From positions 2,283-66,282 of the forward strand of contig JAGBNY010000018.1 in NCBI GenBank assembly GCA_017634175.1: DNA of 64,000 bases, in the 5' to 3' direction. This document shows, in pieces, positions 1-64,000 of this stretch. A model generated the notes under the pieces. That model worked only from the letters and a program-made list of their open reading frames with translations, searched no databases and was not told the DNA's origin. Each line of letters begins with the position of its first letter. The first letter of the stretch is position 1. This DNA is from Lachnospiraceae bacterium (GTDB lineage Bacteria; Bacillota; Clostridia; Lachnospirales; Lachnospiraceae). The position numbers and the translations under genes were made by a program.

Positions 1-271
1 TGGAGTCCTTACTGCGGCGGGCATCTTTGTTCTTTTTTTGCCATTCTTTATGGCACATCTTATTGGAGCCGGCGACATCAAGCTCTTGATGGCGATTGCT
101 CTATTCTTGGGACATAGCGTTCTTTTTGAGAGCCTGTTTCCCATCATGGTTTTTTCTTTAGTGATTCTGCTGATTTTCGCAATTTTGAATAAAGGATTCA
201 AGGGAGTAAGAGTCCCGATGGCAGTGCCTTTATCCTTGGGAGTGCTGTCAACTTTGGTTTTTTGTTTTTGA
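1..271 (+). CDS. A24 prepilin peptidase (TadV/CpaA-like), 5' end outside the window
   Basis: Frame 2 is open from position 2 (GVLTAAGIFVLFLPFF...). Hydrophobic, with the GAGDIKL catalytic-Asp motif and C-terminal RVPMAVPL; first gene of the tad locus. Confidence 0.85.
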   Translation, partial: GVLTAAGIFVLFLPFFMAHLIGAGDIKLLMAIALFLGHSVLFESLFPIMVFSLVILLIFAILNKGFKGVRVPMAVPLSLGVLSTLVFCF

Positions 272-290
272 GGCGGTAACGATAGTTACC
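272..290. repeat. Short palindromic repeat GGCGGTAACGATAGTTACC
   Basis: 19/19 identical to 42897-42915; core palindrome GGTAAC-GATA-GTTACC. Confidence 0.7.
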
Positions 291-302
291 TATGGAGGGC
301 AA

Positions 303-1319
303 ATGGAAAAGAATACTTTGGCTGTATTTGACACCGATGAGGGCTATGTGACCAAGCTTATGGATTATCTGTGCGAGGCAGGCCGCCTTCCTCTCGATGT
401 TCAGGCTTTCACAAAAAAAGAAAGCCTGAAGGAGTTCATGAAGAAGAACCCTGTGGATATATTGCTGCTGCCGGAGGATCAGGTGGATGATGAGTTGGAG
501 TCTGCCGGGGCTGGTGAAATGATGGTGCTGACTGAGGGGACAAATTATGGCACTTCAATTGGCAAGGGAAAAAAGTCCGTATATAGGTATCAATCATCAG
601 AGAATATTTTGAGGGAAGTGATGTGCTACTATGCGGAGAGCCCGGTATCAATTAAGTCCTTGAAGAATGATACAGACACATCCCTGATAGGGGTCTACTC
701 GCCCCTTCATAGCTGCTTAAAGACTTCTTTCGCCATAACACTGGGTCAGCTCCTTTCAAGATTGGGAAAAGAAAGGGTCTTATATGTGAATATGGAGTCC
801 TATGCCGGCTTTAATATGCTTTTGGGGCAGAGTTTCATGATGGACTTATCTGATCTGCTTTTTTATGTAGGGCAGAAAAAGAAGAATTTCCCATGCAAGC
901 TTGCCAGCATGGTCATAAAGTCGGGTGAATTGGATTTAATCCCTCCAGCAGTATCTCCCTCAGACCTGAGAAGCGTGAGTCCAGATATGTGGATACAATT
1001 CTTCAATGAAATAATGAACTGCGAATACAGCAAGGTGATAATAGACTTTGGAGAGGCTGCTGATGGGATTTATGAGGTCTTGAAAGGCTGCTATAGGATT
1101 TATATGCCCATAAAAGAGGACTTGGTTTCGAAAGCTAAATTAGAGCAGTATGAGGCTTGCCTGAGAATAATGGAATGTGCGGAGATAATGGATAAGACGG
1201 AAAAAATCCTTTTTCCGAAAATTTTTAAGGGGATGGACGCTAGAATTTCTGAATTGGAAAAGAGTGAGCTTGCGCAATACATTGTAAGCTCCGGGATTTT
1301 AAGACAGTGGGAGAATTAA
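303..1319 (+). CDS. TadZ/CpaE-like pilus localisation protein (atypical receiver + degenerate MinD/ParA domain)
   Basis: N-terminal receiver-like pattern (LAVFDTDEGY...VDILLL); degenerate P-loop GVYSPLHSCLKTSFA; VLYVNME and VIIDFG; directly upstream of tadA. Confidence 0.75.
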   Translation: MEKNTLAVFDTDEGYVTKLMDYLCEAGRLPLDVQAFTKKESLKEFMKKNPVDILLLPEDQVDDELESAGAGEMMVLTEGTNYGTSIGKGKKSVYRYQSSENILREVMCYYAESPVSIKSLKNDTDTSLIGVYSPLHSCLKTSFAITLGQLLSRLGKERVLYVNMESYAGFNMLLGQSFMMDLSDLLFYVGQKKKNFPCKLASMVIKSGELDLIPPAVSPSDLRSVSPDMWIQFFNEIMNCEYSKVIIDFGEAADGIYEVLKGCYRIYMPIKEDLVSKAKLEQYEACLRIMECAEIMDKTEKILFPKIFKGMDARISELEKSELAQYIVSSGILRQWEN

Positions 1320-1324
1320 CCGAA

Positions 1325-2518
1325 ATGATGGATTTTGAGTCCCTAAAAAATGATTTGCATGAGGATATACTTTCTAAGATTGATTTATCCAGGGAAGTAG
1401 CGGATGAAGAAATACTGGAATTGATTGAAGAAATAATAAATACAAAGGGAATGGAGACTTATCTCCCGCTTCCTGTCAAATTGAGGCTTAGGAGCGAGCT
1501 CTTTGACAGCATTAGAAAGAAAGGGATTATTCAGCCCCTCTTAGATGATCAGGATGTGACGGAGATCATGGTCAATGGGGTGAATCACATATTTGTGGAA
1601 AGGAAGGGCGAGTTATTTGAATGGGATAGGAATTTCGATAGCTTGAATTCCTTGAATGATGTTATACAGCAAATAGCTGCGAATTCTAATAGGATAGTGA
1701 ATGAAGCGTCCCCGATAGTGGACGCAAGGTTGGAAAATGGTGCCAGGGTAAATATCGTCATGAATCCTATTGCCCTGAACGGACCTATTATAACGATTAG
1801 GCGTTTTCCGGATGAGCCCATAGATATGGACAAGCTTATCTGCCTTGGAGCATTGAGCCACGAGGCCTCTCTATTTTTGAAGGATTTGGTGGTAAGTGGC
1901 TACAATATCTTCATTTCGGGCGGAACAGGCTCTGGAAAAACGACCTTCTTAAACGCTCTTTCCGCTTTCATTCCGAAGAGCGAAAGGGTGATAACGATTG
2001 AAGATTCGGCTGAATTGCAGATTCAGGGAATACCCAATCTGGTACGGCTTGAAACCAGGAATGCCAATGTGGAAGGGTGCCTTCCGATTTCAATTAGGGA
2101 TTTAATAAAATCGGCATTGAGGATGCGGCCAGACAGGATAGTTGTGGGCGAAGTAAGGGACGGAGCAGCCTTTGATTTCCTTCAAGCCGCCAATACAGGG
2201 CATGACGGGTCGCTTTCCACGGGTCACGCTAATTCTGCACGAGATATGCTTTCAAGGCTGGAAACGATGGTATTGATGGCAGGCATGGAACTGCCGTTAG
2301 TCGCCATACAGAGACAGATTGCTTCTGCTATAGATATAATTGTCCATTTAGGGAGACTTAGAGATAAGAGCAGAAAGGTATTGGAAATAATAGAAATAAC
2401 GGGCTATGAGGATGGAGAAATAAGGCTTTCGACTCTCTACGCCTTTGACGGGGAAAGATTGAAGCAGGTCGGAAGTCTTAAGAACAGGGAAAAACTAGAA
2501 AGGATGCAATCGGCTTAG
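1325..2518 (+). CDS. tadA: Tad pilus assembly ATPase TadA/CpaF
   Basis: VTEIMVNG, SPIVDARL, Walker A GGTGSGKTT, TIEDSAEL, LRMRPDRIVVGEVR, NTGHDGSLSTGHANS. ATG 1325 preferred over GTG 1307. Confidence 0.95.
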   Translation: MMDFESLKNDLHEDILSKIDLSREVADEEILELIEEIINTKGMETYLPLPVKLRLRSELFDSIRKKGIIQPLLDDQDVTEIMVNGVNHIFVERKGELFEWDRNFDSLNSLNDVIQQIAANSNRIVNEASPIVDARLENGARVNIVMNPIALNGPIITIRRFPDEPIDMDKLICLGALSHEASLFLKDLVVSGYNIFISGGTGSGKTTFLNALSAFIPKSERVITIEDSAELQIQGIPNLVRLETRNANVEGCLPISIRDLIKSALRMRPDRIVVGEVRDGAAFDFLQAANTGHDGSLSTGHANSARDMLSRLETMVLMAGMELPLVAIQRQIASAIDIIVHLGRLRDKSRKVLEIIEITGYEDGEIRLSTLYAFDGERLKQVGSLKNREKLERMQSA

Positions 2519-2529
2519 AGGTTGGAGCA

Positions 2530-3267
2530 ATGGATTACAGCAAATACAAATTCAGTCCGCAGGAAAGGATACTTTATTTCTTGCTTTCTGTAGGAATTAT
2601 CGCCGCTATAGCCTACCTTTTCTATAAGGACATAAGGGCTTTTGTGATTCTGCTTCCGGGAATAGGGCTGATTTTTTCATATATAAGAAGAGAACTTAAG
2701 CGAAAAAGAGCCTTTGAGCTATCCATGGAATTCAAGGAAGCTTTGCTGGCAGTGCAGTCTGCGCTTAATGCGGGATATTCGGTTGAGAATGCCTTTATAG
2801 AGGCCAGGGACGAGATGGAGAGGATGTACGGCAGTGAAGGTCTTATTACAAAGGAATTTCGGTTGATAGCAAGGAGGCTCAGGACGAATGAAAGCTTGGA
2901 AAAGATACTGGAGGAATTTGCTGATAGGAGCGGGATAGAGGACATAGGTGATTTTTCGGATGTTTTATCAGCCGCCAAGAGGAGTGGAGGGGATTTGAAC
3001 AGGATAATAAGGCAGTCCGTTGATGCCCTCAGCGGGAAGGCGGAGGTGAAGAGGGAAATTGAAACCTTGATGAGTGCAAAGCGATTTGAGAACAGGATAA
3101 TGGACATAGTGCCCATGGGAATAATATTATATATAAATATTTCTTCCCCGAGCTTCTTGGAACCCCTTTATCACTCCGGGCTGGGAGTATGCGTTATGAG
3201 CCTTTGTCTCGTCCTATATGCGGTGAGCCTCTATCTTTCGGAGAGGATAGTGGCGATAGAGGTATAG
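2530..3267 (+). CDS. tadB: TadB-like T2SSF membrane platform protein
   Basis: N- and C-terminal TM helices; ALNAGYSVENAF and AKRSGGDL motifs; follows tadA. Confidence 0.85.
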   Translation: MDYSKYKFSPQERILYFLLSVGIIAAIAYLFYKDIRAFVILLPGIGLIFSYIRRELKRKRAFELSMEFKEALLAVQSALNAGYSVENAFIEARDEMERMYGSEGLITKEFRLIARRLRTNESLEKILEEFADRSGIEDIGDFSDVLSAAKRSGGDLNRIIRQSVDALSGKAEVKREIETLMSAKRFENRIMDIVPMGIILYINISSPSFLEPLYHSGLGVCVMSLCLVLYAVSLYLSERIVAIEV

Positions 3268-3271
3268 GAAA

Positions 3272-4732
3272 ATGGCTATAATTATATTCAGCACGATATT
3301 AATTTTTCTTTTCTTATGTCTGTTTTTTCTCTCAATGAACGTGAAGCTTCCACTTTCAGAAAGAGATAGTCCTATAATGAGGCCTTTTAAGAGGGTCGCC
3401 TATCTGATTCTTCGTACCTTTCCTATAAAAAGCTTTGATGAAATGCGAAAAAATGAACTTCTGCTGAATCCTGCCGGAGATGGGCTCACTCTCACGAATG
3501 AGTACTTTTCGAATAAGCTCGCAGAGGCCTTAATCATAGTATTCGTTGGAAATTTAGTGGTATTGGGATTGAATATCGCCAGTTTCAAGGATTCTCAATA
3601 TTTAGAGAAGGGGAGCATTTCCAGAAATGGATATGGGGAGGGTGATTCATCAATGACCCTCGAAGTCTGGGCTGATAACGAGAAACTGAGTAAAGAAATG
3701 GACATAAGAATTCCAGAGCGTCAATATACGAGTGAAGAAATCAACGAAGTTTTCGAGAAGATAGAGAAGAGGGTGGAAGAAGAGGTTTTCAAAGATGGTC
3801 TGGATCCGGAACATATTTGCCGGGATTTGAATCTTCCGGAGAGGATAGACGATTTCCCGGTCTCAATAACATGGGAAAGCGATAATTATTCAGTAATCAA
3901 TGGCGAGGGGAAACTTGGAGAAGAGATACCGGAAGAGGGAGCAGTCGCAGAGCTAAAAGCCATTCTGACTTACTATGATGTTTACGATGAATATTCTTTC
4001 TTTGTCCGGATTTATCCAAAGGAACTTGAGGGAGAAGAGAGGATTCGTGAAGCGATTAAGCGGAAGATCGACAAGAGGAACTCTGAGACTATCTCGGGAC
4101 CGGCTCTGATCCTGCCTCGGAGTGCAGATGGGAAAACATTGAATTATAAAAGAGCCAGAGATCGGACAGCAGAATATTTATTCTTTTTAGTTATTCTCGT
4201 TGCCATTGTTATTTATTATGGGAGAGATAATGACATAAAGAAGCAGGTGGAGAATAGGAATAAAGAAATGGTGTCCGATTACCCGGATATATTGAGCAAG
4301 CTTTGCCTGCTTATAGGGGCAGGGATGACAATAAGAGGGGCCTTTGAAAAGGTCGCGAATGATTACTTAAAAAAGAGGAAAGCTGGAAGGATCAAAGCCT
4401 CCAGATTCGCATATGAAGAAATGGTTGTATCGGTGCATGAGATGAGGAGTGGCGTATCTGAAGCCGAAACCTATGAGAATTTTGCTCAAAGGTGCGGGGT
4501 TCATCAATATACTAAGCTCGGTACTTTGCTTCAGGCCAATTTGAAAAAGGGAAGTGCCGGACTTGTGGATGCCATGAGATCAGAGGTAATTAATGCCTTC
4601 GAGGACAGGAAAGCTCTGGCCCGCAGATTGGGGGAGGAAGCTGGTACAAAGCTCCTTATGCCGATGGGGATGATGCTCGTAGTTGTGATGATAATCGTGA
4701 TACTTCCGGCTTTCTTAAGTTTTAGCCTCTAA
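3272..4732 (+). CDS. tadC: TadC-like T2SSF protein with a large extracytoplasmic Ig-like insertion
   Basis: C-terminal T2SSF pattern (YPDILSKLCLLIGAGMT...GEEAGTKLLMPM); hydrophilic insert containing LNLP...SITWESDNYSVINGEG. Confidence 0.8.
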   Translation: MAIIIFSTILIFLFLCLFFLSMNVKLPLSERDSPIMRPFKRVAYLILRTFPIKSFDEMRKNELLLNPAGDGLTLTNEYFSNKLAEALIIVFVGNLVVLGLNIASFKDSQYLEKGSISRNGYGEGDSSMTLEVWADNEKLSKEMDIRIPERQYTSEEINEVFEKIEKRVEEEVFKDGLDPEHICRDLNLPERIDDFPVSITWESDNYSVINGEGKLGEEIPEEGAVAELKAILTYYDVYDEYSFFVRIYPKELEGEERIREAIKRKIDKRNSETISGPALILPRSADGKTLNYKRARDRTAEYLFFLVILVAIVIYYGRDNDIKKQVENRNKEMVSDYPDILSKLCLLIGAGMTIRGAFEKVANDYLKKRKAGRIKASRFAYEEMVVSVHEMRSGVSEAETYENFAQRCGVHQYTKLGTLLQANLKKGSAGLVDAMRSEVINAFEDRKALARRLGEEAGTKLLMPMGMMLVVVMIIVILPAFLSFSL

Positions 4733-4772
4733 AACCGTTTTAGTCTCTAAAACCGTTTTAGTCGCTAAAGCG
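4719..4772. repeat. Three tandem 18-bp units, each with GTTTTAG-N3-CTAAAAC dyad symmetry
   Basis: gttttagcctctaaaacc (4719-4736), gttttagtctctaaaacc (4737-4754), gttttagtcgctaaagcg (4755-4772). Confidence 0.85.
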
Positions 4773-4814
4773 TGTTTTGAGGAAATGAAATCTTGTAGGA
4801 AAGGGGGTGATAGT

Positions 4815-4976
4815 ATGCTTGGGAGATTCATAAAAGAGGAAGATGCCGTAGGCACAGTTGAGCTGATTCTTATCCTTGTCGTTCTGATAGGACTTGTCCT
4901 GATCTTTAAGACTCAATTAACAGATCTCATGAATACCATCTTTAAGACAATCAACAGCAGAGCAAAAACAGTTTAG
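4815..4976 (+). CDS. flp: Flp1-family type IVb major pilin
   Basis: 53 aa MLGRFIKEEDA|VGTVELILILVVLIGLVLIFK; class III signal with E+5; SD GGGGGTGA before ATG 4815. Confidence 0.9.
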   Translation: MLGRFIKEEDAVGTVELILILVVLIGLVLIFKTQLTDLMNTIFKTINSRAKTV

Positions 4977-5012
4977 GAATCGATGGATCCCTGGTTTCAA
5001 AAGGAGGAATCG

Positions 5013-6434
5013 ATGAGGTTGAAGGGGAGCATAACAGTATTTTTGAGCCTATCGTTATTTGCCATGTTGTCATTAATCCTGGCGAGCCTAGAGAGTGCAA
5101 GATTCAATATGGCTAGGGCCAAGGCGGCGATGGCGTCGGATTTAGGGATTGATTCGATTTTCGCTGAATTTAATAGGGAACTATTATCAAAATATGACCT
5201 TTACTTCATCGATACCTCTTATGGAGGGAATAATCCTTCCACATATAATACGGAGGAGCATCTAAGGCATTATGTTAAGAAAAACCTGACTCCGCCAATA
5301 AATATCCCATTGATAGGGCCGGAAGATTTTGCCAACTTGGAATTAAAGGATTCGAAGATCGATTCAGTGTCCTATGCAACGGATGATGGAGGCAGGGTTT
5401 TTAAGCGACAGGCGATTCATGCAATAAAAGATCATTATGGAATAAGCATAATTGATGACGCGATTAAGAAATATAAATCCTACGATGAAAGCAAAGTCGA
5501 AGACTATGATGTGGACAGTTACAGAGAGGAACTTTATGAAGAAATAGGAAGCGCAGACATAGACCAAGAGGGGTGTCCAGTGAATGAGGTATTTGACAAG
5601 AGGGCGGGGATTTTGGAACTCATCTTAGAGAGTGAATCTTCGGTCTCAAATAAAGAACTCGACTTAAGGAATACTGCTTCACATAGATCCAATGCAGCAG
5701 GAGTGGGACTCATAAAGCCAGAGAGCGATGTGGATAGCATAACAAATGAGGCCTTGTTTAATGAGTACCTTTGTTGGAAACTATCCTGCTATACAAAAAA
5801 TCGTTCTCATAATTCATCGGACTATGAATTGGAATATATCTTAAATGGAGAAAATACCGATATCGCCAATCTAAGGGAGATGGTGAAGAAAATATTTCTT
5901 TTGAGGGAGGCGGCTGATACAATCGCTGCACTTCGGAATGAGTCGATGAGAGAGCAGGCCAAGGTGGTGGGAGTGGCTGTTTCCGTCCTTCTTTTGATGC
6001 CAGAACTTGAAGAGCCGATCACGAATTTGATTCTCTGTGCCTGGGGTTTTGCTGAGGCCGTTGTGGACGTGAAGACTCTTTTGGCAGGCGGGAAGATTCC
6101 CTTAATCAAGGGGGAGACTGACTGGAGGATTGCGACGGTAGTCGAGTTGCCATTCTTCCTGACTTTCGGACCTGACAGAAGCGGCGCTTCGGAGAATCTT
6201 GCTCTTTCCTACCTAGACTATCTGAAGATATTCCTGCTGCTGCAAACACAAGATGAAAAGTGCATGAGGGCAATGGATATTATTGAGCTGAATATGAGAA
6301 CCTTGGAAGGGAATGAGTCCTTCAGAATGGATGCGTGTGCTGAATACCTTCAGGCGGAGATGAATTTTGAAAGCAGGGCGGGCTACGAATTCGAGATTAG
6401 AAGGGAGTATGGGTATGAGAGGGTCGCAGAATGA
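5013..6434 (+). CDS. Large TadE/TadG-like minor pilin (DUF5702-type)
   Basis: SD AAGGAGG; pilin-like N-terminus KG|SITVFLSL; YELEYILNG and LSYLDYL motifs typical of clostridial tad loci. Confidence 0.75.
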   Translation: MRLKGSITVFLSLSLFAMLSLILASLESARFNMARAKAAMASDLGIDSIFAEFNRELLSKYDLYFIDTSYGGNNPSTYNTEEHLRHYVKKNLTPPINIPLIGPEDFANLELKDSKIDSVSYATDDGGRVFKRQAIHAIKDHYGISIIDDAIKKYKSYDESKVEDYDVDSYREELYEEIGSADIDQEGCPVNEVFDKRAGILELILESESSVSNKELDLRNTASHRSNAAGVGLIKPESDVDSITNEALFNEYLCWKLSCYTKNRSHNSSDYELEYILNGENTDIANLREMVKKIFLLREAADTIAALRNESMREQAKVVGVAVSVLLLMPELEEPITNLILCAWGFAEAVVDVKTLLAGGKIPLIKGETDWRIATVVELPFFLTFGPDRSGASENLALSYLDYLKIFLLLQTQDEKCMRAMDIIELNMRTLEGNESFRMDACAEYLQAEMNFESRAGYEFEIRREYGYERVAE

Positions 6435-7251
6435 CGTAAGCTTTAATGAAGCGGCTAGGCATAAAAGGGGCTTGAAAGCCAGCATGGTGCTTGAAACTGC
6501 GTTTTGTTTACCGCTCTTTCTCTTTGGTATGCTGACCATTATTTATTTGATGGAGTCAATCAGGTTTTCAGGGAATCTCTGTGCCGCTCTTTCTCAGACT
6601 GCGAAGAAATTCAGCGGCTATGCCTATGCCCAAACTTTCATGCCTTCGTCCAGTGATTCTGCTTTGGTTGGAAAAGCTGTTTCTTTGACTTTGGGTTCAT
6701 CAGAAAGCATTAAGTACCTTGGAAATACCTATATAGATGAATCTCCGGTACAAGGTGGTTCATCAGGACTCAATTTTTTCTATTCTTCCATGCTGGGAGC
6801 AGACCAGATAATAGACCTTGTAGCTGTTTATAAGGTCAAGCCGTTATATGGCTTTTTTGGAATTGACACTTTTCAAGTTTGTGACAGGGCCTATGTCAGG
6901 GCTTTTACTGGTTATGATAACAGAAAAAAAGATAAATTCAGCACGGAAGAAGAAATTGTATATATTACTGAGACAGGAACTGTTTACCATAAGAGCAGGA
7001 ATTGCCAGCATCTTAGAATTACCATAAGGGAAACGAGCCTATCCCGGGTTTCGGGAGAGAGAAATGAGGGCGGCGGAAAGTACTATCCTTGCGAGCACTG
7101 TGGAAAGAGTGAGGGCACTGGTGCGCTCTATATCACAAGCGATGGCGACAGGTATCATACCAAGCTATCCTGTTCATCCCTAAAGAGAGGAATCAGGGCA
7201 GTCCCGATTTCCAAGGTAGGAGGAAGGAGGGGGTGCGCAAGATGCGCTTAG
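6415..7251 (+). CDS. TadE-family minor pilin with two C-terminal His/Cys metal-binding modules
   Basis: KA|SMVLETAFCLPLFL pilin motif; VYITETGTVYHKSRNC..YYPCEHC and LYITSDGDRYHTKLSC..RRGCARC. Start 6409 or 6415. Confidence 0.8.
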   Translation: MRGSQNDVSFNEAARHKRGLKASMVLETAFCLPLFLFGMLTIIYLMESIRFSGNLCAALSQTAKKFSGYAYAQTFMPSSSDSALVGKAVSLTLGSSESIKYLGNTYIDESPVQGGSSGLNFFYSSMLGADQIIDLVAVYKVKPLYGFFGIDTFQVCDRAYVRAFTGYDNRKKDKFSTEEEIVYITETGTVYHKSRNCQHLRITIRETSLSRVSGERNEGGGKYYPCEHCGKSEGTGALYITSDGDRYHTKLSCSSLKRGIRAVPISKVGGRRGCARCA

Positions 7252-7697
7252 GTGAAATTGCGCTATATATTAAGTCTCTTGTTTTCCTGTTGCTAATGAT
7301 ATGCAGCCTATCAGATTTAAAATCGAGACTGGTGGATGGGTCTATTTTATCATTATTTGGTTTATTGGGCTTACTTTTGAATTTAACCAGCCAAGGAATG
7401 GGACTTTATCCAGTTGCTATAGGAATAGTACCTGGATTAGGACTTTTAATGCTCAATAAACTTACCAAGGGAGCGATAGGTGCGGGGGATGGAATTGTAA
7501 TTTTGGTGACAGGGATTTTCTTGGGATTTTGGGGTACGTTTCGTTTGCTTACGATAAGTACCGGAATGGCAGCGGTATTTGCCGCTATTTTGATGATAGT
7601 TCTAAAGAAAGGAAAATCAAAAGAAATTCCTTTTGTACCCTTTGTCTTCGTATCTTTTTTAATTCAGTCGGCATTAGGTTTTGGGGTAGGAGCATAG
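7242..7697 (+). CDS. Second A24 prepilin peptidase
   Basis: SDLKSR and IGAGDG aspartate motifs; C-terminal EIPFVPF; multi-TM. Confidence 0.85.
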   Translation: MRLGEIALYIKSLVFLLLMICSLSDLKSRLVDGSILSLFGLLGLLLNLTSQGMGLYPVAIGIVPGLGLLMLNKLTKGAIGAGDGIVILVTGIFLGFWGTFRLLTISTGMAAVFAAILMIVLKKGKSKEIPFVPFVFVSFLIQSALGFGVGA

Positions 7698-7699
7698 AT

Positions 7700-8140
7700 A
7701 TGAGAAGTTTTAAGGCATCGTTTACTGTGGAAGCATCCCTGATTTTCCCTTTCATACTTTTCAGCTTGGTACTTGTGATTTATTCCGGCTTTTACATTCA
7801 TGACAGGGCGGCTTTGGACGCAATTGCTTTTGAAAGTGCGCTGAGAGGGAGTGAGATTAGATATATCGGGGCAGACATAAAGGGTATTACAGAAGGGCTT
7901 GGGAAAAGGCTTTTAGAAAATAGCACCTTGGTCTGCAAGTCTGTGCAGCTAAGCGCTGAAGCCTCGGAGGATGAGGTTGTTGTCACCTGCAAAGGAGAAT
8001 TTGACTTGCCGGGTTCCCTGATTCCAGGCTTTCAATATAGTCGTCTAACAATTGAAACAAGAAGGAGCGCAACGAGGTTCTGTCAAACGGACTTTGTGCG
8101 TAAATGCAGAATGATAGAAAATCTCAAAAGAGATGGATGA
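7700..8140 (+). CDS. TadE-family minor pilin
   Basis: MRSFKA|SFTVEASLIFPFIL; SD AGGAG before ATG 7700. The track ORF from 7529 is over-extended. Confidence 0.8.
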   Translation: MRSFKASFTVEASLIFPFILFSLVLVIYSGFYIHDRAALDAIAFESALRGSEIRYIGADIKGITEGLGKRLLENSTLVCKSVQLSAEASEDEVVVTCKGEFDLPGSLIPGFQYSRLTIETRRSATRFCQTDFVRKCRMIENLKRDG

Positions 8141-9509
8141 TAAAATGGACATCAGATTTAGAAATGATATAAATCATAATTACATGATAATAAGGAAAGA
8201 GGAAGAAGCATCGGGCTTTCAAGAGAAGATGGTATTAAAGAATTCCATTCCGGGCCTGATGAGGGTCTCTCTGCAGAGCTTGAATGGAGAGTCATATTAT
8301 AGCTATGATGTCAAGGAGATGCAGCAGATAACAAAGTTTTTTGATGGTCGAGAGATAAAGGGGGCTGAACTAAAGAAAATTCTTTGCGCCTTATCTGACC
8401 TTTTGTCGGAACTGGATCGGTATCTCTTGAGCGGGAAAGACTTAATGATGAATCCTGAGTGCATACTATGGGACTCAACAGAGGGAACTCCGGTCTTTGC
8501 ATATTATCCAAACAATAAGGCTTTGGCGGAAGAATCTTTCATGAGCTTCGCAGAATTTTTGATAGATAAGGTGGATAAGAATGACCCTGAGGCGACTTCT
8601 CTTGCCTATGACTACTTTAATAGAATAGGGGACGGGGAATATTCCCCTAAAAAGGTCGTGGCAGTCATTTCTGAGACCGATTCCCAGCATAAAAAGGATC
8701 ATACTGGGAATCGGTCGGAAGATAAAAAAACTGATAACAAGATCGATAATCCCGATATTGATATATTGGAGAGAGACGCGGGCTTGGAGGATCTTGAGAG
8801 TGAAGACCTAACTAACGCGGACATCCCTTTGGACCCTGGCACCTCAAAAAAACTCATGGGTCTGCTTATGCTGTTGATGGTAATTTCGGGTCTGGCTCTT
8901 GGAGCCTTAATATGGAGAAAGGAACTCCTTAGTGCCCTTGGCATAGATATGGATTATTATCTTGGATTTTGTGTTGGATCCGCTGCAGTATTGATTAGCT
9001 CCTTGCTGGGGTTAGGAGCCTTGAAACTTGGACAGAGAAAGAAAGATTCTGAGGGGGCAACTGCTGATGATAGTGAGAGGGAAAAATGGGACTTAGAAGC
9101 CTTTAAATCGAAAGCGTTTACATCAGGGAATATAAGGAAATCTGAACCGCAGATTGATACATTTGAGAGAGATGCCCCTACAGAGGTACTGAATGAGTCA
9201 GGGGTGAGCATGATTAAACCTACGCTTTCCGGGGTTGCAGGAGGGGAAAATGCTGTACTAAAAATTGACCATACTCCTTACATGATTGGGAAAATGAGGG
9301 GGAAGGCAGACGGGATAATAATGGATAGCTGTGTCAGCAGAGTCCATGCCTGCATCAGACAGAATGCAGGCCGGTTTTTCATCTCAGATTTAAATTCTAC
9401 AAATGGGACTTACATAAACGAACGCAGGCTTGAAAGGAATGAGACTGCTGAAATCTGTGATGGGGACATTTTAAAATTCGCAGAGGTTGAAATGCGCTTT
9501 GCCATGTAA
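8133..9509 (+). CDS. DUF6382-type domain + 2 TM + FHA domain protein
   Basis: C-terminal FHA motifs IGK, VSRVHA, ISDLNSTNGTYIN, GDILKFA; two central TM helices; overlaps the last tadE. Confidence 0.8.
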   Translation: MDDKMDIRFRNDINHNYMIIRKEEEASGFQEKMVLKNSIPGLMRVSLQSLNGESYYSYDVKEMQQITKFFDGREIKGAELKKILCALSDLLSELDRYLLSGKDLMMNPECILWDSTEGTPVFAYYPNNKALAEESFMSFAEFLIDKVDKNDPEATSLAYDYFNRIGDGEYSPKKVVAVISETDSQHKKDHTGNRSEDKKTDNKIDNPDIDILERDAGLEDLESEDLTNADIPLDPGTSKKLMGLLMLLMVISGLALGALIWRKELLSALGIDMDYYLGFCVGSAAVLISSLLGLGALKLGQRKKDSEGATADDSEREKWDLEAFKSKAFTSGNIRKSEPQIDTFERDAPTEVLNESGVSMIKPTLSGVAGGENAVLKIDHTPYMIGKMRGKADGIIMDSCVSRVHACIRQNAGRFFISDLNSTNGTYINERRLERNETAEICDGDILKFAEVEMRFAM

Positions 9510-9520
9510 TGGAAGGCGCT

Positions 9521-10525
9521 TTAACCTTCTGCGCTAGAAAATACGAATAGCTTATCCAGCATCCTGAGCAATGCGAAATCGCCCTTTACCTTCATTGAGC
9601 CAGACATGAAGGCATGCTGGAAAGATGTAGCACCCTTAGTAATTTGGTCCATCACATCCTTGTCCAGTTTGCAGAGTACCATTTCACGTCCTCTATCGCT
9701 ATATTCCATTTTCAATTCGCCGCCTTTGATTTCTGTCATGAGGGGCTTGTTAAATTCTTTTATATCAAATTTATAAGAGGCATTGAAATCCTTTTGAGCA
9801 TGGAAGTTCTTATTGAGGACATCTATGAGCATGTCTTCCTCTGAGACACCATTATTTTGAAGCAGGGTCTTGAAATGGGAGGCAAGCTCTTTTATATCCT
9901 CTTTTTGGGTCTGGACATATATTTCGTCAGAGGCATACTTTGAGAGCTGCTCAGTCTCCTGCGGAGTCAAATCGATTTGTTTGGGGGCTGATACCATCTC
10001 AGTCACCGCACGGTTACTGGCAGGGAACATCACCGCCTTGCGGGAAATGCTTCTATACATATTCTCAGCAGTTTTCTCGATTTGGTCAGAGTAGGCCTTG
10101 TTTAATTCAAAGGAAACTGAGTCCTTAACATAGCCCGAAATGCCGTTGCAGGGTTTCCCGCCCAGCATATCCCAGGCGGCTTGGAGGCGCATGAGGCCTT
10201 CTCTTTCGCCATAAGTCGTAGACATCACAACCGGACACATATAGATTTCAGCTATCTTAGTTTTATTGCCATAGAACCAACAAGAATCCAAGAATTCGGA
10301 CATATAACCGCCGATTCCATACCATTCTACCGTTGAGGCAAGTACTACCCCGTCAGCATCGTTTAGGCTGCTCGGGAGGGAAGGTATATTTTTCTTTTCA
10401 TCATAGAGATTGAATCGTTCGATCTTAACATTTAATTCCTCAAGTACCTTTTGCATTTTGGAGAGTACATAGAGGGTAGGATCACCCATTATTCCGCGGC
10501 CGCCGTAATAAATATTTATTTTCAT
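9521..10525 (-). CDS. Flavodoxin-like (NAD(P)H-dependent FMN reductase) domain fused to an SCP2 lipid-binding domain
   Basis: N-terminal MKINIYYGG...ADGVVLASTVEWYGIGG; C-terminal SCP2 signature FQHAFMSGSMKVKGDFALL. Confidence 0.75.
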   Translation of the reverse strand: MKINIYYGGRGIMGDPTLYVLSKMQKVLEELNVKIERFNLYDEKKNIPSLPSSLNDADGVVLASTVEWYGIGGYMSEFLDSCWFYGNKTKIAEIYMCPVVMSTTYGEREGLMRLQAAWDMLGGKPCNGISGYVKDSVSFELNKAYSDQIEKTAENMYRSISRKAVMFPASNRAVTEMVSAPKQIDLTPQETEQLSKYASDEIYVQTQKEDIKELASHFKTLLQNNGVSEEDMLIDVLNKNFHAQKDFNASYKFDIKEFNKPLMTEIKGGELKMEYSDRGREMVLCKLDKDVMDQITKGATSFQHAFMSGSMKVKGDFALLRMLDKLFVFSSAEG

Positions 10526-11610
10526 TTGCGTAAATTACCTCTTGATAAGGGTTGGTAAGCTATGAGTCCGAATATTATACCTGTAATCAGACCTCCGATG
10601 TGGGCAGCGTTATCTATGCCGGTGCCAGTGAAGCCTGCAAAGAGGCTGTAGCCTATTAAGAGCGCGGCCTTATAGGTCGTAAGTTCCTTGAATTTGCCAT
10701 GATTCTTTATGACAATCATGAACATGGCTCCGATTATGCCGAATATTGCGCCGCTGGCTCCAGCGCTTGCGGCATAGCTATGGGTTAGGTTCGAGATAAA
10801 AAGGGACAGTATCCCTCCTCCAATTCCACTGAAAAGGTAGACGGATAGCAGCCCTGTTTTGCCCAAAGCCGTTTCGACCCTTTCCCCGAATATGTAGAGG
10901 GATAGCATGTTGGCACCTAGATGCTCTATGCCGAAGTGAAGGAATATACTGCTTAGGAATCTCCAATACTGTCCATCTTTAAGGATATATTCAGGATATA
11001 GGGCACCATGAGAGAGCATGAATCCTACATCCTCAGTAGAGCCAATCAAGGAAAGTCCGATGAATATGGCTATATTAATGAGACAGAGGAAAACTGTCAT
11101 CGGTGCCTTGCTTTTCCAGGTCAGTTCTGAAAGGTATTGACCTACTGTCCTGTCTTTGAATCCGGAAGACTCGTTCTCGCTTTCTATTTTTCTTAAAAGA
11201 GTATCTTCAAGACCCTCTTTTAATGAGTAGAAGTCAGGAGAAGAGTTCTCATAAAGGATGAGCCGAAGACTATCGTCAATTAACCATAGGTTGCAGCCGG
11301 CTGAAGCAAGAGCTCGTCCATTCTCGGGGCTGGATGAGATTAGGATAAGGAGAAAATCAACTGCAGAATAACCTTTGGAAGCAAATGCTTCTTTTACCTG
11401 GTCTTTAATCCGATCAAAATCCTGCGGCATAAGTACCATCATACGCCCATCAACTGTGACGATACAGGACACTTTGGAAGTTGCGCTAAGACTATTCTGT
11501 GAGGATTCATTAGAATCGATTATCCTGTAAAAAATCTCTATATTATTAATTTGCTGCGCTAGTGCACGATAATTGGAACGCGCAAGAAATTCTTCGATTA
11601 ATTTAAGCAT
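10522..11610 (-). CDS. Rhomboid intramembrane serine protease (GluP-like, with N-terminal soluble domain)
   Basis: QYWRFLSSIFLH, HLGANM, GASGAIFG, AHIGGL. Confidence 0.92.
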   Translation of the reverse strand: MLKLIEEFLARSNYRALAQQINNIEIFYRIIDSNESSQNSLSATSKVSCIVTVDGRMMVLMPQDFDRIKDQVKEAFASKGYSAVDFLLILISSSPENGRALASAGCNLWLIDDSLRLILYENSSPDFYSLKEGLEDTLLRKIESENESSGFKDRTVGQYLSELTWKSKAPMTVFLCLINIAIFIGLSLIGSTEDVGFMLSHGALYPEYILKDGQYWRFLSSIFLHFGIEHLGANMLSLYIFGERVETALGKTGLLSVYLFSGIGGGILSLFISNLTHSYAASAGASGAIFGIIGAMFMIVIKNHGKFKELTTYKAALLIGYSLFAGFTGTGIDNAAHIGGLITGIIFGLIAYQPLSRGNLRK

Positions 11611-11654
11611 TTCTTTATCTTACTATATGAAAGACAGGTATTGCAACCACAAGA

Positions 11655-11684
11655 TTGACACAGCTTAGGTGGAAGTAGTATAAT
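11655..11684 (+). promoter_or_regulatory. Sigma-A promoter for the TPP riboswitch and thiT
   Basis: TTGACA (11655-60), 18 nt spacer, TATAAT (11679-84). Confidence 0.85.
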
Positions 11685-11698
11685 GCACCAAAATATAA

Positions 11699-11786
11699 AT
11701 GCTAGGGGCGCTTTTCGCTGAGAGGTGCGTGACATTTCGCATAACCCTCATTACTTGAACCGGGTAATACCGGCGTAAGGAAGCAT
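11699..11786 (+). ncRNA. TPP (THI-box) riboswitch
   Basis: GGGG..GCTGAGA..ACCC..CTTGAACCGGGTAATACCGGCGTAAGGAAGC; directly upstream of a thiamine ECF S-component. Confidence 0.92.
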
Positions 11787-11866
11787 GAAAATCATCAAGA
11801 GAGTGATGGGGCTTTTTTCTCATGGGCTGTGAAATGCTTCCTGGCGGGTTTTTAGGAGGTACTTTT

Positions 11867-12532
11867 ATGTCACTATTTGCTGTACTTAAAGAAGATGGGA
11901 GCTACGCTATCACTCAATTTGGTTTTGCCAGTCTGGTGATTTTGATAATCTTGCTGCTGATTGGCGCATGTTTCTTATCGAAATCTGAGAAAAATGTGAA
12001 ACTTGGGATTAGGAAAATAGCATTTTCTGCAGTTGCCATCGCGCTGGCCTTGGTTACGTCCATGATCAAGATTTTCCATCTGCCTTTTGGAGGGAGTATC
12101 ACTCTTTTTTCCATGCTGTTCATTTGCTTGATTGGATACTGGTATGGACTCAGGAGCGGTCTTATGGCGGCGGTTGCCTATGGATTGCTGCAGATGTTGA
12201 TTGATCCTTATTTTATGACAGTTCCGCAAATTTTAACTGATTATGTCTTGGCTTTTGGGGCACTCGGAATTTCCGGCCTCTTTTCGGATAAACCGAATGG
12301 GCTTACTAAGGGATATATCCTGGGAGTCACAGGGAGATTTTTGTTCAGTTGTCTTTCGGGTTATATTTTCTTTGGAGAATATGCCCCGGAGGGAGTATCT
12401 CCGCTATTTTATACAATAGCTTATAATGGCAGCTATATATTTACAGAGGCGGCATTGACATTGGTGCTCATTAATCTTCCATCGGTAAAAAATGCGTTTT
12501 CTACAGTAAAGCGTATTGCGTTGCAGTATTAG
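11867..12532 (+). CDS. thiT: ECF thiamine transporter S component ThiT
   Basis: LPFGGSIT, QILTDYVLAF, GRF..SGYIFFGEYAPEG, YNGSY; SD AGGAGGT before ATG 11867; TPP riboswitch upstream. Confidence 0.9.
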   Translation: MSLFAVLKEDGSYAITQFGFASLVILIILLLIGACFLSKSEKNVKLGIRKIAFSAVAIALALVTSMIKIFHLPFGGSITLFSMLFICLIGYWYGLRSGLMAAVAYGLLQMLIDPYFMTVPQILTDYVLAFGALGISGLFSDKPNGLTKGYILGVTGRFLFSCLSGYIFFGEYAPEGVSPLFYTIAYNGSYIFTEAALTLVLINLPSVKNAFSTVKRIALQY

Positions 12533-12571
12533 GAGTTTTTAAGACGGTACATTGCGAAGGAGGTTTATTTT

Positions 12572-13129
12572 ATGGTTTCTGCTGGTGATTTCAGAAACGG
12601 TCTTACTGTCGAGATAGATGGGACAGTATATCAAATTATCGAGTTTCAGCATGTTAAGCCCGGGAAGGGCGCGGCTTTTGTCCGTACAAAACTGAAGGAT
12701 GTGATTAATTCGGGGGTTGTAGAAAGGTCTTTCAGACCAACTGAGAAATTCCCTACTGCGCATATTGAGAGAAAGGATATGCAATATCTTTATAGCGATG
12801 GGGATCTCTACAACTTCATGGATCCTGATTCTTACGAGCAGATCGCCATCAATAAGGATGTGGTTGGGGATGCGATGAAATTCGTGAAGGAGAATGATTC
12901 CTGCAAGATTAATTCGTATAATGGGTCTGTCTTTGCGGTCGAGCCTCCTCTTTTCGTGGAGCTTGAGGTGACTGAAACAGAACCCGGATTCAAGGGAGAT
13001 ACAGCGACTGGAGCCTCTAAGCCTGCTACTGTTGAGACAGGAGCCAGTGTAGCTGTTCCTCTTTTCGTTAATATAGGAGACAAGATTAAAATAGATACCA
13101 GAAGCGGCGAGTACCTTTCAAGGGTCTAA
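12572..13129 (+). CDS. efp: Elongation factor P
   Basis: [39 protein letters not shown]. Confidence 0.98.
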
Positions 13130-13227
13130 GACCGCTTGATGAAATTTCTTTTTGGCGGAAGGTTGATCTGGGATCAATAGCCGACCGGCATAAGTAGGAA
13201 ATATTTTTTTGCATTATCTATCGGTTT

Positions 13228-13310
13228 GCGGCGTAGAGGATATGGTAGCTTTCCATGGCTTTGCGTCGCTGCCGTTCTTATATTTCATTTTCTTTTATTT
13301 CTTTTTTCTT
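13228..13310 (+). terminator. Possible terminator-like hairpin with a pyrimidine-rich tail after efp
   Basis: gcggcgtagag...ctttgcgtcgc pairs (several G-U) and is followed by a long T-rich tract. Confidence 0.4.
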
Positions 13311-13407
13311 TCGGCAAATCTGCCGGTATTTCATTTAGTTTTAGAGACCGTTCAATTGGTTTATATTTTATTCCCGGCGATTCCGGGAGAGAGGAGATTT
13401 TTAAATA

Positions 13408-14313
13408 ATGGTTAAGTTTGAGGAATTCAGGAGAGACATTGTTGGACTTTTAAGGGAACTTTGCGGACCAGAAGTGTCAATTGAAGAAGTTACTGCACTT
13501 AAAAATAATTCTGTCCGATTATACGGGGTTTCAATTAAGGGAATGAATACAAATGTTGCGCCTACCGTCTATCTGGAGTCCTATTATGAGCAATACTACA
13601 AGGGAAAACTTAAGATTTCGCAGGTGGTAGATAACATTATCTCGGTTTATCGAAAAAGCCGTATGAAGGGTTTTGCTCAGCTTGGATTTTTTAAGGATAA
13701 GGAGAGGATAAAAAATAAAATATTCTTTAAGCTTGTGAATTTTGAAAAGAATAAAGAGCTTTTGAGCGAGGTTCCATTCAGGCATTATCTGGATCTAGCT
13801 TTGATATATTGTGTTGCGGTTGACAATGATGGGCTTCATGGCACCGTAACAATCCATAATTCTCATTTAGAGGCTTGGGGACTGGATGAGGAGGAACTGT
13901 ACTTAGAAGCCTTGAAAAATACTCCAGAAAATTATAAGCCTGCCTTGAATAGCTTGAAGTCCGTTGTTGGAGCGGTTTTCGGCTTGGAGGGAGCAGAGTC
14001 AGGAGAAGCTCTCAGGGATGACTTTGAGTCCTTGTACGTGGCAAGCAACGAAACATCGTGCAATGGGGCGGCTGTGATACTTTATCCGGGCTTTCTCAAG
14101 GTTATATCCGAAACGGTCGGCAGTGATCTTTACCTATTGCCCTCTTCCATCCATGAATTCATCCTGGTGCCGGCTTGCAGCAATGTGAGCCCTGATGACC
14201 TGTCAGACATGGTTAAGAACGTAAACTTTACGGTAGTGAGCCCCGAAGAAATATTGTCAGATTCTGTTTATTTCTATAATCGCAGCACGGACAAAGTCTC
14301 GATTTGCGCATAA
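13408..14313 (+). CDS. DUF5688 family protein
   Basis: KNNSVRLYGV, APTVYLE, KLVNFEKNKELL, NGAAVILY, YLLPSSIHEFIL, EEILSDSVYFY. Confidence 0.8.
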   Translation: MVKFEEFRRDIVGLLRELCGPEVSIEEVTALKNNSVRLYGVSIKGMNTNVAPTVYLESYYEQYYKGKLKISQVVDNIISVYRKSRMKGFAQLGFFKDKERIKNKIFFKLVNFEKNKELLSEVPFRHYLDLALIYCVAVDNDGLHGTVTIHNSHLEAWGLDEEELYLEALKNTPENYKPALNSLKSVVGAVFGLEGAESGEALRDDFESLYVASNETSCNGAAVILYPGFLKVISETVGSDLYLLPSSIHEFILVPACSNVSPDDLSDMVKNVNFTVVSPEEILSDSVYFYNRSTDKVSICA

Positions 14314-14354
14314 ATGAAGGACTATAGGGGCAATGCAAAATAACAGACGTTTCC

Positions 14355-14383
14355 TTGACAAAAACTGATTATGCAAATATGAT
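14355..14383 (+). promoter_or_regulatory. Sigma-A promoter of valS
   Basis: TTGACA, 17 nt spacer, TATGAT. Confidence 0.75.
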
Positions 14384-14449
14384 ATTGAGTCAATACGCAT
14401 ATTTTGGAGTCTTAGACTGTCGAAATATGTATTTTGAAAGGATATTGTG

Positions 14450-17110
14450 ATGAAAGAGCCGCTCGCTAAAGCCTACGATCCCCATGGAATGGAGGACCGG
14501 ATATATGATAAATGGCTGAAAAACAAGTATTTTCATGCTGAAGTCAGGAAAGACAAGAAGCCTTTTTCCATAGTCATGCCTCCTCCAAATATTACAGGTA
14601 AGCTCCATATGGGTCATGCCTTGGACAATACCATGCAGGACATCCTGATCAGGTTCAAAAGGATGCAGGGATACGAGGCTCTCTGGCAGCCAGGCACTGA
14701 CCATGCCTCCATATCTACGGAGGTCAAGATAATTGAGAAATTGAAGGAAGAGGGCACGAGCAAGGAAGAGCTTGGAAGAGAGGGGTTCTTGCGCCGCGCC
14801 TGGGCGTGGAAAGACGAATACGGCGGAATCATTGAGTCGCAGCTTAAGAAGCTAGGTATATCCTGCGATTGGGACAGGAAACGCTTCACTATGGACGAGG
14901 GCTTAAGTGATGCCGTAAACGAGGTATTTATACGCCTGTACGAGAAGGGCTGGATATACAAGGGCGCCAAGATGGTCAATTGGTGCCCTGTGTGCCAGAC
15001 CACTATTTCTGATGCTGAAGTGGAGCACGAGACGCAAAACTCTCATCTTTGGCATATTAAATATCCTGTGATTGGGACGGATCGATTCCTTGAATTCGCA
15101 ACCACAAGGCCAGAGACCATGCTTGGAGATACTGCAGTAGCTGTGAATCCCGAGGATGACAGATATAAAGATCTGGTTGGGAAAAGCTGCATGCTGCCCT
15201 TCATGAATAGAGAGATACCCATCATCGCTGATGAGTACGTTGATATGGAATTTGGGACGGGGGTGGTGAAGATAACCCCATCGCATGATCCAAATGATTT
15301 CGAGGTCGGTAAAAGGCACAACTTAGAATTCATTAATATAATGAATGACGATGCCACTATAAATGAGAATGGCGGACGTTTTGCGGGACTTACACGCATG
15401 GAGGCCAGGAAACGCATAGTGGATGAGCTTAGGGAGATGGGTCTTCTGGTTAAAATAGAGGACTATTCTCATGAAGTTGGTATTCATGACAGATGCCATA
15501 CTACTGTCGAACCCTTGGTTAAGCAGCAATGGTTTGTCAAGATGGAGGACTTGATAAAGCCTGCCGTTTCGGGAGTAAAGAATAAGGATATCAAGCTGAT
15601 CCCGCCCAGGATGGAAAAGCTGTACTTCAACTGGACTGATCATATCAGGGATTGGTGCATTTCAAGGCAGCTTTGGTGGGGGCATAGGATTCCTGCCTAC
15701 TACTGCGATGCTTGCGGTGAGATAGCGGTGGGGAAGGAAAAGCCCGATAAATGTCCCAAATGCGGTGCTGAAAAATTCACTCAGGATCCCGATGTACTGG
15801 ACACGTGGTTTTCTTCTGCGCTTTGGCCTTTTTCTACTCTTGGGTGGCCAAAGAGGACACCAGAACTGGAGTATTTTTATCCTACGAGCGTACTGGTGAC
15901 AGGCTACGATATCATTTTTTTCTGGGTCATCAGGATGGCCTTCTCTGGATATGAACATATGGGAGAGAGGCCTTTTGATGCAGTACTTTTCCATGGTCTC
16001 ATAAGGGATGAAAAGAACCGTAAAATGTCTAAGTCCCTTGGGAATGGTATAGACCCATTGGATATAATCGACAAATATGGAGCGGATGCCCTGCGCTTCA
16101 TGCTTGTGACTGGAAATTCTCCTGGAAACGACATGCGTTTCCTCTATGACAGGGTAGAGGCAGCCAGGAATTTTGCGAATAAGGTATGGAACGCCTCCAG
16201 ATTCATCATGATGAATCTGGACGGTCATTCTATAACAAAACCTGAAGCGGCAGACCTAGAAGATACGGATAAATGGATTTTGAATAAGCTTTTCTTGGCG
16301 GAAAAGGAGATTACCGAGAACCTTGAAAAGTATGAGTTAGGAGTAGCGTCTCAGAAAATATATGATTTTGTGTGGGACTCATTCTGCGACTGGTATATAG
16401 AAATGGTGAAGCCCAGGCTATATCAATCGGGGGATGAAAATTCTCAAAGTGCCGCACTTTGGACTTTAAAAACTGTATTATTGGATTCATTGAAGCTTTT
16501 GCATCCCTATATGCCTTTCGTTACAGAGGAAATTTATTGTAATTTAAGGCAGGAGCTTGCGGATGAATCTCTTCCGGAATCGATAATGATATCATCCTGG
16601 CCGATACCGACTGATCAATGGGTCTTTGAAAAGGAAGTGTTCATGGTAGAAGCCATGAAGAATGCGGTCAGGTCTATCCGCAATATGAGGAACGAGATGA
16701 ATGTGGCTGCTTCAAAAAGGATAGATGTCACCGTAGTATCGGAAAATCCTAGTGTGAGGGAGGCGTTCGAAAAGGAGAGCATGATATTCGCCTCGCTTAT
16801 TAGCGGGGATAAGATTGAGATAGCTTCTGACAAGACCGGAATCTCGGACGGGGCTGTCTCCTGCGTGACTCAGGATGCAACGATTTTTGTGCCCCTTAAT
16901 GAGTTAGTCGATTTGAGTGAAGAAAAGAAGAGGCTTGAAAAGGAGAAGGCTCGCCTGGAGAAAGAACTCGCCAGGTCGCATGGAATGTTGTCCAATGAAA
17001 AGTTTTTATCGAAAGCGCCTGCCTCGAAGATTCAAGAAGAAAAGGACAAGCTGGCTTCCTATGAAAAAATGATGGCTGAGGTTGAGGAACGCATAAGAAG
17101 CTGTAAATAA
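14450..17110 (+). CDS. valS: Valine--tRNA ligase
   Basis: PPPNITGKLHMGHA (HIGH), DWCISRQLWWGH, KMSKS, C-terminal coiled coil. Confidence 0.98.
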   Translation: MKEPLAKAYDPHGMEDRIYDKWLKNKYFHAEVRKDKKPFSIVMPPPNITGKLHMGHALDNTMQDILIRFKRMQGYEALWQPGTDHASISTEVKIIEKLKEEGTSKEELGREGFLRRAWAWKDEYGGIIESQLKKLGISCDWDRKRFTMDEGLSDAVNEVFIRLYEKGWIYKGAKMVNWCPVCQTTISDAEVEHETQNSHLWHIKYPVIGTDRFLEFATTRPETMLGDTAVAVNPEDDRYKDLVGKSCMLPFMNREIPIIADEYVDMEFGTGVVKITPSHDPNDFEVGKRHNLEFINIMNDDATINENGGRFAGLTRMEARKRIVDELREMGLLVKIEDYSHEVGIHDRCHTTVEPLVKQQWFVKMEDLIKPAVSGVKNKDIKLIPPRMEKLYFNWTDHIRDWCISRQLWWGHRIPAYYCDACGEIAVGKEKPDKCPKCGAEKFTQDPDVLDTWFSSALWPFSTLGWPKRTPELEYFYPTSVLVTGYDIIFFWVIRMAFSGYEHMGERPFDAVLFHGLIRDEKNRKMSKSLGNGIDPLDIIDKYGADALRFMLVTGNSPGNDMRFLYDRVEAARNFANKVWNASRFIMMNLDGHSITKPEAADLEDTDKWILNKLFLAEKEITENLEKYELGVASQKIYDFVWDSFCDWYIEMVKPRLYQSGDENSQSAALWTLKTVLLDSLKLLHPYMPFVTEEIYCNLRQELADESLPESIMISSWPIPTDQWVFEKEVFMVEAMKNAVRSIRNMRNEMNVAASKRIDVTVVSENPSVREAFEKESMIFASLISGDKIEIASDKTGISDGAVSCVTQDATIFVPLNELVDLSEEKKRLEKEKARLEKELARSHGMLSNEKFLSKAPASKIQEEKDKLASYEKMMAEVEERIRSCK

Positions 17111-17174
17111 ATGCCGTTTCTGTATGTGAAGCTTTTTTGACATCAAAGATTTTCTCGTTTGAAAGGATTATGAA

Positions 17175-18683
17175 ATGGATGGGATAGAAGGCGATGACTT
17201 GCTGTCAATAAATCCGATGGCTGATCTTACGGATTTCGAAGCGGCTTGGGATAGCGTTTCATTAGGTATGCCCGGTGAAAAGCCCTCTCAAGTTGGAAAG
17301 GAGTCCAGCAATCGGGTAATTTTCAAAAATAATGATATGCAGGCTTATCTTATTTTATACAGGCCTATTGATGGTAGTGAATATACAAAGCAGGATATTG
17401 CTGATATTCTTGCGAAGAATGGCGTAACTGCTGGAATCAATGAATCTCGCTTTGCGGCCATGATTAAAAAGCACATCTATGGGCAGGAAGTCCTGGTGGC
17501 GGAGGGAGATCCGCCAGTCGATGGGAAGGATGGTTATATAGAGTATAGAAATGACCTGGACATAAAGCACAAAAAACCAGTCATCAGGGCAGATGGCTCA
17601 GTGGACTATACAAGCGTCAACATAATTCGCTGCGTAAACAGCGGCGATCAGATTGCCGAATATCATCCTGCCGTAGAGGGCGTTGCGGGATTCAATGTCA
17701 AAGGAAGGCTGCTGAAGCCGAAGCGTGCCAGAGAAATGAAGCCAATGCATACGATTGGCTGTACTTATGATGAAGAAACCCGTATTTATACGGCCACAAT
17801 GGATGGTAAGCTCGAAATTAATAAAGGGCGGCTCACCGTACAGAATTTTCAGGAGTTCAAGCAGGATATCGACATAGTTTTTGGAAATGTGGATTTTAAG
17901 GGTGACGTGATGATTCATGGCAGCGTGAAGCCTGGTGTCACGATCTCTGCGACTAAGAGCATAACCATAGATGGAGTCCTGGAGGGGAGCAATGTCAATG
18001 CCGGTACGGATCTTATAGTAAAGGGCGGGATCCTTGGCGGTGAATCTTCGAAGATTAATTGCGGAGGCGATTTATTTGCTGACTTCGTAGAATATGCAGA
18101 CATAAATGTTGAGGGGTCAGCTTCTGCCAATATTTTCATGGATTGCAGGGTCTTTGCGAGGGGCTTCGTGAATGCGACGGGGAAGCTTGGAGCCATAGTC
18201 GGAGGGGACATCTATGGGATGAAAGGCGTAGATGCCGTATTTACCGGAAACGATGTGTTCCTTCGCACTGCAATCAGCGTTGGGGCCAAGGAGAAGCTGC
18301 AGAAGACGGTTCTCCTCTTTCAGCAGCAAATTAAGTCCATAGAAACTCTCAGGGAAAAGATAGAGGCTGAACTTGAGACTATTAATAGAGATATGCAGCT
18401 TGGAACTGCTGACTCCATAGAGGAGAAGAAGAAAGAAAAACTCATGCAAAGCAGCATAGATCAAGGGGTGAAGCTCAGGGACCTGAAGCAAAGGCTGGAA
18501 ATATTGAAGCGTTCCATAGAAGAAGCGAAAGGCGCCAAGATCCATGTTGCTGATACAGCGTATGAAGGCTGTGTGATGATGGTTGATGAGAAGCAGCTCT
18601 ATCTGGATAGCAATAAGAGGCAGGTCGAATTTATCAAAGACCCAAGAGGCGACCTTGTTTGCCGACCAGTTCGGAATTGGTGA
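17175..18683 (+). CDS. FapA/DUF342 family protein
   Basis: VAEGDPPVDGKDG, DGSVDY, GNVDFKGDVMIHGSV, beta-helix-like repeats, coiled coil. Confidence 0.85.
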   Translation: MDGIEGDDLLSINPMADLTDFEAAWDSVSLGMPGEKPSQVGKESSNRVIFKNNDMQAYLILYRPIDGSEYTKQDIADILAKNGVTAGINESRFAAMIKKHIYGQEVLVAEGDPPVDGKDGYIEYRNDLDIKHKKPVIRADGSVDYTSVNIIRCVNSGDQIAEYHPAVEGVAGFNVKGRLLKPKRAREMKPMHTIGCTYDEETRIYTATMDGKLEINKGRLTVQNFQEFKQDIDIVFGNVDFKGDVMIHGSVKPGVTISATKSITIDGVLEGSNVNAGTDLIVKGGILGGESSKINCGGDLFADFVEYADINVEGSASANIFMDCRVFARGFVNATGKLGAIVGGDIYGMKGVDAVFTGNDVFLRTAISVGAKEKLQKTVLLFQQQIKSIETLREKIEAELETINRDMQLGTADSIEEKKKEKLMQSSIDQGVKLRDLKQRLEILKRSIEEAKGAKIHVADTAYEGCVMMVDEKQLYLDSNKRQVEFIKDPRGDLVCRPVRNW

Positions 18684-18692
18684 GGATGATGT

Positions 18693-18848
18693 ATGATAGA
18701 TTTCGAGGAAGAGTTGAAGAAGTTTCATCCTTCTCTGGAAGTAAAGGATGTAGAAGATACAATACATAGGAGCGATGTTTCTGATATGTTGGATTTGCTC
18801 CTTACAATGATTAATTCAAGAGTAAGGAGCCCTCAAGAAATGACTTGA
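18693..18848 (+). CDS. Small hypothetical protein, 51 aa (below the ORF-track cutoff)
   Basis: SD GAGGA; MIDFEEELKKFHPSLEVKDVEDTIHRSDVSDMLDLLLTMINSRVRSPQEMT*; fills the gap between fapA and the TPR gene. Confidence 0.7.
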   Translation: MIDFEEELKKFHPSLEVKDVEDTIHRSDVSDMLDLLLTMINSRVRSPQEMT

Positions 18849-18893
18849 TTTTTTGATATTATTCATTAATAGGTCGGGACTTCGGTATACTAT

Positions 18894-20474
18894 ATGAAGT
18901 GCTATAACTGTGGTGCTACTCTTTCTAAAGATGATTTCTGTACAGCTTGTGGAGCGAATGTGAGGCTTTATAAGGAAATCATCTATCTTTCGAATGCGTT
19001 TTACAATGATGGATTAAATAAAGCCCGCGTGCGGGATCTTTCTGGTGCTATAGTCTCGCTGGAGCAAAGCCTGAAGTGCAATAAAAACAATATAGATGCA
19101 AGGAACTTGTTGGGGCTTATCTATTTCGAAATGGGCGAGGCTGTAAGCGCCCTTTCGGAATGGGTCATATCTAAGAGCATTAGGGCGAAGAAAAACATTG
19201 CTAATGATTTCATTGATGAAATTCAAGAGAATACTACAAAACTAGGTACAATAGATCAGACAATTAAAAAATTTAATATATCGTTGGAGTATAGCCGTCA
19301 GGATGCAGAAGACTTGGCTATAATCCAATTAAAGAAAGTCCTTTCATTGAATCCTAATATGGTTGCAGCCTATCAATTATTGGGACTTCTCTATCTTCAT
19401 GCCTCTGATTGGAAAAAGGCTAAGTCAGTCATGGAAAGGGCGATTAAGATAGATAGGAATAATACCACCTGCCTTACATACTTAAGGGAAGCTGAACTGA
19501 AGCTTGAAGGCGAAGGGCAGTCTGCAAAGCCAAAGCGTAAGACAGATGATTCCGTGGTCTATCAAAGGGACAATGAAGTTATTATTCAGCCTTTGAATAA
19601 TGGTTCGGATAAGAGAAGTCCGATTGCTTTGGTAAATGTGCTGGTTGGGCTCGTGATGGGGATAGGCGTGATGTGGTTTTTGATATTGCCAGCCAGGATT
19701 CAATCCGCCAGAAGCGATATGAATAAGCAGCTAAAGGAGGTATCTGAGCAGCTCACTACTAAAACATCGGACATCGATGGCTTGAATAAACAGATAGAGA
19801 CTCTTTCCAGGAACAAAGCGGAGGCTGAGGAACGATTGCTTGAATATACAGGAAATACCGGGGTGATGCAGGATTACAATACCTTGTTCCGGGCTTCGCT
19901 GAATTATATTAAAGACCCTGATGACGCAGTTGGAACTGATAACCTTTTGAGAGAGATTACTACTGTTAGCGAAAATACAGCTTCCAGCGAGTTTACTGAG
20001 CTGCTTAATTACTTAAGGGGGACGGTCACATCTGAGGCTGTTAAAAAGGTCATGGAAGCTGGGATGAAAGCCTATAATGCCCAGGATTATGTTTCTGCTC
20101 GAAATGATTTAGAGCAGGCTTTTGAGATGGATCCTAAGAATGACCAGGCGCTTTATTATTTGGCTATGTCCTATATAAAGAGCGGCGACGAGACGAAGGG
20201 ACATGATTATTTACAGCAATTATTGATAAATTTCCCGGACTCTGAATATAAATCTCGTGCTCAAAGCTATATTGATAAGGGCGAAGAGGAAGAGGCTGCA
20301 ACGCCTAAGAGAAGTAGGGCTAATCGAGAGCCTACATTGCCGCCGGCTCCTGACACTACCGTGGATCAGGCTGCGCTCATAGCTGCCCAACAGGCTGCTG
20401 CTGCTGCCGCGGCAGCAGCGGCACAGGCGCAAATGGGTCTTGGGGCTGACCTTAGTGCAGGAGTAGCACAATAA
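18894..20474 (+). CDS. Zinc-ribbon + TPR membrane protein with coiled coil
   Basis: CYNCG...CTACG; TPR repeats (DARNLLGLIYFEMGE, QALYYLAMSY); one TM; Ala-rich tail. Confidence 0.8.
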   Translation: MKCYNCGATLSKDDFCTACGANVRLYKEIIYLSNAFYNDGLNKARVRDLSGAIVSLEQSLKCNKNNIDARNLLGLIYFEMGEAVSALSEWVISKSIRAKKNIANDFIDEIQENTTKLGTIDQTIKKFNISLEYSRQDAEDLAIIQLKKVLSLNPNMVAAYQLLGLLYLHASDWKKAKSVMERAIKIDRNNTTCLTYLREAELKLEGEGQSAKPKRKTDDSVVYQRDNEVIIQPLNNGSDKRSPIALVNVLVGLVMGIGVMWFLILPARIQSARSDMNKQLKEVSEQLTTKTSDIDGLNKQIETLSRNKAEAEERLLEYTGNTGVMQDYNTLFRASLNYIKDPDDAVGTDNLLREITTVSENTASSEFTELLNYLRGTVTSEAVKKVMEAGMKAYNAQDYVSARNDLEQAFEMDPKNDQALYYLAMSYIKSGDETKGHDYLQQLLINFPDSEYKSRAQSYIDKGEEEEAATPKRSRANREPTLPPAPDTTVDQAALIAAQQAAAAAAAAAAQAQMGLGADLSAGVAQ

Positions 20475-20481
20475 TCGAGCT

Positions 20482-21894
20482 ATGTCAAGGCGAGAATATG
20501 GCATAATTGCCGCCGGTTTTGTGCTGATAGTGGCGCTCGTGGCTCGTTTTTTGAGTAGGAAAGAAAAACAGGATGGAATCATTCTGTTTTCTTTCCTAGT
20601 CTCTGTTGGCTTGAAGTTTTTATATATTAGCGCAACTCCCACCTGGGAAAGACAGCATGACGTGATTGGCTTCGCCAATCCCAAGGGCATAGGTCAGGCT
20701 GCGTACATTGAATGGTTCATTAACAATAATAGGCTGCCTGATTTTGACCCTAGGTCTATCTGGGGGTTTTTCCAGCCCCCGCTCCACCATATACTGTCTG
20801 CGATTTGGATAAAATTGAATTTGGGCTTGGGCTATGGATATACTGCAGCCTGTGAAAATCTTCAAGTCCTAACCTGTTTTTATGGCATAGTTTTTTTGGT
20901 ACTTGCCTATTTTATTTTCCGGGAAATGGGACTCGAAGACAAGGGGCTCAAGGCTGCTTTTTGTTTTGTGGCATTTCATCCGTCTTTCATCTTGCTCTCA
21001 GGTTCAGTAAATAACGATATGCTAATGCATGTGTTCATTGCAATGGCGATTTTTTGGACTCTGAGATGGATTAAGACGAAAAAATGGACTCATATAGCCT
21101 TGATAGCCCTCTCAATAGGACTCTCGATGATGACTAAGCTTGCCGGTGTCCTCTTGGCTCCAGCAACAGCGGTTATTTTCCTGTATGAGCTGATAGATGT
21201 TTTGAGAAAAAAGGATAGAGGGGGATTCATTGGGCTCATCAAGCAATATTTTTTGTTTGGTTTGATAGTTTTTCCTCTAGGGCTATTCTTTCCGCTTAGG
21301 AATTTGGTACTTTTCGGAGTCCCGCTTAATTATACTCCTCCTGTTGGAGAACCGGTGGGGATGCATAGCGTTTTCGACAGATTGTTCAATGTCATCACAG
21401 ATTCTCCTTTTGTGAAGCTTATCCAAAATGGAGATTCTTTTGATGAATTCAATGTTCCTCTTGCATTCATTAAAACTTCGCTGACGGGTGAGTATAATTT
21501 CGCTGGTTCGACTGATTATGTTACAATTTTTGCATGGGGTCTTTTCCTTACAGGTACATTTTTGTATGTACTGATAACGGCTTATGCTATTTATCGATTT
21601 TGTAGAGTCAAGCTTTTGAAAGAGTACTTCAAATTGGGCTTAGAATGTGAAACCTATATTTATATTTTGGTTTTAACGGCATTTATATTCTATTTTAACC
21701 TTTGTTTTTCTATTCCATTTTTCAGTTCACAGGATTTTAGATACATTGCCTTCTTAGTGATACCGATGGCTTTCTTTTTGGGGTGCGTTTTTAGAGAAAC
21801 TAAAAATAAGGCTCTTAAAATGTGTTTAGTCTCACTCATTAGTATGTTTGCCTTATGCGCGTCGCTGGTATATTTTTTGCTGTGCATGCCATGA
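20482..21894 (+). CDS. GT-C fold (GT39/ArnT/PMT-like) integral membrane glycosyltransferase
   Basis: About 12 TM helices; RQHD loop, QPPLHH, VNNDML, MMTK, QDFRYI. Confidence 0.7.
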   Translation: MSRREYGIIAAGFVLIVALVARFLSRKEKQDGIILFSFLVSVGLKFLYISATPTWERQHDVIGFANPKGIGQAAYIEWFINNNRLPDFDPRSIWGFFQPPLHHILSAIWIKLNLGLGYGYTAACENLQVLTCFYGIVFLVLAYFIFREMGLEDKGLKAAFCFVAFHPSFILLSGSVNNDMLMHVFIAMAIFWTLRWIKTKKWTHIALIALSIGLSMMTKLAGVLLAPATAVIFLYELIDVLRKKDRGGFIGLIKQYFLFGLIVFPLGLFFPLRNLVLFGVPLNYTPPVGEPVGMHSVFDRLFNVITDSPFVKLIQNGDSFDEFNVPLAFIKTSLTGEYNFAGSTDYVTIFAWGLFLTGTFLYVLITAYAIYRFCRVKLLKEYFKLGLECETYIYILVLTAFIFYFNLCFSIPFFSSQDFRYIAFLVIPMAFFLGCVFRETKNKALKMCLVSLISMFALCASLVYFLLCMP

Positions 21895-21936
21895 TGAGAG
21901 TGCGGCTAGTTGCAAGCAGATTCTTGGAGACAGTTA

Positions 21937-22989
21937 ATGAAGATAATACATTGCTCGGATATTCATCTGGATAGCCCGCTGACAGGGAATTTTCCTGCCG
22001 AAAAGTCAGAAGAGAGGCGAAATGAAATACTTTTGACTTTTATAAGGATGGTTAAATATGCCAGAGGACAGGGAGTAAGGGCGATTATCATTGCAGGGGA
22101 CTGGTTTGACGATAAGAGGATTTCTCCCAGTACAGCTTCAATATTGACAAAATGCCTTATTGACAGTCCGGAAATAGACTTCCTCTATTTGTCAGGGAAT
22201 CACGATAAGCAAGAGAATTTAGGGGCTGCCTTGATAAAAAGAGTCTTTGGCAAGGCGCCAGCGAACTTGAAGATCCTTGATGGAAATGTGATTCGTCTGG
22301 AAGATGATATTGTGGTTGCAGGTGTATTTACGCCAGATGAGCTGGACTTAGACCCAGGAGATACCAATATCGTCGTATACCATGGCGAGATAGATCCTGC
22401 GGCTTGGAAGCATAGGGAGATAGATTATCTAGCGTTAGGGCATTATCATTCTCTTAAAGAAGGGAGACTCGATGCCAGGGGGATTTATTGCTATAGCGGG
22501 TCGATCGAAGGCAGGGGTTTCGATGAATGTGGTGAAAAAGGCTTCATAAGGCTGGATATCGCGGGTCGGGAAAACGAGCCCAAGAAGATCACTCCTACCT
22601 TTGTCAAAGCATCTAAAAGAACGATTCATGCAATAGATTTAGACATTTCCGGACTTAGGAATACGGGAGAGATTGATGCCAGGATAGAAGAGGCACTCGT
22701 AGGGATTTCTCCGTCTGATATGATAAAGATAAGTCTCTGCGGGAATGCGGCAATGGATTCAGAGAGGAATCTATCATATTTGGAGAAGAAATATGGAGAA
22801 GTATTTTATCTGGTCCGAATTGATGACAAGAGGGTAGTGACGGGCAATTATAAAAATACGATTGAATACGACAAGTCCCTCAAAGGGGAGTTTATAAGGG
22901 AAGTTATGAAAGCTGGCTACAGCGAGGAAGTAAAGAACGCAGTCATAGAGGCTGGTCTTGCGGCATTATCGGGGGCGGAAATTAGATGA
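21937..22989 (+). CDS. Mre11/SbcD-like (YhaO-type) metallophosphoesterase DNA nuclease
   Basis: HCSDIHLD, IAGDWFD, SGNHD, DYLALGHYH, YSGSIEGRGFDE. Confidence 0.88.
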   Translation: MKIIHCSDIHLDSPLTGNFPAEKSEERRNEILLTFIRMVKYARGQGVRAIIIAGDWFDDKRISPSTASILTKCLIDSPEIDFLYLSGNHDKQENLGAALIKRVFGKAPANLKILDGNVIRLEDDIVVAGVFTPDELDLDPGDTNIVVYHGEIDPAAWKHREIDYLALGHYHSLKEGRLDARGIYCYSGSIEGRGFDECGEKGFIRLDIAGRENEPKKITPTFVKASKRTIHAIDLDISGLRNTGEIDARIEEALVGISPSDMIKISLCGNAAMDSERNLSYLEKKYGEVFYLVRIDDKRVVTGNYKNTIEYDKSLKGEFIREVMKAGYSEEVKNAVIEAGLAALSGAEIR

Positions 22990-24548
22990 AGCTGGAGGAA
23001 TGTTACATAGAGAATTTTGGAAAGCTCCATCAAATGAAATGTGGTCTCAAAGGAGGGATGAAGTCCCTGACAACTGAGAACGGATGGGGGAAAACGACCT
23101 TTTCTGCTTTTTTGAAATGTATGTTCTATGGAATGGGCTCAAAAAAGCCTGGGAGCAGGTTCGATAGCTCGGATTACAGGAAGAACTACATGCCTTGGCA
23201 GGGAGGGAGATTTGGCGGCTATGTGGTATTCTCAAATGCACTCGGCCGCTTCAGAATCACCAGATTTTTCGGAGACAGGCCTTCAGAAGATTTTTTTGAG
23301 CTTAGGAACGAAGTTACGCACGAGATATCCAAGTCTTATAGCGAGAAAATAGGCGAGGAATTATTTGGGATTGACAGTAGCGGATTCGAAAAAAGTGCCT
23401 GTATCATGCAAGGGGCAATGGAAATTGGCTCAAATGACAGCATTAATACACGATTAATGGGTCTTTTGGAAGGCGGCGGAGGCGACATGAATTATGAAGC
23501 CGCTATAGGCAGGCTGACTGCTAAAAGGAAAGAATTCATTAAGACCGGTGGAAGGGGCAGGATTGATAAAGATAAGGAAAGAATAGCTGAACTAGAGGAT
23601 AGCTTAAGGACTGACGATGGAATGGCCTCAGAAGAGTGGAGGACACTGAATGAATCCTTGCAGCGCCTTGAAAAGGATGAGAAGGAAAAAAAGGCTGTAA
23701 AAAAAAGTGCTGAGAGGGCCTTGAAGGAGTTTGAAGAATCACATGAAAATGTCAAAGCTGAGAAAGGGCTAATAAAATCCTTTATCTGTCTTTTTTTGAT
23801 GGTTCTTTTTTCTGGTCTTTCTGCTGCTTCTTTCTTCATGAAACTGGCTCCGATTCAGGTTACGGCGGTTCTTTGCCTGATAAGTTTTATTTGTCTTATT
23901 GCTTTTATAGTGCTTATTGTGCTATGGTTTAAAAACTCTAAAAAATCGGATAAAGAGAGGGATGAATTAGAGGACGCTCTTTTCGAGAGCCGCAGCGCCT
24001 ATGACGAGTCTTTGAAGGAACTTGAAACAATGCAGGAACGCATGGATTCCATGAAAGAGACTATCAAAAAGACAAAAACAGGAGTCCAAGAGCAGATAGC
24101 CGCTCTCAGGTCCAGAGTCAAAGAGGACCAGGCGAGGGTAGATATATTGGACAAAGCTCTGTCTTGCATGAGAAAGGCGAGGGAAAGTCTTTCTGGGAAT
24201 TATTTGGATGCGATGAGGAACAGATTTGAGACTTATCTTAAGGAAGTGGCTCCTGATAATAGAAAGACGTCCATCAATACGGACTTTGATATATTGATGG
24301 AAGACCATGGTTTGGAACATAGGCTGCAGGAATTTAGCTGTGGCACTCAAGACGTGATAAATATCTGCGCAAGGTTCGCCTTGGTAGATGCCTTATATAA
24401 AAATGAGGGACCTTTCGTTTTGATGGATGATGTATTCAGTAATCTTGATGATAAGGAGCTTTCGCTTGCTAAGGAAGCCGCAAAAAAGCTTTCGCGGCGT
24501 TTTCAGGTGATATATCTTACCTGCAATAGTTCAAGAAGCATAGCATAG
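22986..24548 (+). CDS. YhaN/SbcE-like SMC-type ATPase with internal TM hairpin
   Basis: IENFGK, ENGWGKTT (Walker A), PWQGGRFGG, FSCGTQD signature, MDDVFSNLD (Walker B), QVIYLTC; two TM helices within the coiled coil. Confidence 0.82.
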   Translation: MKLEECYIENFGKLHQMKCGLKGGMKSLTTENGWGKTTFSAFLKCMFYGMGSKKPGSRFDSSDYRKNYMPWQGGRFGGYVVFSNALGRFRITRFFGDRPSEDFFELRNEVTHEISKSYSEKIGEELFGIDSSGFEKSACIMQGAMEIGSNDSINTRLMGLLEGGGGDMNYEAAIGRLTAKRKEFIKTGGRGRIDKDKERIAELEDSLRTDDGMASEEWRTLNESLQRLEKDEKEKKAVKKSAERALKEFEESHENVKAEKGLIKSFICLFLMVLFSGLSAASFFMKLAPIQVTAVLCLISFICLIAFIVLIVLWFKNSKKSDKERDELEDALFESRSAYDESLKELETMQERMDSMKETIKKTKTGVQEQIAALRSRVKEDQARVDILDKALSCMRKARESLSGNYLDAMRNRFETYLKEVAPDNRKTSINTDFDILMEDHGLEHRLQEFSCGTQDVINICARFALVDALYKNEGPFVLMDDVFSNLDDKELSLAKEAAKKLSRRFQVIYLTCNSSRSIA

Positions 24549-24628
24549 TGAAATACGCCTGCGGGCAGGGGCGATAATCATACTGCCTGGAGTCAAATGC
24601 TCTAAAATAAAAAAGGAGAGTGGAAGAT

Positions 24629-25360
24629 ATGGCAGAGACAATGGACGATTTTAAGAAAGAGATAGACAGCTCACTTGAAAAAGTGGAGCAAGGCGATGTG
24701 ATGGCTGGCAAGGTCGAAACCGAGGAACAGGCAGCGGTCAATCTTGCTTGGCAGCATGTCAAAGAAATGAAGGATGAAAAAAAGGACTTTACCGTAAAAG
24801 TAGGCGGAATGGTGAATGGCGGCCTGATTGCTTATGTGGAGAATATAAGGGGATTCATCCCTGCTTCGCAGCTTTCCTTGGGCTTTGTGGAGAATCTTGA
24901 TGAGTGGCTTGGAAAGGACTTAAAGGTTAGAATCATTACTGCCGATCAAGGCAGGAAGAGACTCGTAATGTCTGCTAAGGTAATACTCAAAGAACAGGCT
25001 GACAAAGAGAGGAAAAAGCGCCTAAACAGCATACAGGTAGGTCAAGTGGTAGAGGGCACCGTAGAGACTATCCAGGACTATGGGGCTTTTGTAAATATTG
25101 CTGACGGTGTTACCGGGCTTTTGCATGTTTCTCAGATTTCTGATAAAAGGATTAAATCTCCACAGGATGTATTGAAAGTTGGGGACAAGGTGACTGCAAA
25201 AGTCATAAAGACTGAGGGTGGGAAGATTTCACTTTCAATAAGGGCTTTAAAGGAGGCTGAGGAGAAAGCTGTTGCGGCTGAAAACGAGCATTACAGCTTG
25301 CCTAAGTCATCTGCTGTAACTACTAATCTGGGGGACTTATTGAAGGGAATCAAGCTTTGA
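24629..25360 (+). CDS. Short two-S1-domain RNA-binding protein (ribosomal S1-like)
   Basis: GGLIAYVENIRGFIPASQL and DYGAFVNIADGVTGLLHVSQIS. Confidence 0.85.
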   Translation: MAETMDDFKKEIDSSLEKVEQGDVMAGKVETEEQAAVNLAWQHVKEMKDEKKDFTVKVGGMVNGGLIAYVENIRGFIPASQLSLGFVENLDEWLGKDLKVRIITADQGRKRLVMSAKVILKEQADKERKKRLNSIQVGQVVEGTVETIQDYGAFVNIADGVTGLLHVSQISDKRIKSPQDVLKVGDKVTAKVIKTEGGKISLSIRALKEAEEKAVAAENEHYSLPKSSAVTTNLGDLLKGIKL

Positions 25361-25878
25361 GGTCATTCCATATATTGGAAATAAAGAAATTTATGAATAT
25401 TCTTCTGACGGGAAAGATTTTTGATCCTTTTCTGTTGGAGGAAGCAACGATAAGGTCTTTTTGCACTTTTTCTATCAATGGGCATTTCGAAAAGGATTTT
25501 ATTCCAGCAGAAGAGCTTCACGGCGAAGAATTTGACGCAAATTCGGAATATGTTTCATGGAGTAAGATTCGTCCTTTTTGTTTGGATTTGATTAAGGGAA
25601 AGAGGACGCCCCTATCCATGAAATTTGTTTTTTTGATTCCAGCAAAGGACTTTTCAGAGAAGCTTAAGGACTATTTTTCGGACAAGTCTTTGTTGAGTGA
25701 ATTGCTATCGGATAATAGAGTATCCAATTTCAAGCTTACGATAAGATTCAGCGAAGATGGACTGTTCGCCATAAGCGGCGTATCCTATATTGATTTTTCC
25801 TTGGACCGCTCGAGTGAAGGAGCATGGGATGAATTTATTCAAAGATTTATTTTGGGGTCCGGCGTAAAGATTGGATGA
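25357..25878 (+). CDS. DUF5721 family protein
   Basis: KFMNILL..FDPFLLEEATI, LIKGKRTPLSMKFVF, FSLDRSSEGAWD; TTG start overlapping the S1 stop. Confidence 0.7.
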   Translation: MRSFHILEIKKFMNILLTGKIFDPFLLEEATIRSFCTFSINGHFEKDFIPAEELHGEEFDANSEYVSWSKIRPFCLDLIKGKRTPLSMKFVFLIPAKDFSEKLKDYFSDKSLLSELLSDNRVSNFKLTIRFSEDGLFAISGVSYIDFSLDRSSEGAWDEFIQRFILGSGVKIG

Positions 25879-25886
25879 GACAGATA

Positions 25887-26723
25887 ATGAAATGTAATTA
25901 TGTGGGTGATAGCTGCTGCGAGCTTCCTCTTGATTTTAAAGAAAGTCATGATTTCGCACTTGTGCCTTTGACGATAGAAGTAGGCGATTACGTAATAAAA
26001 GATGATGAGAACTTTAATCAAAAAGAGTTCCTTCAAAAGGTAGCGGACTACCCTAAATATCCCAAATCGTCTTGTCCTTCTCCAGAAAGCTTTGCTCAGG
26101 CTTTTGGAGAGGGATATGACTGTATCTTTGTTTCCACTCTTTCAGCGCCATTATCGGGTTCATATAATAGTGCCTGCCTAGCTAAGAGTCTTTATCTTGA
26201 GACCCATCCCGATGCAAAAGTACACGTATTCAATTCCATGTCCGCATCTGGGGGTGAAGCTCAGGTCTTGATGTATGCGGCCTCTCAGATTGAAGCTGGA
26301 AAGAGTTTCGAAGAGACAGTAGAAGCCACTGAAAGATTTGTTGAGGGGCTTCGGACCTTTTTCGTACTGGATAGCCTGGAGGCATTAGAAAAAAACGGAC
26401 GGCTGTCCAGGCTCAAGATGGTGGCAGCGACAGCCTTTAATATAAAGCTCGTTTGTACTGCTGACAGAGGGACCATAGTGCAAATGGCGCTTGCTAGAGG
26501 CATGAATAGGGCTTTAGACAAGATGGTCGAGCTTTCCTTGAAAGAACTTAAGAGTACTGCTGATAAGACTCTTTTTGTAACGCATTGTAATTGTAAAGCT
26601 CGGGCAGAAGAAGTCGTGAAAAAGTACCTTGCAAAGGCCAGTTTCAAGAAGACCTATGTATTGGATATGGCTGGCATTAGTTCTTTATATGCGTGTGATG
26701 GCGGGATTATAGTGACTGCTTAA
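25887..26723 (+). CDS. DegV (FakB-like) fatty-acid-binding protein
   Basis: DSCCEL, KSSCPSP, LSAPLSGSYNSA, NSMSASGGE, LEKNGRL. Alternative start 25875. Confidence 0.92.
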   Translation: MKCNYVGDSCCELPLDFKESHDFALVPLTIEVGDYVIKDDENFNQKEFLQKVADYPKYPKSSCPSPESFAQAFGEGYDCIFVSTLSAPLSGSYNSACLAKSLYLETHPDAKVHVFNSMSASGGEAQVLMYAASQIEAGKSFEETVEATERFVEGLRTFFVLDSLEALEKNGRLSRLKMVAATAFNIKLVCTADRGTIVQMALARGMNRALDKMVELSLKELKSTADKTLFVTHCNCKARAEEVVKKYLAKASFKKTYVLDMAGISSLYACDGGIIVTA

Positions 26724-26727
26724 TCGC

Positions 26728-26762
26728 TGAAAATCCGCCGCAGCTCCTGCGGCGGATTTTCA
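26728..26762. terminator. Bidirectional intrinsic terminator between degV and argG
   Basis: Perfect 16-bp stem tgaaaatccgccgcag-ctc-ctgcggcggattttca between convergent genes. Confidence 0.88.
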
Positions 26763-26776
26763 TATGTTAAAATATG

Positions 26777-27994
26777 CTATTTTGCTTCTTTGAGTTTCAT
26801 TGCACGGACTTTTGTAGAGAGACCGAACAGGGTGATGAAGCCTTCGGCGTCGTGGTGATCATAGAGATCGCCAGTCTTGAATGAAGCAAGGCTTTCGCTA
26901 TAGAGAGAATATGGAGAACTCTCACCGGCCTTTATGATATTGCCCTTGTATAGACGGAATTTTACCTCTCCTGTCACGTATTCCTGAGTGGACTCTATAA
27001 ATGCTTGAAGGGCGCTCCTCAGAGGGGTGAACCATTTGCCCTCATATACCAGTTGAGCAAATTCATCTGAAAGCGTTTTCTTGACTCTCATGCATTCACG
27101 GTCCAAGATGAGCTCTTCAAGCTGCTCGTGGGCAGCATATAGAATGGTGCCTCCTGGAGTCTCATAGACACCTCTGCTCTTCATTCCCACAACTCTATTC
27201 TCAACAATGTCAATTATGCCTATACCGTGCTTTCCGCCCAGCCTATTGAGTTCCCGTATAATGTCAGAGATTTTCATTTTCTTGCCATTTATGGAAATAG
27301 GCACGCCTTTTTCAAAGGTCATTGATACGTACTCAGATTCGTCTGGGGCATCCTCCGGACGCACTCCAAGGACTAAAATATGCTTGTAATTCGGTTCTTT
27401 TGAAGGGTCTTCAAGTTCCAGTCCTTCATGGCTTATATGCCATAGGTTCCTGTCCCTGCTGTAGGAGCTGTCAGCGGAAAATGGAAGGTTGATGCCATGG
27501 GAGCGGCAATATTCGATTTCTGATTCCCTGGAATCCATTTTCCAATTCGGGTCTCTCCAGGCGGCAATTATCCTTATTTCAGGAGCCAAGGCTTTGATTC
27601 CAAGCTCGAAACGAATCTGATCATTACCCTTGCCCGTTGCGCCGTGACAGATTGCGCTTGCCCCTTCCTTCTTTGCTATTTCGACTAGCTTTTTCGCGAT
27701 AAGCGGCCTTGCCATGGAAGTGCCGAGAAGATAGGAATTCTCGTATGTTGCATGAGCCTGGACACAGGGCAGGATGTATTCGTCTGCGAATTCATCTGTG
27801 ACATCTAGAATATAGAGCTTCTCTGCGCCGCAGGATTTTGCGCGCTCTTCCAAGTGATCTAGCTCTTCTTCCTGTCCGCAGTCTATGCAAACGCAGATTA
27901 CTTCATATCCATAAGTTTCCTTTAGCCATGGGATGATCGCAGTGGTATCGAGGCCTCCTGAATAGGCCAATACTACTTTTTCTTTTGAAGACAT
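26777..27994 (-). CDS. argG: Argininosuccinate synthase
   Basis: VVLAYSGGLDT, HGATGKGNDQIRFE, ENRVVGMKSRGVYETPG. Confidence 0.98.
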   Translation of the reverse strand: MSSKEKVVLAYSGGLDTTAIIPWLKETYGYEVICVCIDCGQEEELDHLEERAKSCGAEKLYILDVTDEFADEYILPCVQAHATYENSYLLGTSMARPLIAKKLVEIAKKEGASAICHGATGKGNDQIRFELGIKALAPEIRIIAAWRDPNWKMDSRESEIEYCRSHGINLPFSADSSYSRDRNLWHISHEGLELEDPSKEPNYKHILVLGVRPEDAPDESEYVSMTFEKGVPISINGKKMKISDIIRELNRLGGKHGIGIIDIVENRVVGMKSRGVYETPGGTILYAAHEQLEELILDRECMRVKKTLSDEFAQLVYEGKWFTPLRSALQAFIESTQEYVTGEVKFRLYKGNIIKAGESSPYSLYSESLASFKTGDLYDHHDAEGFITLFGLSTKVRAMKLKEAK

Positions 27995-28109
27995 AGTTAC
28001 CTCTCTCAGGAACTGCAGAAAAATGACTTATTTGCAGTTCCTTAATTAAAAGCTTGTTTTTTACAACACTTCATACTATACCAAAGGCAATTCTTTATCA
28101 AGTCACAGC

Positions 28110-28139
28110 TTGATTTTTCGGCTTTAGGTGAATTATACT
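28110..28139 (+). promoter_or_regulatory. Putative sigma-A promoter of the argC operon
   Basis: TTGATT, 18 nt spacer, TATACT. Confidence 0.5.
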
Positions 28140-28206
28140 ATTTCGGATATTTTTAAGGATACAGGGAAACAAAACTTGATTTTTCGCATAGAAAAGGAGA
28201 TTTGGA

Positions 28207-29244
28207 ATGCTCAAGGTAGGTATTATAGGAGCCACAGGTTATGCTGGTAATGAGCTCTTCAGGCTGCTTCAGTTTCATAGAGAAGTAACTATAGATTGGC
28301 TATATTCAAGAACTGAAAACGGTACTTATTCTTCAGACTATAGAAATTTTTTTGATGTTTGCGATCTTGATTTGACAAACGGAGAATTGTCAGACTTGAT
28401 AAAAAAGGAGGATGTGGTCTTTTCAGCCGCGCCGCAGGGTTTTCTGTCAAAGCTTTTGACAGAGGACATATTAAGAGACACAAAGATAATAGACTTGTCC
28501 GCAGACTACAGGCTGAAGAATGTTAAGACCTATGAGGAATGGTATAAGCTGGAACACGGATCCCCGGAATTATTGAAAGATGCTGTTTATGGACTTTCAG
28601 AAATATACAGGGATGAGATACGTTCTACAAGGCTTCTTGCAAATCCGGGCTGCTACACCACCTGTTCAATATTAACAGCTTGGCCATTGGTAAAAGAGCA
28701 CCTCATAGAGACCGATACATTGGTCATAAATGCTTTATCTGGTGTTTCCGGGGCGGGGAGGGGCGCAAAAAAGGACAACCTTTTCTGTGAACTAAATGAG
28801 AATGCCCATGCTTATGGTGTCACCGTGCATAGACATACTCCTGAAATCGAGGAGCAGCTATCGATTGCAGGAGGATCTGAAATAAGACTTAATTTCACTC
28901 CCCATATAGTCCCCATGAACAGGGGAATACTGGTAACTGCGATAGCCAATGTTAAAAGTGGCATTGATAAAGAGACCATAAAATCTGCCTATGAGAAATA
29001 TTATGGGAGCGAGCACTTTATCCGTTTGCTGCCGGAGGGTAAGAATCCAGAAACCAGGTTTGTGGAGGGCAGCAATTATGTGGATATAGGCTTCGTCTTG
29101 GACCAGAGGACTGGAAGAGTGGTGATGATGGGAGCCTTGGACAATCTGGTTAAGGGCGCGGCTGGTCAAGCTGTCCAAAACATGAACCTTATGTTTGGCT
29201 TTGATGAGAGTGAGGGAATAAATCAAATTCCTATGGTACCATAA
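28207..29244 (+). CDS. argC: N-acetyl-gamma-glutamyl-phosphate reductase
   Basis: GATGYAG, ANPGCY, SGVSGAGR, HRHTPEI, DNLVKGAAGQAVQN. Confidence 0.97.
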   Translation: MLKVGIIGATGYAGNELFRLLQFHREVTIDWLYSRTENGTYSSDYRNFFDVCDLDLTNGELSDLIKKEDVVFSAAPQGFLSKLLTEDILRDTKIIDLSADYRLKNVKTYEEWYKLEHGSPELLKDAVYGLSEIYRDEIRSTRLLANPGCYTTCSILTAWPLVKEHLIETDTLVINALSGVSGAGRGAKKDNLFCELNENAHAYGVTVHRHTPEIEEQLSIAGGSEIRLNFTPHIVPMNRGILVTAIANVKSGIDKETIKSAYEKYYGSEHFIRLLPEGKNPETRFVEGSNYVDIGFVLDQRTGRVVMMGALDNLVKGAAGQAVQNMNLMFGFDESEGINQIPMVP

Positions 29245-29246
29245 GT

Positions 29247-29714
29247 ATGATAATAAGGACAATGACAATAAAAGATTATGAGGCAGTTAAGTCCCTTTGG
29301 ATGACCATAAAAGGTTTTTCAATAAGGTCTATTGATGACAGCTTTGAAGGCGTGAAGAAGTTCATCCTTAGAAATCCAGCTACTTCGATAGTTGCAGAGG
29401 TTGATGGGAGAATCGTTGGAGCCATCCTCTGCGGCCATGATGGCCGACGAGCTACATTTTATCATGTATGCGTTGCAGAAGAGTACAGGAAAAGGGGCAT
29501 AGGAAAGAGCATGGTCGTGATGGCAATGAATGCGCTGAATAAAGAGAAAATCAATAAAGTTGCCTTGATTGCCTTTACAAAAAATGATGTAGGTAATGCT
29601 TTTTGGAGAAGCATTGGGTGGACTTATAGAACAGATTTGAATTATTATGATTTTACCTTGAATGAGAAAAACATAGAGTATTTTATAGAAAGCGAAGAAT
29701 GCAATGACAGATAG
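29247..29714 (+). CDS. GNAT N-acetyltransferase (YpeA-like)
   Basis: [24 protein letters not shown] (AcCoA motif A), NAFWRSIGW. Confidence 0.88.
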
Positions 29715-30576
29715 AGAGATGACTGAAGTACAGCAAAAAGCCAGCGTTTTGATTGAGGCTCTGCCCTATATCCAGGCATTTAATCGGAAGATTATTGTGG
29801 TCAAGTATGGAGGCTCAGCGATGACATCCGCTGAGCTTCGGGATAATGTGATAAAGGACGTTACTCTCCTGAAGCTGGTGGGTTTCAAGCCAATCATAGT
29901 ACACGGAGGAGGGAAGGAAATAAGCCGCTGGACATCGAAGGTAGGCAAGAAAAGCGAGTTCGTAAATGGGCTCAGAGTGACAGATTCTGAAACCATGGAA
30001 ATAGCGGAGATGGTCTTGAATAAGGTGAATAAGGACCTGGTCCGAATGGTGGAGCGTCTGGGAGTCAGGGCGGCCGGGGTCAGCGGCAAGGACGGGGCCA
30101 TTCTCACCGTGCAGAAGAAATACAGCGATGGCCAGGATATTGGGTTCGTAGGAGAGATTAAGAAAGTTGACCCTAAATTGCTGCTGGACCTTCTGGAAAA
30201 GGATTTTCTGCCAATTGTTGCACCCATAGGAATGGATGAATCCTATAGTACGTACAATATAAATGCGGATGATGCGGCCTGTTCAATTGCGAAGGCCGTT
30301 AGGGCCGAGAAACTGGCCTTTCTTACGGACATAGCGGGACTGTATAGGGACTTGAATGATACTTCCACTTTCATTTCCAGGATAAGCGCTGATGAAGCAC
30401 AGCAGCTTTTGAACGATGGCATTGTTGGAGGTGGGATGCTTCCAAAGCTAGCCAATTGCATTGACGCAGTCAGAGGCGGGGTGGGCAATGTGCATATCCT
30501 GGATGGAAGAATCCAGCATTGCCTTCTGCTCGAAATATTTACTAATTCTGGGATTGGGACCTGGATAACGAATTAA
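29704..30576 (+). CDS. argB: Acetylglutamate kinase
   Basis: [31 protein letters not shown]. Confidence 0.97.
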
Positions 30577-30591
30577 AAGGGGGGTTGATAG

Positions 30592-31779
30592 ATGAAAAAA
30601 ACAGATGAGATAATAGATATTGCGGATAATTATCTCCTGCACACCTATAATCGATTTGGAATTGTCCTTGAAAGAGGTGAAGGAGTCCGTTTATACGACA
30701 TTGAGGGGAAAAGCTACCTCGATTTCGCGGCGGGTATAGCAGTGTATGCCTTGGGTTATGGTAATGAGAGGGTGAATAAGGCCATAAAAGACCAGCTAGA
30801 TAAATTATCTCATACTTCCAACCTCTTCTATAACGAGCCATCTGCCCTTGCTTCAAAGGCTATATGCGAGGCCACAGGAATGGACAGGGTCTTTTTCACA
30901 AATAGCGGGACTGAGGCCATAGAAGGGGCGATAAAGACCGCCCTTAAATATAGCTGGAATAAAGAAGAGCGGGACGACTATGAGATAATAGCTATGAATG
31001 GGTCTTTCCATGGACGCAGTATGGGATCTCTTTCGGTTACAGGAAATAGGCATTATAGGGAACCATTCGGGCCGGGAATAGGACACATAAAATTTGCTGA
31101 GTACAATGATTTGGATAGCGTAAAGGCGCTTATTAGCGAGAAAACCTCTGCAATCATTTTAGAGACACTCCAAGGCGAAGGGGGGATCCATGTGGCTCAC
31201 GCCGCATTTATAGAGGGAATCAGAAGGCTTTGTGACGAGAACGGGATTCTGATGATTTTAGATGAAATCCAATGCGGCATGGGACGGACAGGGACGATGT
31301 TTGCCTATGAAAGGTATGGGATAAGTCCAGATATAATGACAGTCGCGAAGGCCGTAGGCGGAGGGCTGCCAGTCGGGGGCTTCTTGATGAAAGAAAGTGT
31401 CGCAGAATCATCAATGGTACCCGGTGACCATGGCAGTACCTATGGGGGAAATCCGCTATGCACTGCCGCGATCGCAGCCGTTTTAAAAGAATATAAGGAC
31501 AAAGATATTGTGTCCCATGTTAGGGAGATTGCTCCGTATTTGGAAAAAAGATTGGATGAAATAAAATCCCGTCATGATGACATAACAGATCGGAGGGGCT
31601 TGGGCTGCATGCAGGGTTTGGAGTTTAATCATCCGGTTGGCGATATTATAAAGAAATGCCAGGATGCGGGTCTCATACTTATTACAGCAGGAGCGAATGT
31701 AATCAGGCTGGTACCCCCTCTGGTTATTGGAAAAGAGGATATTGATCAGATGTACCAAATATTGGATAGCTGCATCTAA
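30592..31779 (+). CDS. argD: Acetylornithine aminotransferase
   Basis: NSGTEAIEGAIK, SFHGRS, DEIQCGMGRTG, AKAVGGG, HGSTYGGNP. Confidence 0.95.
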   Translation: MKKTDEIIDIADNYLLHTYNRFGIVLERGEGVRLYDIEGKSYLDFAAGIAVYALGYGNERVNKAIKDQLDKLSHTSNLFYNEPSALASKAICEATGMDRVFFTNSGTEAIEGAIKTALKYSWNKEERDDYEIIAMNGSFHGRSMGSLSVTGNRHYREPFGPGIGHIKFAEYNDLDSVKALISEKTSAIILETLQGEGGIHVAHAAFIEGIRRLCDENGILMILDEIQCGMGRTGTMFAYERYGISPDIMTVAKAVGGGLPVGGFLMKESVAESSMVPGDHGSTYGGNPLCTAAIAAVLKEYKDKDIVSHVREIAPYLEKRLDEIKSRHDDITDRRGLGCMQGLEFNHPVGDIIKKCQDAGLILITAGANVIRLVPPLVIGKEDIDQMYQILDSCI

Positions 31780-31789
31780 GGGCTAAATA

Positions 31790-31806
31790 GTTACAAAAGA
31801 ATTACA
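31790..31806 (-). promoter_or_regulatory. WalR/OmpR-type direct-repeat box upstream of comEA
   Basis: Minus strand reads TGTAAT-TCTTT-TGTAAC, fitting TGTWAH-N5-TGTWAH. Confidence 0.5.
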
Positions 31807-31908
31807 AAAATATTTCAGAAGTATTATTTTTTTGTTGCGTAATGAAAATATTTGAGTTAAAATTACATTGCGCATTAGGGATTGCCTGAGAATTAAATCA
31901 GGTGATTT

Positions 31909-32568
31909 ATGAAAAAAATAATTATATTTGTACTGTGTATCGTCCTTTTGTCGGCCTGTGGCTCAGATAGAGATATTGAATTCATCTTAGAAGAGGGTGA
32001 AAAAATCAATCAAGAGGACTCAAATATTACTGAACCCGAAACCGAACGCTTGGAAAGCAAGGAGTCTGGTAGTACGGCGGCTGCCGGGCAGCCAAAAGAC
32101 ACGGAATTGAAGACAGCAACTCTTTTCGTCTATGTCTGCGGAGCTGTTAATCATCCCGGAGTCTATGAGCTCCCGGAAGGCTCAAGACTTTACGAGGTTC
32201 TATCAAAGGCAGGAGGTCTGGCAGAGGATGCACAGATTAATTTGCTGAATCAAGCTGCTATATTGACTGATGGGCAGATGATATATGTCCCGACCATTGG
32301 CGAAGATATAGACGAGCTTTCAAAAGAGAACGAAGCTGCTCAGGCACGAAGCACCTTAGCGGGAGGGGCAGACAGCAATCTTGTCAATATTAATACTGCT
32401 GAGAGGGATATTCTTCTCACTCTGCCTGGTATTGGACAGTCGAAGGCGGATGCGATTATAGAATATAGGGATTCTCATGGGTCTTTTTCTAAGATAGAAG
32501 ATATCATGCAGGTTGCAGGTATAAAGGAGAAGCTTTTTTCTCAAATCAAAGACAAAATCAGGGTGTAG
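31909..32568 (+). CDS. comEA: Competence DNA receptor ComEA (lipoprotein-type signal)
   Basis: LSAC lipobox; SLBB domain VYVCGAVNHPGVY; HhH VNINTA..LPGIGQSKADAIIEYR. Confidence 0.92.
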   Translation: MKKIIIFVLCIVLLSACGSDRDIEFILEEGEKINQEDSNITEPETERLESKESGSTAAAGQPKDTELKTATLFVYVCGAVNHPGVYELPEGSRLYEVLSKAGGLAEDAQINLLNQAAILTDGQMIYVPTIGEDIDELSKENEAAQARSTLAGGADSNLVNINTAERDILLTLPGIGQSKADAIIEYRDSHGSFSKIEDIMQVAGIKEKLFSQIKDKIRV

Positions 32569-32573
32569 CGAAG

Positions 32574-33263
32574 ATGGCAAAAAAGGTTCTGGTGGTGGAC
32601 GATGAAAAGAACATAGTGAAGGGGATAGACTTCAGTCTGCGCCAGGACGACATGGATGTCGACAATGCCTTTGACGGCGAAGAAGCTTTGAATTTGGTCA
32701 AAAGCAATAGTTATGACATTATATTGCTGGATGTCATGCTGCCTAAGCTGTCGGGGTTTGAAGTATGCCAGCAAATAAGAGAGTTTTCCAATGTACCCAT
32801 AATCATGCTTACTGCAAAGGGCGATGATATGGACAAAATCTTGGGGCTCGAATACGGCGCTGATGATTATATAACAAAGCCATTTAATATCTTGGAAGTC
32901 AAGGCCAGGATAAAGGCGATAATGCGGCGTTCGGATAGAAAGCCTGCGGTAAAAGATGATGGGAATACAATAGAAAAAGGAGGCCTTAGATTGGACTTGG
33001 ACGGAAGGCGGGCTTATGTGAATGGGCGTGAGATAAGTCTTTCGGTCAAGGAATTCGATGTTCTGGAGCTACTAAGCAATAATCCTAATAAGGTTTATTC
33101 CAGAGAGGAACTGTTAAATATAATCTGGGTGAAGAACTTCATTGGGGACGAAAGAACAGTGGATGTCCATATAAGGAGACTCAGAGAGAAAATTGAGGAC
33201 AGTCCGAGCAACCCCCATTATATCCAGACAAAGTGGGGAGTGGGTTATTATTTTCAAGAATGA
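32574..33263 (+). CDS. OmpR-family response regulator, WalR-like
   Basis: VLVVDDE, LLDVMLP, GADDYITKPF, GDERTVDVHIRRLREKIEDSPSNP. Confidence 0.95.
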   Translation: MAKKVLVVDDEKNIVKGIDFSLRQDDMDVDNAFDGEEALNLVKSNSYDIILLDVMLPKLSGFEVCQQIREFSNVPIIMLTAKGDDMDKILGLEYGADDYITKPFNILEVKARIKAIMRRSDRKPAVKDDGNTIEKGGLRLDLDGRRAYVNGREISLSVKEFDVLELLSNNPNKVYSREELLNIIWVKNFIGDERTVDVHIRRLREKIEDSPSNPHYIQTKWGVGYYFQE

Positions 33264-33272
33264 GGATTTGGG

Positions 33273-34712
33273 ATGCAGCCGATCCTGACCTTTCTAATTA
33301 CAAAGTCTAAGGCTTTTAGAAGCCTCAGATTCCGATTTTTCGTACTCATGATGATCGTGGGACTCATTCCCTGTTTCATCATGCGTAAGACAATTCTTAT
33401 AAATTATTATGACCGTGCCGTTTCAGAGAGGACGCAGGGAGCCATGAATCAATGCAGGATTCTGGCCAATCATCTCGAGGCGGCAGGGTATCTTCAAAAT
33501 CCAGATAATGAGACAATAAATAGCGAGCTTGGGCAATTCTCCAGCATCTATGCTGGTAGGATAATGATTATTGACGGCGATTTTTTAGTTGTCAAGGACA
33601 CCTATGCCATGTCTGCCGGGAAAACTATTGTATCCAGGGAGATTATTGAATGTGCGAGAACAGGCACGGGAAATTCTCACTACGATAGCAGAAATGGATA
33701 CATAGAGGTATCGATTCCAATAATTGAATCCATAAGCGGCAGGACCATAGGGGTCATGTTTGCGAGTATTTCTACGGATAATATTGAGGACAGTCTTTCA
33801 ATCTTCAGCCGAAAGTCATCAATTATTTGGGTCATAACCATGGTTTGCATAGTGCTCTTGTCCATTTGGCTTTCAGGCTATCTCGTCCGTCCTTTCGCAA
33901 GAGTCACGGAGACAATTGAATCTGCGGATATGGGAGAGTATGCAGTTTCAATACCCGATTACACAGAGACTGAGGCAATAATGGATGCCTTCAATAAGCT
34001 CATGGCAAGGCTGAAGAAGCTGGATGATACAAGGAGCGAATTTGTCTCCAATGTTTCGCATGAGCTAAAGACCCCTCTGGCTTCGATGAAGGTGCTGGCC
34101 GATTCCATAAGAAGCGCCGATAATGTGGACTCTGATACCTACAAGGAGTTCATGAATGGGATAGCAGAGGAAGTGGACAGGCTTAACATAGTTATAACGG
34201 ATCTGCTTTCCTTGGTTAAGATGGAAAAGTCTGCAGGAAGCCTTAATATCCAGCCGACAGAACTTAAAGCCATGATTGATGTGATAATAAAGAGGGTACG
34301 CCCTCTTGCAGAGGAGGCTGGAATTTCAATAGAGTTCGAAGACAAAAAGGATATAATAGCTGATATAGACGATACAAAAATATCCCTTGCCATAATGAAT
34401 CTTGTGGAAAATGCGGTTAAGTATAATAAAAAGAACGGAAAAGTGAGAATAGAATTGGACTCGGATCATCAATTTTTTACTGTCTCTGTGGCTGATACGG
34501 GCATAGGAATCCCGGAAGATTCATTGGATCAGATTTTTGAAAGATTCTACAGGGTGGATAAGTCTCATTCCAGCGAGATAGGAGGGACCGGATTGGGACT
34601 CTCAATTGCCAGAAATGCGATTCTTTTGCATCGGGGATCAATAAAAGTTACCAGTACCAAAGACGAGGGGACAGTCTTTGTGGTGAGGATACCGCTAAAA
34701 TATGTTGCGTGA
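33273..34712 (+). CDS. Membrane sensor histidine kinase
   Basis: Two TM helices; H-box FVSNVSHELKTPL; NLVENAVKY, DTGIGI, FERFYRVDKS, GGTGLGL. Confidence 0.95.
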   Translation: MQPILTFLITKSKAFRSLRFRFFVLMMIVGLIPCFIMRKTILINYYDRAVSERTQGAMNQCRILANHLEAAGYLQNPDNETINSELGQFSSIYAGRIMIIDGDFLVVKDTYAMSAGKTIVSREIIECARTGTGNSHYDSRNGYIEVSIPIIESISGRTIGVMFASISTDNIEDSLSIFSRKSSIIWVITMVCIVLLSIWLSGYLVRPFARVTETIESADMGEYAVSIPDYTETEAIMDAFNKLMARLKKLDDTRSEFVSNVSHELKTPLASMKVLADSIRSADNVDSDTYKEFMNGIAEEVDRLNIVITDLLSLVKMEKSAGSLNIQPTELKAMIDVIIKRVRPLAEEAGISIEFEDKKDIIADIDDTKISLAIMNLVENAVKYNKKNGKVRIELDSDHQFFTVSVADTGIGIPEDSLDQIFERFYRVDKSHSSEIGGTGLGLSIARNAILLHRGSIKVTSTKDEGTVFVVRIPLKYVA

Positions 34713-35640
34713 ATATAGATTCAGATTTCTTCTTCTTCTTTTTTCGGCCCTTAGTCTAGTGTCATGTGCTAAGCCTGCTAAGGAGGGCTTGAGTCCACAA
34801 GTCGATGAGGCCGTGACCCAGAAGGTCTTTGCATATTTCTTGAATGTGGATGAGAATGGGATCAGCGGGAAAGAGGTAGAGGGATTAAAAAAAGACTCTC
34901 TTGTCAGAGATTTTATTGCGGCTCTAGAATCGGATCCGCAGGATCAGTCCTTAAAGCGGGTTTTGGGGAGTGAAGTTCATTTGGGTTCCTACAAGCTTAC
35001 AAATGGGATGTTGGAATTGGACTTTGACAGCGATTATCTGCGGATGAAAAGGGCTAAAGAAGTCCTTTTCAGGGCTTCCATTGTGCAGACATTGATGCAG
35101 TCGAATGAAGTGAGCTTTGTTACATTTTGCGTCAATGGGGACCCGCTGAAGAATAACTCAGGGAAGCCTGTAGGCTCGATGACTGACAAGAGCTTTATTT
35201 ATAATGCGCCCGATGAAATTTACTCTTATGAAAAAACCGTGCTCCACCTTTACTTTACTGATGAAACGGGGAAAAAGCTTGTGAGGTGCGATGAAGAGAC
35301 AGTATTTTCGACTAATGTACCCATGGAAAAGCTGGTGATGCAGAGTCTGATCGATGGCCCCAAGGGAAAAGGGGCTTATCCTACGATAGTGTCCGATACA
35401 AAGCTCAATAGCGTAGATGTGAAAGACGGCATTTGCTATGTGAGTCTGGATTCCGGAGCCGCTGATAAGCTGTATGATGTCTCTGAAGAAGTTGTATTGT
35501 ATTCTATAGTTGATTCCCTGACTGAAATAAGGGGGATTGAACGGGTTCAAATATCCATTAATGGCGAGACTGACAGGGTGCTTAGGGATAAAATGAGCCT
35601 GGCAGAATTCTATGAGAGAAACCTTGATTTGGTAAAATGA
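34702..35640 (+). CDS. GerMN-domain lipoprotein (two GerMN repeats)
   Basis: LSLVSC lipobox; repeats ending SIVQTLMQ..VSFVTFCVNG and SIVDSLTE..VQISING. Confidence 0.85.
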   Translation: MLREYRFRFLLLLFSALSLVSCAKPAKEGLSPQVDEAVTQKVFAYFLNVDENGISGKEVEGLKKDSLVRDFIAALESDPQDQSLKRVLGSEVHLGSYKLTNGMLELDFDSDYLRMKRAKEVLFRASIVQTLMQSNEVSFVTFCVNGDPLKNNSGKPVGSMTDKSFIYNAPDEIYSYEKTVLHLYFTDETGKKLVRCDEETVFSTNVPMEKLVMQSLIDGPKGKGAYPTIVSDTKLNSVDVKDGICYVSLDSGAADKLYDVSEEVVLYSIVDSLTEIRGIERVQISINGETDRVLRDKMSLAEFYERNLDLVK

Positions 35641-35652
35641 GGGAATGTAGGT

Positions 35653-37911
35653 ATGAAAAGGCCTTTGGCTTATCTGGGAGTTGCGTTCCTAAGCTTTGTG
35701 TTCTTATTCAAGAGCATAGGGCCTGATGAAGTTGAATGCCTATTCGATTCAAACGGTGACAAAACCCAGGAATTGATAGGGACTTTGGGCATGTGGAAAG
35801 AGACAGATAATGGCTTTTCTCTTGAAATCCTAAATGCAAAACCGCTTGAAGATATCGAAAGACAGCCTAAGAGGTTCAATATAATAGCTTATATGGACTC
35901 TGGGGAGATTCCCGAGCTGGGTTGCAAGGTCTTAATAAAGGGACAGCCAGCTCCCTTTAGCGTGGCGAGGAATCCGGGAGAGTTCAATCAAAGGGATTAT
36001 TATAAGGCCCGTGGCTTTGCATATCGGCTTTTTGATGCTCAAATAGTCCGTTCAGCCGGTCATGCCAATACTTTGCAGCAAGCCTTGCTGGGACTCAGGT
36101 TCAAACTAAGGGACATCTATGAGCGATTGCTGCCGGATGAAAAAGCGGGAGTAATTTCAGCAATGATTCTAGGGGACAAGAGCATAATGGACCCGGAAAT
36201 CAAGACTCTCTACAGCGCTGCGGGCATAGCCCATGCGCTGGCTATTTCAGGCCTTCACATAAGTATCCTGGGTTATGGGCTCTATAGGCTTTTGAAAGCC
36301 CTGCATGTTCCGAGGGCTCCTGCATTTCTGATTTGTATGGGGTTGCTTTGCCTCTATGCGATAATGACGGGGAGCAACGTACCGGCAATCAGGGCGCTTA
36401 CGATGTTCTGCCTGAATGTTGCGGCAGATATATTGAAGCGCAGTTATGATCTGATCTCAGCCTTTTCTTTATCCGGGATAATTATCCTGCTGTATAATCC
36501 GAACTTCATCTTTGATGCAGGTTTCCTGCTTTCCTTTGGGGCTGTGATGGGCATTGGGATTGTGTATCCAGTGCTGTCAGATTGCTTTCTGGGGAAACCT
36601 ACTGATTTATCCAATACTTCTGAAAGAGATAAAATAAATCAGTCTTTTCAGAAGATTCTAAAGACAATAACATCAAGTTTTTTAATTTCAATCTCCATAT
36701 CCATTTTTTCACTTCCTATAACGCTTTATTTTTTCTATCAGATTCCAATATATTCCTGTTTTCTTAATCTGATCATCATCCCTTTGCTGGGACTTTTGGT
36801 TACTTCGGCTATTCTGATGGGTGGGCTTGGGCTGCTTTTCTTGCCTCTTGGGGTACTTTTTTCTCTTCCATGCAGTATCCTTCTTTTTATTTACGAGAAG
36901 GCATGCAGGATTTCGCTTAAACTGCCAGGAAGTATATGGATTCTAGGGCGACCTAGGGATATAAGCATTATTTTGTATTATGTGATTCTATTAATTGGAC
37001 TTTATGCACTTAAATTTATCTGCAAAAAGCTGGGCAAAAGGGGATTGAAGACAATGTTTATAGCGTTATTCATGGGTCTAATTGCCCTGATGGATTTTAA
37101 CCCGCATCCGGGGATGGAAATAGCCATGCTCGACATAGGGCAGGGAGATTGCATAGTGCTTAAGCATGGCAGGTCGGCGGATATCATAGATTGTGGAAGC
37201 ACGACAAAGAAAGAGATAGCGAAATATACAGTTATTCCTTACCTTAAATCTATGGGAATACGAAAAATAGGAAATCTGATAATGACTCATTCGGATGCAG
37301 ACCATATTAATGGATTTATGGAGATGTTCGAGATGGAGGATTACGAAAAGCTACCGACTGGAAGCTTGATAGTGCCTGACATAGGATACGAAGATGAGAA
37401 TTATCAGGAAATAAAAAATAAGGCAAAGGCGGAGGGGCTGAAAATCATACGGATTTCATCTGGAATGGAATTTGAAAAAGAACTAGGGGGATTAAAACTA
37501 ATCTTAAGATGCTTGAATCCAAGTAAGGGCTATATAACGGATAATCCAAATGAGTATTCAACGGTATTAGAGGCTGAATATGGTGATTTCAAAGCCCTAT
37601 TCACAGGAGATATAGTAGGAAACCCGGAAATAGATATGATTCCGAAAATAAGAGGTCCTTTGACTTTGCTTAAATGCGCCCACCATGGCTCCAGATTTTC
37701 TACGGGGGAGGATTTTCTGGAAAAAGCCAGACCATATATGACTTTCATATCATGTGGGGAGAACAACAGGTATGGGCATCCTCATGAAGAGACATTAATG
37801 AGGCTCTATAATATAGGATCCAGGGTCTATCAGACTCCGAAGTCGGGTGCTATTACCTGTGTCACAGATGGAAAAAAGGTTAGAATACATGAATTTTTAG
37901 GAGGAAATTAG
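35653..37911 (+). CDS. comEC: DNA uptake channel ComEC/Rec2
   Basis: RNPGEFN, GIAHALAISGLHI, FLLSFGA, LDIGQGD, THSDADHING, AHHGS, NRYGHPH. Confidence 0.96.
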   Translation: MKRPLAYLGVAFLSFVFLFKSIGPDEVECLFDSNGDKTQELIGTLGMWKETDNGFSLEILNAKPLEDIERQPKRFNIIAYMDSGEIPELGCKVLIKGQPAPFSVARNPGEFNQRDYYKARGFAYRLFDAQIVRSAGHANTLQQALLGLRFKLRDIYERLLPDEKAGVISAMILGDKSIMDPEIKTLYSAAGIAHALAISGLHISILGYGLYRLLKALHVPRAPAFLICMGLLCLYAIMTGSNVPAIRALTMFCLNVAADILKRSYDLISAFSLSGIIILLYNPNFIFDAGFLLSFGAVMGIGIVYPVLSDCFLGKPTDLSNTSERDKINQSFQKILKTITSSFLISISISIFSLPITLYFFYQIPIYSCFLNLIIIPLLGLLVTSAILMGGLGLLFLPLGVLFSLPCSILLFIYEKACRISLKLPGSIWILGRPRDISIILYYVILLIGLYALKFICKKLGKRGLKTMFIALFMGLIALMDFNPHPGMEIAMLDIGQGDCIVLKHGRSADIIDCGSTTKKEIAKYTVIPYLKSMGIRKIGNLIMTHSDADHINGFMEMFEMEDYEKLPTGSLIVPDIGYEDENYQEIKNKAKAEGLKIIRISSGMEFEKELGGLKLILRCLNPSKGYITDNPNEYSTVLEAEYGDFKALFTGDIVGNPEIDMIPKIRGPLTLLKCAHHGSRFSTGEDFLEKARPYMTFISCGENNRYGHPHEETLMRLYNIGSRVYQTPKSGAITCVTDGKKVRIHEFLGGN

Positions 37912-37914
37912 AGT

Positions 37915-39204
37915 ATGAAGAAAATGATGATAGGATGGGCGGCGGCTTTTCTGTCGCTTTGCCTGGGGCTGATTTTAGACCCGTTGATGGTTCATGCGGA
38001 AGATTTATTTATTGATGAAGATGGATTGGAAGAAGAACCTTCTGAGGAGAATGAAGATGTACAGACTCAAGATGAATCTGAATTGAGTGACGAATCCATG
38101 GAATCAAACTTGAATGTGGAAAATGCTGAACTTCAAGATCAAGGGGTTGTTGAGGAAGAGGAAGTGCTTCAGGATGAAAATTTGCCCCAAGAAGAAAGCA
38201 GCATACAGAATAGTGAGGGAAACCTGGAAGAGAACTATATATTGGATAGCGAGAATCCCATGCCTATGAGTAATTCTCAGGATAGTGATAATTTACAAAA
38301 CGAGCAGGCGATAGGCAGCGCAGAGCTTCCTGCAGAGGAACTGATTGTACAGAATTCTGCAGAAAATGTGTCTCTATCAGTGAAGACCTCCGAAATGGAG
38401 CCGACTATACAGGTTGAAGCTTTGCCGGAACCTGTGGAAAGCTTGACTGAAGCTATTGAAACAGATGAAATACAAAGCACGGATGATGGTTCACATTCTG
38501 AATACACGAAGGAGGAAGAAGCACAGATTCTATCCTACATATCAAAGGGAAAGGAAAATAGAAGGGCAAATAATAATGAGTCGGTAAGGCATAAGGATTC
38601 CAATAAAACAGAGGTTGTTGAAAAGGTAAGCGAAAGTGTCCCATCTACGGTTGAAATAGTAAAAATCGTGGAGGAAAAAGCTGAGAAGCCTATTGAGAGC
38701 GAGGCCTCTCATGAGATTAAAAATCCTGTTGAAATAAAGAGTGAATCGAGGGAACTTACTGATTTAAGGAATGAGGCCCTTAGTGAAAGATACGATGATA
38801 GGGATTTAGAGAATTCTGTTGCTGCGGATTTGGAATCCGTCCAGGAAATGATATTAAAGAATAGGTCTCTCTATTCAAAGGATGTATATTATTGGGATCG
38901 AGATGGGGCGGATGAGGATGCTATGGAAGAAAATAGCACAGTATATTTGGGAGCAGAGCCAAAAGGTGAAATTATTACAGAACCTGAGCTTTTTCAGGAT
39001 GAATGGGAAGCTGATGAACCTTCTCAAAAAGAAGCCGGATGGAGTGCAATTGGTGTCGTTTTTGCCGTAGTTGCTCTAATTCTAGGAGTCGCAGCCTGTG
39101 CATATTTTTATTTAAAGAAGATATCCTTTAAGGGTCTTAAAAGAATAATTGACAAGGAAGAGATAGAGGAAAAGATTGGCTGGAGGGCGCAGCTTTTTGC
39201 GTAA
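37915..39204 (+). CDS. Acidic low-complexity exported protein with C-terminal membrane anchor
   Basis: Signal peptide ending VHA|E; Glu/Ser-rich body; C-terminal TM followed by KK. Confidence 0.7.
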   Translation: MKKMMIGWAAAFLSLCLGLILDPLMVHAEDLFIDEDGLEEEPSEENEDVQTQDESELSDESMESNLNVENAELQDQGVVEEEEVLQDENLPQEESSIQNSEGNLEENYILDSENPMPMSNSQDSDNLQNEQAIGSAELPAEELIVQNSAENVSLSVKTSEMEPTIQVEALPEPVESLTEAIETDEIQSTDDGSHSEYTKEEEAQILSYISKGKENRRANNNESVRHKDSNKTEVVEKVSESVPSTVEIVKIVEEKAEKPIESEASHEIKNPVEIKSESRELTDLRNEALSERYDDRDLENSVAADLESVQEMILKNRSLYSKDVYYWDRDGADEDAMEENSTVYLGAEPKGEIITEPELFQDEWEADEPSQKEAGWSAIGVVFAVVALILGVAACAYFYLKKISFKGLKRIIDKEEIEEKIGWRAQLFA

Positions 39205-39281
39205 ACTTGACTAATTAAGTAATTTTTGCAAAGATTAAGCGTTGCCAGAGCGAGTATATAATCTCTGGCAGCGCATATAAT

Positions 39282-40247
39282 ATGAAAAAGATCAATTCTG
39301 ATATTAAATCTAATACTTTTGAAAGAACGTATCTGATTTTTGGCGAGGAAAGCTATCTCAGAAGTTCATACCTGTCAAAGCTAAAGAGCGCAATAGCGGG
39401 GCAGGGGGATTCAATGAATGTGAATCTTTTTGATGGACCCGGGATAGATGAGGCCTCAGTCATTGACATATGTGAGACTCTGCCCTTTTTTAGTGACAGG
39501 AGACTTGTGATTTTAAGAAATAGTCTTTTTTTCAAGAATCAGACCGAAAAAATAGCGGACTATATAAAAGAGGGCTTGCCTGATTATCTTTGCCTGGTCT
39601 TTAATGAGGACGAAGTCGATAAAAGAAGCCGTATGTTCAAGGCAGTGAATTCTGCCGGCTACTGCGCTGAATGTAAAAGCCCTGATGACAAGACTTTGAT
39701 TCAGTGGATAGTACGAAGTTTTATGAAGAGCGGCAAAAAAATCAGGGTGTCTGAGGCCGAGAAGCTGCTTGTTCGATTAGGTCCCGATATGTGGACATTA
39801 TCGGGTGAGATACATAAGCTTATTGATTACAGCGATGGAAGGGATGAAGTCAATGAATCGGACATAGAGGCTATTGCCAGCAGCAATCCATCTGACGCAA
39901 TTTTCAAGATGATAGAGCATATTGCATCGGGGAAAAATGAAGAAGCGCTTAGGCTTTATTACGACCTTTTGACGCTGAACGAGCCTCCGATAAAGATTAT
40001 TTCTCTTATTGGGAGAGAGTATAGATTAATTTTAGAAGCCAAGGAATTGACGAATTCAAGAGAAAGAGACATAGCAGGGCAGATAGGAGTCCCGCCTTTT
40101 GCACTTAAAAAATATGCCTCGATTGGAGAAAGATTTAGCAGAGATGCTCTGCTGCAATTAATTAAAAAGTGCCGTGAAATAGACTATGAAGTGAAATCCG
40201 GGCAGATCAGCGATCGGCTGGGTGTAGAGCTTTTGATCATGAGGTGA
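39282..40247 (+). CDS. holA: DNA polymerase III delta subunit
   Basis: YLIFGEESYL, CETLPFFSDRRLV, VDKRSR, EIHKL; near comEC as is usual in Firmicutes. Confidence 0.92.
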   Translation: MKKINSDIKSNTFERTYLIFGEESYLRSSYLSKLKSAIAGQGDSMNVNLFDGPGIDEASVIDICETLPFFSDRRLVILRNSLFFKNQTEKIADYIKEGLPDYLCLVFNEDEVDKRSRMFKAVNSAGYCAECKSPDDKTLIQWIVRSFMKSGKKIRVSEAEKLLVRLGPDMWTLSGEIHKLIDYSDGRDEVNESDIEAIASSNPSDAIFKMIEHIASGKNEEALRLYYDLLTLNEPPIKIISLIGREYRLILEAKELTNSRERDIAGQIGVPPFALKKYASIGERFSRDALLQLIKKCREIDYEVKSGQISDRLGVELLIMR

Positions 40248-40256
40248 GGGAAGAAG

Positions 40257-40724
40257 ATGTTATCGATGCCGAAAAAAGGTGAAAAATACAGAGACTCAGA
40301 GTGGAATGTGGTGGAAATCCTAGGAATTGGCAGAAATGCGGATAACCTGGAGGAAGTAGTCATATTTTTTTTGTTGAAGATACCTGACAGGTATTGGATT
40401 CTGCCGATAAAGGATTTCGTAAAGAGATACAAGAGATCCGACACAGAAAAAAGCAAGGGTCGCTGTGATGATTCGGCAAATAAGCCTGCTAAAAGTATCC
40501 CCGACAACAATTCCCAATTAATGGACTTTTTGGATGCTTCTTCTGTGGATCAGAGGCTTGATATTCTAAAAAGGATGAAAGTCCAAAGCTTGAATGACCA
40601 TATGATTGACACAATGGCAGTTGCGCTGGACACAGAGATACCAAAGGGATCCATAGAGAATAGATATTCGGATCTCATGAGCCACCTCGAAACCAGGAAA
40701 AAATACGAACAGCATAGGAGATAG
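40257..40724 (+). CDS. Degenerate DUF1653-like domain protein
   Basis: GEKYR..VEILGIGRNADNLEEVVIF..WILPIKDF resembles DUF1653; helical C-terminal domain. Confidence 0.55.
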   Translation: MLSMPKKGEKYRDSEWNVVEILGIGRNADNLEEVVIFFLLKIPDRYWILPIKDFVKRYKRSDTEKSKGRCDDSANKPAKSIPDNNSQLMDFLDASSVDQRLDILKRMKVQSLNDHMIDTMAVALDTEIPKGSIENRYSDLMSHLETRKKYEQHRR

Positions 40725-40736
40725 CTTTTAGAGACT

Positions 40737-41753
40737 ATGAAAATATTGACATTTTGCGTTCCTTGCTTCAATTCAGAAAACTATATGAAGCATTGTTTGG
40801 ACACTTTGCTTCATGGAGGAGAGGACGTAGAGATAGTTATAGTGGATGATGGTTCCTCCGATGATACTGGGAAGATTGCGGATGAGTACGAAAAGAACCA
40901 TCCGGGAATCGTAAGGAGCATCCACCAGGAAAACGGGGGACACGGGGAGGCTGTAAATACCGGTCTTAGGAATGCTTCGGGAATGTACTTCAAGGTCGTT
41001 GATTCTGATGATTGGGTAGATTTGGAAGCATATGAAAAGGTATTAGGCGCTCTTAGGGAGGCGATACTGGGTAATGATGTGCTGGATATGATGGTTTGCA
41101 ATTTTGTCTATGAGAAGCAGGGGGCAAAAAAGAAGAAGGTCATGACCTATAGATTTGCGCTTCCTGAAAATGAGATCATTACCTGGAATGATGTCAGAAG
41201 GTTTCATAAGGGGCAGTACCTATTAATGCATTCAGTAATATTCAGGACCAAGGTGCTGAAGGATTCAGGAATGGAGCTTCCAGCCCATACTTTCTATGTG
41301 GATAATCTCTTTGTCTTTGAGCCATTGCCGTTTGTTCGTACCCTCTATTATTTGAATGTTAATTTCTATAGATATTTCATAGGCAGAGCGGATCAGTCTG
41401 TGAATGAAAGCGTTATGATTGGCAGGATCGATCAGCAGATAAAGGTGAATAGGATGATGATCGATTTTTTCTTAGGGGCAAGCATTCCGAACAGGAAGCT
41501 TAGATCCTACATGAGGAGTTACCTGGAGATCATAACCATTGTCTCATCAATCATGCTGATTAGGGCCGGGACGGATGAAGCCCTGGAAAAAAAGGCGGAG
41601 CTTTGGAAATATTTGAAGGAGAAAGATTTTTGGCTTTATGTGCGTCTGAGGAATGGAGTGCTGGGAAATGCAGTAAATCTGCCAGGTAAGCCGGGAAGAA
41701 AAATTTCAATAGGGGTCTATAAGGTAATACATTGGTTCGTGGGTTTCAATTAA
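40737..41753 (+). CDS. Glycosyltransferase family 2
   Basis: VPCFNSE, IVDDGSSD, ENGGHG, VVDSDDW. Confidence 0.92.
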   Translation: MKILTFCVPCFNSENYMKHCLDTLLHGGEDVEIVIVDDGSSDDTGKIADEYEKNHPGIVRSIHQENGGHGEAVNTGLRNASGMYFKVVDSDDWVDLEAYEKVLGALREAILGNDVLDMMVCNFVYEKQGAKKKKVMTYRFALPENEIITWNDVRRFHKGQYLLMHSVIFRTKVLKDSGMELPAHTFYVDNLFVFEPLPFVRTLYYLNVNFYRYFIGRADQSVNESVMIGRIDQQIKVNRMMIDFFLGASIPNRKLRSYMRSYLEIITIVSSIMLIRAGTDEALEKKAELWKYLKEKDFWLYVRLRNGVLGNAVNLPGKPGRKISIGVYKVIHWFVGFN

Positions 41754-41768
41754 AAAAGTCCTATGAGC

Positions 41769-41801
41769 CGGCCGTATGCCGCCTTTGACGGTATGCGGCC
41801 G
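41769..41801. terminator. Hairpin between the convergent GT2 and PAP2 genes
   Basis: cggccgtatgccg-cctttga-cggtatgcggccg. Confidence 0.6.
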
Positions 41802-41873
41802 TGTACACCAGATTATAGTTAACGCACGTATTTTGTGCGTTTGCTATAATATTTGTTTATGGATGAGATTATT

Positions 41874-42572
41874 TCATCTAGATAATCGGAATCGCTGGAC
41901 AGCTTCTTTTTGTTTCATCGGCTGAAAATCAACCACGTATACAAGCACGTACATTAGCACAGATAAGACTAGAGCTGTAGCTACATCAAAGACCGAATGT
42001 TGCTTTAGGAGCATGGTGGATAGTACGATTGAAAGGCAAAGGAAAAAAGACCCTGTTCTAATTATCCTGGATTTACTCAGCTCCTCCGAGTGAAGTACGG
42101 CCAAATGCGCACCAATAGCGTTGTAAACATGGATGCTGGGGAAAATATTGGTGCTGGTGTCTATCGAATACAGCTTCATCACTAAAGAAGTGAAGAAATT
42201 GTCCCTTGGGAATACGGTAGGTCTCAAATGGCAGCCGTTGGGATAGATTGCGGATATTATCAGGAAGATTGTCATTCCCGTGGAGAGGAATACCATAGTA
42301 TTCATGTACTCCCTTTTCTTTCCGCTGAAAATGAAATAGGCGATTACTGCTGGCACATATAGAAACCATAGGATATACGGGATGACGAAGTATTCGTTGA
42401 AAGGAATCAGATCGTCCGCCGCCATATGGATAATGTGGTAATGATCGTCGTTGATCTTCTCCAGGATACTGAAGAATACCAGGTAAGCGACTAGATAGGC
42501 AGGGGCAGAGAGACCGAAGCCGTATCGCTCTATAAAACCTATGAATTTTTTATAGTACTTCGTAATGACCAT
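41874..42572 (-). CDS. PAP2-superfamily membrane phosphatase/phosphotransferase
   Basis: Multi-TM; DDLIPF, NIFPSIHV, KQHSVFDV. Confidence 0.8.
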   Translation of the reverse strand: MVITKYYKKFIGFIERYGFGLSAPAYLVAYLVFFSILEKINDDHYHIIHMAADDLIPFNEYFVIPYILWFLYVPAVIAYFIFSGKKREYMNTMVFLSTGMTIFLIISAIYPNGCHLRPTVFPRDNFFTSLVMKLYSIDTSTNIFPSIHVYNAIGAHLAVLHSEELSKSRIIRTGSFFLCLSIVLSTMLLKQHSVFDVATALVLSVLMYVLVYVVDFQPMKQKEAVQRFRLSR

Positions 42573-42736
42573 GACCTTTTCCGTTGTATATGCAAGTTAG
42601 GTTATAGTGCTGCTATCTTTAACCTAAAAAGTATAGCACATAAGGCGTTCTTACTCAATCGTCCAATTATCACGAAAATAATCCATTATTTTTTGAAAAA
42701 TGGTTGATTTTTGAGGTCACTTTTTTTGGGGCACTA

Positions 42737-42745
42737 TGTTATACT
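42737..42745 (+). promoter_or_regulatory. Extended -10 promoter element for glyA
   Basis: TG-T-TATACT. Confidence 0.45.
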
Positions 42746-42814
42746 TGGGATATCTTACACAAATGTATAAGCGAAAAGCTTTTGGGGGCTTTCAGCAATT
42801 TTTAGAACCAGCGA

Positions 42815-43008
42815 GTAACTATTCAGAACCCCTTGGAAACAGGCGAGATTAACTGCTCAAGCTTGCTTGAAAGCAGTTAATCTCACCTGTTTCCAGGGCG
42901 GTAACGATAGTTACCGCCCCCCACACCTCGCAAAATTTGATTTCCGATTGCTTAAATCGCTTAAGAAATCAAATTTTGCGAGGTGTGGGTAGGGCTCTGA
43001 ATAGTTAC
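42815..43008. mobile_element. MITE-like non-autonomous element (194 bp)
   Basis: TIRs GTAACTATTCAGAACCC (42815-31) and GGGCTCTGAATAGTTAC (42992-43008), 16/17 match; exact 8-bp flanking repeat ACCAGCGA (42807-14, 43009-16); three internal hairpins; no ORF in the track. Confidence 0.85.
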
Positions 43009-43038
43009 ACCAGCGACTCATAAAGAAATGGAGGGCAT

Positions 43039-44277
43039 ATGTATTCAATTGAAAACGTGAGATCAACCGATCCAGAGATAGCAGACGCAATTGAGGCCGA
43101 GCTTAAGAGGCAGAATAGCCATATAGAACTCATCGCTTCTGAGAACTGGGCCAGCAAGGCTGTCATGGCTGCAATGGGCAGCCCTTTTACGAATAAGTAT
43201 GCGGAAGGGTACCCTGCGCATAGGTACTACGGCGGCTGCGAATGTGTGGATGTTGCTGAGAATCTTGCTATAGAGAGGGCTAAGAAGCTCTTTAATTGCG
43301 ATTATGCAAATGTGCAGCCGCACTCTGGAGCTCAGGCCAATATGGCTGTTTTTTTGAGTATATTGAACCCGGGCGATACTTTCATGGGAATGTCCTTGGA
43401 TCAAGGCGGTCATCTCTCGCATGGCTCACCGGTGAATTTTTCGGGCAAATACTTTAAGTGCGTCTCTTATGGGGTGAACGGGGAAGGCTTCATTGATTAT
43501 GATGAAGTCCAGAGAATCGCTGAAGAGTGCAGGCCGAAGCTCATCGTGGCGGGCGCCTCGGCCTATGCTAGGGCTATCGATTTCAAGAGATTCCGTCAAA
43601 TAGCCGACAGCGTTGGCGCGGTATTGATGGCAGATATAGCCCATATTGCGGGACTTGTAGCTGGTGGCTGTCATGAATCTCCTATTGGGATAGCGGATGT
43701 GGTGACAACCACTACGCACAAGACTCTTAGGGGACCCAGGGGAGGAGTCATCCTGTGCAATAAGGATGCCGCGGATAAGTATAATTTCAACAAGGCGGTG
43801 TTCCCCGGAGTTCAGGGTGGGCCGCTAATGCACGTAATAGCCGCCAAGGCAGTCTGCTTCAAGGAAGCGCTGGATCCATCTTTCAAGACCTATGCTCAGA
43901 ATATTTGCAAGAATGCACAAGCACTGTGCAAGGGTCTCATGAACAGGGGCATTTCTATAGTGTCCAATGGAACGGATAATCATTTGATGCTGATGAACCT
44001 AGTGCCCCAAGGGCTTACCGGGAAAGAGGTAGAGGCTCTTTTGGATAAGGCCAATATCACGGCCAATAAGAACACGATACCAAATGACCCCAAGAGCCCC
44101 TTTGTCACAAGCGGGATCCGCTTAGGAACGCCGGCGGTCACGACCAGGGGCTTCAATGAGGCTGATTGCGATAAGGTGGCAGAGGCTATTTCGCTAGTAG
44201 TACTGAATGGCGAGAGCAAGATTCCTGAAGCCAAGGCCATTGTTTTGGAACTAACTCAAAAATATCCTTTGGAATAA
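43039..44277 (+). CDS. glyA: Serine hydroxymethyltransferase
   Basis: [43 protein letters not shown]. Confidence 0.98.
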
Positions 44278-44988
44278 ATGCCGGAAATTAAGGGTCCCTC
44301 ACTCATAAAGGTGAGGGATTTATTTAAGATTTACAAGCTGGGGGAAGAGCGGGTAGCAGCGCTAAATGGGGTGGACTTAGATATTGAGGCGGGCGAATTC
44401 GCTGCAATAGTGGGCGCGTCGGGCTCTGGGAAGTCCACTCTGTTAAATATGCTGGCAGGGCTGGAGCCTCCTACACGGGGAAGCATAGAGATTGCCGGGG
44501 AAAGGATTGAGAAATACAGCGAGAGCAAGCTCGTTGAATTCAGGCGTAGGCACGTTGGGTTCATTTTTCAATCCTATAATCTTATGCCATCGCTGAATGC
44601 TGTTGAGAACGTGGCGCTTCCTTTAGTATTCAGGGGGATGGATAAGGTTAAACGCGAAAAACTGGCAATACAGACCCTTGAAAAGGTCGGACTAAAGAAG
44701 TATATGCGGCATAGGCCGACTGAGATGTCAGGCGGGCAGCAGCAGAGGGTCGGTATTGCCAGGGCCTTGGTGCTGAAGCCGGATATAATTTTTGCCGATG
44801 AGCCGACTGGGAACCTGGACTCTGTCACTACTCTGGAAGTCATGAAGCTGCTTAGGGAAATATCCGGAAATGGGAAAAATACCTTGTGTATGGTGACGCA
44901 TGACGACAATCTTTCTTCCTATGCGGATAGAGTAATAAGGATAAAGGACGGAAAAGTGATTGAAAATATCAAGATTCAACGGGGGTAG
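44278..44988 (+). CDS. ABC exporter ATP-binding protein (LolD/MacB type)
   Basis: GASGSGKST, MSGGQQQRV, FADEPTGNLD. Confidence 0.95.
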   Translation: MPEIKGPSLIKVRDLFKIYKLGEERVAALNGVDLDIEAGEFAAIVGASGSGKSTLLNMLAGLEPPTRGSIEIAGERIEKYSESKLVEFRRRHVGFIFQSYNLMPSLNAVENVALPLVFRGMDKVKREKLAIQTLEKVGLKKYMRHRPTEMSGGQQQRVGIARALVLKPDIIFADEPTGNLDSVTTLEVMKLLREISGNGKNTLCMVTHDDNLSSYADRVIRIKDGKVIENIKIQRG

Positions 44989-46570
44989 GCCGGAGTCGAT
45001 TCGCCGGTTTTCTTCGCCCTGTCTGAACGCTGTGCATCAGCATAGCAAAGGCGGATTGGCGCTGTTCTGTGTTTTCCTGTTCGTCATTTGTATCCTAGGA
45101 TTAAGGGCTTTGGATAGTACGAAACCAGTATATGCTTCGTCTGTTTCAAATAATGGAAATAACGTCGAGATAGTGCAAAGAAGCAGGTCATCGCATTATT
45201 CCAGCTATAGTGAGGATGAGGTGGAGAAAGAATCTGAGAGCCATGATGAGTATAGTTCTGCCACCTCGACTAACCCGTTCATCCTTCCGGCCGCTACTTG
45301 GGCTACGCCCACAGCAGAACACGGACAGCCAGTCGTGATTGTCCTGCCAATAGTCAATATGTTCAAGTACGATGTCAAGGATGTAATCATCACTCCGGTA
45401 GTTTCTACCAAGACCGATGAATTTCCCTTTGAGATAGACTTGACTGGGTTCACTCAAAAGATACCCTATCTCCTTGGAGAAAATGCTGAAGCGGACCCCA
45501 ATAAAAGGGTTCAAAACTGCGCTTGGGCTTTTCGGACGCGAGAGGACATAAAGACCGGGTACTATAAACTGGATTTCAATATAACTTATACAAATCCCGC
45601 CTGTGTCATTGAAAGCTGCACAATCGCTACTTTTGTAAGGACTCAGGGACTCAAGAAATATGGTTCTACGAATGGGGATGAAGCTGAGAAAAAGAAGTCC
45701 ACTCCAAGGGTGATAGTGAGGGGATTCACGACAGAGCCTGAAGAGGTTAGGGCTGGCCAGAATTTCTTCCTCCATCTGACCATGGAAAATACCTCGAAGG
45801 AAACTGCTGTCAAGAATATGGAACTCGACCTCACGGGGGTGGTCGCCGGGAAAGATTCCGAAAGCTCTTATGCGGCCTTTCTTCCAACGTCCGGGGCGAA
45901 TAGCTTTTATGTGGATAACATTCCTGCGGGCGGGACCAAAGAGCTGACGATGGAATTCAATGTCAAGGCGGATCTGGAACAAAAGCCCTATGTAATGGAC
46001 ATCAAGATGCTTTATGAGGACGATGAGGCTAATCCTTACGAAGGCAGCGCTAATGTATCCATCCCAGTGCATCAGCTATCTAAGTACGATATAAGCACCC
46101 CTGAAGTCCAGCCGTCAAACATTGGAATCGGTGAGCAGTCCAATGTAATGTTCAGCATATATAATACCGGGAAGACCAAGCTCTACAATGTCTCTGTGAG
46201 CTTTAATGGCGCCTCGATAGAGCCAGCCCTATGCTATGTAGGGGGTATAGAGTCTGGCGGCACCGGGAATGTCGATCTGATGCTTACAGGAATTGCTCCG
46301 ACAGAAGATGACGGGACTATCCCTTTCATAGTATCCTATGAGGATGAATCTGGCAAAGTGACAAGCGAGACTCAGGAGTTAAATCTGTATGTGGCCGATA
46401 ATACGGATTTTGAAGAAGAAGAGTCTTTTGATGAAGGCAGCGTTGAAACGGGGGACGACAATAAGAAAAATATTCTGATTGCTGCGGGTACCGTAGCTGG
46501 GTGCATCATAATTTTCATAATTGCTGGCATCATTGCCCGGAAAAAGAAGAAGGAAAGGGAGGAACCTTGA
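44960..46570 (+). CDS. COG1361/CARDB-like Ig-repeat membrane-anchored surface protein
   Basis: N-terminal hydrophobic segment; repeated beta-sandwich patterns (LTMENTS..AVKNM, IYNTGKTKLYNVSV); C-terminal TM + RKKKK. Start uncertain. Confidence 0.7.
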   Translation: MKISRFNGGRPESIRRFSSPCLNAVHQHSKGGLALFCVFLFVICILGLRALDSTKPVYASSVSNNGNNVEIVQRSRSSHYSSYSEDEVEKESESHDEYSSATSTNPFILPAATWATPTAEHGQPVVIVLPIVNMFKYDVKDVIITPVVSTKTDEFPFEIDLTGFTQKIPYLLGENAEADPNKRVQNCAWAFRTREDIKTGYYKLDFNITYTNPACVIESCTIATFVRTQGLKKYGSTNGDEAEKKKSTPRVIVRGFTTEPEEVRAGQNFFLHLTMENTSKETAVKNMELDLTGVVAGKDSESSYAAFLPTSGANSFYVDNIPAGGTKELTMEFNVKADLEQKPYVMDIKMLYEDDEANPYEGSANVSIPVHQLSKYDISTPEVQPSNIGIGEQSNVMFSIYNTGKTKLYNVSVSFNGASIEPALCYVGGIESGGTGNVDLMLTGIAPTEDDGTIPFIVSYEDESGKVTSETQELNLYVADNTDFEEEESFDEGSVETGDDNKKNILIAAGTVAGCIIIFIIAGIIARKKKKEREEP

Positions 46571-46571
46571 T

Positions 46572-47960
46572 TTGAGAAGCTCAGACCTTATATCTATGAG
46601 CCTGGGTTCCCTTTTCAAGAGAAAAATCAGGACTTGCCTTACCATATTGGGAGTCGTGATCGGGATAGCATCAATAGTTATCATGGTGTCATTGGGAATA
46701 GGGCTCGACAGGCAGGCCATGGAAATGATTGCGGAATATGGCGGATTGACTCAGATTACTGTGACTCCAGGGGGCGGTGGAATGGACATGGGGAGCAGAA
46801 ATGTCGGTGGCAGCGACCCGACTGCCTATCTTTTGACCTCGAAGAGCGTAAAAGATATAGCATCTATGCCGCATATATCCCTTGTATCGCCCATATTATA
46901 TGTAGATGCCGTGATTAGGGGCGGCAGATACGAGAGGTCTGGTCAAGTAAAGGCAATGAGCCTTGAAGCCTTAAAAGAAAAATATTCCGATTTTGCCGAG
47001 GGAGGGCTGCCGAAAGAGGGTGATACTCTCGCTTTCATTTTTGGCAATATGGTAAAAAAGGATTTCGTGGATTATAAGACAAAAGCTGGGTTTTGGGACA
47101 CTGGGAAAATGCCCAATATAGATTTTATGAAGTCTCCCTTATTCACAATCTTCGATGTTGAAGCGTACGAGGAGGCAAAGAATCCAGATTCATCGCAAAG
47201 CAACAGCGGGGGAAAAGAGGAAAATGCTGAAGGACAGCTTCAGAAAAAAGGACCCCCCAAGAAGTACCTGGTTCCAGCGGCCGGGGTATTAAAAGGGGGC
47301 GAAGAGGACTATTTTCAATATAGTTATGATGTATGCTGCGACATAGAGGCCATTACTCCGATAATCACCAAGGTTTTTAGAGGCCGTCCTATCCCGGGTC
47401 AGCCTACCAACAAGAATGGGAAGCCCTATCGAGAAATCTTCTATAATGAGCTTTTGGTGATCGTAGATAATGTGGACAGCATGGAAGAGACAGAGACTGC
47501 AATACGTCAAATGGGCTATAATTCTTATAGCAATACAGAGTGGGTGGAAGAAGAGAGGCAATCTGCGAGGCAGAGGCAGGCGCTCCTGGGAGGGGTCGGT
47601 GCAGTCTCGCTCCTTGTTGCGGCTATAGGGATCTCAAATACGATGCTCATGTCGATATATGAGAGGACTCGTGAGATAGGAGTCATGAAAGTCCTTGGAT
47701 GCAGACTCATGGACATACAGCTTCTTTTTCTTTGCGAAGCTGGCTTGATAGGACTGATCGGAGGGCTCATTGGAAATTTGCTGAGCTTTGCTATTTCATT
47801 TATAATCAATACAATTACAAAAGCGACTACATCCGTGATCCCGGGGTGGCTGGCTCTCGCAGGAATCATTTTCTCTATCTTTGTATCTATTTTCGCAGGG
47901 TACATTCCATCAAGAAGGGCTATGAAATTGTCACCGCTCTCAGCTATCAGAAACGAGTGA
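46572..47960 (+). CDS. MacB/FtsX-family ABC permease
   Basis: RTCLTILGVVIGIAS, SIYERTREIGVMKVLG, PSRRAMKLSP. TTG start 46572 after SD AGGGAGGA. Confidence 0.92.
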   Translation: MRSSDLISMSLGSLFKRKIRTCLTILGVVIGIASIVIMVSLGIGLDRQAMEMIAEYGGLTQITVTPGGGGMDMGSRNVGGSDPTAYLLTSKSVKDIASMPHISLVSPILYVDAVIRGGRYERSGQVKAMSLEALKEKYSDFAEGGLPKEGDTLAFIFGNMVKKDFVDYKTKAGFWDTGKMPNIDFMKSPLFTIFDVEAYEEAKNPDSSQSNSGGKEENAEGQLQKKGPPKKYLVPAAGVLKGGEEDYFQYSYDVCCDIEAITPIITKVFRGRPIPGQPTNKNGKPYREIFYNELLVIVDNVDSMEETETAIRQMGYNSYSNTEWVEEERQSARQRQALLGGVGAVSLLVAAIGISNTMLMSIYERTREIGVMKVLGCRLMDIQLLFLCEAGLIGLIGGLIGNLLSFAISFIINTITKATTSVIPGWLALAGIIFSIFVSIFAGYIPSRRAMKLSPLSAIRNE

Positions 47961-47964
47961 AAAA

Positions 47965-49335
47965 ATGCTTTTTTCTTCCCTGATTTTTTTGTTTCGGTTC
48001 ATGCCGATTTTTTTGGCTGTATATATTTTTGTTCCCCCCAAGTTCAAGAATTTAGTGCTGTTTATAGGGAGCGTTATTTTCTATGCTGTAGGAGAGATTA
48101 AATATACTGCGTTGATTCTGGCGGTCATCTTCTTTAATTACCTATTGACAAGGTGGATGGCGCAGTACGAGAAAGGCTCCGCGGAGAGGACTGCTGTGCT
48201 GATTCTGGCGCTTGGTCTGGATATAGGCACCCTGGCCATATTCAAATACGCTGGTTTCTTAGGGGGCATAGTCAATTCCATTTCAGGGCTAAATTTGCCG
48301 GTTCTAGATATTGCGCTGCCGCTGGGGATTAGCTTCTATACCTTTCAGATAATGTCCTACGTGATCGATGTCTATAGGGGAAAGATTGCTCCGGCCAGGA
48401 ATATTTTGAAGGTTGGGACTTACATTGTGATGTTCCCTCAGCTCATAGCAGGCCCCATTGTTATCTATTCAAAAGTGTCCAAAGAATTGGATAAAAGAGT
48501 CCTTAGTATGAGAGGGATTGAAGATGGACTCAAAACCTTTACTTTAGGGCTTGGCAGCAAAGTTATCCTTGCGAATCAATTAGGGAACATCTGGAATTCG
48601 GCCCAGGAAGCTGGATTCGCTAACATCTCATCATTTTTTGCCTGGATTGCCGTCCTTTCTTACACCCTTCAACTCTATTTTGATTTCAATGGATATTCTT
48701 TGATGGCGATAGGACTTGGGAGGATGCTTGGATTCCATTATCCGGAGAATTTCAATTATCCCTATATCTCTTCATCGGTAAGCGAATTCTGGAAAAGATG
48801 GCATATGACCCTTACGGCCTGGTTTCGAGACTATCTATATATTCCTTTAGGGGGGAATAGAAGGGGCATCATTAGGACTCTTTTCAATATGTTCATAGTT
48901 TGGGTGATTACCGGGCTTTGGCATGGAGCGGCATGGAATTTTGTGCTGTGGGGGATTTATCACTTTTGTTTTTTGGTGATGGAGAGGCTTTTCTTTGGCA
49001 GAATCCTGAACTTAAGCATAGTTTTTTCAAGAATTTACACGATAGTGGTAGTTATGTGCGGCTGGGTGCTCTTTGCCACAGATAGCCTGGAGGACGCGGG
49101 CAACTGCCTGGTCAGGCTTTTTGTCCCCCATGCAGGGACAGGATTGAGCAGCGCGGGAATGTCGTTTGCTCTTCTGATCGCAGGCATCTTCTTTTCGACA
49201 CCGATATTTAGGAAGTGGTATGACAGGCGAAGCAGGTCGATCATAGTTACTCTGATATTGTTTGTGATTTTCTGGGCTTCAGTATTCCTGCTCACTAGCG
49301 CAGTCTATAATCCATTTTTGTATTTTAGGTTTTAA
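47965..49335 (+). CDS. MBOAT O-acyltransferase (AlgI/PatA/DltB-like)
   Basis: LPLGISFYTFQ, FPQLIAGPI, YFDFNGYS, EFWKRWH, TGLWHGA, FLYFRF. Confidence 0.93.
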   Translation: MLFSSLIFLFRFMPIFLAVYIFVPPKFKNLVLFIGSVIFYAVGEIKYTALILAVIFFNYLLTRWMAQYEKGSAERTAVLILALGLDIGTLAIFKYAGFLGGIVNSISGLNLPVLDIALPLGISFYTFQIMSYVIDVYRGKIAPARNILKVGTYIVMFPQLIAGPIVIYSKVSKELDKRVLSMRGIEDGLKTFTLGLGSKVILANQLGNIWNSAQEAGFANISSFFAWIAVLSYTLQLYFDFNGYSLMAIGLGRMLGFHYPENFNYPYISSSVSEFWKRWHMTLTAWFRDYLYIPLGGNRRGIIRTLFNMFIVWVITGLWHGAAWNFVLWGIYHFCFLVMERLFFGRILNLSIVFSRIYTIVVVMCGWVLFATDSLEDAGNCLVRLFVPHAGTGLSSAGMSFALLIAGIFFSTPIFRKWYDRRSRSIIVTLILFVIFWASVFLLTSAVYNPFLYFRF

Positions 49336-49340
49336 TTCTA

Positions 49341-50594
49341 ATGAAGAAATTTCCTTTCGCTCTTTTGATCGTTCTGACTTCCATCATCTTCATCCTGTAT
49401 GGCAGCATATTGAAGATTGGAAGCCTATTAAAGATAACGGATGCTTCTGACCTTGCTTCGGAGCTTTTCTCCGAGGAGAACATGGCCATTGCCTATGCTG
49501 TGCATGATATAGAGGAAAATTTTAGCGGAAGGCTTGAAGGTGATGAATCTAATAATTATGAAATAGGTGGGTTCGATCCCGCTTCTTACAGCCTCAGTAA
49601 ATCTGATTCAAAGAATGAAGAGTCCTGGGATGACACTTGGACTGGAAATGAAACGGAAAATTCAGATGAAGGCCAAAAGGAGCCAGAGAATCTGGATAAA
49701 GGGGATGAAAAGGGGACTGAATCAGATGATGTGAATGAGGGTGATGATTCTGCCCCAGAAGTATCCAAGGTAGAAGATGAGGATACTCAGCAGGAAATGG
49801 AGTCACCGCAAGAAGCAGAGGATGGGGAAGTTCTAGGTGATTCCTTGCAGGAAAACTCAAATAGTGATGATGAGTCCGGAGAACAGGAATCTAATGGGAA
49901 TCTTGAAGAAGCTGAAGTATTTGGGCTTTCACAGAACACAGCCCTATTGCCCGGGGACGAATCTTTCAGCGGGAATTATGGGGGCTTCGTTCAAGCTGAC
50001 TTGTCCTATCTTACGGGCGGGGATGCCTTGCTTATCGGGGATTCCAGACAACAGGGATTTGGACTCTACTCAGGCATTAAGGGGATGACAGTTTACGCAG
50101 ATAAGGGCAATACGGTCTTTTCAGTTTTTGATAAGGCCTTTATCGACCTTGGGGCTCCCTATGGAAAGGTGACGCTGCCACAAGCGCTGTCCCTTGAACC
50201 GGGCAAATATAAGAAGATCTATGTGATGTTCGGTATCAATGAGATGGGATGGGGGAATAGCGAGACGCTGAAAGAGGCATATTACAAGCTGGTAGATATG
50301 CTTAAGTCCTATGAGCCAAATGCGGTGATTTTTTTGGAAAGCATCTTGCCGGTCACGGAGAGGAAGGCTTCTCAGTCAAAATATTTCAGAAGCGAAAGGA
50401 TAGTCGAGAGGAACGAGTATATAAAGGAAGTTGCAAGAGATGAGCACGTGGCTTACCTGGACCTTCATTCGGTCTATTGCAATGAGGAAGGTTTCCTCCC
50501 GAAAGAATATGCGGCTGACGGAGTCCATTTGAAAGCACAGTATTTTTCCGCTTGGACTGATTTTCTTTTATCCCATGCCCTCCCGATTTTTTAA
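49341..50594 (+). CDS. Membrane-anchored SGNH/GDSL hydrolase-fold protein (PatB/AlgJ-like) with acidic linker
   Basis: IGDSR, FGINE, DGVH blocks; N-terminal TM; directly after the MBOAT. Confidence 0.85.
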   Translation: MKKFPFALLIVLTSIIFILYGSILKIGSLLKITDASDLASELFSEENMAIAYAVHDIEENFSGRLEGDESNNYEIGGFDPASYSLSKSDSKNEESWDDTWTGNETENSDEGQKEPENLDKGDEKGTESDDVNEGDDSAPEVSKVEDEDTQQEMESPQEAEDGEVLGDSLQENSNSDDESGEQESNGNLEEAEVFGLSQNTALLPGDESFSGNYGGFVQADLSYLTGGDALLIGDSRQQGFGLYSGIKGMTVYADKGNTVFSVFDKAFIDLGAPYGKVTLPQALSLEPGKYKKIYVMFGINEMGWGNSETLKEAYYKLVDMLKSYEPNAVIFLESILPVTERKASQSKYFRSERIVERNEYIKEVARDEHVAYLDLHSVYCNEEGFLPKEYAADGVHLKAQYFSAWTDFLLSHALPIF

Positions 50595-50645
50595 TATTAG
50601 ATGGTGATTGAGGCTTTCCGGCGTGAAAATAAGAAAAGTCCGATA

Positions 50646-50918
50646 TCACACGCAGTAGATTTCAGAATGGGTGCCGGTCCGGATGAGGAAAAGCCTGTTT
50701 TTCTCTATTCGGTAGATAAGTATCCAATCGGAAGAGAGGTGACACTCCGCGAATTTCATCCGCCCTGCAGACAGGCTGCTTTCCATCCTGTCTCTGGGCA
50801 GTTCTTTTTCTTGAAAAAGAATCTTTATCACATTCAATAGTATAGACATATTTCGTTTCTCCTTAGAGCAGCGTTTATAGTCCTTTTTGAATTGAGCGGA
50901 GCTAGTGATAGTTAGCAT
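50646..50918 (-). CDS. yafQ: YafQ-family (RelE superfamily) mRNA interferase toxin
   Basis: SAQFKKDYKR, ECHLSSDWILIY, RTGTHSEI. Confidence 0.88.
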   Translation of the reverse strand: MLTITSSAQFKKDYKRCSKEKRNMSILLNVIKILFQEKELPRDRMESSLSAGRMKFAECHLSSDWILIYRIEKNRLFLIRTGTHSEIYCV

Positions 50919-50920
50919 AT

Positions 50921-51208
50921 TTATCCCTCTAAATCCTTGATGAAGTCAGGAATGCTTTCAAAGCGTTCGCCGCTATCGGTGCTGGATAGCCTGTTGATTT
51001 CTTTGATAGCCTCTAAGGTCTTATCATTTAGAAAACTATAAGTCCTGCATAAGGGGCATAAACCGTCAATGTCATGGACAGGCTTGCTGTCATGGAATAC
51101 ATTGGAGTTTAAATAGACTGCGCTATCGTATATGGCTTCCAAGTAGGGCGCAGGAAGCTTCTTCAAAATTTGAATTGTTTTTTCTAAGAGGAGAGATCGC
51201 TTGTCCAT
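50921..51208 (-). CDS. Putative antitoxin with DinJ/RelB-like C-terminus and a CxxC motif
   Basis: 2 bp upstream of the toxin; NDKTLEAIKE...RFESIPDFIKDL resembles DinJ-type tails. Confidence 0.65.
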   Translation of the reverse strand: MDKRSLLLEKTIQILKKLPAPYLEAIYDSAVYLNSNVFHDSKPVHDIDGLCPLCRTYSFLNDKTLEAIKEINRLSSTDSGERFESIPDFIKDLEG

Positions 51209-51333
51209 AGGGAGAGAATTATTGCCGTAAACAACGAATTTCGCATAGTTTGAATTAGTTTATTGTTTACAAAATATATAAGAAAATTATAACATGATTT
51301 GGCTATAATTGCAAAACAGGATTGGATCATCAT

Positions 51334-52746
51334 ATGTGGGACTTGGAAAAATTCTCTAACAATATTGCGATAATAGATGAGGCTGGAGAGAAATTGAGTT
51401 ACAAGGATTTGAGCAAAGTATCCAGCTTGCTAGGAGAGGCCGTGGGTGGAAGGTCTCTTTGCTTCATTCTATGTACTAATACAATAGGCTCGATCATTGG
51501 TTATGTGAGCCTTGTTAATAACGGCATTGTTCCGCTGCTGCTTAGCTTTCATATGGAGAGGCTTCTTCTCGATAACTTGATTAATCTATATAAGCCGCAA
51601 TTCATCTATCTTCCATCTTCTGCCAGAGATGAATTTCCGGATTTCCCGGAGATATATTCGGGGCATGGTTATTCTTTGATTGAGCTGGGTTTTTCAAAGG
51701 AGGAGCTCTTTCCTTTGAATGAGAGTCTTGCCCTTCTGCTCACCACGTCTGGCTCTACGGGCAGCCCTAAGTTAGTTAGACAGTCTTACAAAAACATTGC
51801 AAGCAATACTGAGTCCATAATAGAGTACTTGGGAATAAAGGAAGACGAACGAGCAATAACCACCCTTCCGATGAACTATACCTATGGCCTTTCTATAATA
51901 AATACGCATCTCTATGCAGGAGCCACTATTCTTGTGACAGAAAAGGGACTTATGCAAAAAGAATTTTGGGATTTCTTTGAAAGGGAGGGGGCAACATCGT
52001 TTGGCGGGGTTCCGTATACCTACGAGATGCTGAATAAGCTTAAGGTAACTAGGATGAAGCTGCCATCGCTCCGATATATGACTCAGGCAGGCGGAAAGCT
52101 TTCCCCGACTCTTCACGAAACATTCGCAAAATATGCCGAAGATTTAGGGAAGCGCTTCATAGTGATGTATGGCCAATGCGAGGCAACTGCGAGGATGGGA
52201 TATCTTCCTCCTGAAAAGGCCATGGAGAAAAAAGGGTCTATGGGCATAGCCATCCCCGGAGGGAAACTTTGGCTAAGAGGTGAAGATGGGACAGAGATAT
52301 CTGAGCCTTTAGTGGCTGGAGAGCTAATATATGAGGGCCCCAATGTTACCATGGGATATGCCGAAAGCGGAGAAGACCTATCTTTGGGAGATTTACGGGG
52401 AGGAGTCTTGGAAACTGGGGATATAGCAGAGTTTGATCAGGACGGTTTTTTTTATATAGTTGGACGTAAGAAGAGGTTCTTAAAGATTTATGGGAACAGG
52501 GTGAATCTAGATGAAGTAGAGCGGCATATCAGGGAGAGATTCGGGATAGAAGCTGCCTCGGCCGGAGTGGACGACCACCTAAAGATTTTCATAACCGATG
52601 GAAGGGACGGAGAAAAAATAAAAACATATATTTCTGATATCACTAAACTTAATCCTGCAGCATTTGAGATAAGGGTCATATCTGAGATACCAAAGAATGA
52701 GTCAGGAAAGGTACTCTATAGTGTTTTGGAGGGCGAGAACAAATGA
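51334..52746 (+). CDS. AMP-binding acyl-CoA/acyl-ACP ligase
   Basis: TTSGSTGSPK, MYGQCEAT, LETGD, VGRKKRFLKIYGNRV, PKNESGK. Confidence 0.92.
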   Translation: MWDLEKFSNNIAIIDEAGEKLSYKDLSKVSSLLGEAVGGRSLCFILCTNTIGSIIGYVSLVNNGIVPLLLSFHMERLLLDNLINLYKPQFIYLPSSARDEFPDFPEIYSGHGYSLIELGFSKEELFPLNESLALLLTTSGSTGSPKLVRQSYKNIASNTESIIEYLGIKEDERAITTLPMNYTYGLSIINTHLYAGATILVTEKGLMQKEFWDFFEREGATSFGGVPYTYEMLNKLKVTRMKLPSLRYMTQAGGKLSPTLHETFAKYAEDLGKRFIVMYGQCEATARMGYLPPEKAMEKKGSMGIAIPGGKLWLRGEDGTEISEPLVAGELIYEGPNVTMGYAESGEDLSLGDLRGGVLETGDIAEFDQDGFFYIVGRKKRFLKIYGNRVNLDEVERHIRERFGIEAASAGVDDHLKIFITDGRDGEKIKTYISDITKLNPAAFEIRVISEIPKNESGKVLYSVLEGENK

Positions 52747-53831
52747 CATTTGATGAAGCGATGGAATGTAAGCCCTTTTCAATGGACAAAGTGGAGAAGA
52801 AAGCCTTTTTGAACGACAGGCTTATGGAACTTACCAAGAGGCATTATAGAGAGTCTAAAGAATATAGGGATATACTTGATACGCTTGGCTTCGATATAAA
52901 GTCCCAAATAGCGTATGATGAATTGCCTTTTGTTCCTGTCAGGCTTTTCAAAGAGCTATCCTTGAAGTCGGTGCCTGAAGAGAAAATAGTGAAGACAATG
53001 ACATCATCGGGCACTACAGGCCAGGCTGTATCCAGGATTTATTTGGATTCCAGGACTGCGGCAAACCAACAGAAAGTGATGGCCAGGATAGTGTCGGATT
53101 TTCTGGGTCCCGAGAGATGCCCTATGATAATCATAGACTGCCCCTCTGTAACAAAAAATCGGGAAATGTTCTCTGCCAGGGGAGCCGGCATATTGGGGTT
53201 CTCGATTTTTGGACAAAAACGGATTTATGCCTTGAATGATGAGATGGAGCTTGATTTCAATGGGCTGTCCCATTTCCTGGATACATACAGAGGGAAAAAG
53301 ATCCTGCTTTTTGGATTCACTTTCATGATTTGGGAGCATTTTTATAAAAAGCTTTTGAAAAGAGCGGAAGAGGGAGAAAGATTAGATTTATCTAATGGAG
53401 TGCTGATTCATGGAGGGGGCTGGAAGAAGCTTTTGAGCGAGGCGGTGAGCCCCTTGGAATTCAAGGAAAGACTCAATGAGGTCTGTGGCCTGAATGAGGT
53501 ACATGACTATTACGGCATGGTGGAGCAGACTGGATGCATTTATGTCGAGTGCGAATGTGGTCATCTCCATAGCAGCATCTATTCCGATGTGATTGCAAGA
53601 AGACCTTCGGACTTCTCAAAATGCGAATACGGAGAAAAGGGAATCTTACAAGTAATATCAACTATCCCTGAGTCCTATCCAGGACACTCGCTTTTAACGG
53701 AAGATGAGGGGACAGTCTTGGGGGAGGATGACTGCCCCTGTGGAAGGCTGGGTAAATATTTTTCTGTCTCAGGCAGGATAAAAAATGCGGAATTGAGGGG
53801 TTGCAGCGATACCTATGCGGCAAAGTTTTGA
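52743..53831 (+). CDS. LuxE-like acyl-protein synthetase
   Basis: PFVPVRLFK, TSSGTTG, HGGGWKK, DYYGMVE, SYPGHSLLTED, GRIKNAELRGCS. Confidence 0.9.
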   Translation: MTFDEAMECKPFSMDKVEKKAFLNDRLMELTKRHYRESKEYRDILDTLGFDIKSQIAYDELPFVPVRLFKELSLKSVPEEKIVKTMTSSGTTGQAVSRIYLDSRTAANQQKVMARIVSDFLGPERCPMIIIDCPSVTKNREMFSARGAGILGFSIFGQKRIYALNDEMELDFNGLSHFLDTYRGKKILLFGFTFMIWEHFYKKLLKRAEEGERLDLSNGVLIHGGGWKKLLSEAVSPLEFKERLNEVCGLNEVHDYYGMVEQTGCIYVECECGHLHSSIYSDVIARRPSDFSKCEYGEKGILQVISTIPESYPGHSLLTEDEGTVLGEDDCPCGRLGKYFSVSGRIKNAELRGCSDTYAAKF

Positions 53832-55014
53832 GAAGATAAAATTTTTGATTGGCTCGGCGGAAAGCTTGGAGAGGATGGCGGAAGTACCATCTAAGACACC
53901 TTTTGACGATGAAATCTGTGAGTTCCTAAATAGTCTTTCCAAGGCATTGCTCACTAGTCCTAAAAACAGGATGTATCCGGCTGTCACTGCTTTTGGCTTC
54001 TTTTTGAGAAAAGGCTCGATAGGGCTGCTTAAGCAAAGATTCTTGAAGGCGGGAGAATACAGGCTTGGAAGGGGAATGAGCTTCCACATTGCTCCGTCCA
54101 ATGTGCCTGTCAATTTTGCCTATTCATTAGCGGCTGGGCTCTTGGCTGGGAATCCCAACGTGGTCAGAGTACCATCTAAGGAATTCCCGGAAATAGATTT
54201 GATAGCTGAGGCGATGAGGGCTACCTTGGAAGCCTACGAGGGGCTTAAGAACATGATTTCTTTGGTGAGATATGAAAGGGACAGAGAAATCAATGACGAT
54301 TTGTCCGGGCTATGTGCAAATAGGATAATTTGGGGCGGAGACAGCACGATAGAAGAAATAAGGAAATCGCCTTTGGCTCCGAGGGCTAAGGAAATCTGCT
54401 TTGCAGACAGGTATTCATTTGCTGTCATTGATACAAAGGCATATCTTGATATGGATCCTAAAAGAGTGGCAGAGTCCTTTTATAATGACACCTATCTATC
54501 TGATCAAAACGCTTGTTCAAGTCCGAGAGTCATTTGCTGGACTGGGAATGAAGAAGCATATGCGAAGAAGCTTTTTTGGGACAGTCTGCATGAATTCTTG
54601 AAACAAAAGTTTGAATTACAAAGCGTAAAAGCTGTCGATAAGCTGAGTAGCCTATGCCTGGTTGGAGCGAGCTTTCCTGAAGCAAAGCCGCGTTTTGTGG
54701 CAATGCAGGATAATTTGATAACAAGGGTTGAGTTGAAAAAGCTTCCAATGGGTCTTATGCAGAGGCTTGAAAATTCAGGATTCTTCTTTGAGTATAGCTT
54801 TATGGACATCTTAGAATTAAAGACCCTATGTTTGGATAAAAGATGTCAGACTATAGGATATATTGGCGATAAAAGAATGTTCATGCCTCTTCTTGCTTCA
54901 GGTATAGGGGGAGTGGATAGAATAGTCCCTATAGGAAAAACCATGGACTTTGACCTGTATTGGGACGGATATGATTTGATTAATGAACTATCCAGGAATA
55001 TTTCTGTCTCTTGA
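53815..55014 (+). CDS. LuxC-like acyl-CoA reductase
   Basis: GRGMSFHIAPSNVP, IIWGGD, FADRYS, DQNACSSP (catalytic Cys), DRIVPIG, WDG. Confidence 0.9.
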   Translation: MRQSFEKIKFLIGSAESLERMAEVPSKTPFDDEICEFLNSLSKALLTSPKNRMYPAVTAFGFFLRKGSIGLLKQRFLKAGEYRLGRGMSFHIAPSNVPVNFAYSLAAGLLAGNPNVVRVPSKEFPEIDLIAEAMRATLEAYEGLKNMISLVRYERDREINDDLSGLCANRIIWGGDSTIEEIRKSPLAPRAKEICFADRYSFAVIDTKAYLDMDPKRVAESFYNDTYLSDQNACSSPRVICWTGNEEAYAKKLFWDSLHEFLKQKFELQSVKAVDKLSSLCLVGASFPEAKPRFVAMQDNLITRVELKKLPMGLMQRLENSGFFFEYSFMDILELKTLCLDKRCQTIGYIGDKRMFMPLLASGIGGVDRIVPIGKTMDFDLYWDGYDLINELSRNISVS

Positions 55015-55022
55015 AAAAGTTA

Positions 55023-55061
55023 TTGCTATTCACAGTCAGCTTTTTTGAACGTGAATAGCAA
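55023..55061. repeat. REP-like palindromic intergenic repeat (may also act as a terminator)
   Basis: ttgctattcac-agtcagcttttttgaac-gtgaatagcaa; 55027-55051 is 23/25 identical to 62037-62061; arms resemble the MITE termini. Confidence 0.7.
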
Positions 55062-55102
55062 CAAAAAGTTTCCTAAAAAACTAATATTAATTTAAAAAAG
55101 TC

Positions 55103-55131
55103 TTGATTTTTTAATATTAGTGCTTTATAAT
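55103..55131 (+). promoter_or_regulatory. Sigma-A promoter of tRNA-Thr
   Basis: TTGATT, 17 nt spacer, TATAAT. Confidence 0.7.
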
Positions 55132-55145
55132 ACTTACTTGTGATT

Positions 55146-55218
<73 letters not shown>

Positions 55219-55226
55219 CGAATAAG

Positions 55227-55265
55227 GGACCTCGTAAGACAGATTTGTTTTACGAGGTCTTTTTT
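55227..55265 (+). terminator. Intrinsic terminator after tRNA-Thr
   Basis: gacctcgtaagaca-gatt-tgttttacgaggtc followed by a T run. Confidence 0.8.
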
Positions 55266-55318
55266 GAAATATTCTAGCTTGACCTATTCTATCTTTTAAC
55301 GCTTTGTGAGGTTTTTTG

Positions 55319-56879
<1,561 letters not shown>

Positions 56880-56931
56880 TATCGTAAAGGTTTCCAGAGC
56901 GATTTTCTTAGATCATTCGGAATACATTCAT

Positions 56932-56968
56932 AAAAAAGCCCTGAAGGTTAGATCCTTCAGGGCTTTTT
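56932..56968. terminator. Bidirectional intrinsic terminator
   Basis: aaaaagccctgaagg-ttagat-ccttcagggcttttt between the convergent ilvC and LRR genes. Confidence 0.88.
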
Positions 56969-57060
56969 GTGCGATAAGGCTTTCAAGCGGCTGCGGGAAA
57001 AGCACGAGAGGACATTTGGAAGCCAAGTGCATCGAGCAGGGATTCAATCCCCTTATTGAT

Positions 57061-60000
57061 TTATCTTTTTATTGTGAGATTTCCAGAATAATTATTGAGT
57101 CCCTGTATAGTCACTCCGTTTTGAGAAACGGCGAATATACGATAGTCTCCCCTGGAATTCCTTCGGTTCTGCTTCATACGAATCTTTTTGCCGGTCGAAC
57201 TATTGACATATTTAAGGCCATTAATGACAATATTTCCATTCTTTGCCTTGATTCGGCCATGACGGATGTTCTTGCCGGAAGAAATATCCGCAGGCTCTAT
57301 CTCAAAGAAAAACTTCATATTCTTGAACGTAGACTTTGCAAGCTCTCCTTCTGCCTTTGGAAAGACTAGGCTGAAATAAGGCCTTCTCTTAGCGTCAGTA
57401 CCATAATACACGTTTTTATTGTTATGGAACTTGACCTTATAATTGTACATATCAATTCCATCAGCAGATACAAGGATATTCATATCCTTATTGTATTTTT
57501 TAGAAGATTTTTTGCTGCCGACATTCACATGCGGTCTGCCATCATAAGAGACAGTCGGTGTATAGAAGACCTCATAACGTACCCCGGATACTGAAACGGT
57601 GTACTTAGTATAGTTCTTGTAGGGGTCGACAGCTCCATTGCCGCTCGCTGTGTTGCTGCTTGCAGAGTTACCGCTTGTGGAATTTCCGCTCGCAGAGTTA
57701 TTGCTGGGACTCTTTGTGTCATTGTCTTTTTCTTTGTCGGATGTCTTATCCTTATCCGAAGTATCCTCTTTTGGAGTCTCAGGCTCTTCTGGAGCAGGCT
57801 TTGGGTCGCTTTCATCCTTTGGCTCATACTTATTGGCAGAAGGACTTGGGTTCACTATTGGTGGATCCGGATCTGCCCAAGGAGTCGTATTATGAGAAGG
57901 AGAAGGCGGATTCGGGTCATCCAAGGGCGGATCTTCTGTTGGAGGATCTTCCTTTGGAGGAATCTCAGTTGGAGGGCTAGGATTCTTATCCGCCGGATCC
58001 GCGTCTGAAGAGGTATCCCGCTTAGCCCTGAAGGCGCAAGTTATCGTGTGGTCTCTTACCACGGGATCGAACACGTAATTAGCAGAGGGAGGCACTACGC
58101 TTATTCCATCCACGCTTACATAAGCAATCTGATAGCCCTCATTGGGAATAATCCTGAAAGACGGGGTATCATTATGCGTGATAACAAGGTTGCCGGATGG
58201 CACGATCCTGCCATTTGCGTCCTGTGCTTCAGCAATAATATGATGATTCACGTCCGGAGTGGTGCTGTCATAATGCCAAGCCACGTGGAATAGGGGCTCG
58301 TTATGATAGTCAATGGAGATAAGCTCGTAATCCTCCTGGCTCCCTTCATAATAGAGCATCTGGATTCCGTCATCGCCATTAAACGCCGCAAAATCGAAAT
58401 TTTTCACCGTATCAGGGAGCCTTAGCACCTGCATACTGGAGCAATTAGCTAAAGAATTCTTGGAAAGTGCAGTAATTCCCTTTGGCACAGTGAAGCTCTC
58501 AAGATAGGAGCAGCCATAAAAGGCACTTTCAGGTATAAGGGTAAGTTTTTCGGACTCAATATCCGCTTCACTCAAGGATATGCACTCCATAAATGAGCCT
58601 TTGCCGAGCCTTGCCACATTTGATGAGAGCGTGACTCGGGGCAGGCTCGCGCACTCTGCAAAGGCATAGTCCCCAATCTCTGTGAGGCCTGATGGCAGAG
58701 AAATGCTATTTAGCGCAGGGCAGGCAAAGAAGCAATACTCAGGAATCTCTTTAAGAGCCGATGGCAGGGTGACATCACTCAGCGCATTGCATTTCATGAA
58801 GGCATAGCGTCCGATCTTAGTCACGCTATTGGGAATCGAAAGTGCCATAAGGTTCTGGTTGGAAGCAAAGGCATAGTCTGAAATCGTAGTGACTTCTTCC
58901 GGAATACTGTATTCTTCAATCTGGCTGTCTGCGGGAAAAGCGTAGAGAGTGCTCATATCAGAGCTAAATAATACGCCGTCTTGAGTCACAAAATCATAAT
59001 TTCCGCTGCCTATTGAAAAACTCTTGATTTTATAATAAGTGTCGATGCTTTCCTTTGTATTTATTTTCTCTAGGGAAAGGGGAAGCTTTAAGTCCATCCC
59101 GCCTCTCGCGGTAGAGTTGATGGAGCTTAGGCAGAGCTCCTCTACGCTGTCTGGTATTTCCAACTCAGTAAGATTTACATCGAATGCGTTGTCGCCTATT
59201 TTCAATAGGCCATCAGGCATACTTAAACTGTCCAAAGAATGGGGTAAATATATGCCCGAACCTATCCTGTGCGAAAGATTCTGAAAGGCACTGTCGCCAA
59301 TCTCTTCAACACCGACAGGAAGCTCAAGGGACTCTAAGTCCGCTCCATAGAAGGCATAATCGTCTATGAGCTTAACGCTATCTGGAATCTCGACTGAAGT
59401 AATGCTGCTATAATAGAAAGCATGGTCAGGAATTACCTCGATAGAGTCCGGGATGACAACCCTGGTCAGTTCTTCGGTATAACTGAAACAATAAGGGTAG
59501 ATTTCTTTCACGGTAGCGGGAATCTTGTAAACTCCTGATCCATCTCCCGAGGCGGTGCTTATGCAGGAGAAGAGCTTGGTCTTGTCCTTATTTAAAACAG
59601 CCCCATTTTCAAAGATGAGGCTATCGTCTGAAGGAGAAGAAGCTCCTACAGGCTCACTGCTTACGAGGCCGATATCAGGAGTGGTATCAAAGTCAGCAAT
59701 AGAGTCTATAACAGGACTTTCAATGATGCCTGCGCCTTCAACACTCCCAGGGGAAACAGTGGCAGAAGGATCGGAAACGCTGGGGGGAGAAACTGTGTCA
59801 GGGCTCGATACACTATTGTTGCTAGGTTCTGAAAACTCAATGCGCTCTAACGTGCTGCATTTATTGAAAACACCATGTCCCAAGGTCTTTAGGTGAGATG
59901 GAATGGACAATTGGCTGATTGAAATGCAATCTTCAAAAGCATTGTCACTTATTGTCCGAAGAGCGTTGCTCATGCTGACGCTGGTGAGAGCGGAGCAGCC

Positions 60001-60996
60001 CGAAAAAGCGGACTCGCCAATAGACAGAATGGCATCGCCGGCGGCATCGAAGCTCTCTAAAGAAGAGCAGCCGCTGAAAGCCTCGTCCGCCACATAGGTC
60101 ATATTTTCAGGCATGACGAATTCCCTTATGCCGGTATTCCGAAAGGCTCCCCTTTCAATTTTCTCCATGGACTTAGTTTTTTGATCCGGGTGATTCTCCT
60201 GAAAAGTTACGGTACGAAGCATGGTACAGCCATCGAAAGCATATTCACCTATTGTGCTCATGGCAGGCCTCAGAGTCACGCTGGTCAACATTGTGCAATT
60301 TTGGAAGGCGAAAGGAGAGATCTCGGCCACAGTCTCTGGAAGATCGAATGACCCGTCAATTGTGGGGAAAGCGTAGATCAGCTTATGTTTGGAACTGTCC
60401 AATAGGGCCTTCCCATTATCCATGAACCATTCATTGTTCGAATCGACTGTTATGGACTCGATATTGTGGTTTCCCTCGAAGGTGTATTCATCGAGTGAAG
60501 TAAGGGACTCTGGAAATATCAAGGATTCAATCTTCAAGCCTGAAAAGGCCCTTGCGCCTATGGATCTGAGATTGCCCGGCAGCTTTAAGGCGACTTCCAC
60601 AGGCTCAATGGAGGAATCGGAAAAAGAAAAGGCATCATTGCCTATGCGGGTGAGCTTGGACGAAAGCCGAATCTCCTTTATATCCTGAAGATAGGGCTCC
60701 CAAGGAGCCATAGACCCATTCCTTGGATAATCATACATTTCCCCGCTCCCAGTTATCTCTAGTGTAAGGTCTCCCTCGGAGCCCCTTATTTCCCAATGCA
60801 GATTGCTCCCGCAATCTCCCCTATTATAGACACGGGAAACTATTGACTCCTCCTCATCCTCCCCAACCTCTAAGAGTTTGGTATAGACGGTATCTTTGGC
60901 ATAGACGCCGGCCATCGCTCCTTCCATGAAGACCATGGAAGTCATGATAATGACTAAAAACTTTGCGAGTCTGATTTTTTGTATATTTTTCCTCAT
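57061..60996 (-). CDS. BspA/TpLRR (LRR_5) surface protein with Pro-rich and SGN-repeat linkers
   Basis: Signal peptide (VYA); many LxxIxxxAFxxCxxL repeats; GDCGSNLHW cap; Pro-rich stalk; basic C-terminal domain; no LPxTG. Confidence 0.9.
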   Translation of the reverse strand: MRKNIQKIRLAKFLVIIMTSMVFMEGAMAGVYAKDTVYTKLLEVGEDEEESIVSRVYNRGDCGSNLHWEIRGSEGDLTLEITGSGEMYDYPRNGSMAPWEPYLQDIKEIRLSSKLTRIGNDAFSFSDSSIEPVEVALKLPGNLRSIGARAFSGLKIESLIFPESLTSLDEYTFEGNHNIESITVDSNNEWFMDNGKALLDSSKHKLIYAFPTIDGSFDLPETVAEISPFAFQNCTMLTSVTLRPAMSTIGEYAFDGCTMLRTVTFQENHPDQKTKSMEKIERGAFRNTGIREFVMPENMTYVADEAFSGCSSLESFDAAGDAILSIGESAFSGCSALTSVSMSNALRTISDNAFEDCISISQLSIPSHLKTLGHGVFNKCSTLERIEFSEPSNNSVSSPDTVSPPSVSDPSATVSPGSVEGAGIIESPVIDSIADFDTTPDIGLVSSEPVGASSPSDDSLIFENGAVLNKDKTKLFSCISTASGDGSGVYKIPATVKEIYPYCFSYTEELTRVVIPDSIEVIPDHAFYYSSITSVEIPDSVKLIDDYAFYGADLESLELPVGVEEIGDSAFQNLSHRIGSGIYLPHSLDSLSMPDGLLKIGDNAFDVNLTELEIPDSVEELCLSSINSTARGGMDLKLPLSLEKINTKESIDTYYKIKSFSIGSGNYDFVTQDGVLFSSDMSTLYAFPADSQIEEYSIPEEVTTISDYAFASNQNLMALSIPNSVTKIGRYAFMKCNALSDVTLPSALKEIPEYCFFACPALNSISLPSGLTEIGDYAFAECASLPRVTLSSNVARLGKGSFMECISLSEADIESEKLTLIPESAFYGCSYLESFTVPKGITALSKNSLANCSSMQVLRLPDTVKNFDFAAFNGDDGIQMLYYEGSQEDYELISIDYHNEPLFHVAWHYDSTTPDVNHHIIAEAQDANGRIVPSGNLVITHNDTPSFRIIPNEGYQIAYVSVDGISVVPPSANYVFDPVVRDHTITCAFRAKRDTSSDADPADKNPSPPTEIPPKEDPPTEDPPLDDPNPPSPSHNTTPWADPDPPIVNPSPSANKYEPKDESDPKPAPEEPETPKEDTSDKDKTSDKEKDNDTKSPSNNSASGNSTSGNSASSNTASGNGAVDPYKNYTKYTVSVSGVRYEVFYTPTVSYDGRPHVNVGSKKSSKKYNKDMNILVSADGIDMYNYKVKFHNNKNVYYGTDAKRRPYFSLVFPKAEGELAKSTFKNMKFFFEIEPADISSGKNIRHGRIKAKNGNIVINGLKYVNSSTGKKIRMKQNRRNSRGDYRIFAVSQNGVTIQGLNNYSGNLTIKR

Positions 60997-61045
60997 AAAG
61001 ATCGTTCCTCCGGTTTACAAGATTGCCTAAAATATATATCGGAAA

Positions 61046-62002
61046 CTATGGAGCGGGACTTAGACCGCTGTGGAGAGATTTGTTTTCGATCAAGCGGAAG
61101 AGCTGACGCAGGAAACGTTCCCTTTCAACATCCATAAAATAAAGCTTATTAATTAGAGCGAGCTCTTCTCGGTATCTGGATAGAGCTGCCTTTATTAGTT
61201 CTATCATGCTCGCGCTGCTCTCGATTGTATGCTCCCATGGGTTGACCCAGGTCCTATGGTTAAGGTTAAAAGGATCATCCATGGAGGGATATAGATTTTC
61301 TGAGCCGATTATTCCCGAATATACAGGGTATCCAAGGATAAGTTTCTCAATCCTGCGGATTAGTTTTTTCTTCAGGCCACTTTTATCCTCCAGGACCCAG
61401 GCCCAGAATTGCTCGGTTGAAAAGGCGTTTTGAAAAAGCAGGGAGGAGGCCTTCATGTCAGGATATACCTTATTTGCAGAAAATTTCAGCAGCTCAGCTA
61501 TGGGCAGGCTTTCTTTCATGGTGATTCGCACCACTTTATGCATTTTGAAATTATTGAGGCGGTGTCCCATGAAGCGCCTGCATAAAATGGAATCCAATTC
61601 GTTCTCCAGGGCAAAATGAAGGGAGAGTGTCTTCATTGCGTGCGTGGCTTCTGGGTCGCTCATCGCATAGACATAGGGGTGCACTGCGGAATCCAGCTCA
61701 TAATGCCCTAAAAAGCCTGCGGTAAAGGCGAGAAGCAGAGGAAAATCCGCAAGTTTTGGATTTTGGTATAAAAATCCAAGCATGGTCTTTAGCATAAGTC
61801 CCAAATCTTCATTATGCATGTAATTGGCTGGATTTCCAGCCTTCCTGATATAAGAGGGCAGATGGAAAAAGAATGGATCGGGGCCCTGCTGCCCAAGGGA
61901 ATAGGCTCTTCTATGCTGCTTGATAGCTGTTTTCAAGGGACTGGGCAAAAGGCCTTGATAAGCCTTGAACCCGAATATATAATGTGTCGTAAATCCCGGC
62001 AT
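61046..62002 (-). CDS. Zinc-dependent phospholipase C family protein
   Basis: MPGFTTHYIFG, GQQGPDPFF, GFLGHYELDSAVHPYV, HFALENELD. Confidence 0.82.
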   Translation of the reverse strand: MPGFTTHYIFGFKAYQGLLPSPLKTAIKQHRRAYSLGQQGPDPFFFHLPSYIRKAGNPANYMHNEDLGLMLKTMLGFLYQNPKLADFPLLLAFTAGFLGHYELDSAVHPYVYAMSDPEATHAMKTLSLHFALENELDSILCRRFMGHRLNNFKMHKVVRITMKESLPIAELLKFSANKVYPDMKASSLLFQNAFSTEQFWAWVLEDKSGLKKKLIRRIEKLILGYPVYSGIIGSENLYPSMDDPFNLNHRTWVNPWEHTIESSASMIELIKAALSRYREELALINKLYFMDVERERFLRQLFRLIENKSLHSGLSPAP

Positions 62003-62036
62003 GATGGAAACGCTCCAAAACTGTTTTTCTGTTACT

Positions 62037-62061
62037 TATTCACGGTCAGCTTTTTTGACCG
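62037..62061. repeat. Second copy of the REP-like repeat
   Basis: tattcacggtcagcttttttgaccg, 23/25 identical to 55027-55051. Confidence 0.65.
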
Positions 62062-62105
62062 CGGTAAGGATCGATATAATCTATTTTATATCAATTTCAC
62101 TATGG

Positions 62106-62134
62106 TTGACAAATACTTTGATAATTAATAGAAT
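62106..62134 (+). promoter_or_regulatory. Sigma-A promoter
   Basis: TTGACA, 17 nt spacer, TAGAAT. Confidence 0.75.
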
Positions 62135-62204
62135 ATCCGTTTAGGGGTCCTCATAGAAGGGTATCTACTAAATAATTATTTCCCTAAAAGACAGAAGCCA
62201 TAGG

Positions 62205-62927
62205 ATGCAGAGGAAAAAGATTCAGACAAGACATAGGAAGAAGCTCACAAAAAAACAGAGACGCAGGAGACAGAGGGCTTTATTTTTGCGTCTCCTGTTT
62301 TTTTTATTGCTTTGTTTAGGTCTATTTTTCATTTTCTTTGGCAAAAATAAGATCACATCGGGCAGCTCTGGAGCATCTTCCCAAAATTCTTTAGGTGCGG
62401 CACAGGAAGACAATTCAGATCTTGGGATTTCAATCGTACTTAATAGGGATGGAAAAATCGTCCAAACCGATAGAGAATTATTTGACAAAGCTGCTTACGA
62501 CTCTTCCGCCCTTGAAGCCATGGTCAATAGCGAGATAAAGGCTTATGCAGAAAAGACAGGCAGGGACAGCGCAGTTAAACTAAGGTCTTTAAGCGTCAAG
62601 AAGGGGATAGCGGAGCTCAGGCTTGAATTCGAGAAGGCGGAAGACTATGCCTCCTTTAACGGTACAGAATTTAAGTGGGGGAAGGTCCAGGATGTGCTTA
62701 AGACCAGGGATGACCTTAGCGTCACTGTTTCGTCCGTGGATGACGGCGTGATGCTGGATTTCGATGAGACTATGGCGCTGAAAGGTCAGGTGGTTATCAT
62801 GAACGAGGATCTGGACTTTGAGTGCCCTGGCAGGATAAAGTACGTGAGCAGGAATGTGGAGGCGGTGGAGAGAGACAGGGCGGTAGTCAATGGTAGCGAG
62901 AATACTGCAATAATAATATACGATTAA
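62205..62927 (+). CDS. Hypothetical membrane-anchored protein
   Basis: Very basic N-terminus, one TM helix, extracellular domain. Confidence 0.7.
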
Positions 62928-62941
62928 AAGGAGATAGAGCG

Positions 62942-64000
62942 ATGGAAAAGACAATGGAGAAGATCGTTACCCTTGCCAAGGGCAGGGGTTTCATTTACCC
63001 TGGATCCGAGATCTACGGAGGTCTGGCCAATACCTGGGACTATGGAAATCTGGGCGTAGAACTCAAGAATAATGTGAAGAAAGCCTGGTGGCAGCGCTTC
63101 GTGACGGGGAATCCATATAATGTAGGCGTGGATTGCGCGATCCTCATGAATACCCAGACTTATGTAGCGAGCGGCCACATCAGCAGCTTCTCAGATCCCT
63201 TGGTGGACTGCAAGGAGTGTCACGAGAGATTCAGGGCGGATAAGATCATAGAGGACTGGGCTCATGAGAATTCCTTTGAATTAGAGACTTCGGTTGACGG
63301 ATGGTCGAATGAAGAGATGATGTCTTTCATCAAGGAACACTCCATTCCCTGCCCAACTTGCGGAAAGCACAATTTTACGGACATTAGGCAGTTTAATCTG
63401 ATGTTCAAGACCTTTCAAGGGGTCACAGAGGATGCGAAGAATGTCGTCTATCTGCGGCCTGAGACGGCTCAGGGCATCTTTGTGAATTTCAAGAATGTAC
63501 AGAGGACATCCAGGAAGAAGATACCCTTTGGAATCGGTCAGATTGGGAAGTCTTTCAGGAATGAGATTACTCCGGGGAACTTTACTTTCCGCACCAGGGA
63601 ATTCGAGCAGATGGAACTGGAATTCTTCTGCGAGCCGGGGACAGATCTGAAATGGCATGAGTACTGGAAGGATTATTGCAGGCAGTTCCTCAGAGATCTG
63701 GGGCTTAAGGACGAGAATGTGAGGATGAGGGATCATGACCCGGAGGAGCTGGCCTTTTATTCCAATGCCACGACGGATATCGAATATCTGTTCCCGTTCG
63801 GGTGGGGAGAGCTGTGGGGGATAGCGGACAGGACTGATTACGACCTATCTCAGCATCAAAAGGTCTCAGGTGAGGACATGAGCTATTTTGATGACGTGAA
63901 GAATGAGAGATATCTGCCTTATGTGATAGAGCCCTCGCTTGGAGCTGACAGGGTCGTGCTGGCCTTCCTCTGCGAAGCCTATGATGAGGAGACCTTGGAA
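62942..64000 (+). CDS. glyQS: Glycine--tRNA ligase (homodimeric type), 3' end outside the window
   Basis: Translated by hand from ATG 62942: [27 protein letters not shown]..., [44 protein letters not shown]. Absent from the ORF track because it has no stop in the window. Confidence 0.96.

What the first reader, a model, noticed from the sequence alone, without database searches (positions are those of the whole stretch)
42807..43016. Highly structured 194-bp MITE-like element with exact 8-bp target duplication in the glyA leader
Seen: ACCAGCGA | TIR GTAACTATTCAGAACCC | hairpin A (42831-57 / 42872-98, 25/27) | hairpin B GGGCGGTAAC-GATA-GTTACCGCCC (42896-919) | hairpin C (42920-44 / 42965-89, 25/25) | TIR GGGCTCTGAATAGTTAC | ACCAGCGA. 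Nearly the whole element folds into a three-armed structure closed by the TIRs, and hairpin B looks like the two termini fused (GTAAC..ATAGTTAC). It lies between a putative promoter (42737-45) and the glyA SD, 30 nt from the ATG. No transposase is in the window. Inference: a modular non-autonomous mobile element, inserted recently enough to keep its duplication, that could alter glyA/ABC operon expression. I cannot assign it to a named IS family.
Basis: partly seen in the sequence, partly recalled or inferred. Interest (0 to 1): 0.8.

Follow-up and report, generated by a model that had tools for sequence, protein, structure and literature searches.

The report
IS66 mini-transposon carrying orphan RNA fold
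This is one of dozens of scattered copies and fragments of a small gene-less jumping element in a gut bacterium; its ends and 8-base target duplication match IS66-family insertion sequences, whose transposase likely moves it, its folded middle is likely a worn relative of the orphan Clostridiales-1 RNA, and its place in front of glyA is likely accidental.

Summary
The anatomy is exact. It is a MITE: 58 loci in the genome carry an end, and 5 of 14 paired copies have different perfect 8-bp duplications. The family can be named. The same ends and 8-bp duplications bound 1.5-2.0 kb single-ORF IS66 elements, like ISDge4 of the ISBst12 group. No such transposase is in this 75%-complete assembly. It is no glyA leader: 0 of 19 relatives have it there. 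Two sister copies match Rfam Clostridiales-1 (48.1 and 41.3 bits, cut-off 48); the window copy does not. Shorter copies end at hairpin B with their own duplication (8 of 20). Deletion between 8-nt repeats explains this better than a working internal end, because B lacks the TCAG kept in 27-29 of 30 real ends. No empty site was seen in 8 runs. This scan reported IS66/ISBst12-type MITEs, once with Clostridiales-1, on other DNA before. Ordinary class, unusual interior.

The parts
42807..42814 (.). left copy of the 8-bp target-site duplication
42815..42831 (+). left terminal inverted repeat; first 12 bp are the conserved IS66/ISBst12-type end
42827..42996 (+). interior four-way junction, equivalent to the stretch that matches Rfam Clostridiales-1 in sister copy C8 (this copy itself has no hit)
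42831..42898 (+). hairpin A; CTTG loop at 42862-65 with a 2-nt 3' bulge; stem turns over between lineages with compensation
42896..42919 (+). hairpin B, GATA loop; 42907-14 repeats the last 8 nt of the right TIR, 42901-08 repeats the first 8 nt of the left TIR at 7/8
42920..42989 (+). hairpin C; here a perfect palindrome where other copies keep a tandem G.A internal loop
42992..43008 (-). right terminal inverted repeat
43009..43016 (.). right copy of the 8-bp target-site duplication
42737..42745 (+). candidate extended -10 box for glyA (inferred; similar boxes precede glyA in several relatives)
43030..43034 (+). Shine-Dalgarno of glyA, outside the element
43039..44277 (+). glyA, serine hydroxymethyltransferase, followed by ABC transporter genes
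272..289 (+). orphan remnant of hairpin B of the same family, no end nearby

Best explanation
It is a 194-bp gene-less element with the ends and 8-bp target duplication of single-ORF IS66 (ISBst12-type) insertion sequences, likely moved in trans by such a transposase, and its interior is likely a captured, shortened Clostridiales-1-type four-way fold. Shown: ends, duplications, many copies, shared ends with full elements, Rfam match of two sisters. Inferred: the DDE transposase binds the two 12-bp ends and an 8-bp staggered cut at the target makes the duplication. Inferred: after insertion copies decay without host selection; template switching re-perfects the stems (G.A mismatches become Watson-Crick pairs), and RecA-independent deletion between the 8-nt repeats that flank arm A or arm C leaves half copies inside the old duplication. 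Inferred: the copy before glyA is a tolerated passenger in the 5' leader.
For: Copies: 78 end matches at <=2 of 16 mismatches against 0-2 in 3 shuffles; 58 loci on 45 contigs. Duplications: 5 of 14 paired copies of 120-400 bp at 8/8 and 3 more at 7/8, all different. Partner: in G020 the last 44 codons of an IS66 transposase run into an end identical over 22 bp to that of copy C65; full proteins carry PF03050 + PF20042; 27 TSD-defined elements among 113 loci with a near-full gene, L084 matching the window's left end at 19 of 20. ISDge4 has the same end type, one ORF and an 8-bp repeat (PMC12898284, passages). Interior: C8 48.1 bits, C41 41.3 bits on RF01699, whole model, same strand. Decay: within subfamilies 18 broken and 14 G.T variant pairs against 4 compensated, with 14 G.T against 12 A.C, so no strand bias (A.C tally by hand). 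Deletion: repeats at both arms, hybrid junctions in C109 and C90, deletion halves with true ends in G049; a palindrome between repeats raises deletion in E. coli (PMC7145654, passages; far longer repeats than here).
Against: No IS66 transposase in the genome (75% complete), and no full-length close one in 47 genus genomes: only two C-terminal fragments and full genes at 23-30% identity. No empty allele in 8 runs, with patchy cover. The window copy has no RF01699 hit at E <= 10; only 2 of 17 small loci scanned hit, one only at the cut-off, and miRNA models give up to 41.6 bits on the same hairpins. My own model of arms A+B does not score the true RF01699 hit at C58. Most C-arm halves carry a flipped B loop that plain deletion does not give.
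Confidence: 0.8

Rival explanations
1. Hairpin B is a working internal transposon end, so either half can jump alone.
For: 8 of 20 'half' rows have a 7-8/8 duplication exactly at the B tip; 0 of 1020 offset controls reach 7. In G003, 3 of 4 B-terminated copies with a left end do too. Every such half shows the orientation with the 8-nt end mimic, or a hybrid. Half C51 keeps two B-specific changes shared with full copy C58 up to the tip. No full copy with a flipped loop among 13 in G000.
Against: Positions 9-12 (TCAG) are kept in 27-29 of 30 distinct TSD-defined ends, per position; the B tip has four other letters there. Deletion between the 8-nt repeats keeps the old duplication without any transposase. 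Halves are polyphyletic: C18 is sister to unflipped C79, so no amplified half lineage is shown. Chimera C42 shows that modules are shuffled by recombination.
Confidence: 0.25
2. The likeness to Clostridiales-1 is convergence: palindromes grown and repaired by template switching end up with the same stable loops, and the fold has no history or role of its own.
For: 15 of 17 small loci scanned, the window copy among them, have no RF01699 listing. Generic hairpin models reach 41.6 bits. True RF01699 copies in G041 have no IS66 ends or duplications (0 of 16).
Against: The match covers the whole model with the GCUUGC loop, its 3' bulge and the GAG/CG-AG internal loop of stem 3 in the right order and on one strand. 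The hits are copies that keep the non-palindromic G.A motif, which is present in all three genomes; palindrome repair would erase it, not make it.
Confidence: 0.25
3. It is a conserved cis-regulatory RNA of glyA or of the ABC operon.
For: It lies between a candidate -10 box and the SD, and both junctions recur in runs of two studies.
Against: 0 of 19 relatives (17 same genus, among them G003 that carries the family) have it before glyA. Copies sit in every gene context: 13 between co-directional genes, 5 convergent, 4 divergent, 2 touching an ORF call, 1 unclear, of 25. No terminator. No cis-regulatory Rfam family near its cut-off.
Confidence: 0.04
4. It is a REP-like element spread by an HUH (Y1/RAYT) nuclease.
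For: Stacked hairpins with short conserved loops; free-standing Clostridiales-1 copies lack duplications.
Against: 8-bp duplications and ends shared with DDE elements; no PF01797 in the assembly (75% complete). That HUH enzymes make no duplication is recalled knowledge.
Confidence: 0.04

Closest known systems
IS66 family, single-ORF ISBst12 group (ISDge4; PMC12898284, passages)
   Same: End type (12-bp core, 10 of 12 to one ISDge4 end), 8-bp duplication; the full elements found here have one 480-500 aa PF03050 + PF20042 gene.
   Different: No gene; 194 bp; the interior has no similarity to the interiors of the 132 loci searched. The subgroup label rests on anatomy and this paper, not on an ISfinder comparison.
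Bacterial MITEs such as MITEAba12 (PMC6382973, passages) and MITEPsy1 (PMC3189936, passages)
   Same: Short, non-coding, ends and duplication length shared with an IS, many copies, part of them with intact duplications.
   Different: Other IS family; there the partner IS is co-resident and movement was seen, here neither is shown; interior folds into a four-way junction with covarying stems.
Clostridiales-1 RNA motif, Rfam RF01699 (PMC2864571, table row and supplement hits)
   Same: Closing stem plus three hairpins, GCUUGC first loop with 3' bulge, GAUA second loop in the consensus, G.A internal loops; sister C8 reaches the cut-off.
   Different: Second stem lacks about 33 model positions, third is longer; the closing stem is the inner TIR; free-standing members in G041 have no IS66 ends or duplications; the window copy is not detected.

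Membership tests
MITE | short, TIR-bounded, no transposase gene | tested here: met
   194 bp, 16/17 TIR, longest stop-free frame 57 codons
MITE | many copies with different target duplications | tested here: met
   58 loci; 5 of 14 paired copies 8/8, 3 more 7/8
MITE | ends shared with an autonomous IS | tested here: met
MITE | co-resident cognate transposase | tested here: inconclusive
   none in a 75%-complete assembly
MITE | empty-site allele | tested here: inconclusive
   no skipping joint in 8 runs; no contig covers both flanks; other species too diverged
IS66, ISBst12 group | end sequence of the ISDge4 type | tested here: met
IS66, ISBst12 group | 8-bp target duplication | tested here: met
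IS66, ISBst12 group | single PF03050 transposase ORF | tested here: not met
   absent from the element, so it is a derivative and not an IS; present in the elements with the same ends
IS66, ISBst12 group | moved by such a transposase in trans | not testable with these tools
   needs a transposition assay
Clostridiales-1 RNA (RF01699) | score at or above the 48-bit cut-off | tested here: not met
   window copy not listed at E <= 10; sister C8 48.1, C41 41.3
Clostridiales-1 RNA (RF01699) | four-way junction with GCUUGC and GAUA loops | tested here: met
Clostridiales-1 RNA (RF01699) | full-length second stem and G.A internal loops | tested here: not met
   33 positions missing; G.A loops paired out in the window copy
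Clostridiales-1 RNA (RF01699) | expressed as an RNA | not testable with these tools
   no RNA run was available to lay
cis-regulatory glyA leader | conserved before glyA orthologs | tested here: not met
   0 of 19 relatives
REP/RAYT | Y1 (PF01797) nuclease in the genome | tested here: inconclusive
   none in a 75%-complete assembly

The most novel reading that the evidence does not exclude
Clostridiales-1 is not a host RNA but a selfish single-stranded fold that was captured between IS66 ends and is read during mobilisation. The CTTG tip, its bulge and the 100-101 nt spacing of arm A are kept across four lineages whose stems differ at nearly half their pairs (12 of 12 differing pairs compensated between A1 and A2), while inserted copies decay. 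In this lineage hairpin B has also turned into a second usable end that lets either half jump alone.
Probability: 0.2. Interest if true: 0.7.

Novelty: new variant of a known kind. Interest (0 to 1): 0.4.

Why it matters
As a MITE it is ordinary. Two things lift it a little. First, it gives small substrates for the ISBst12 group, whose active transposition was reported only recently (PMC12898284, passages), and natural end variants, including the B tip, to map what the transposase needs. Second, it ties an orphan Rfam 'sRNA' to mobile DNA and shows it wearing away step by step (G.A loops paired out, stem 2 shortened). This warns that covariation in multicopy intergenic motifs can come from repeat dynamics, and makes the role of Clostridiales-1 testable in a transposition assay.

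Tried and rejected
Rfam on the window copy: no family near its cut-off, only generic hairpin hits. Plasmid and phage collections: no match. IS66 and Y1 transposase in the own assembly: none. Empty site: relatives' intergenic DNA too diverged; no skipping joint in 8 of the 20 runs listed; uncovered parts prove nothing. No RNA holder listed. Promoter-homing lead (e1-9996243): 0 -10-like boxes at +60 to +69 among 23 sites, simple motif scan; one site (C105:29064) had wrong coordinates. SD occlusion: predicted unpaired probabilities 0.12-0.44 with and 0.21-0.41 without the element. Model R1 (arms A+B) found nothing outside the genus in 140 other genomes (1 hit, G041; strict filters) and did not score the true RF01699 copy at C58. 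Fused-termini origin of B: rejected as less likely (G049, G041 forms). Literature: searches listed no paper whose title or abstract start describes an IS66-derived MITE or links Clostridiales-1 to mobile DNA; I saw listings only, the library lacks most subscription journals, two wanted IS papers were not held, ISfinder was not available, and the supplementary discussion of Clostridiales-1 in PMC2864571 was not found in the files searched.

Full report
OBSERVATION. The element spans window 42815-43008 between two copies of an 8-mer. TIRs pair 16/17, arm A 25/27, B 10/10, C 25/25. The fold is a closed three-armed junction at -128.4 kcal/mol, z = -20 against 200 shuffles; both strands fold about equally, as RNA or DNA. 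It lies between a divergent PAP2-like gene and glyA. None of the 52 ORFs of 100 aa or more in the window is a transposase by the families scanned.

IT IS A DISPERSED REPEAT THAT DUPLICATES 8 BP. The 16-nt end occurs 78 times at <=2 mismatches in the 1.71-Mb assembly, against 0-2 in three shuffles, at 58 loci on 45 contigs. Of 25 end pairs, 14 span 120-400 bp; 5 of these have an 8/8 duplication, 3 have 7/8, and one more is 8/8 after a one-base shift. The 7 shorter pairs and 4 long chance pairs have none at 7 or more. Of 25 copies, 23 lie outside my crude ORF calls, in all gene contexts. The end motif is found in 26 of 47 genus genomes. The three-armed form is narrower: G000 and G003 carry the palindromic B (2 of 47), G049 and one copy in G041 a variant (which also lists a weaker G022 match). 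glyA leaders of 19 relatives lack it. The window copy is 92% identical to its nearest siblings. Its left junction is bridged in runs X1 and X2 (one study) and its right junction in X8 (another study); no empty allele was seen in 8 runs, none of which covers both flanks. So it is a standing insertion, not a one-off.

THE ENDS ARE IS66 ENDS. A locus in G020 has the last 44 codons of a transposase running into the same end. That piece is 95% identical to P0002, 484 aa, PF03050 + PF20042. Of 132 loci fetched with P0002, 113 hold a near-full gene, and 27 elements of 1.5-2.0 kb could be defined by an exact 8-bp duplication alone (one left end is probably spurious and some rows are the same element). 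L084 matches the window's left end at 19 of 20. ISDge4, placed in the ISBst12 group, has one ORF, an 8-bp repeat and ends of this type (PMC12898284, passages); IS66 members in Paracoccus also make 8-bp repeats (PMC3281130, table passage). Against: no such gene in G000 (75% complete), and in 47 genus genomes only two close C-terminal fragments and distant full genes. The mover is therefore inferred from shared ends, as was done for MITEAba12 (PMC6382973, passages) and MITEPsy1 (PMC3189936, passages).

THE INTERIOR. Its consensus is a closing stem with three hairpins, a GCUUGC first loop and a GAUA second loop. The window copy is not listed even at E <= 10. Sister C8, 91% identical, scores 48.1 bits over the whole model (cut-off 48) and C41 41.3 bits, on the A-B-C strand, from element position 13 inward. 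That is 2 of 17 small loci; generic miRNA models reach 41.6 bits on these hairpins, so the score alone is not strong. The detail is more telling: arm A fits stem 1 with loop and bulge, B is stem 2 minus 33 positions, and arm C carries the GAG/CG-AG internal loop. Both hits keep that G.A motif; it occurs in G000, G003 and G049, while the window copy and several others have it paired out. In G049 and G041 hairpin B also has tandem G.A pairs under the GATA loop. Free-standing Clostridiales-1 copies, 16 over the cut-off in G041, have no IS66 ends and no duplications. I read this as one capture of such a fold between IS66 ends, followed by wear. The source paper lists the motif as a probable RNA, not cis-regulatory (PMC2864571, table row).

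COVARIATION. Arm A differs among four lineages (A1 and A2 in G000, G003, G049) but stays paired: 22 of 29 pairs change on both sides, 95% of cells pair, above all 500 shuffles and all slid controls (related rows inflate this). Between A1 and A2, 12 of 12 differing pairs are compensated while the 15-nt tip is identical; within them, distinct variant pairs are 18 broken, 14 G.T and 4 compensated, and G.T does not exceed A.C (14 against 12, by hand). So inserted copies decay without strand-specific selection, while lineages that spread have clean stems. Template switching can copy a change to the other arm with no selection at all. The kept loop, bulge and length are the only hint that the fold is read by something.

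HALF COPIES. Twenty rows have an end and a B tip with no second end beyond; 4 have an 8/8 and 4 a 7/8 duplication exactly at the tip, against 0 of 1020 offset controls at 7 or more (4 of the 20 run on past the tip). G003 repeats this in 3 of 4. I first read this as a working internal end, then found a simpler cause. B repeats the last 8 nt of the right TIR and, at 7/8, the first 8 nt of the left one, so deletion across a hairpin leaves a half inside the old duplication. C109 and C90 show the expected hybrid junction, a 14-bp remnant at C47 sits inside an 8-bp duplication (read by eye), and G049, whose B lacks the mimic, makes halves with true ends. A palindrome between direct repeats raises RecA-independent deletion in E. 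coli (PMC7145654, passages). The B tip lacks the TCAG kept in 27-29 of 30 real ends. Left unexplained: most C-arm halves have the B loop flipped, in several lineages, and no flipped full copy was seen among 13; chimera C42 shows that modules do recombine. I give deletion with template switching about 0.65 and a working internal end about 0.25.

EFFECT ON glyA. If the candidate -10 box is used, the mRNA carries the fold in its leader. No terminator is predicted and SD accessibility hardly changes. An effect on mRNA stability is possible and untested.

VERDICT. A real MITE of IS66/ISBst12 type with a Clostridiales-1-like interior. It works like other MITEs; it is not an IS, and the window copy is not a formal RF01699 member. 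My searches (listings only) showed no description in print, but coverage is partial. This scan noted the class on other DNA several times. New variant of a known kind; interest 0.4.

Noticed in passing
G000:C68:3397-3593, C101:9028-9208, C28:7362-7554, C4:12265-12457, C72:8235-8428: A second MITE family of 181-197 bp with other ends and AT-rich 8-bp duplications (8/8 in 3 of these 5, 7/8 in 2). It is nested in arm C of two family-1 copies with the same duplicated 8-mer, and fragments sit in C86, C67 and C2, which suggests a target preference. Its IS family was not determined.
   Followed up: partly
L279, L284, L289, L292, L293, L294, L297, L304 (G042, G056, G005): A 146-bp family (209 bp with an insert) with IS66-type ends, 7-8/8 duplications and a different interior.
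   Followed up: no
L330:1500-1750 (G041:C16): A single copy of the A+B core with a fourth stem sequence and no clear IS66 end, just before what looks like an FMN-riboswitch leader and a transporter gene (recognised by eye, not tested).
   Followed up: partly
L374-L390 (G041): 16 Clostridiales-1 copies over the cut-off in one genome, each with different stem sequences, no duplications, some followed by partial tandem copies: a dispersed repeat with an unknown way of spreading.
   Followed up: partly
G000:C58:9857-10026 (L270): One free-standing Clostridiales-1 match in the own genome, 57.1 bits.
   Followed up: partly
G003 copies L236, L238, L239, L242: Arm C grows by nested small palindromes inserted into the stem, up to 313 bp.
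   Followed up: no
window 272-289: Orphan hairpin-B remnant 13 nt before the ORF at 303, with no end or duplication nearby.
   Followed up: partly
L085-L106, L118: One named complete genome holds many 1.8-kb copies of the full IS with fresh 8-bp duplications, a good source of an active transposase.
   Followed up: no
window 51322-55014: AMP-binding, LuxE and LuxC genes in a row.
   Followed up: no
window 57061-60996 (-): 1311-aa BspA-type leucine-rich repeat protein.
   Followed up: no
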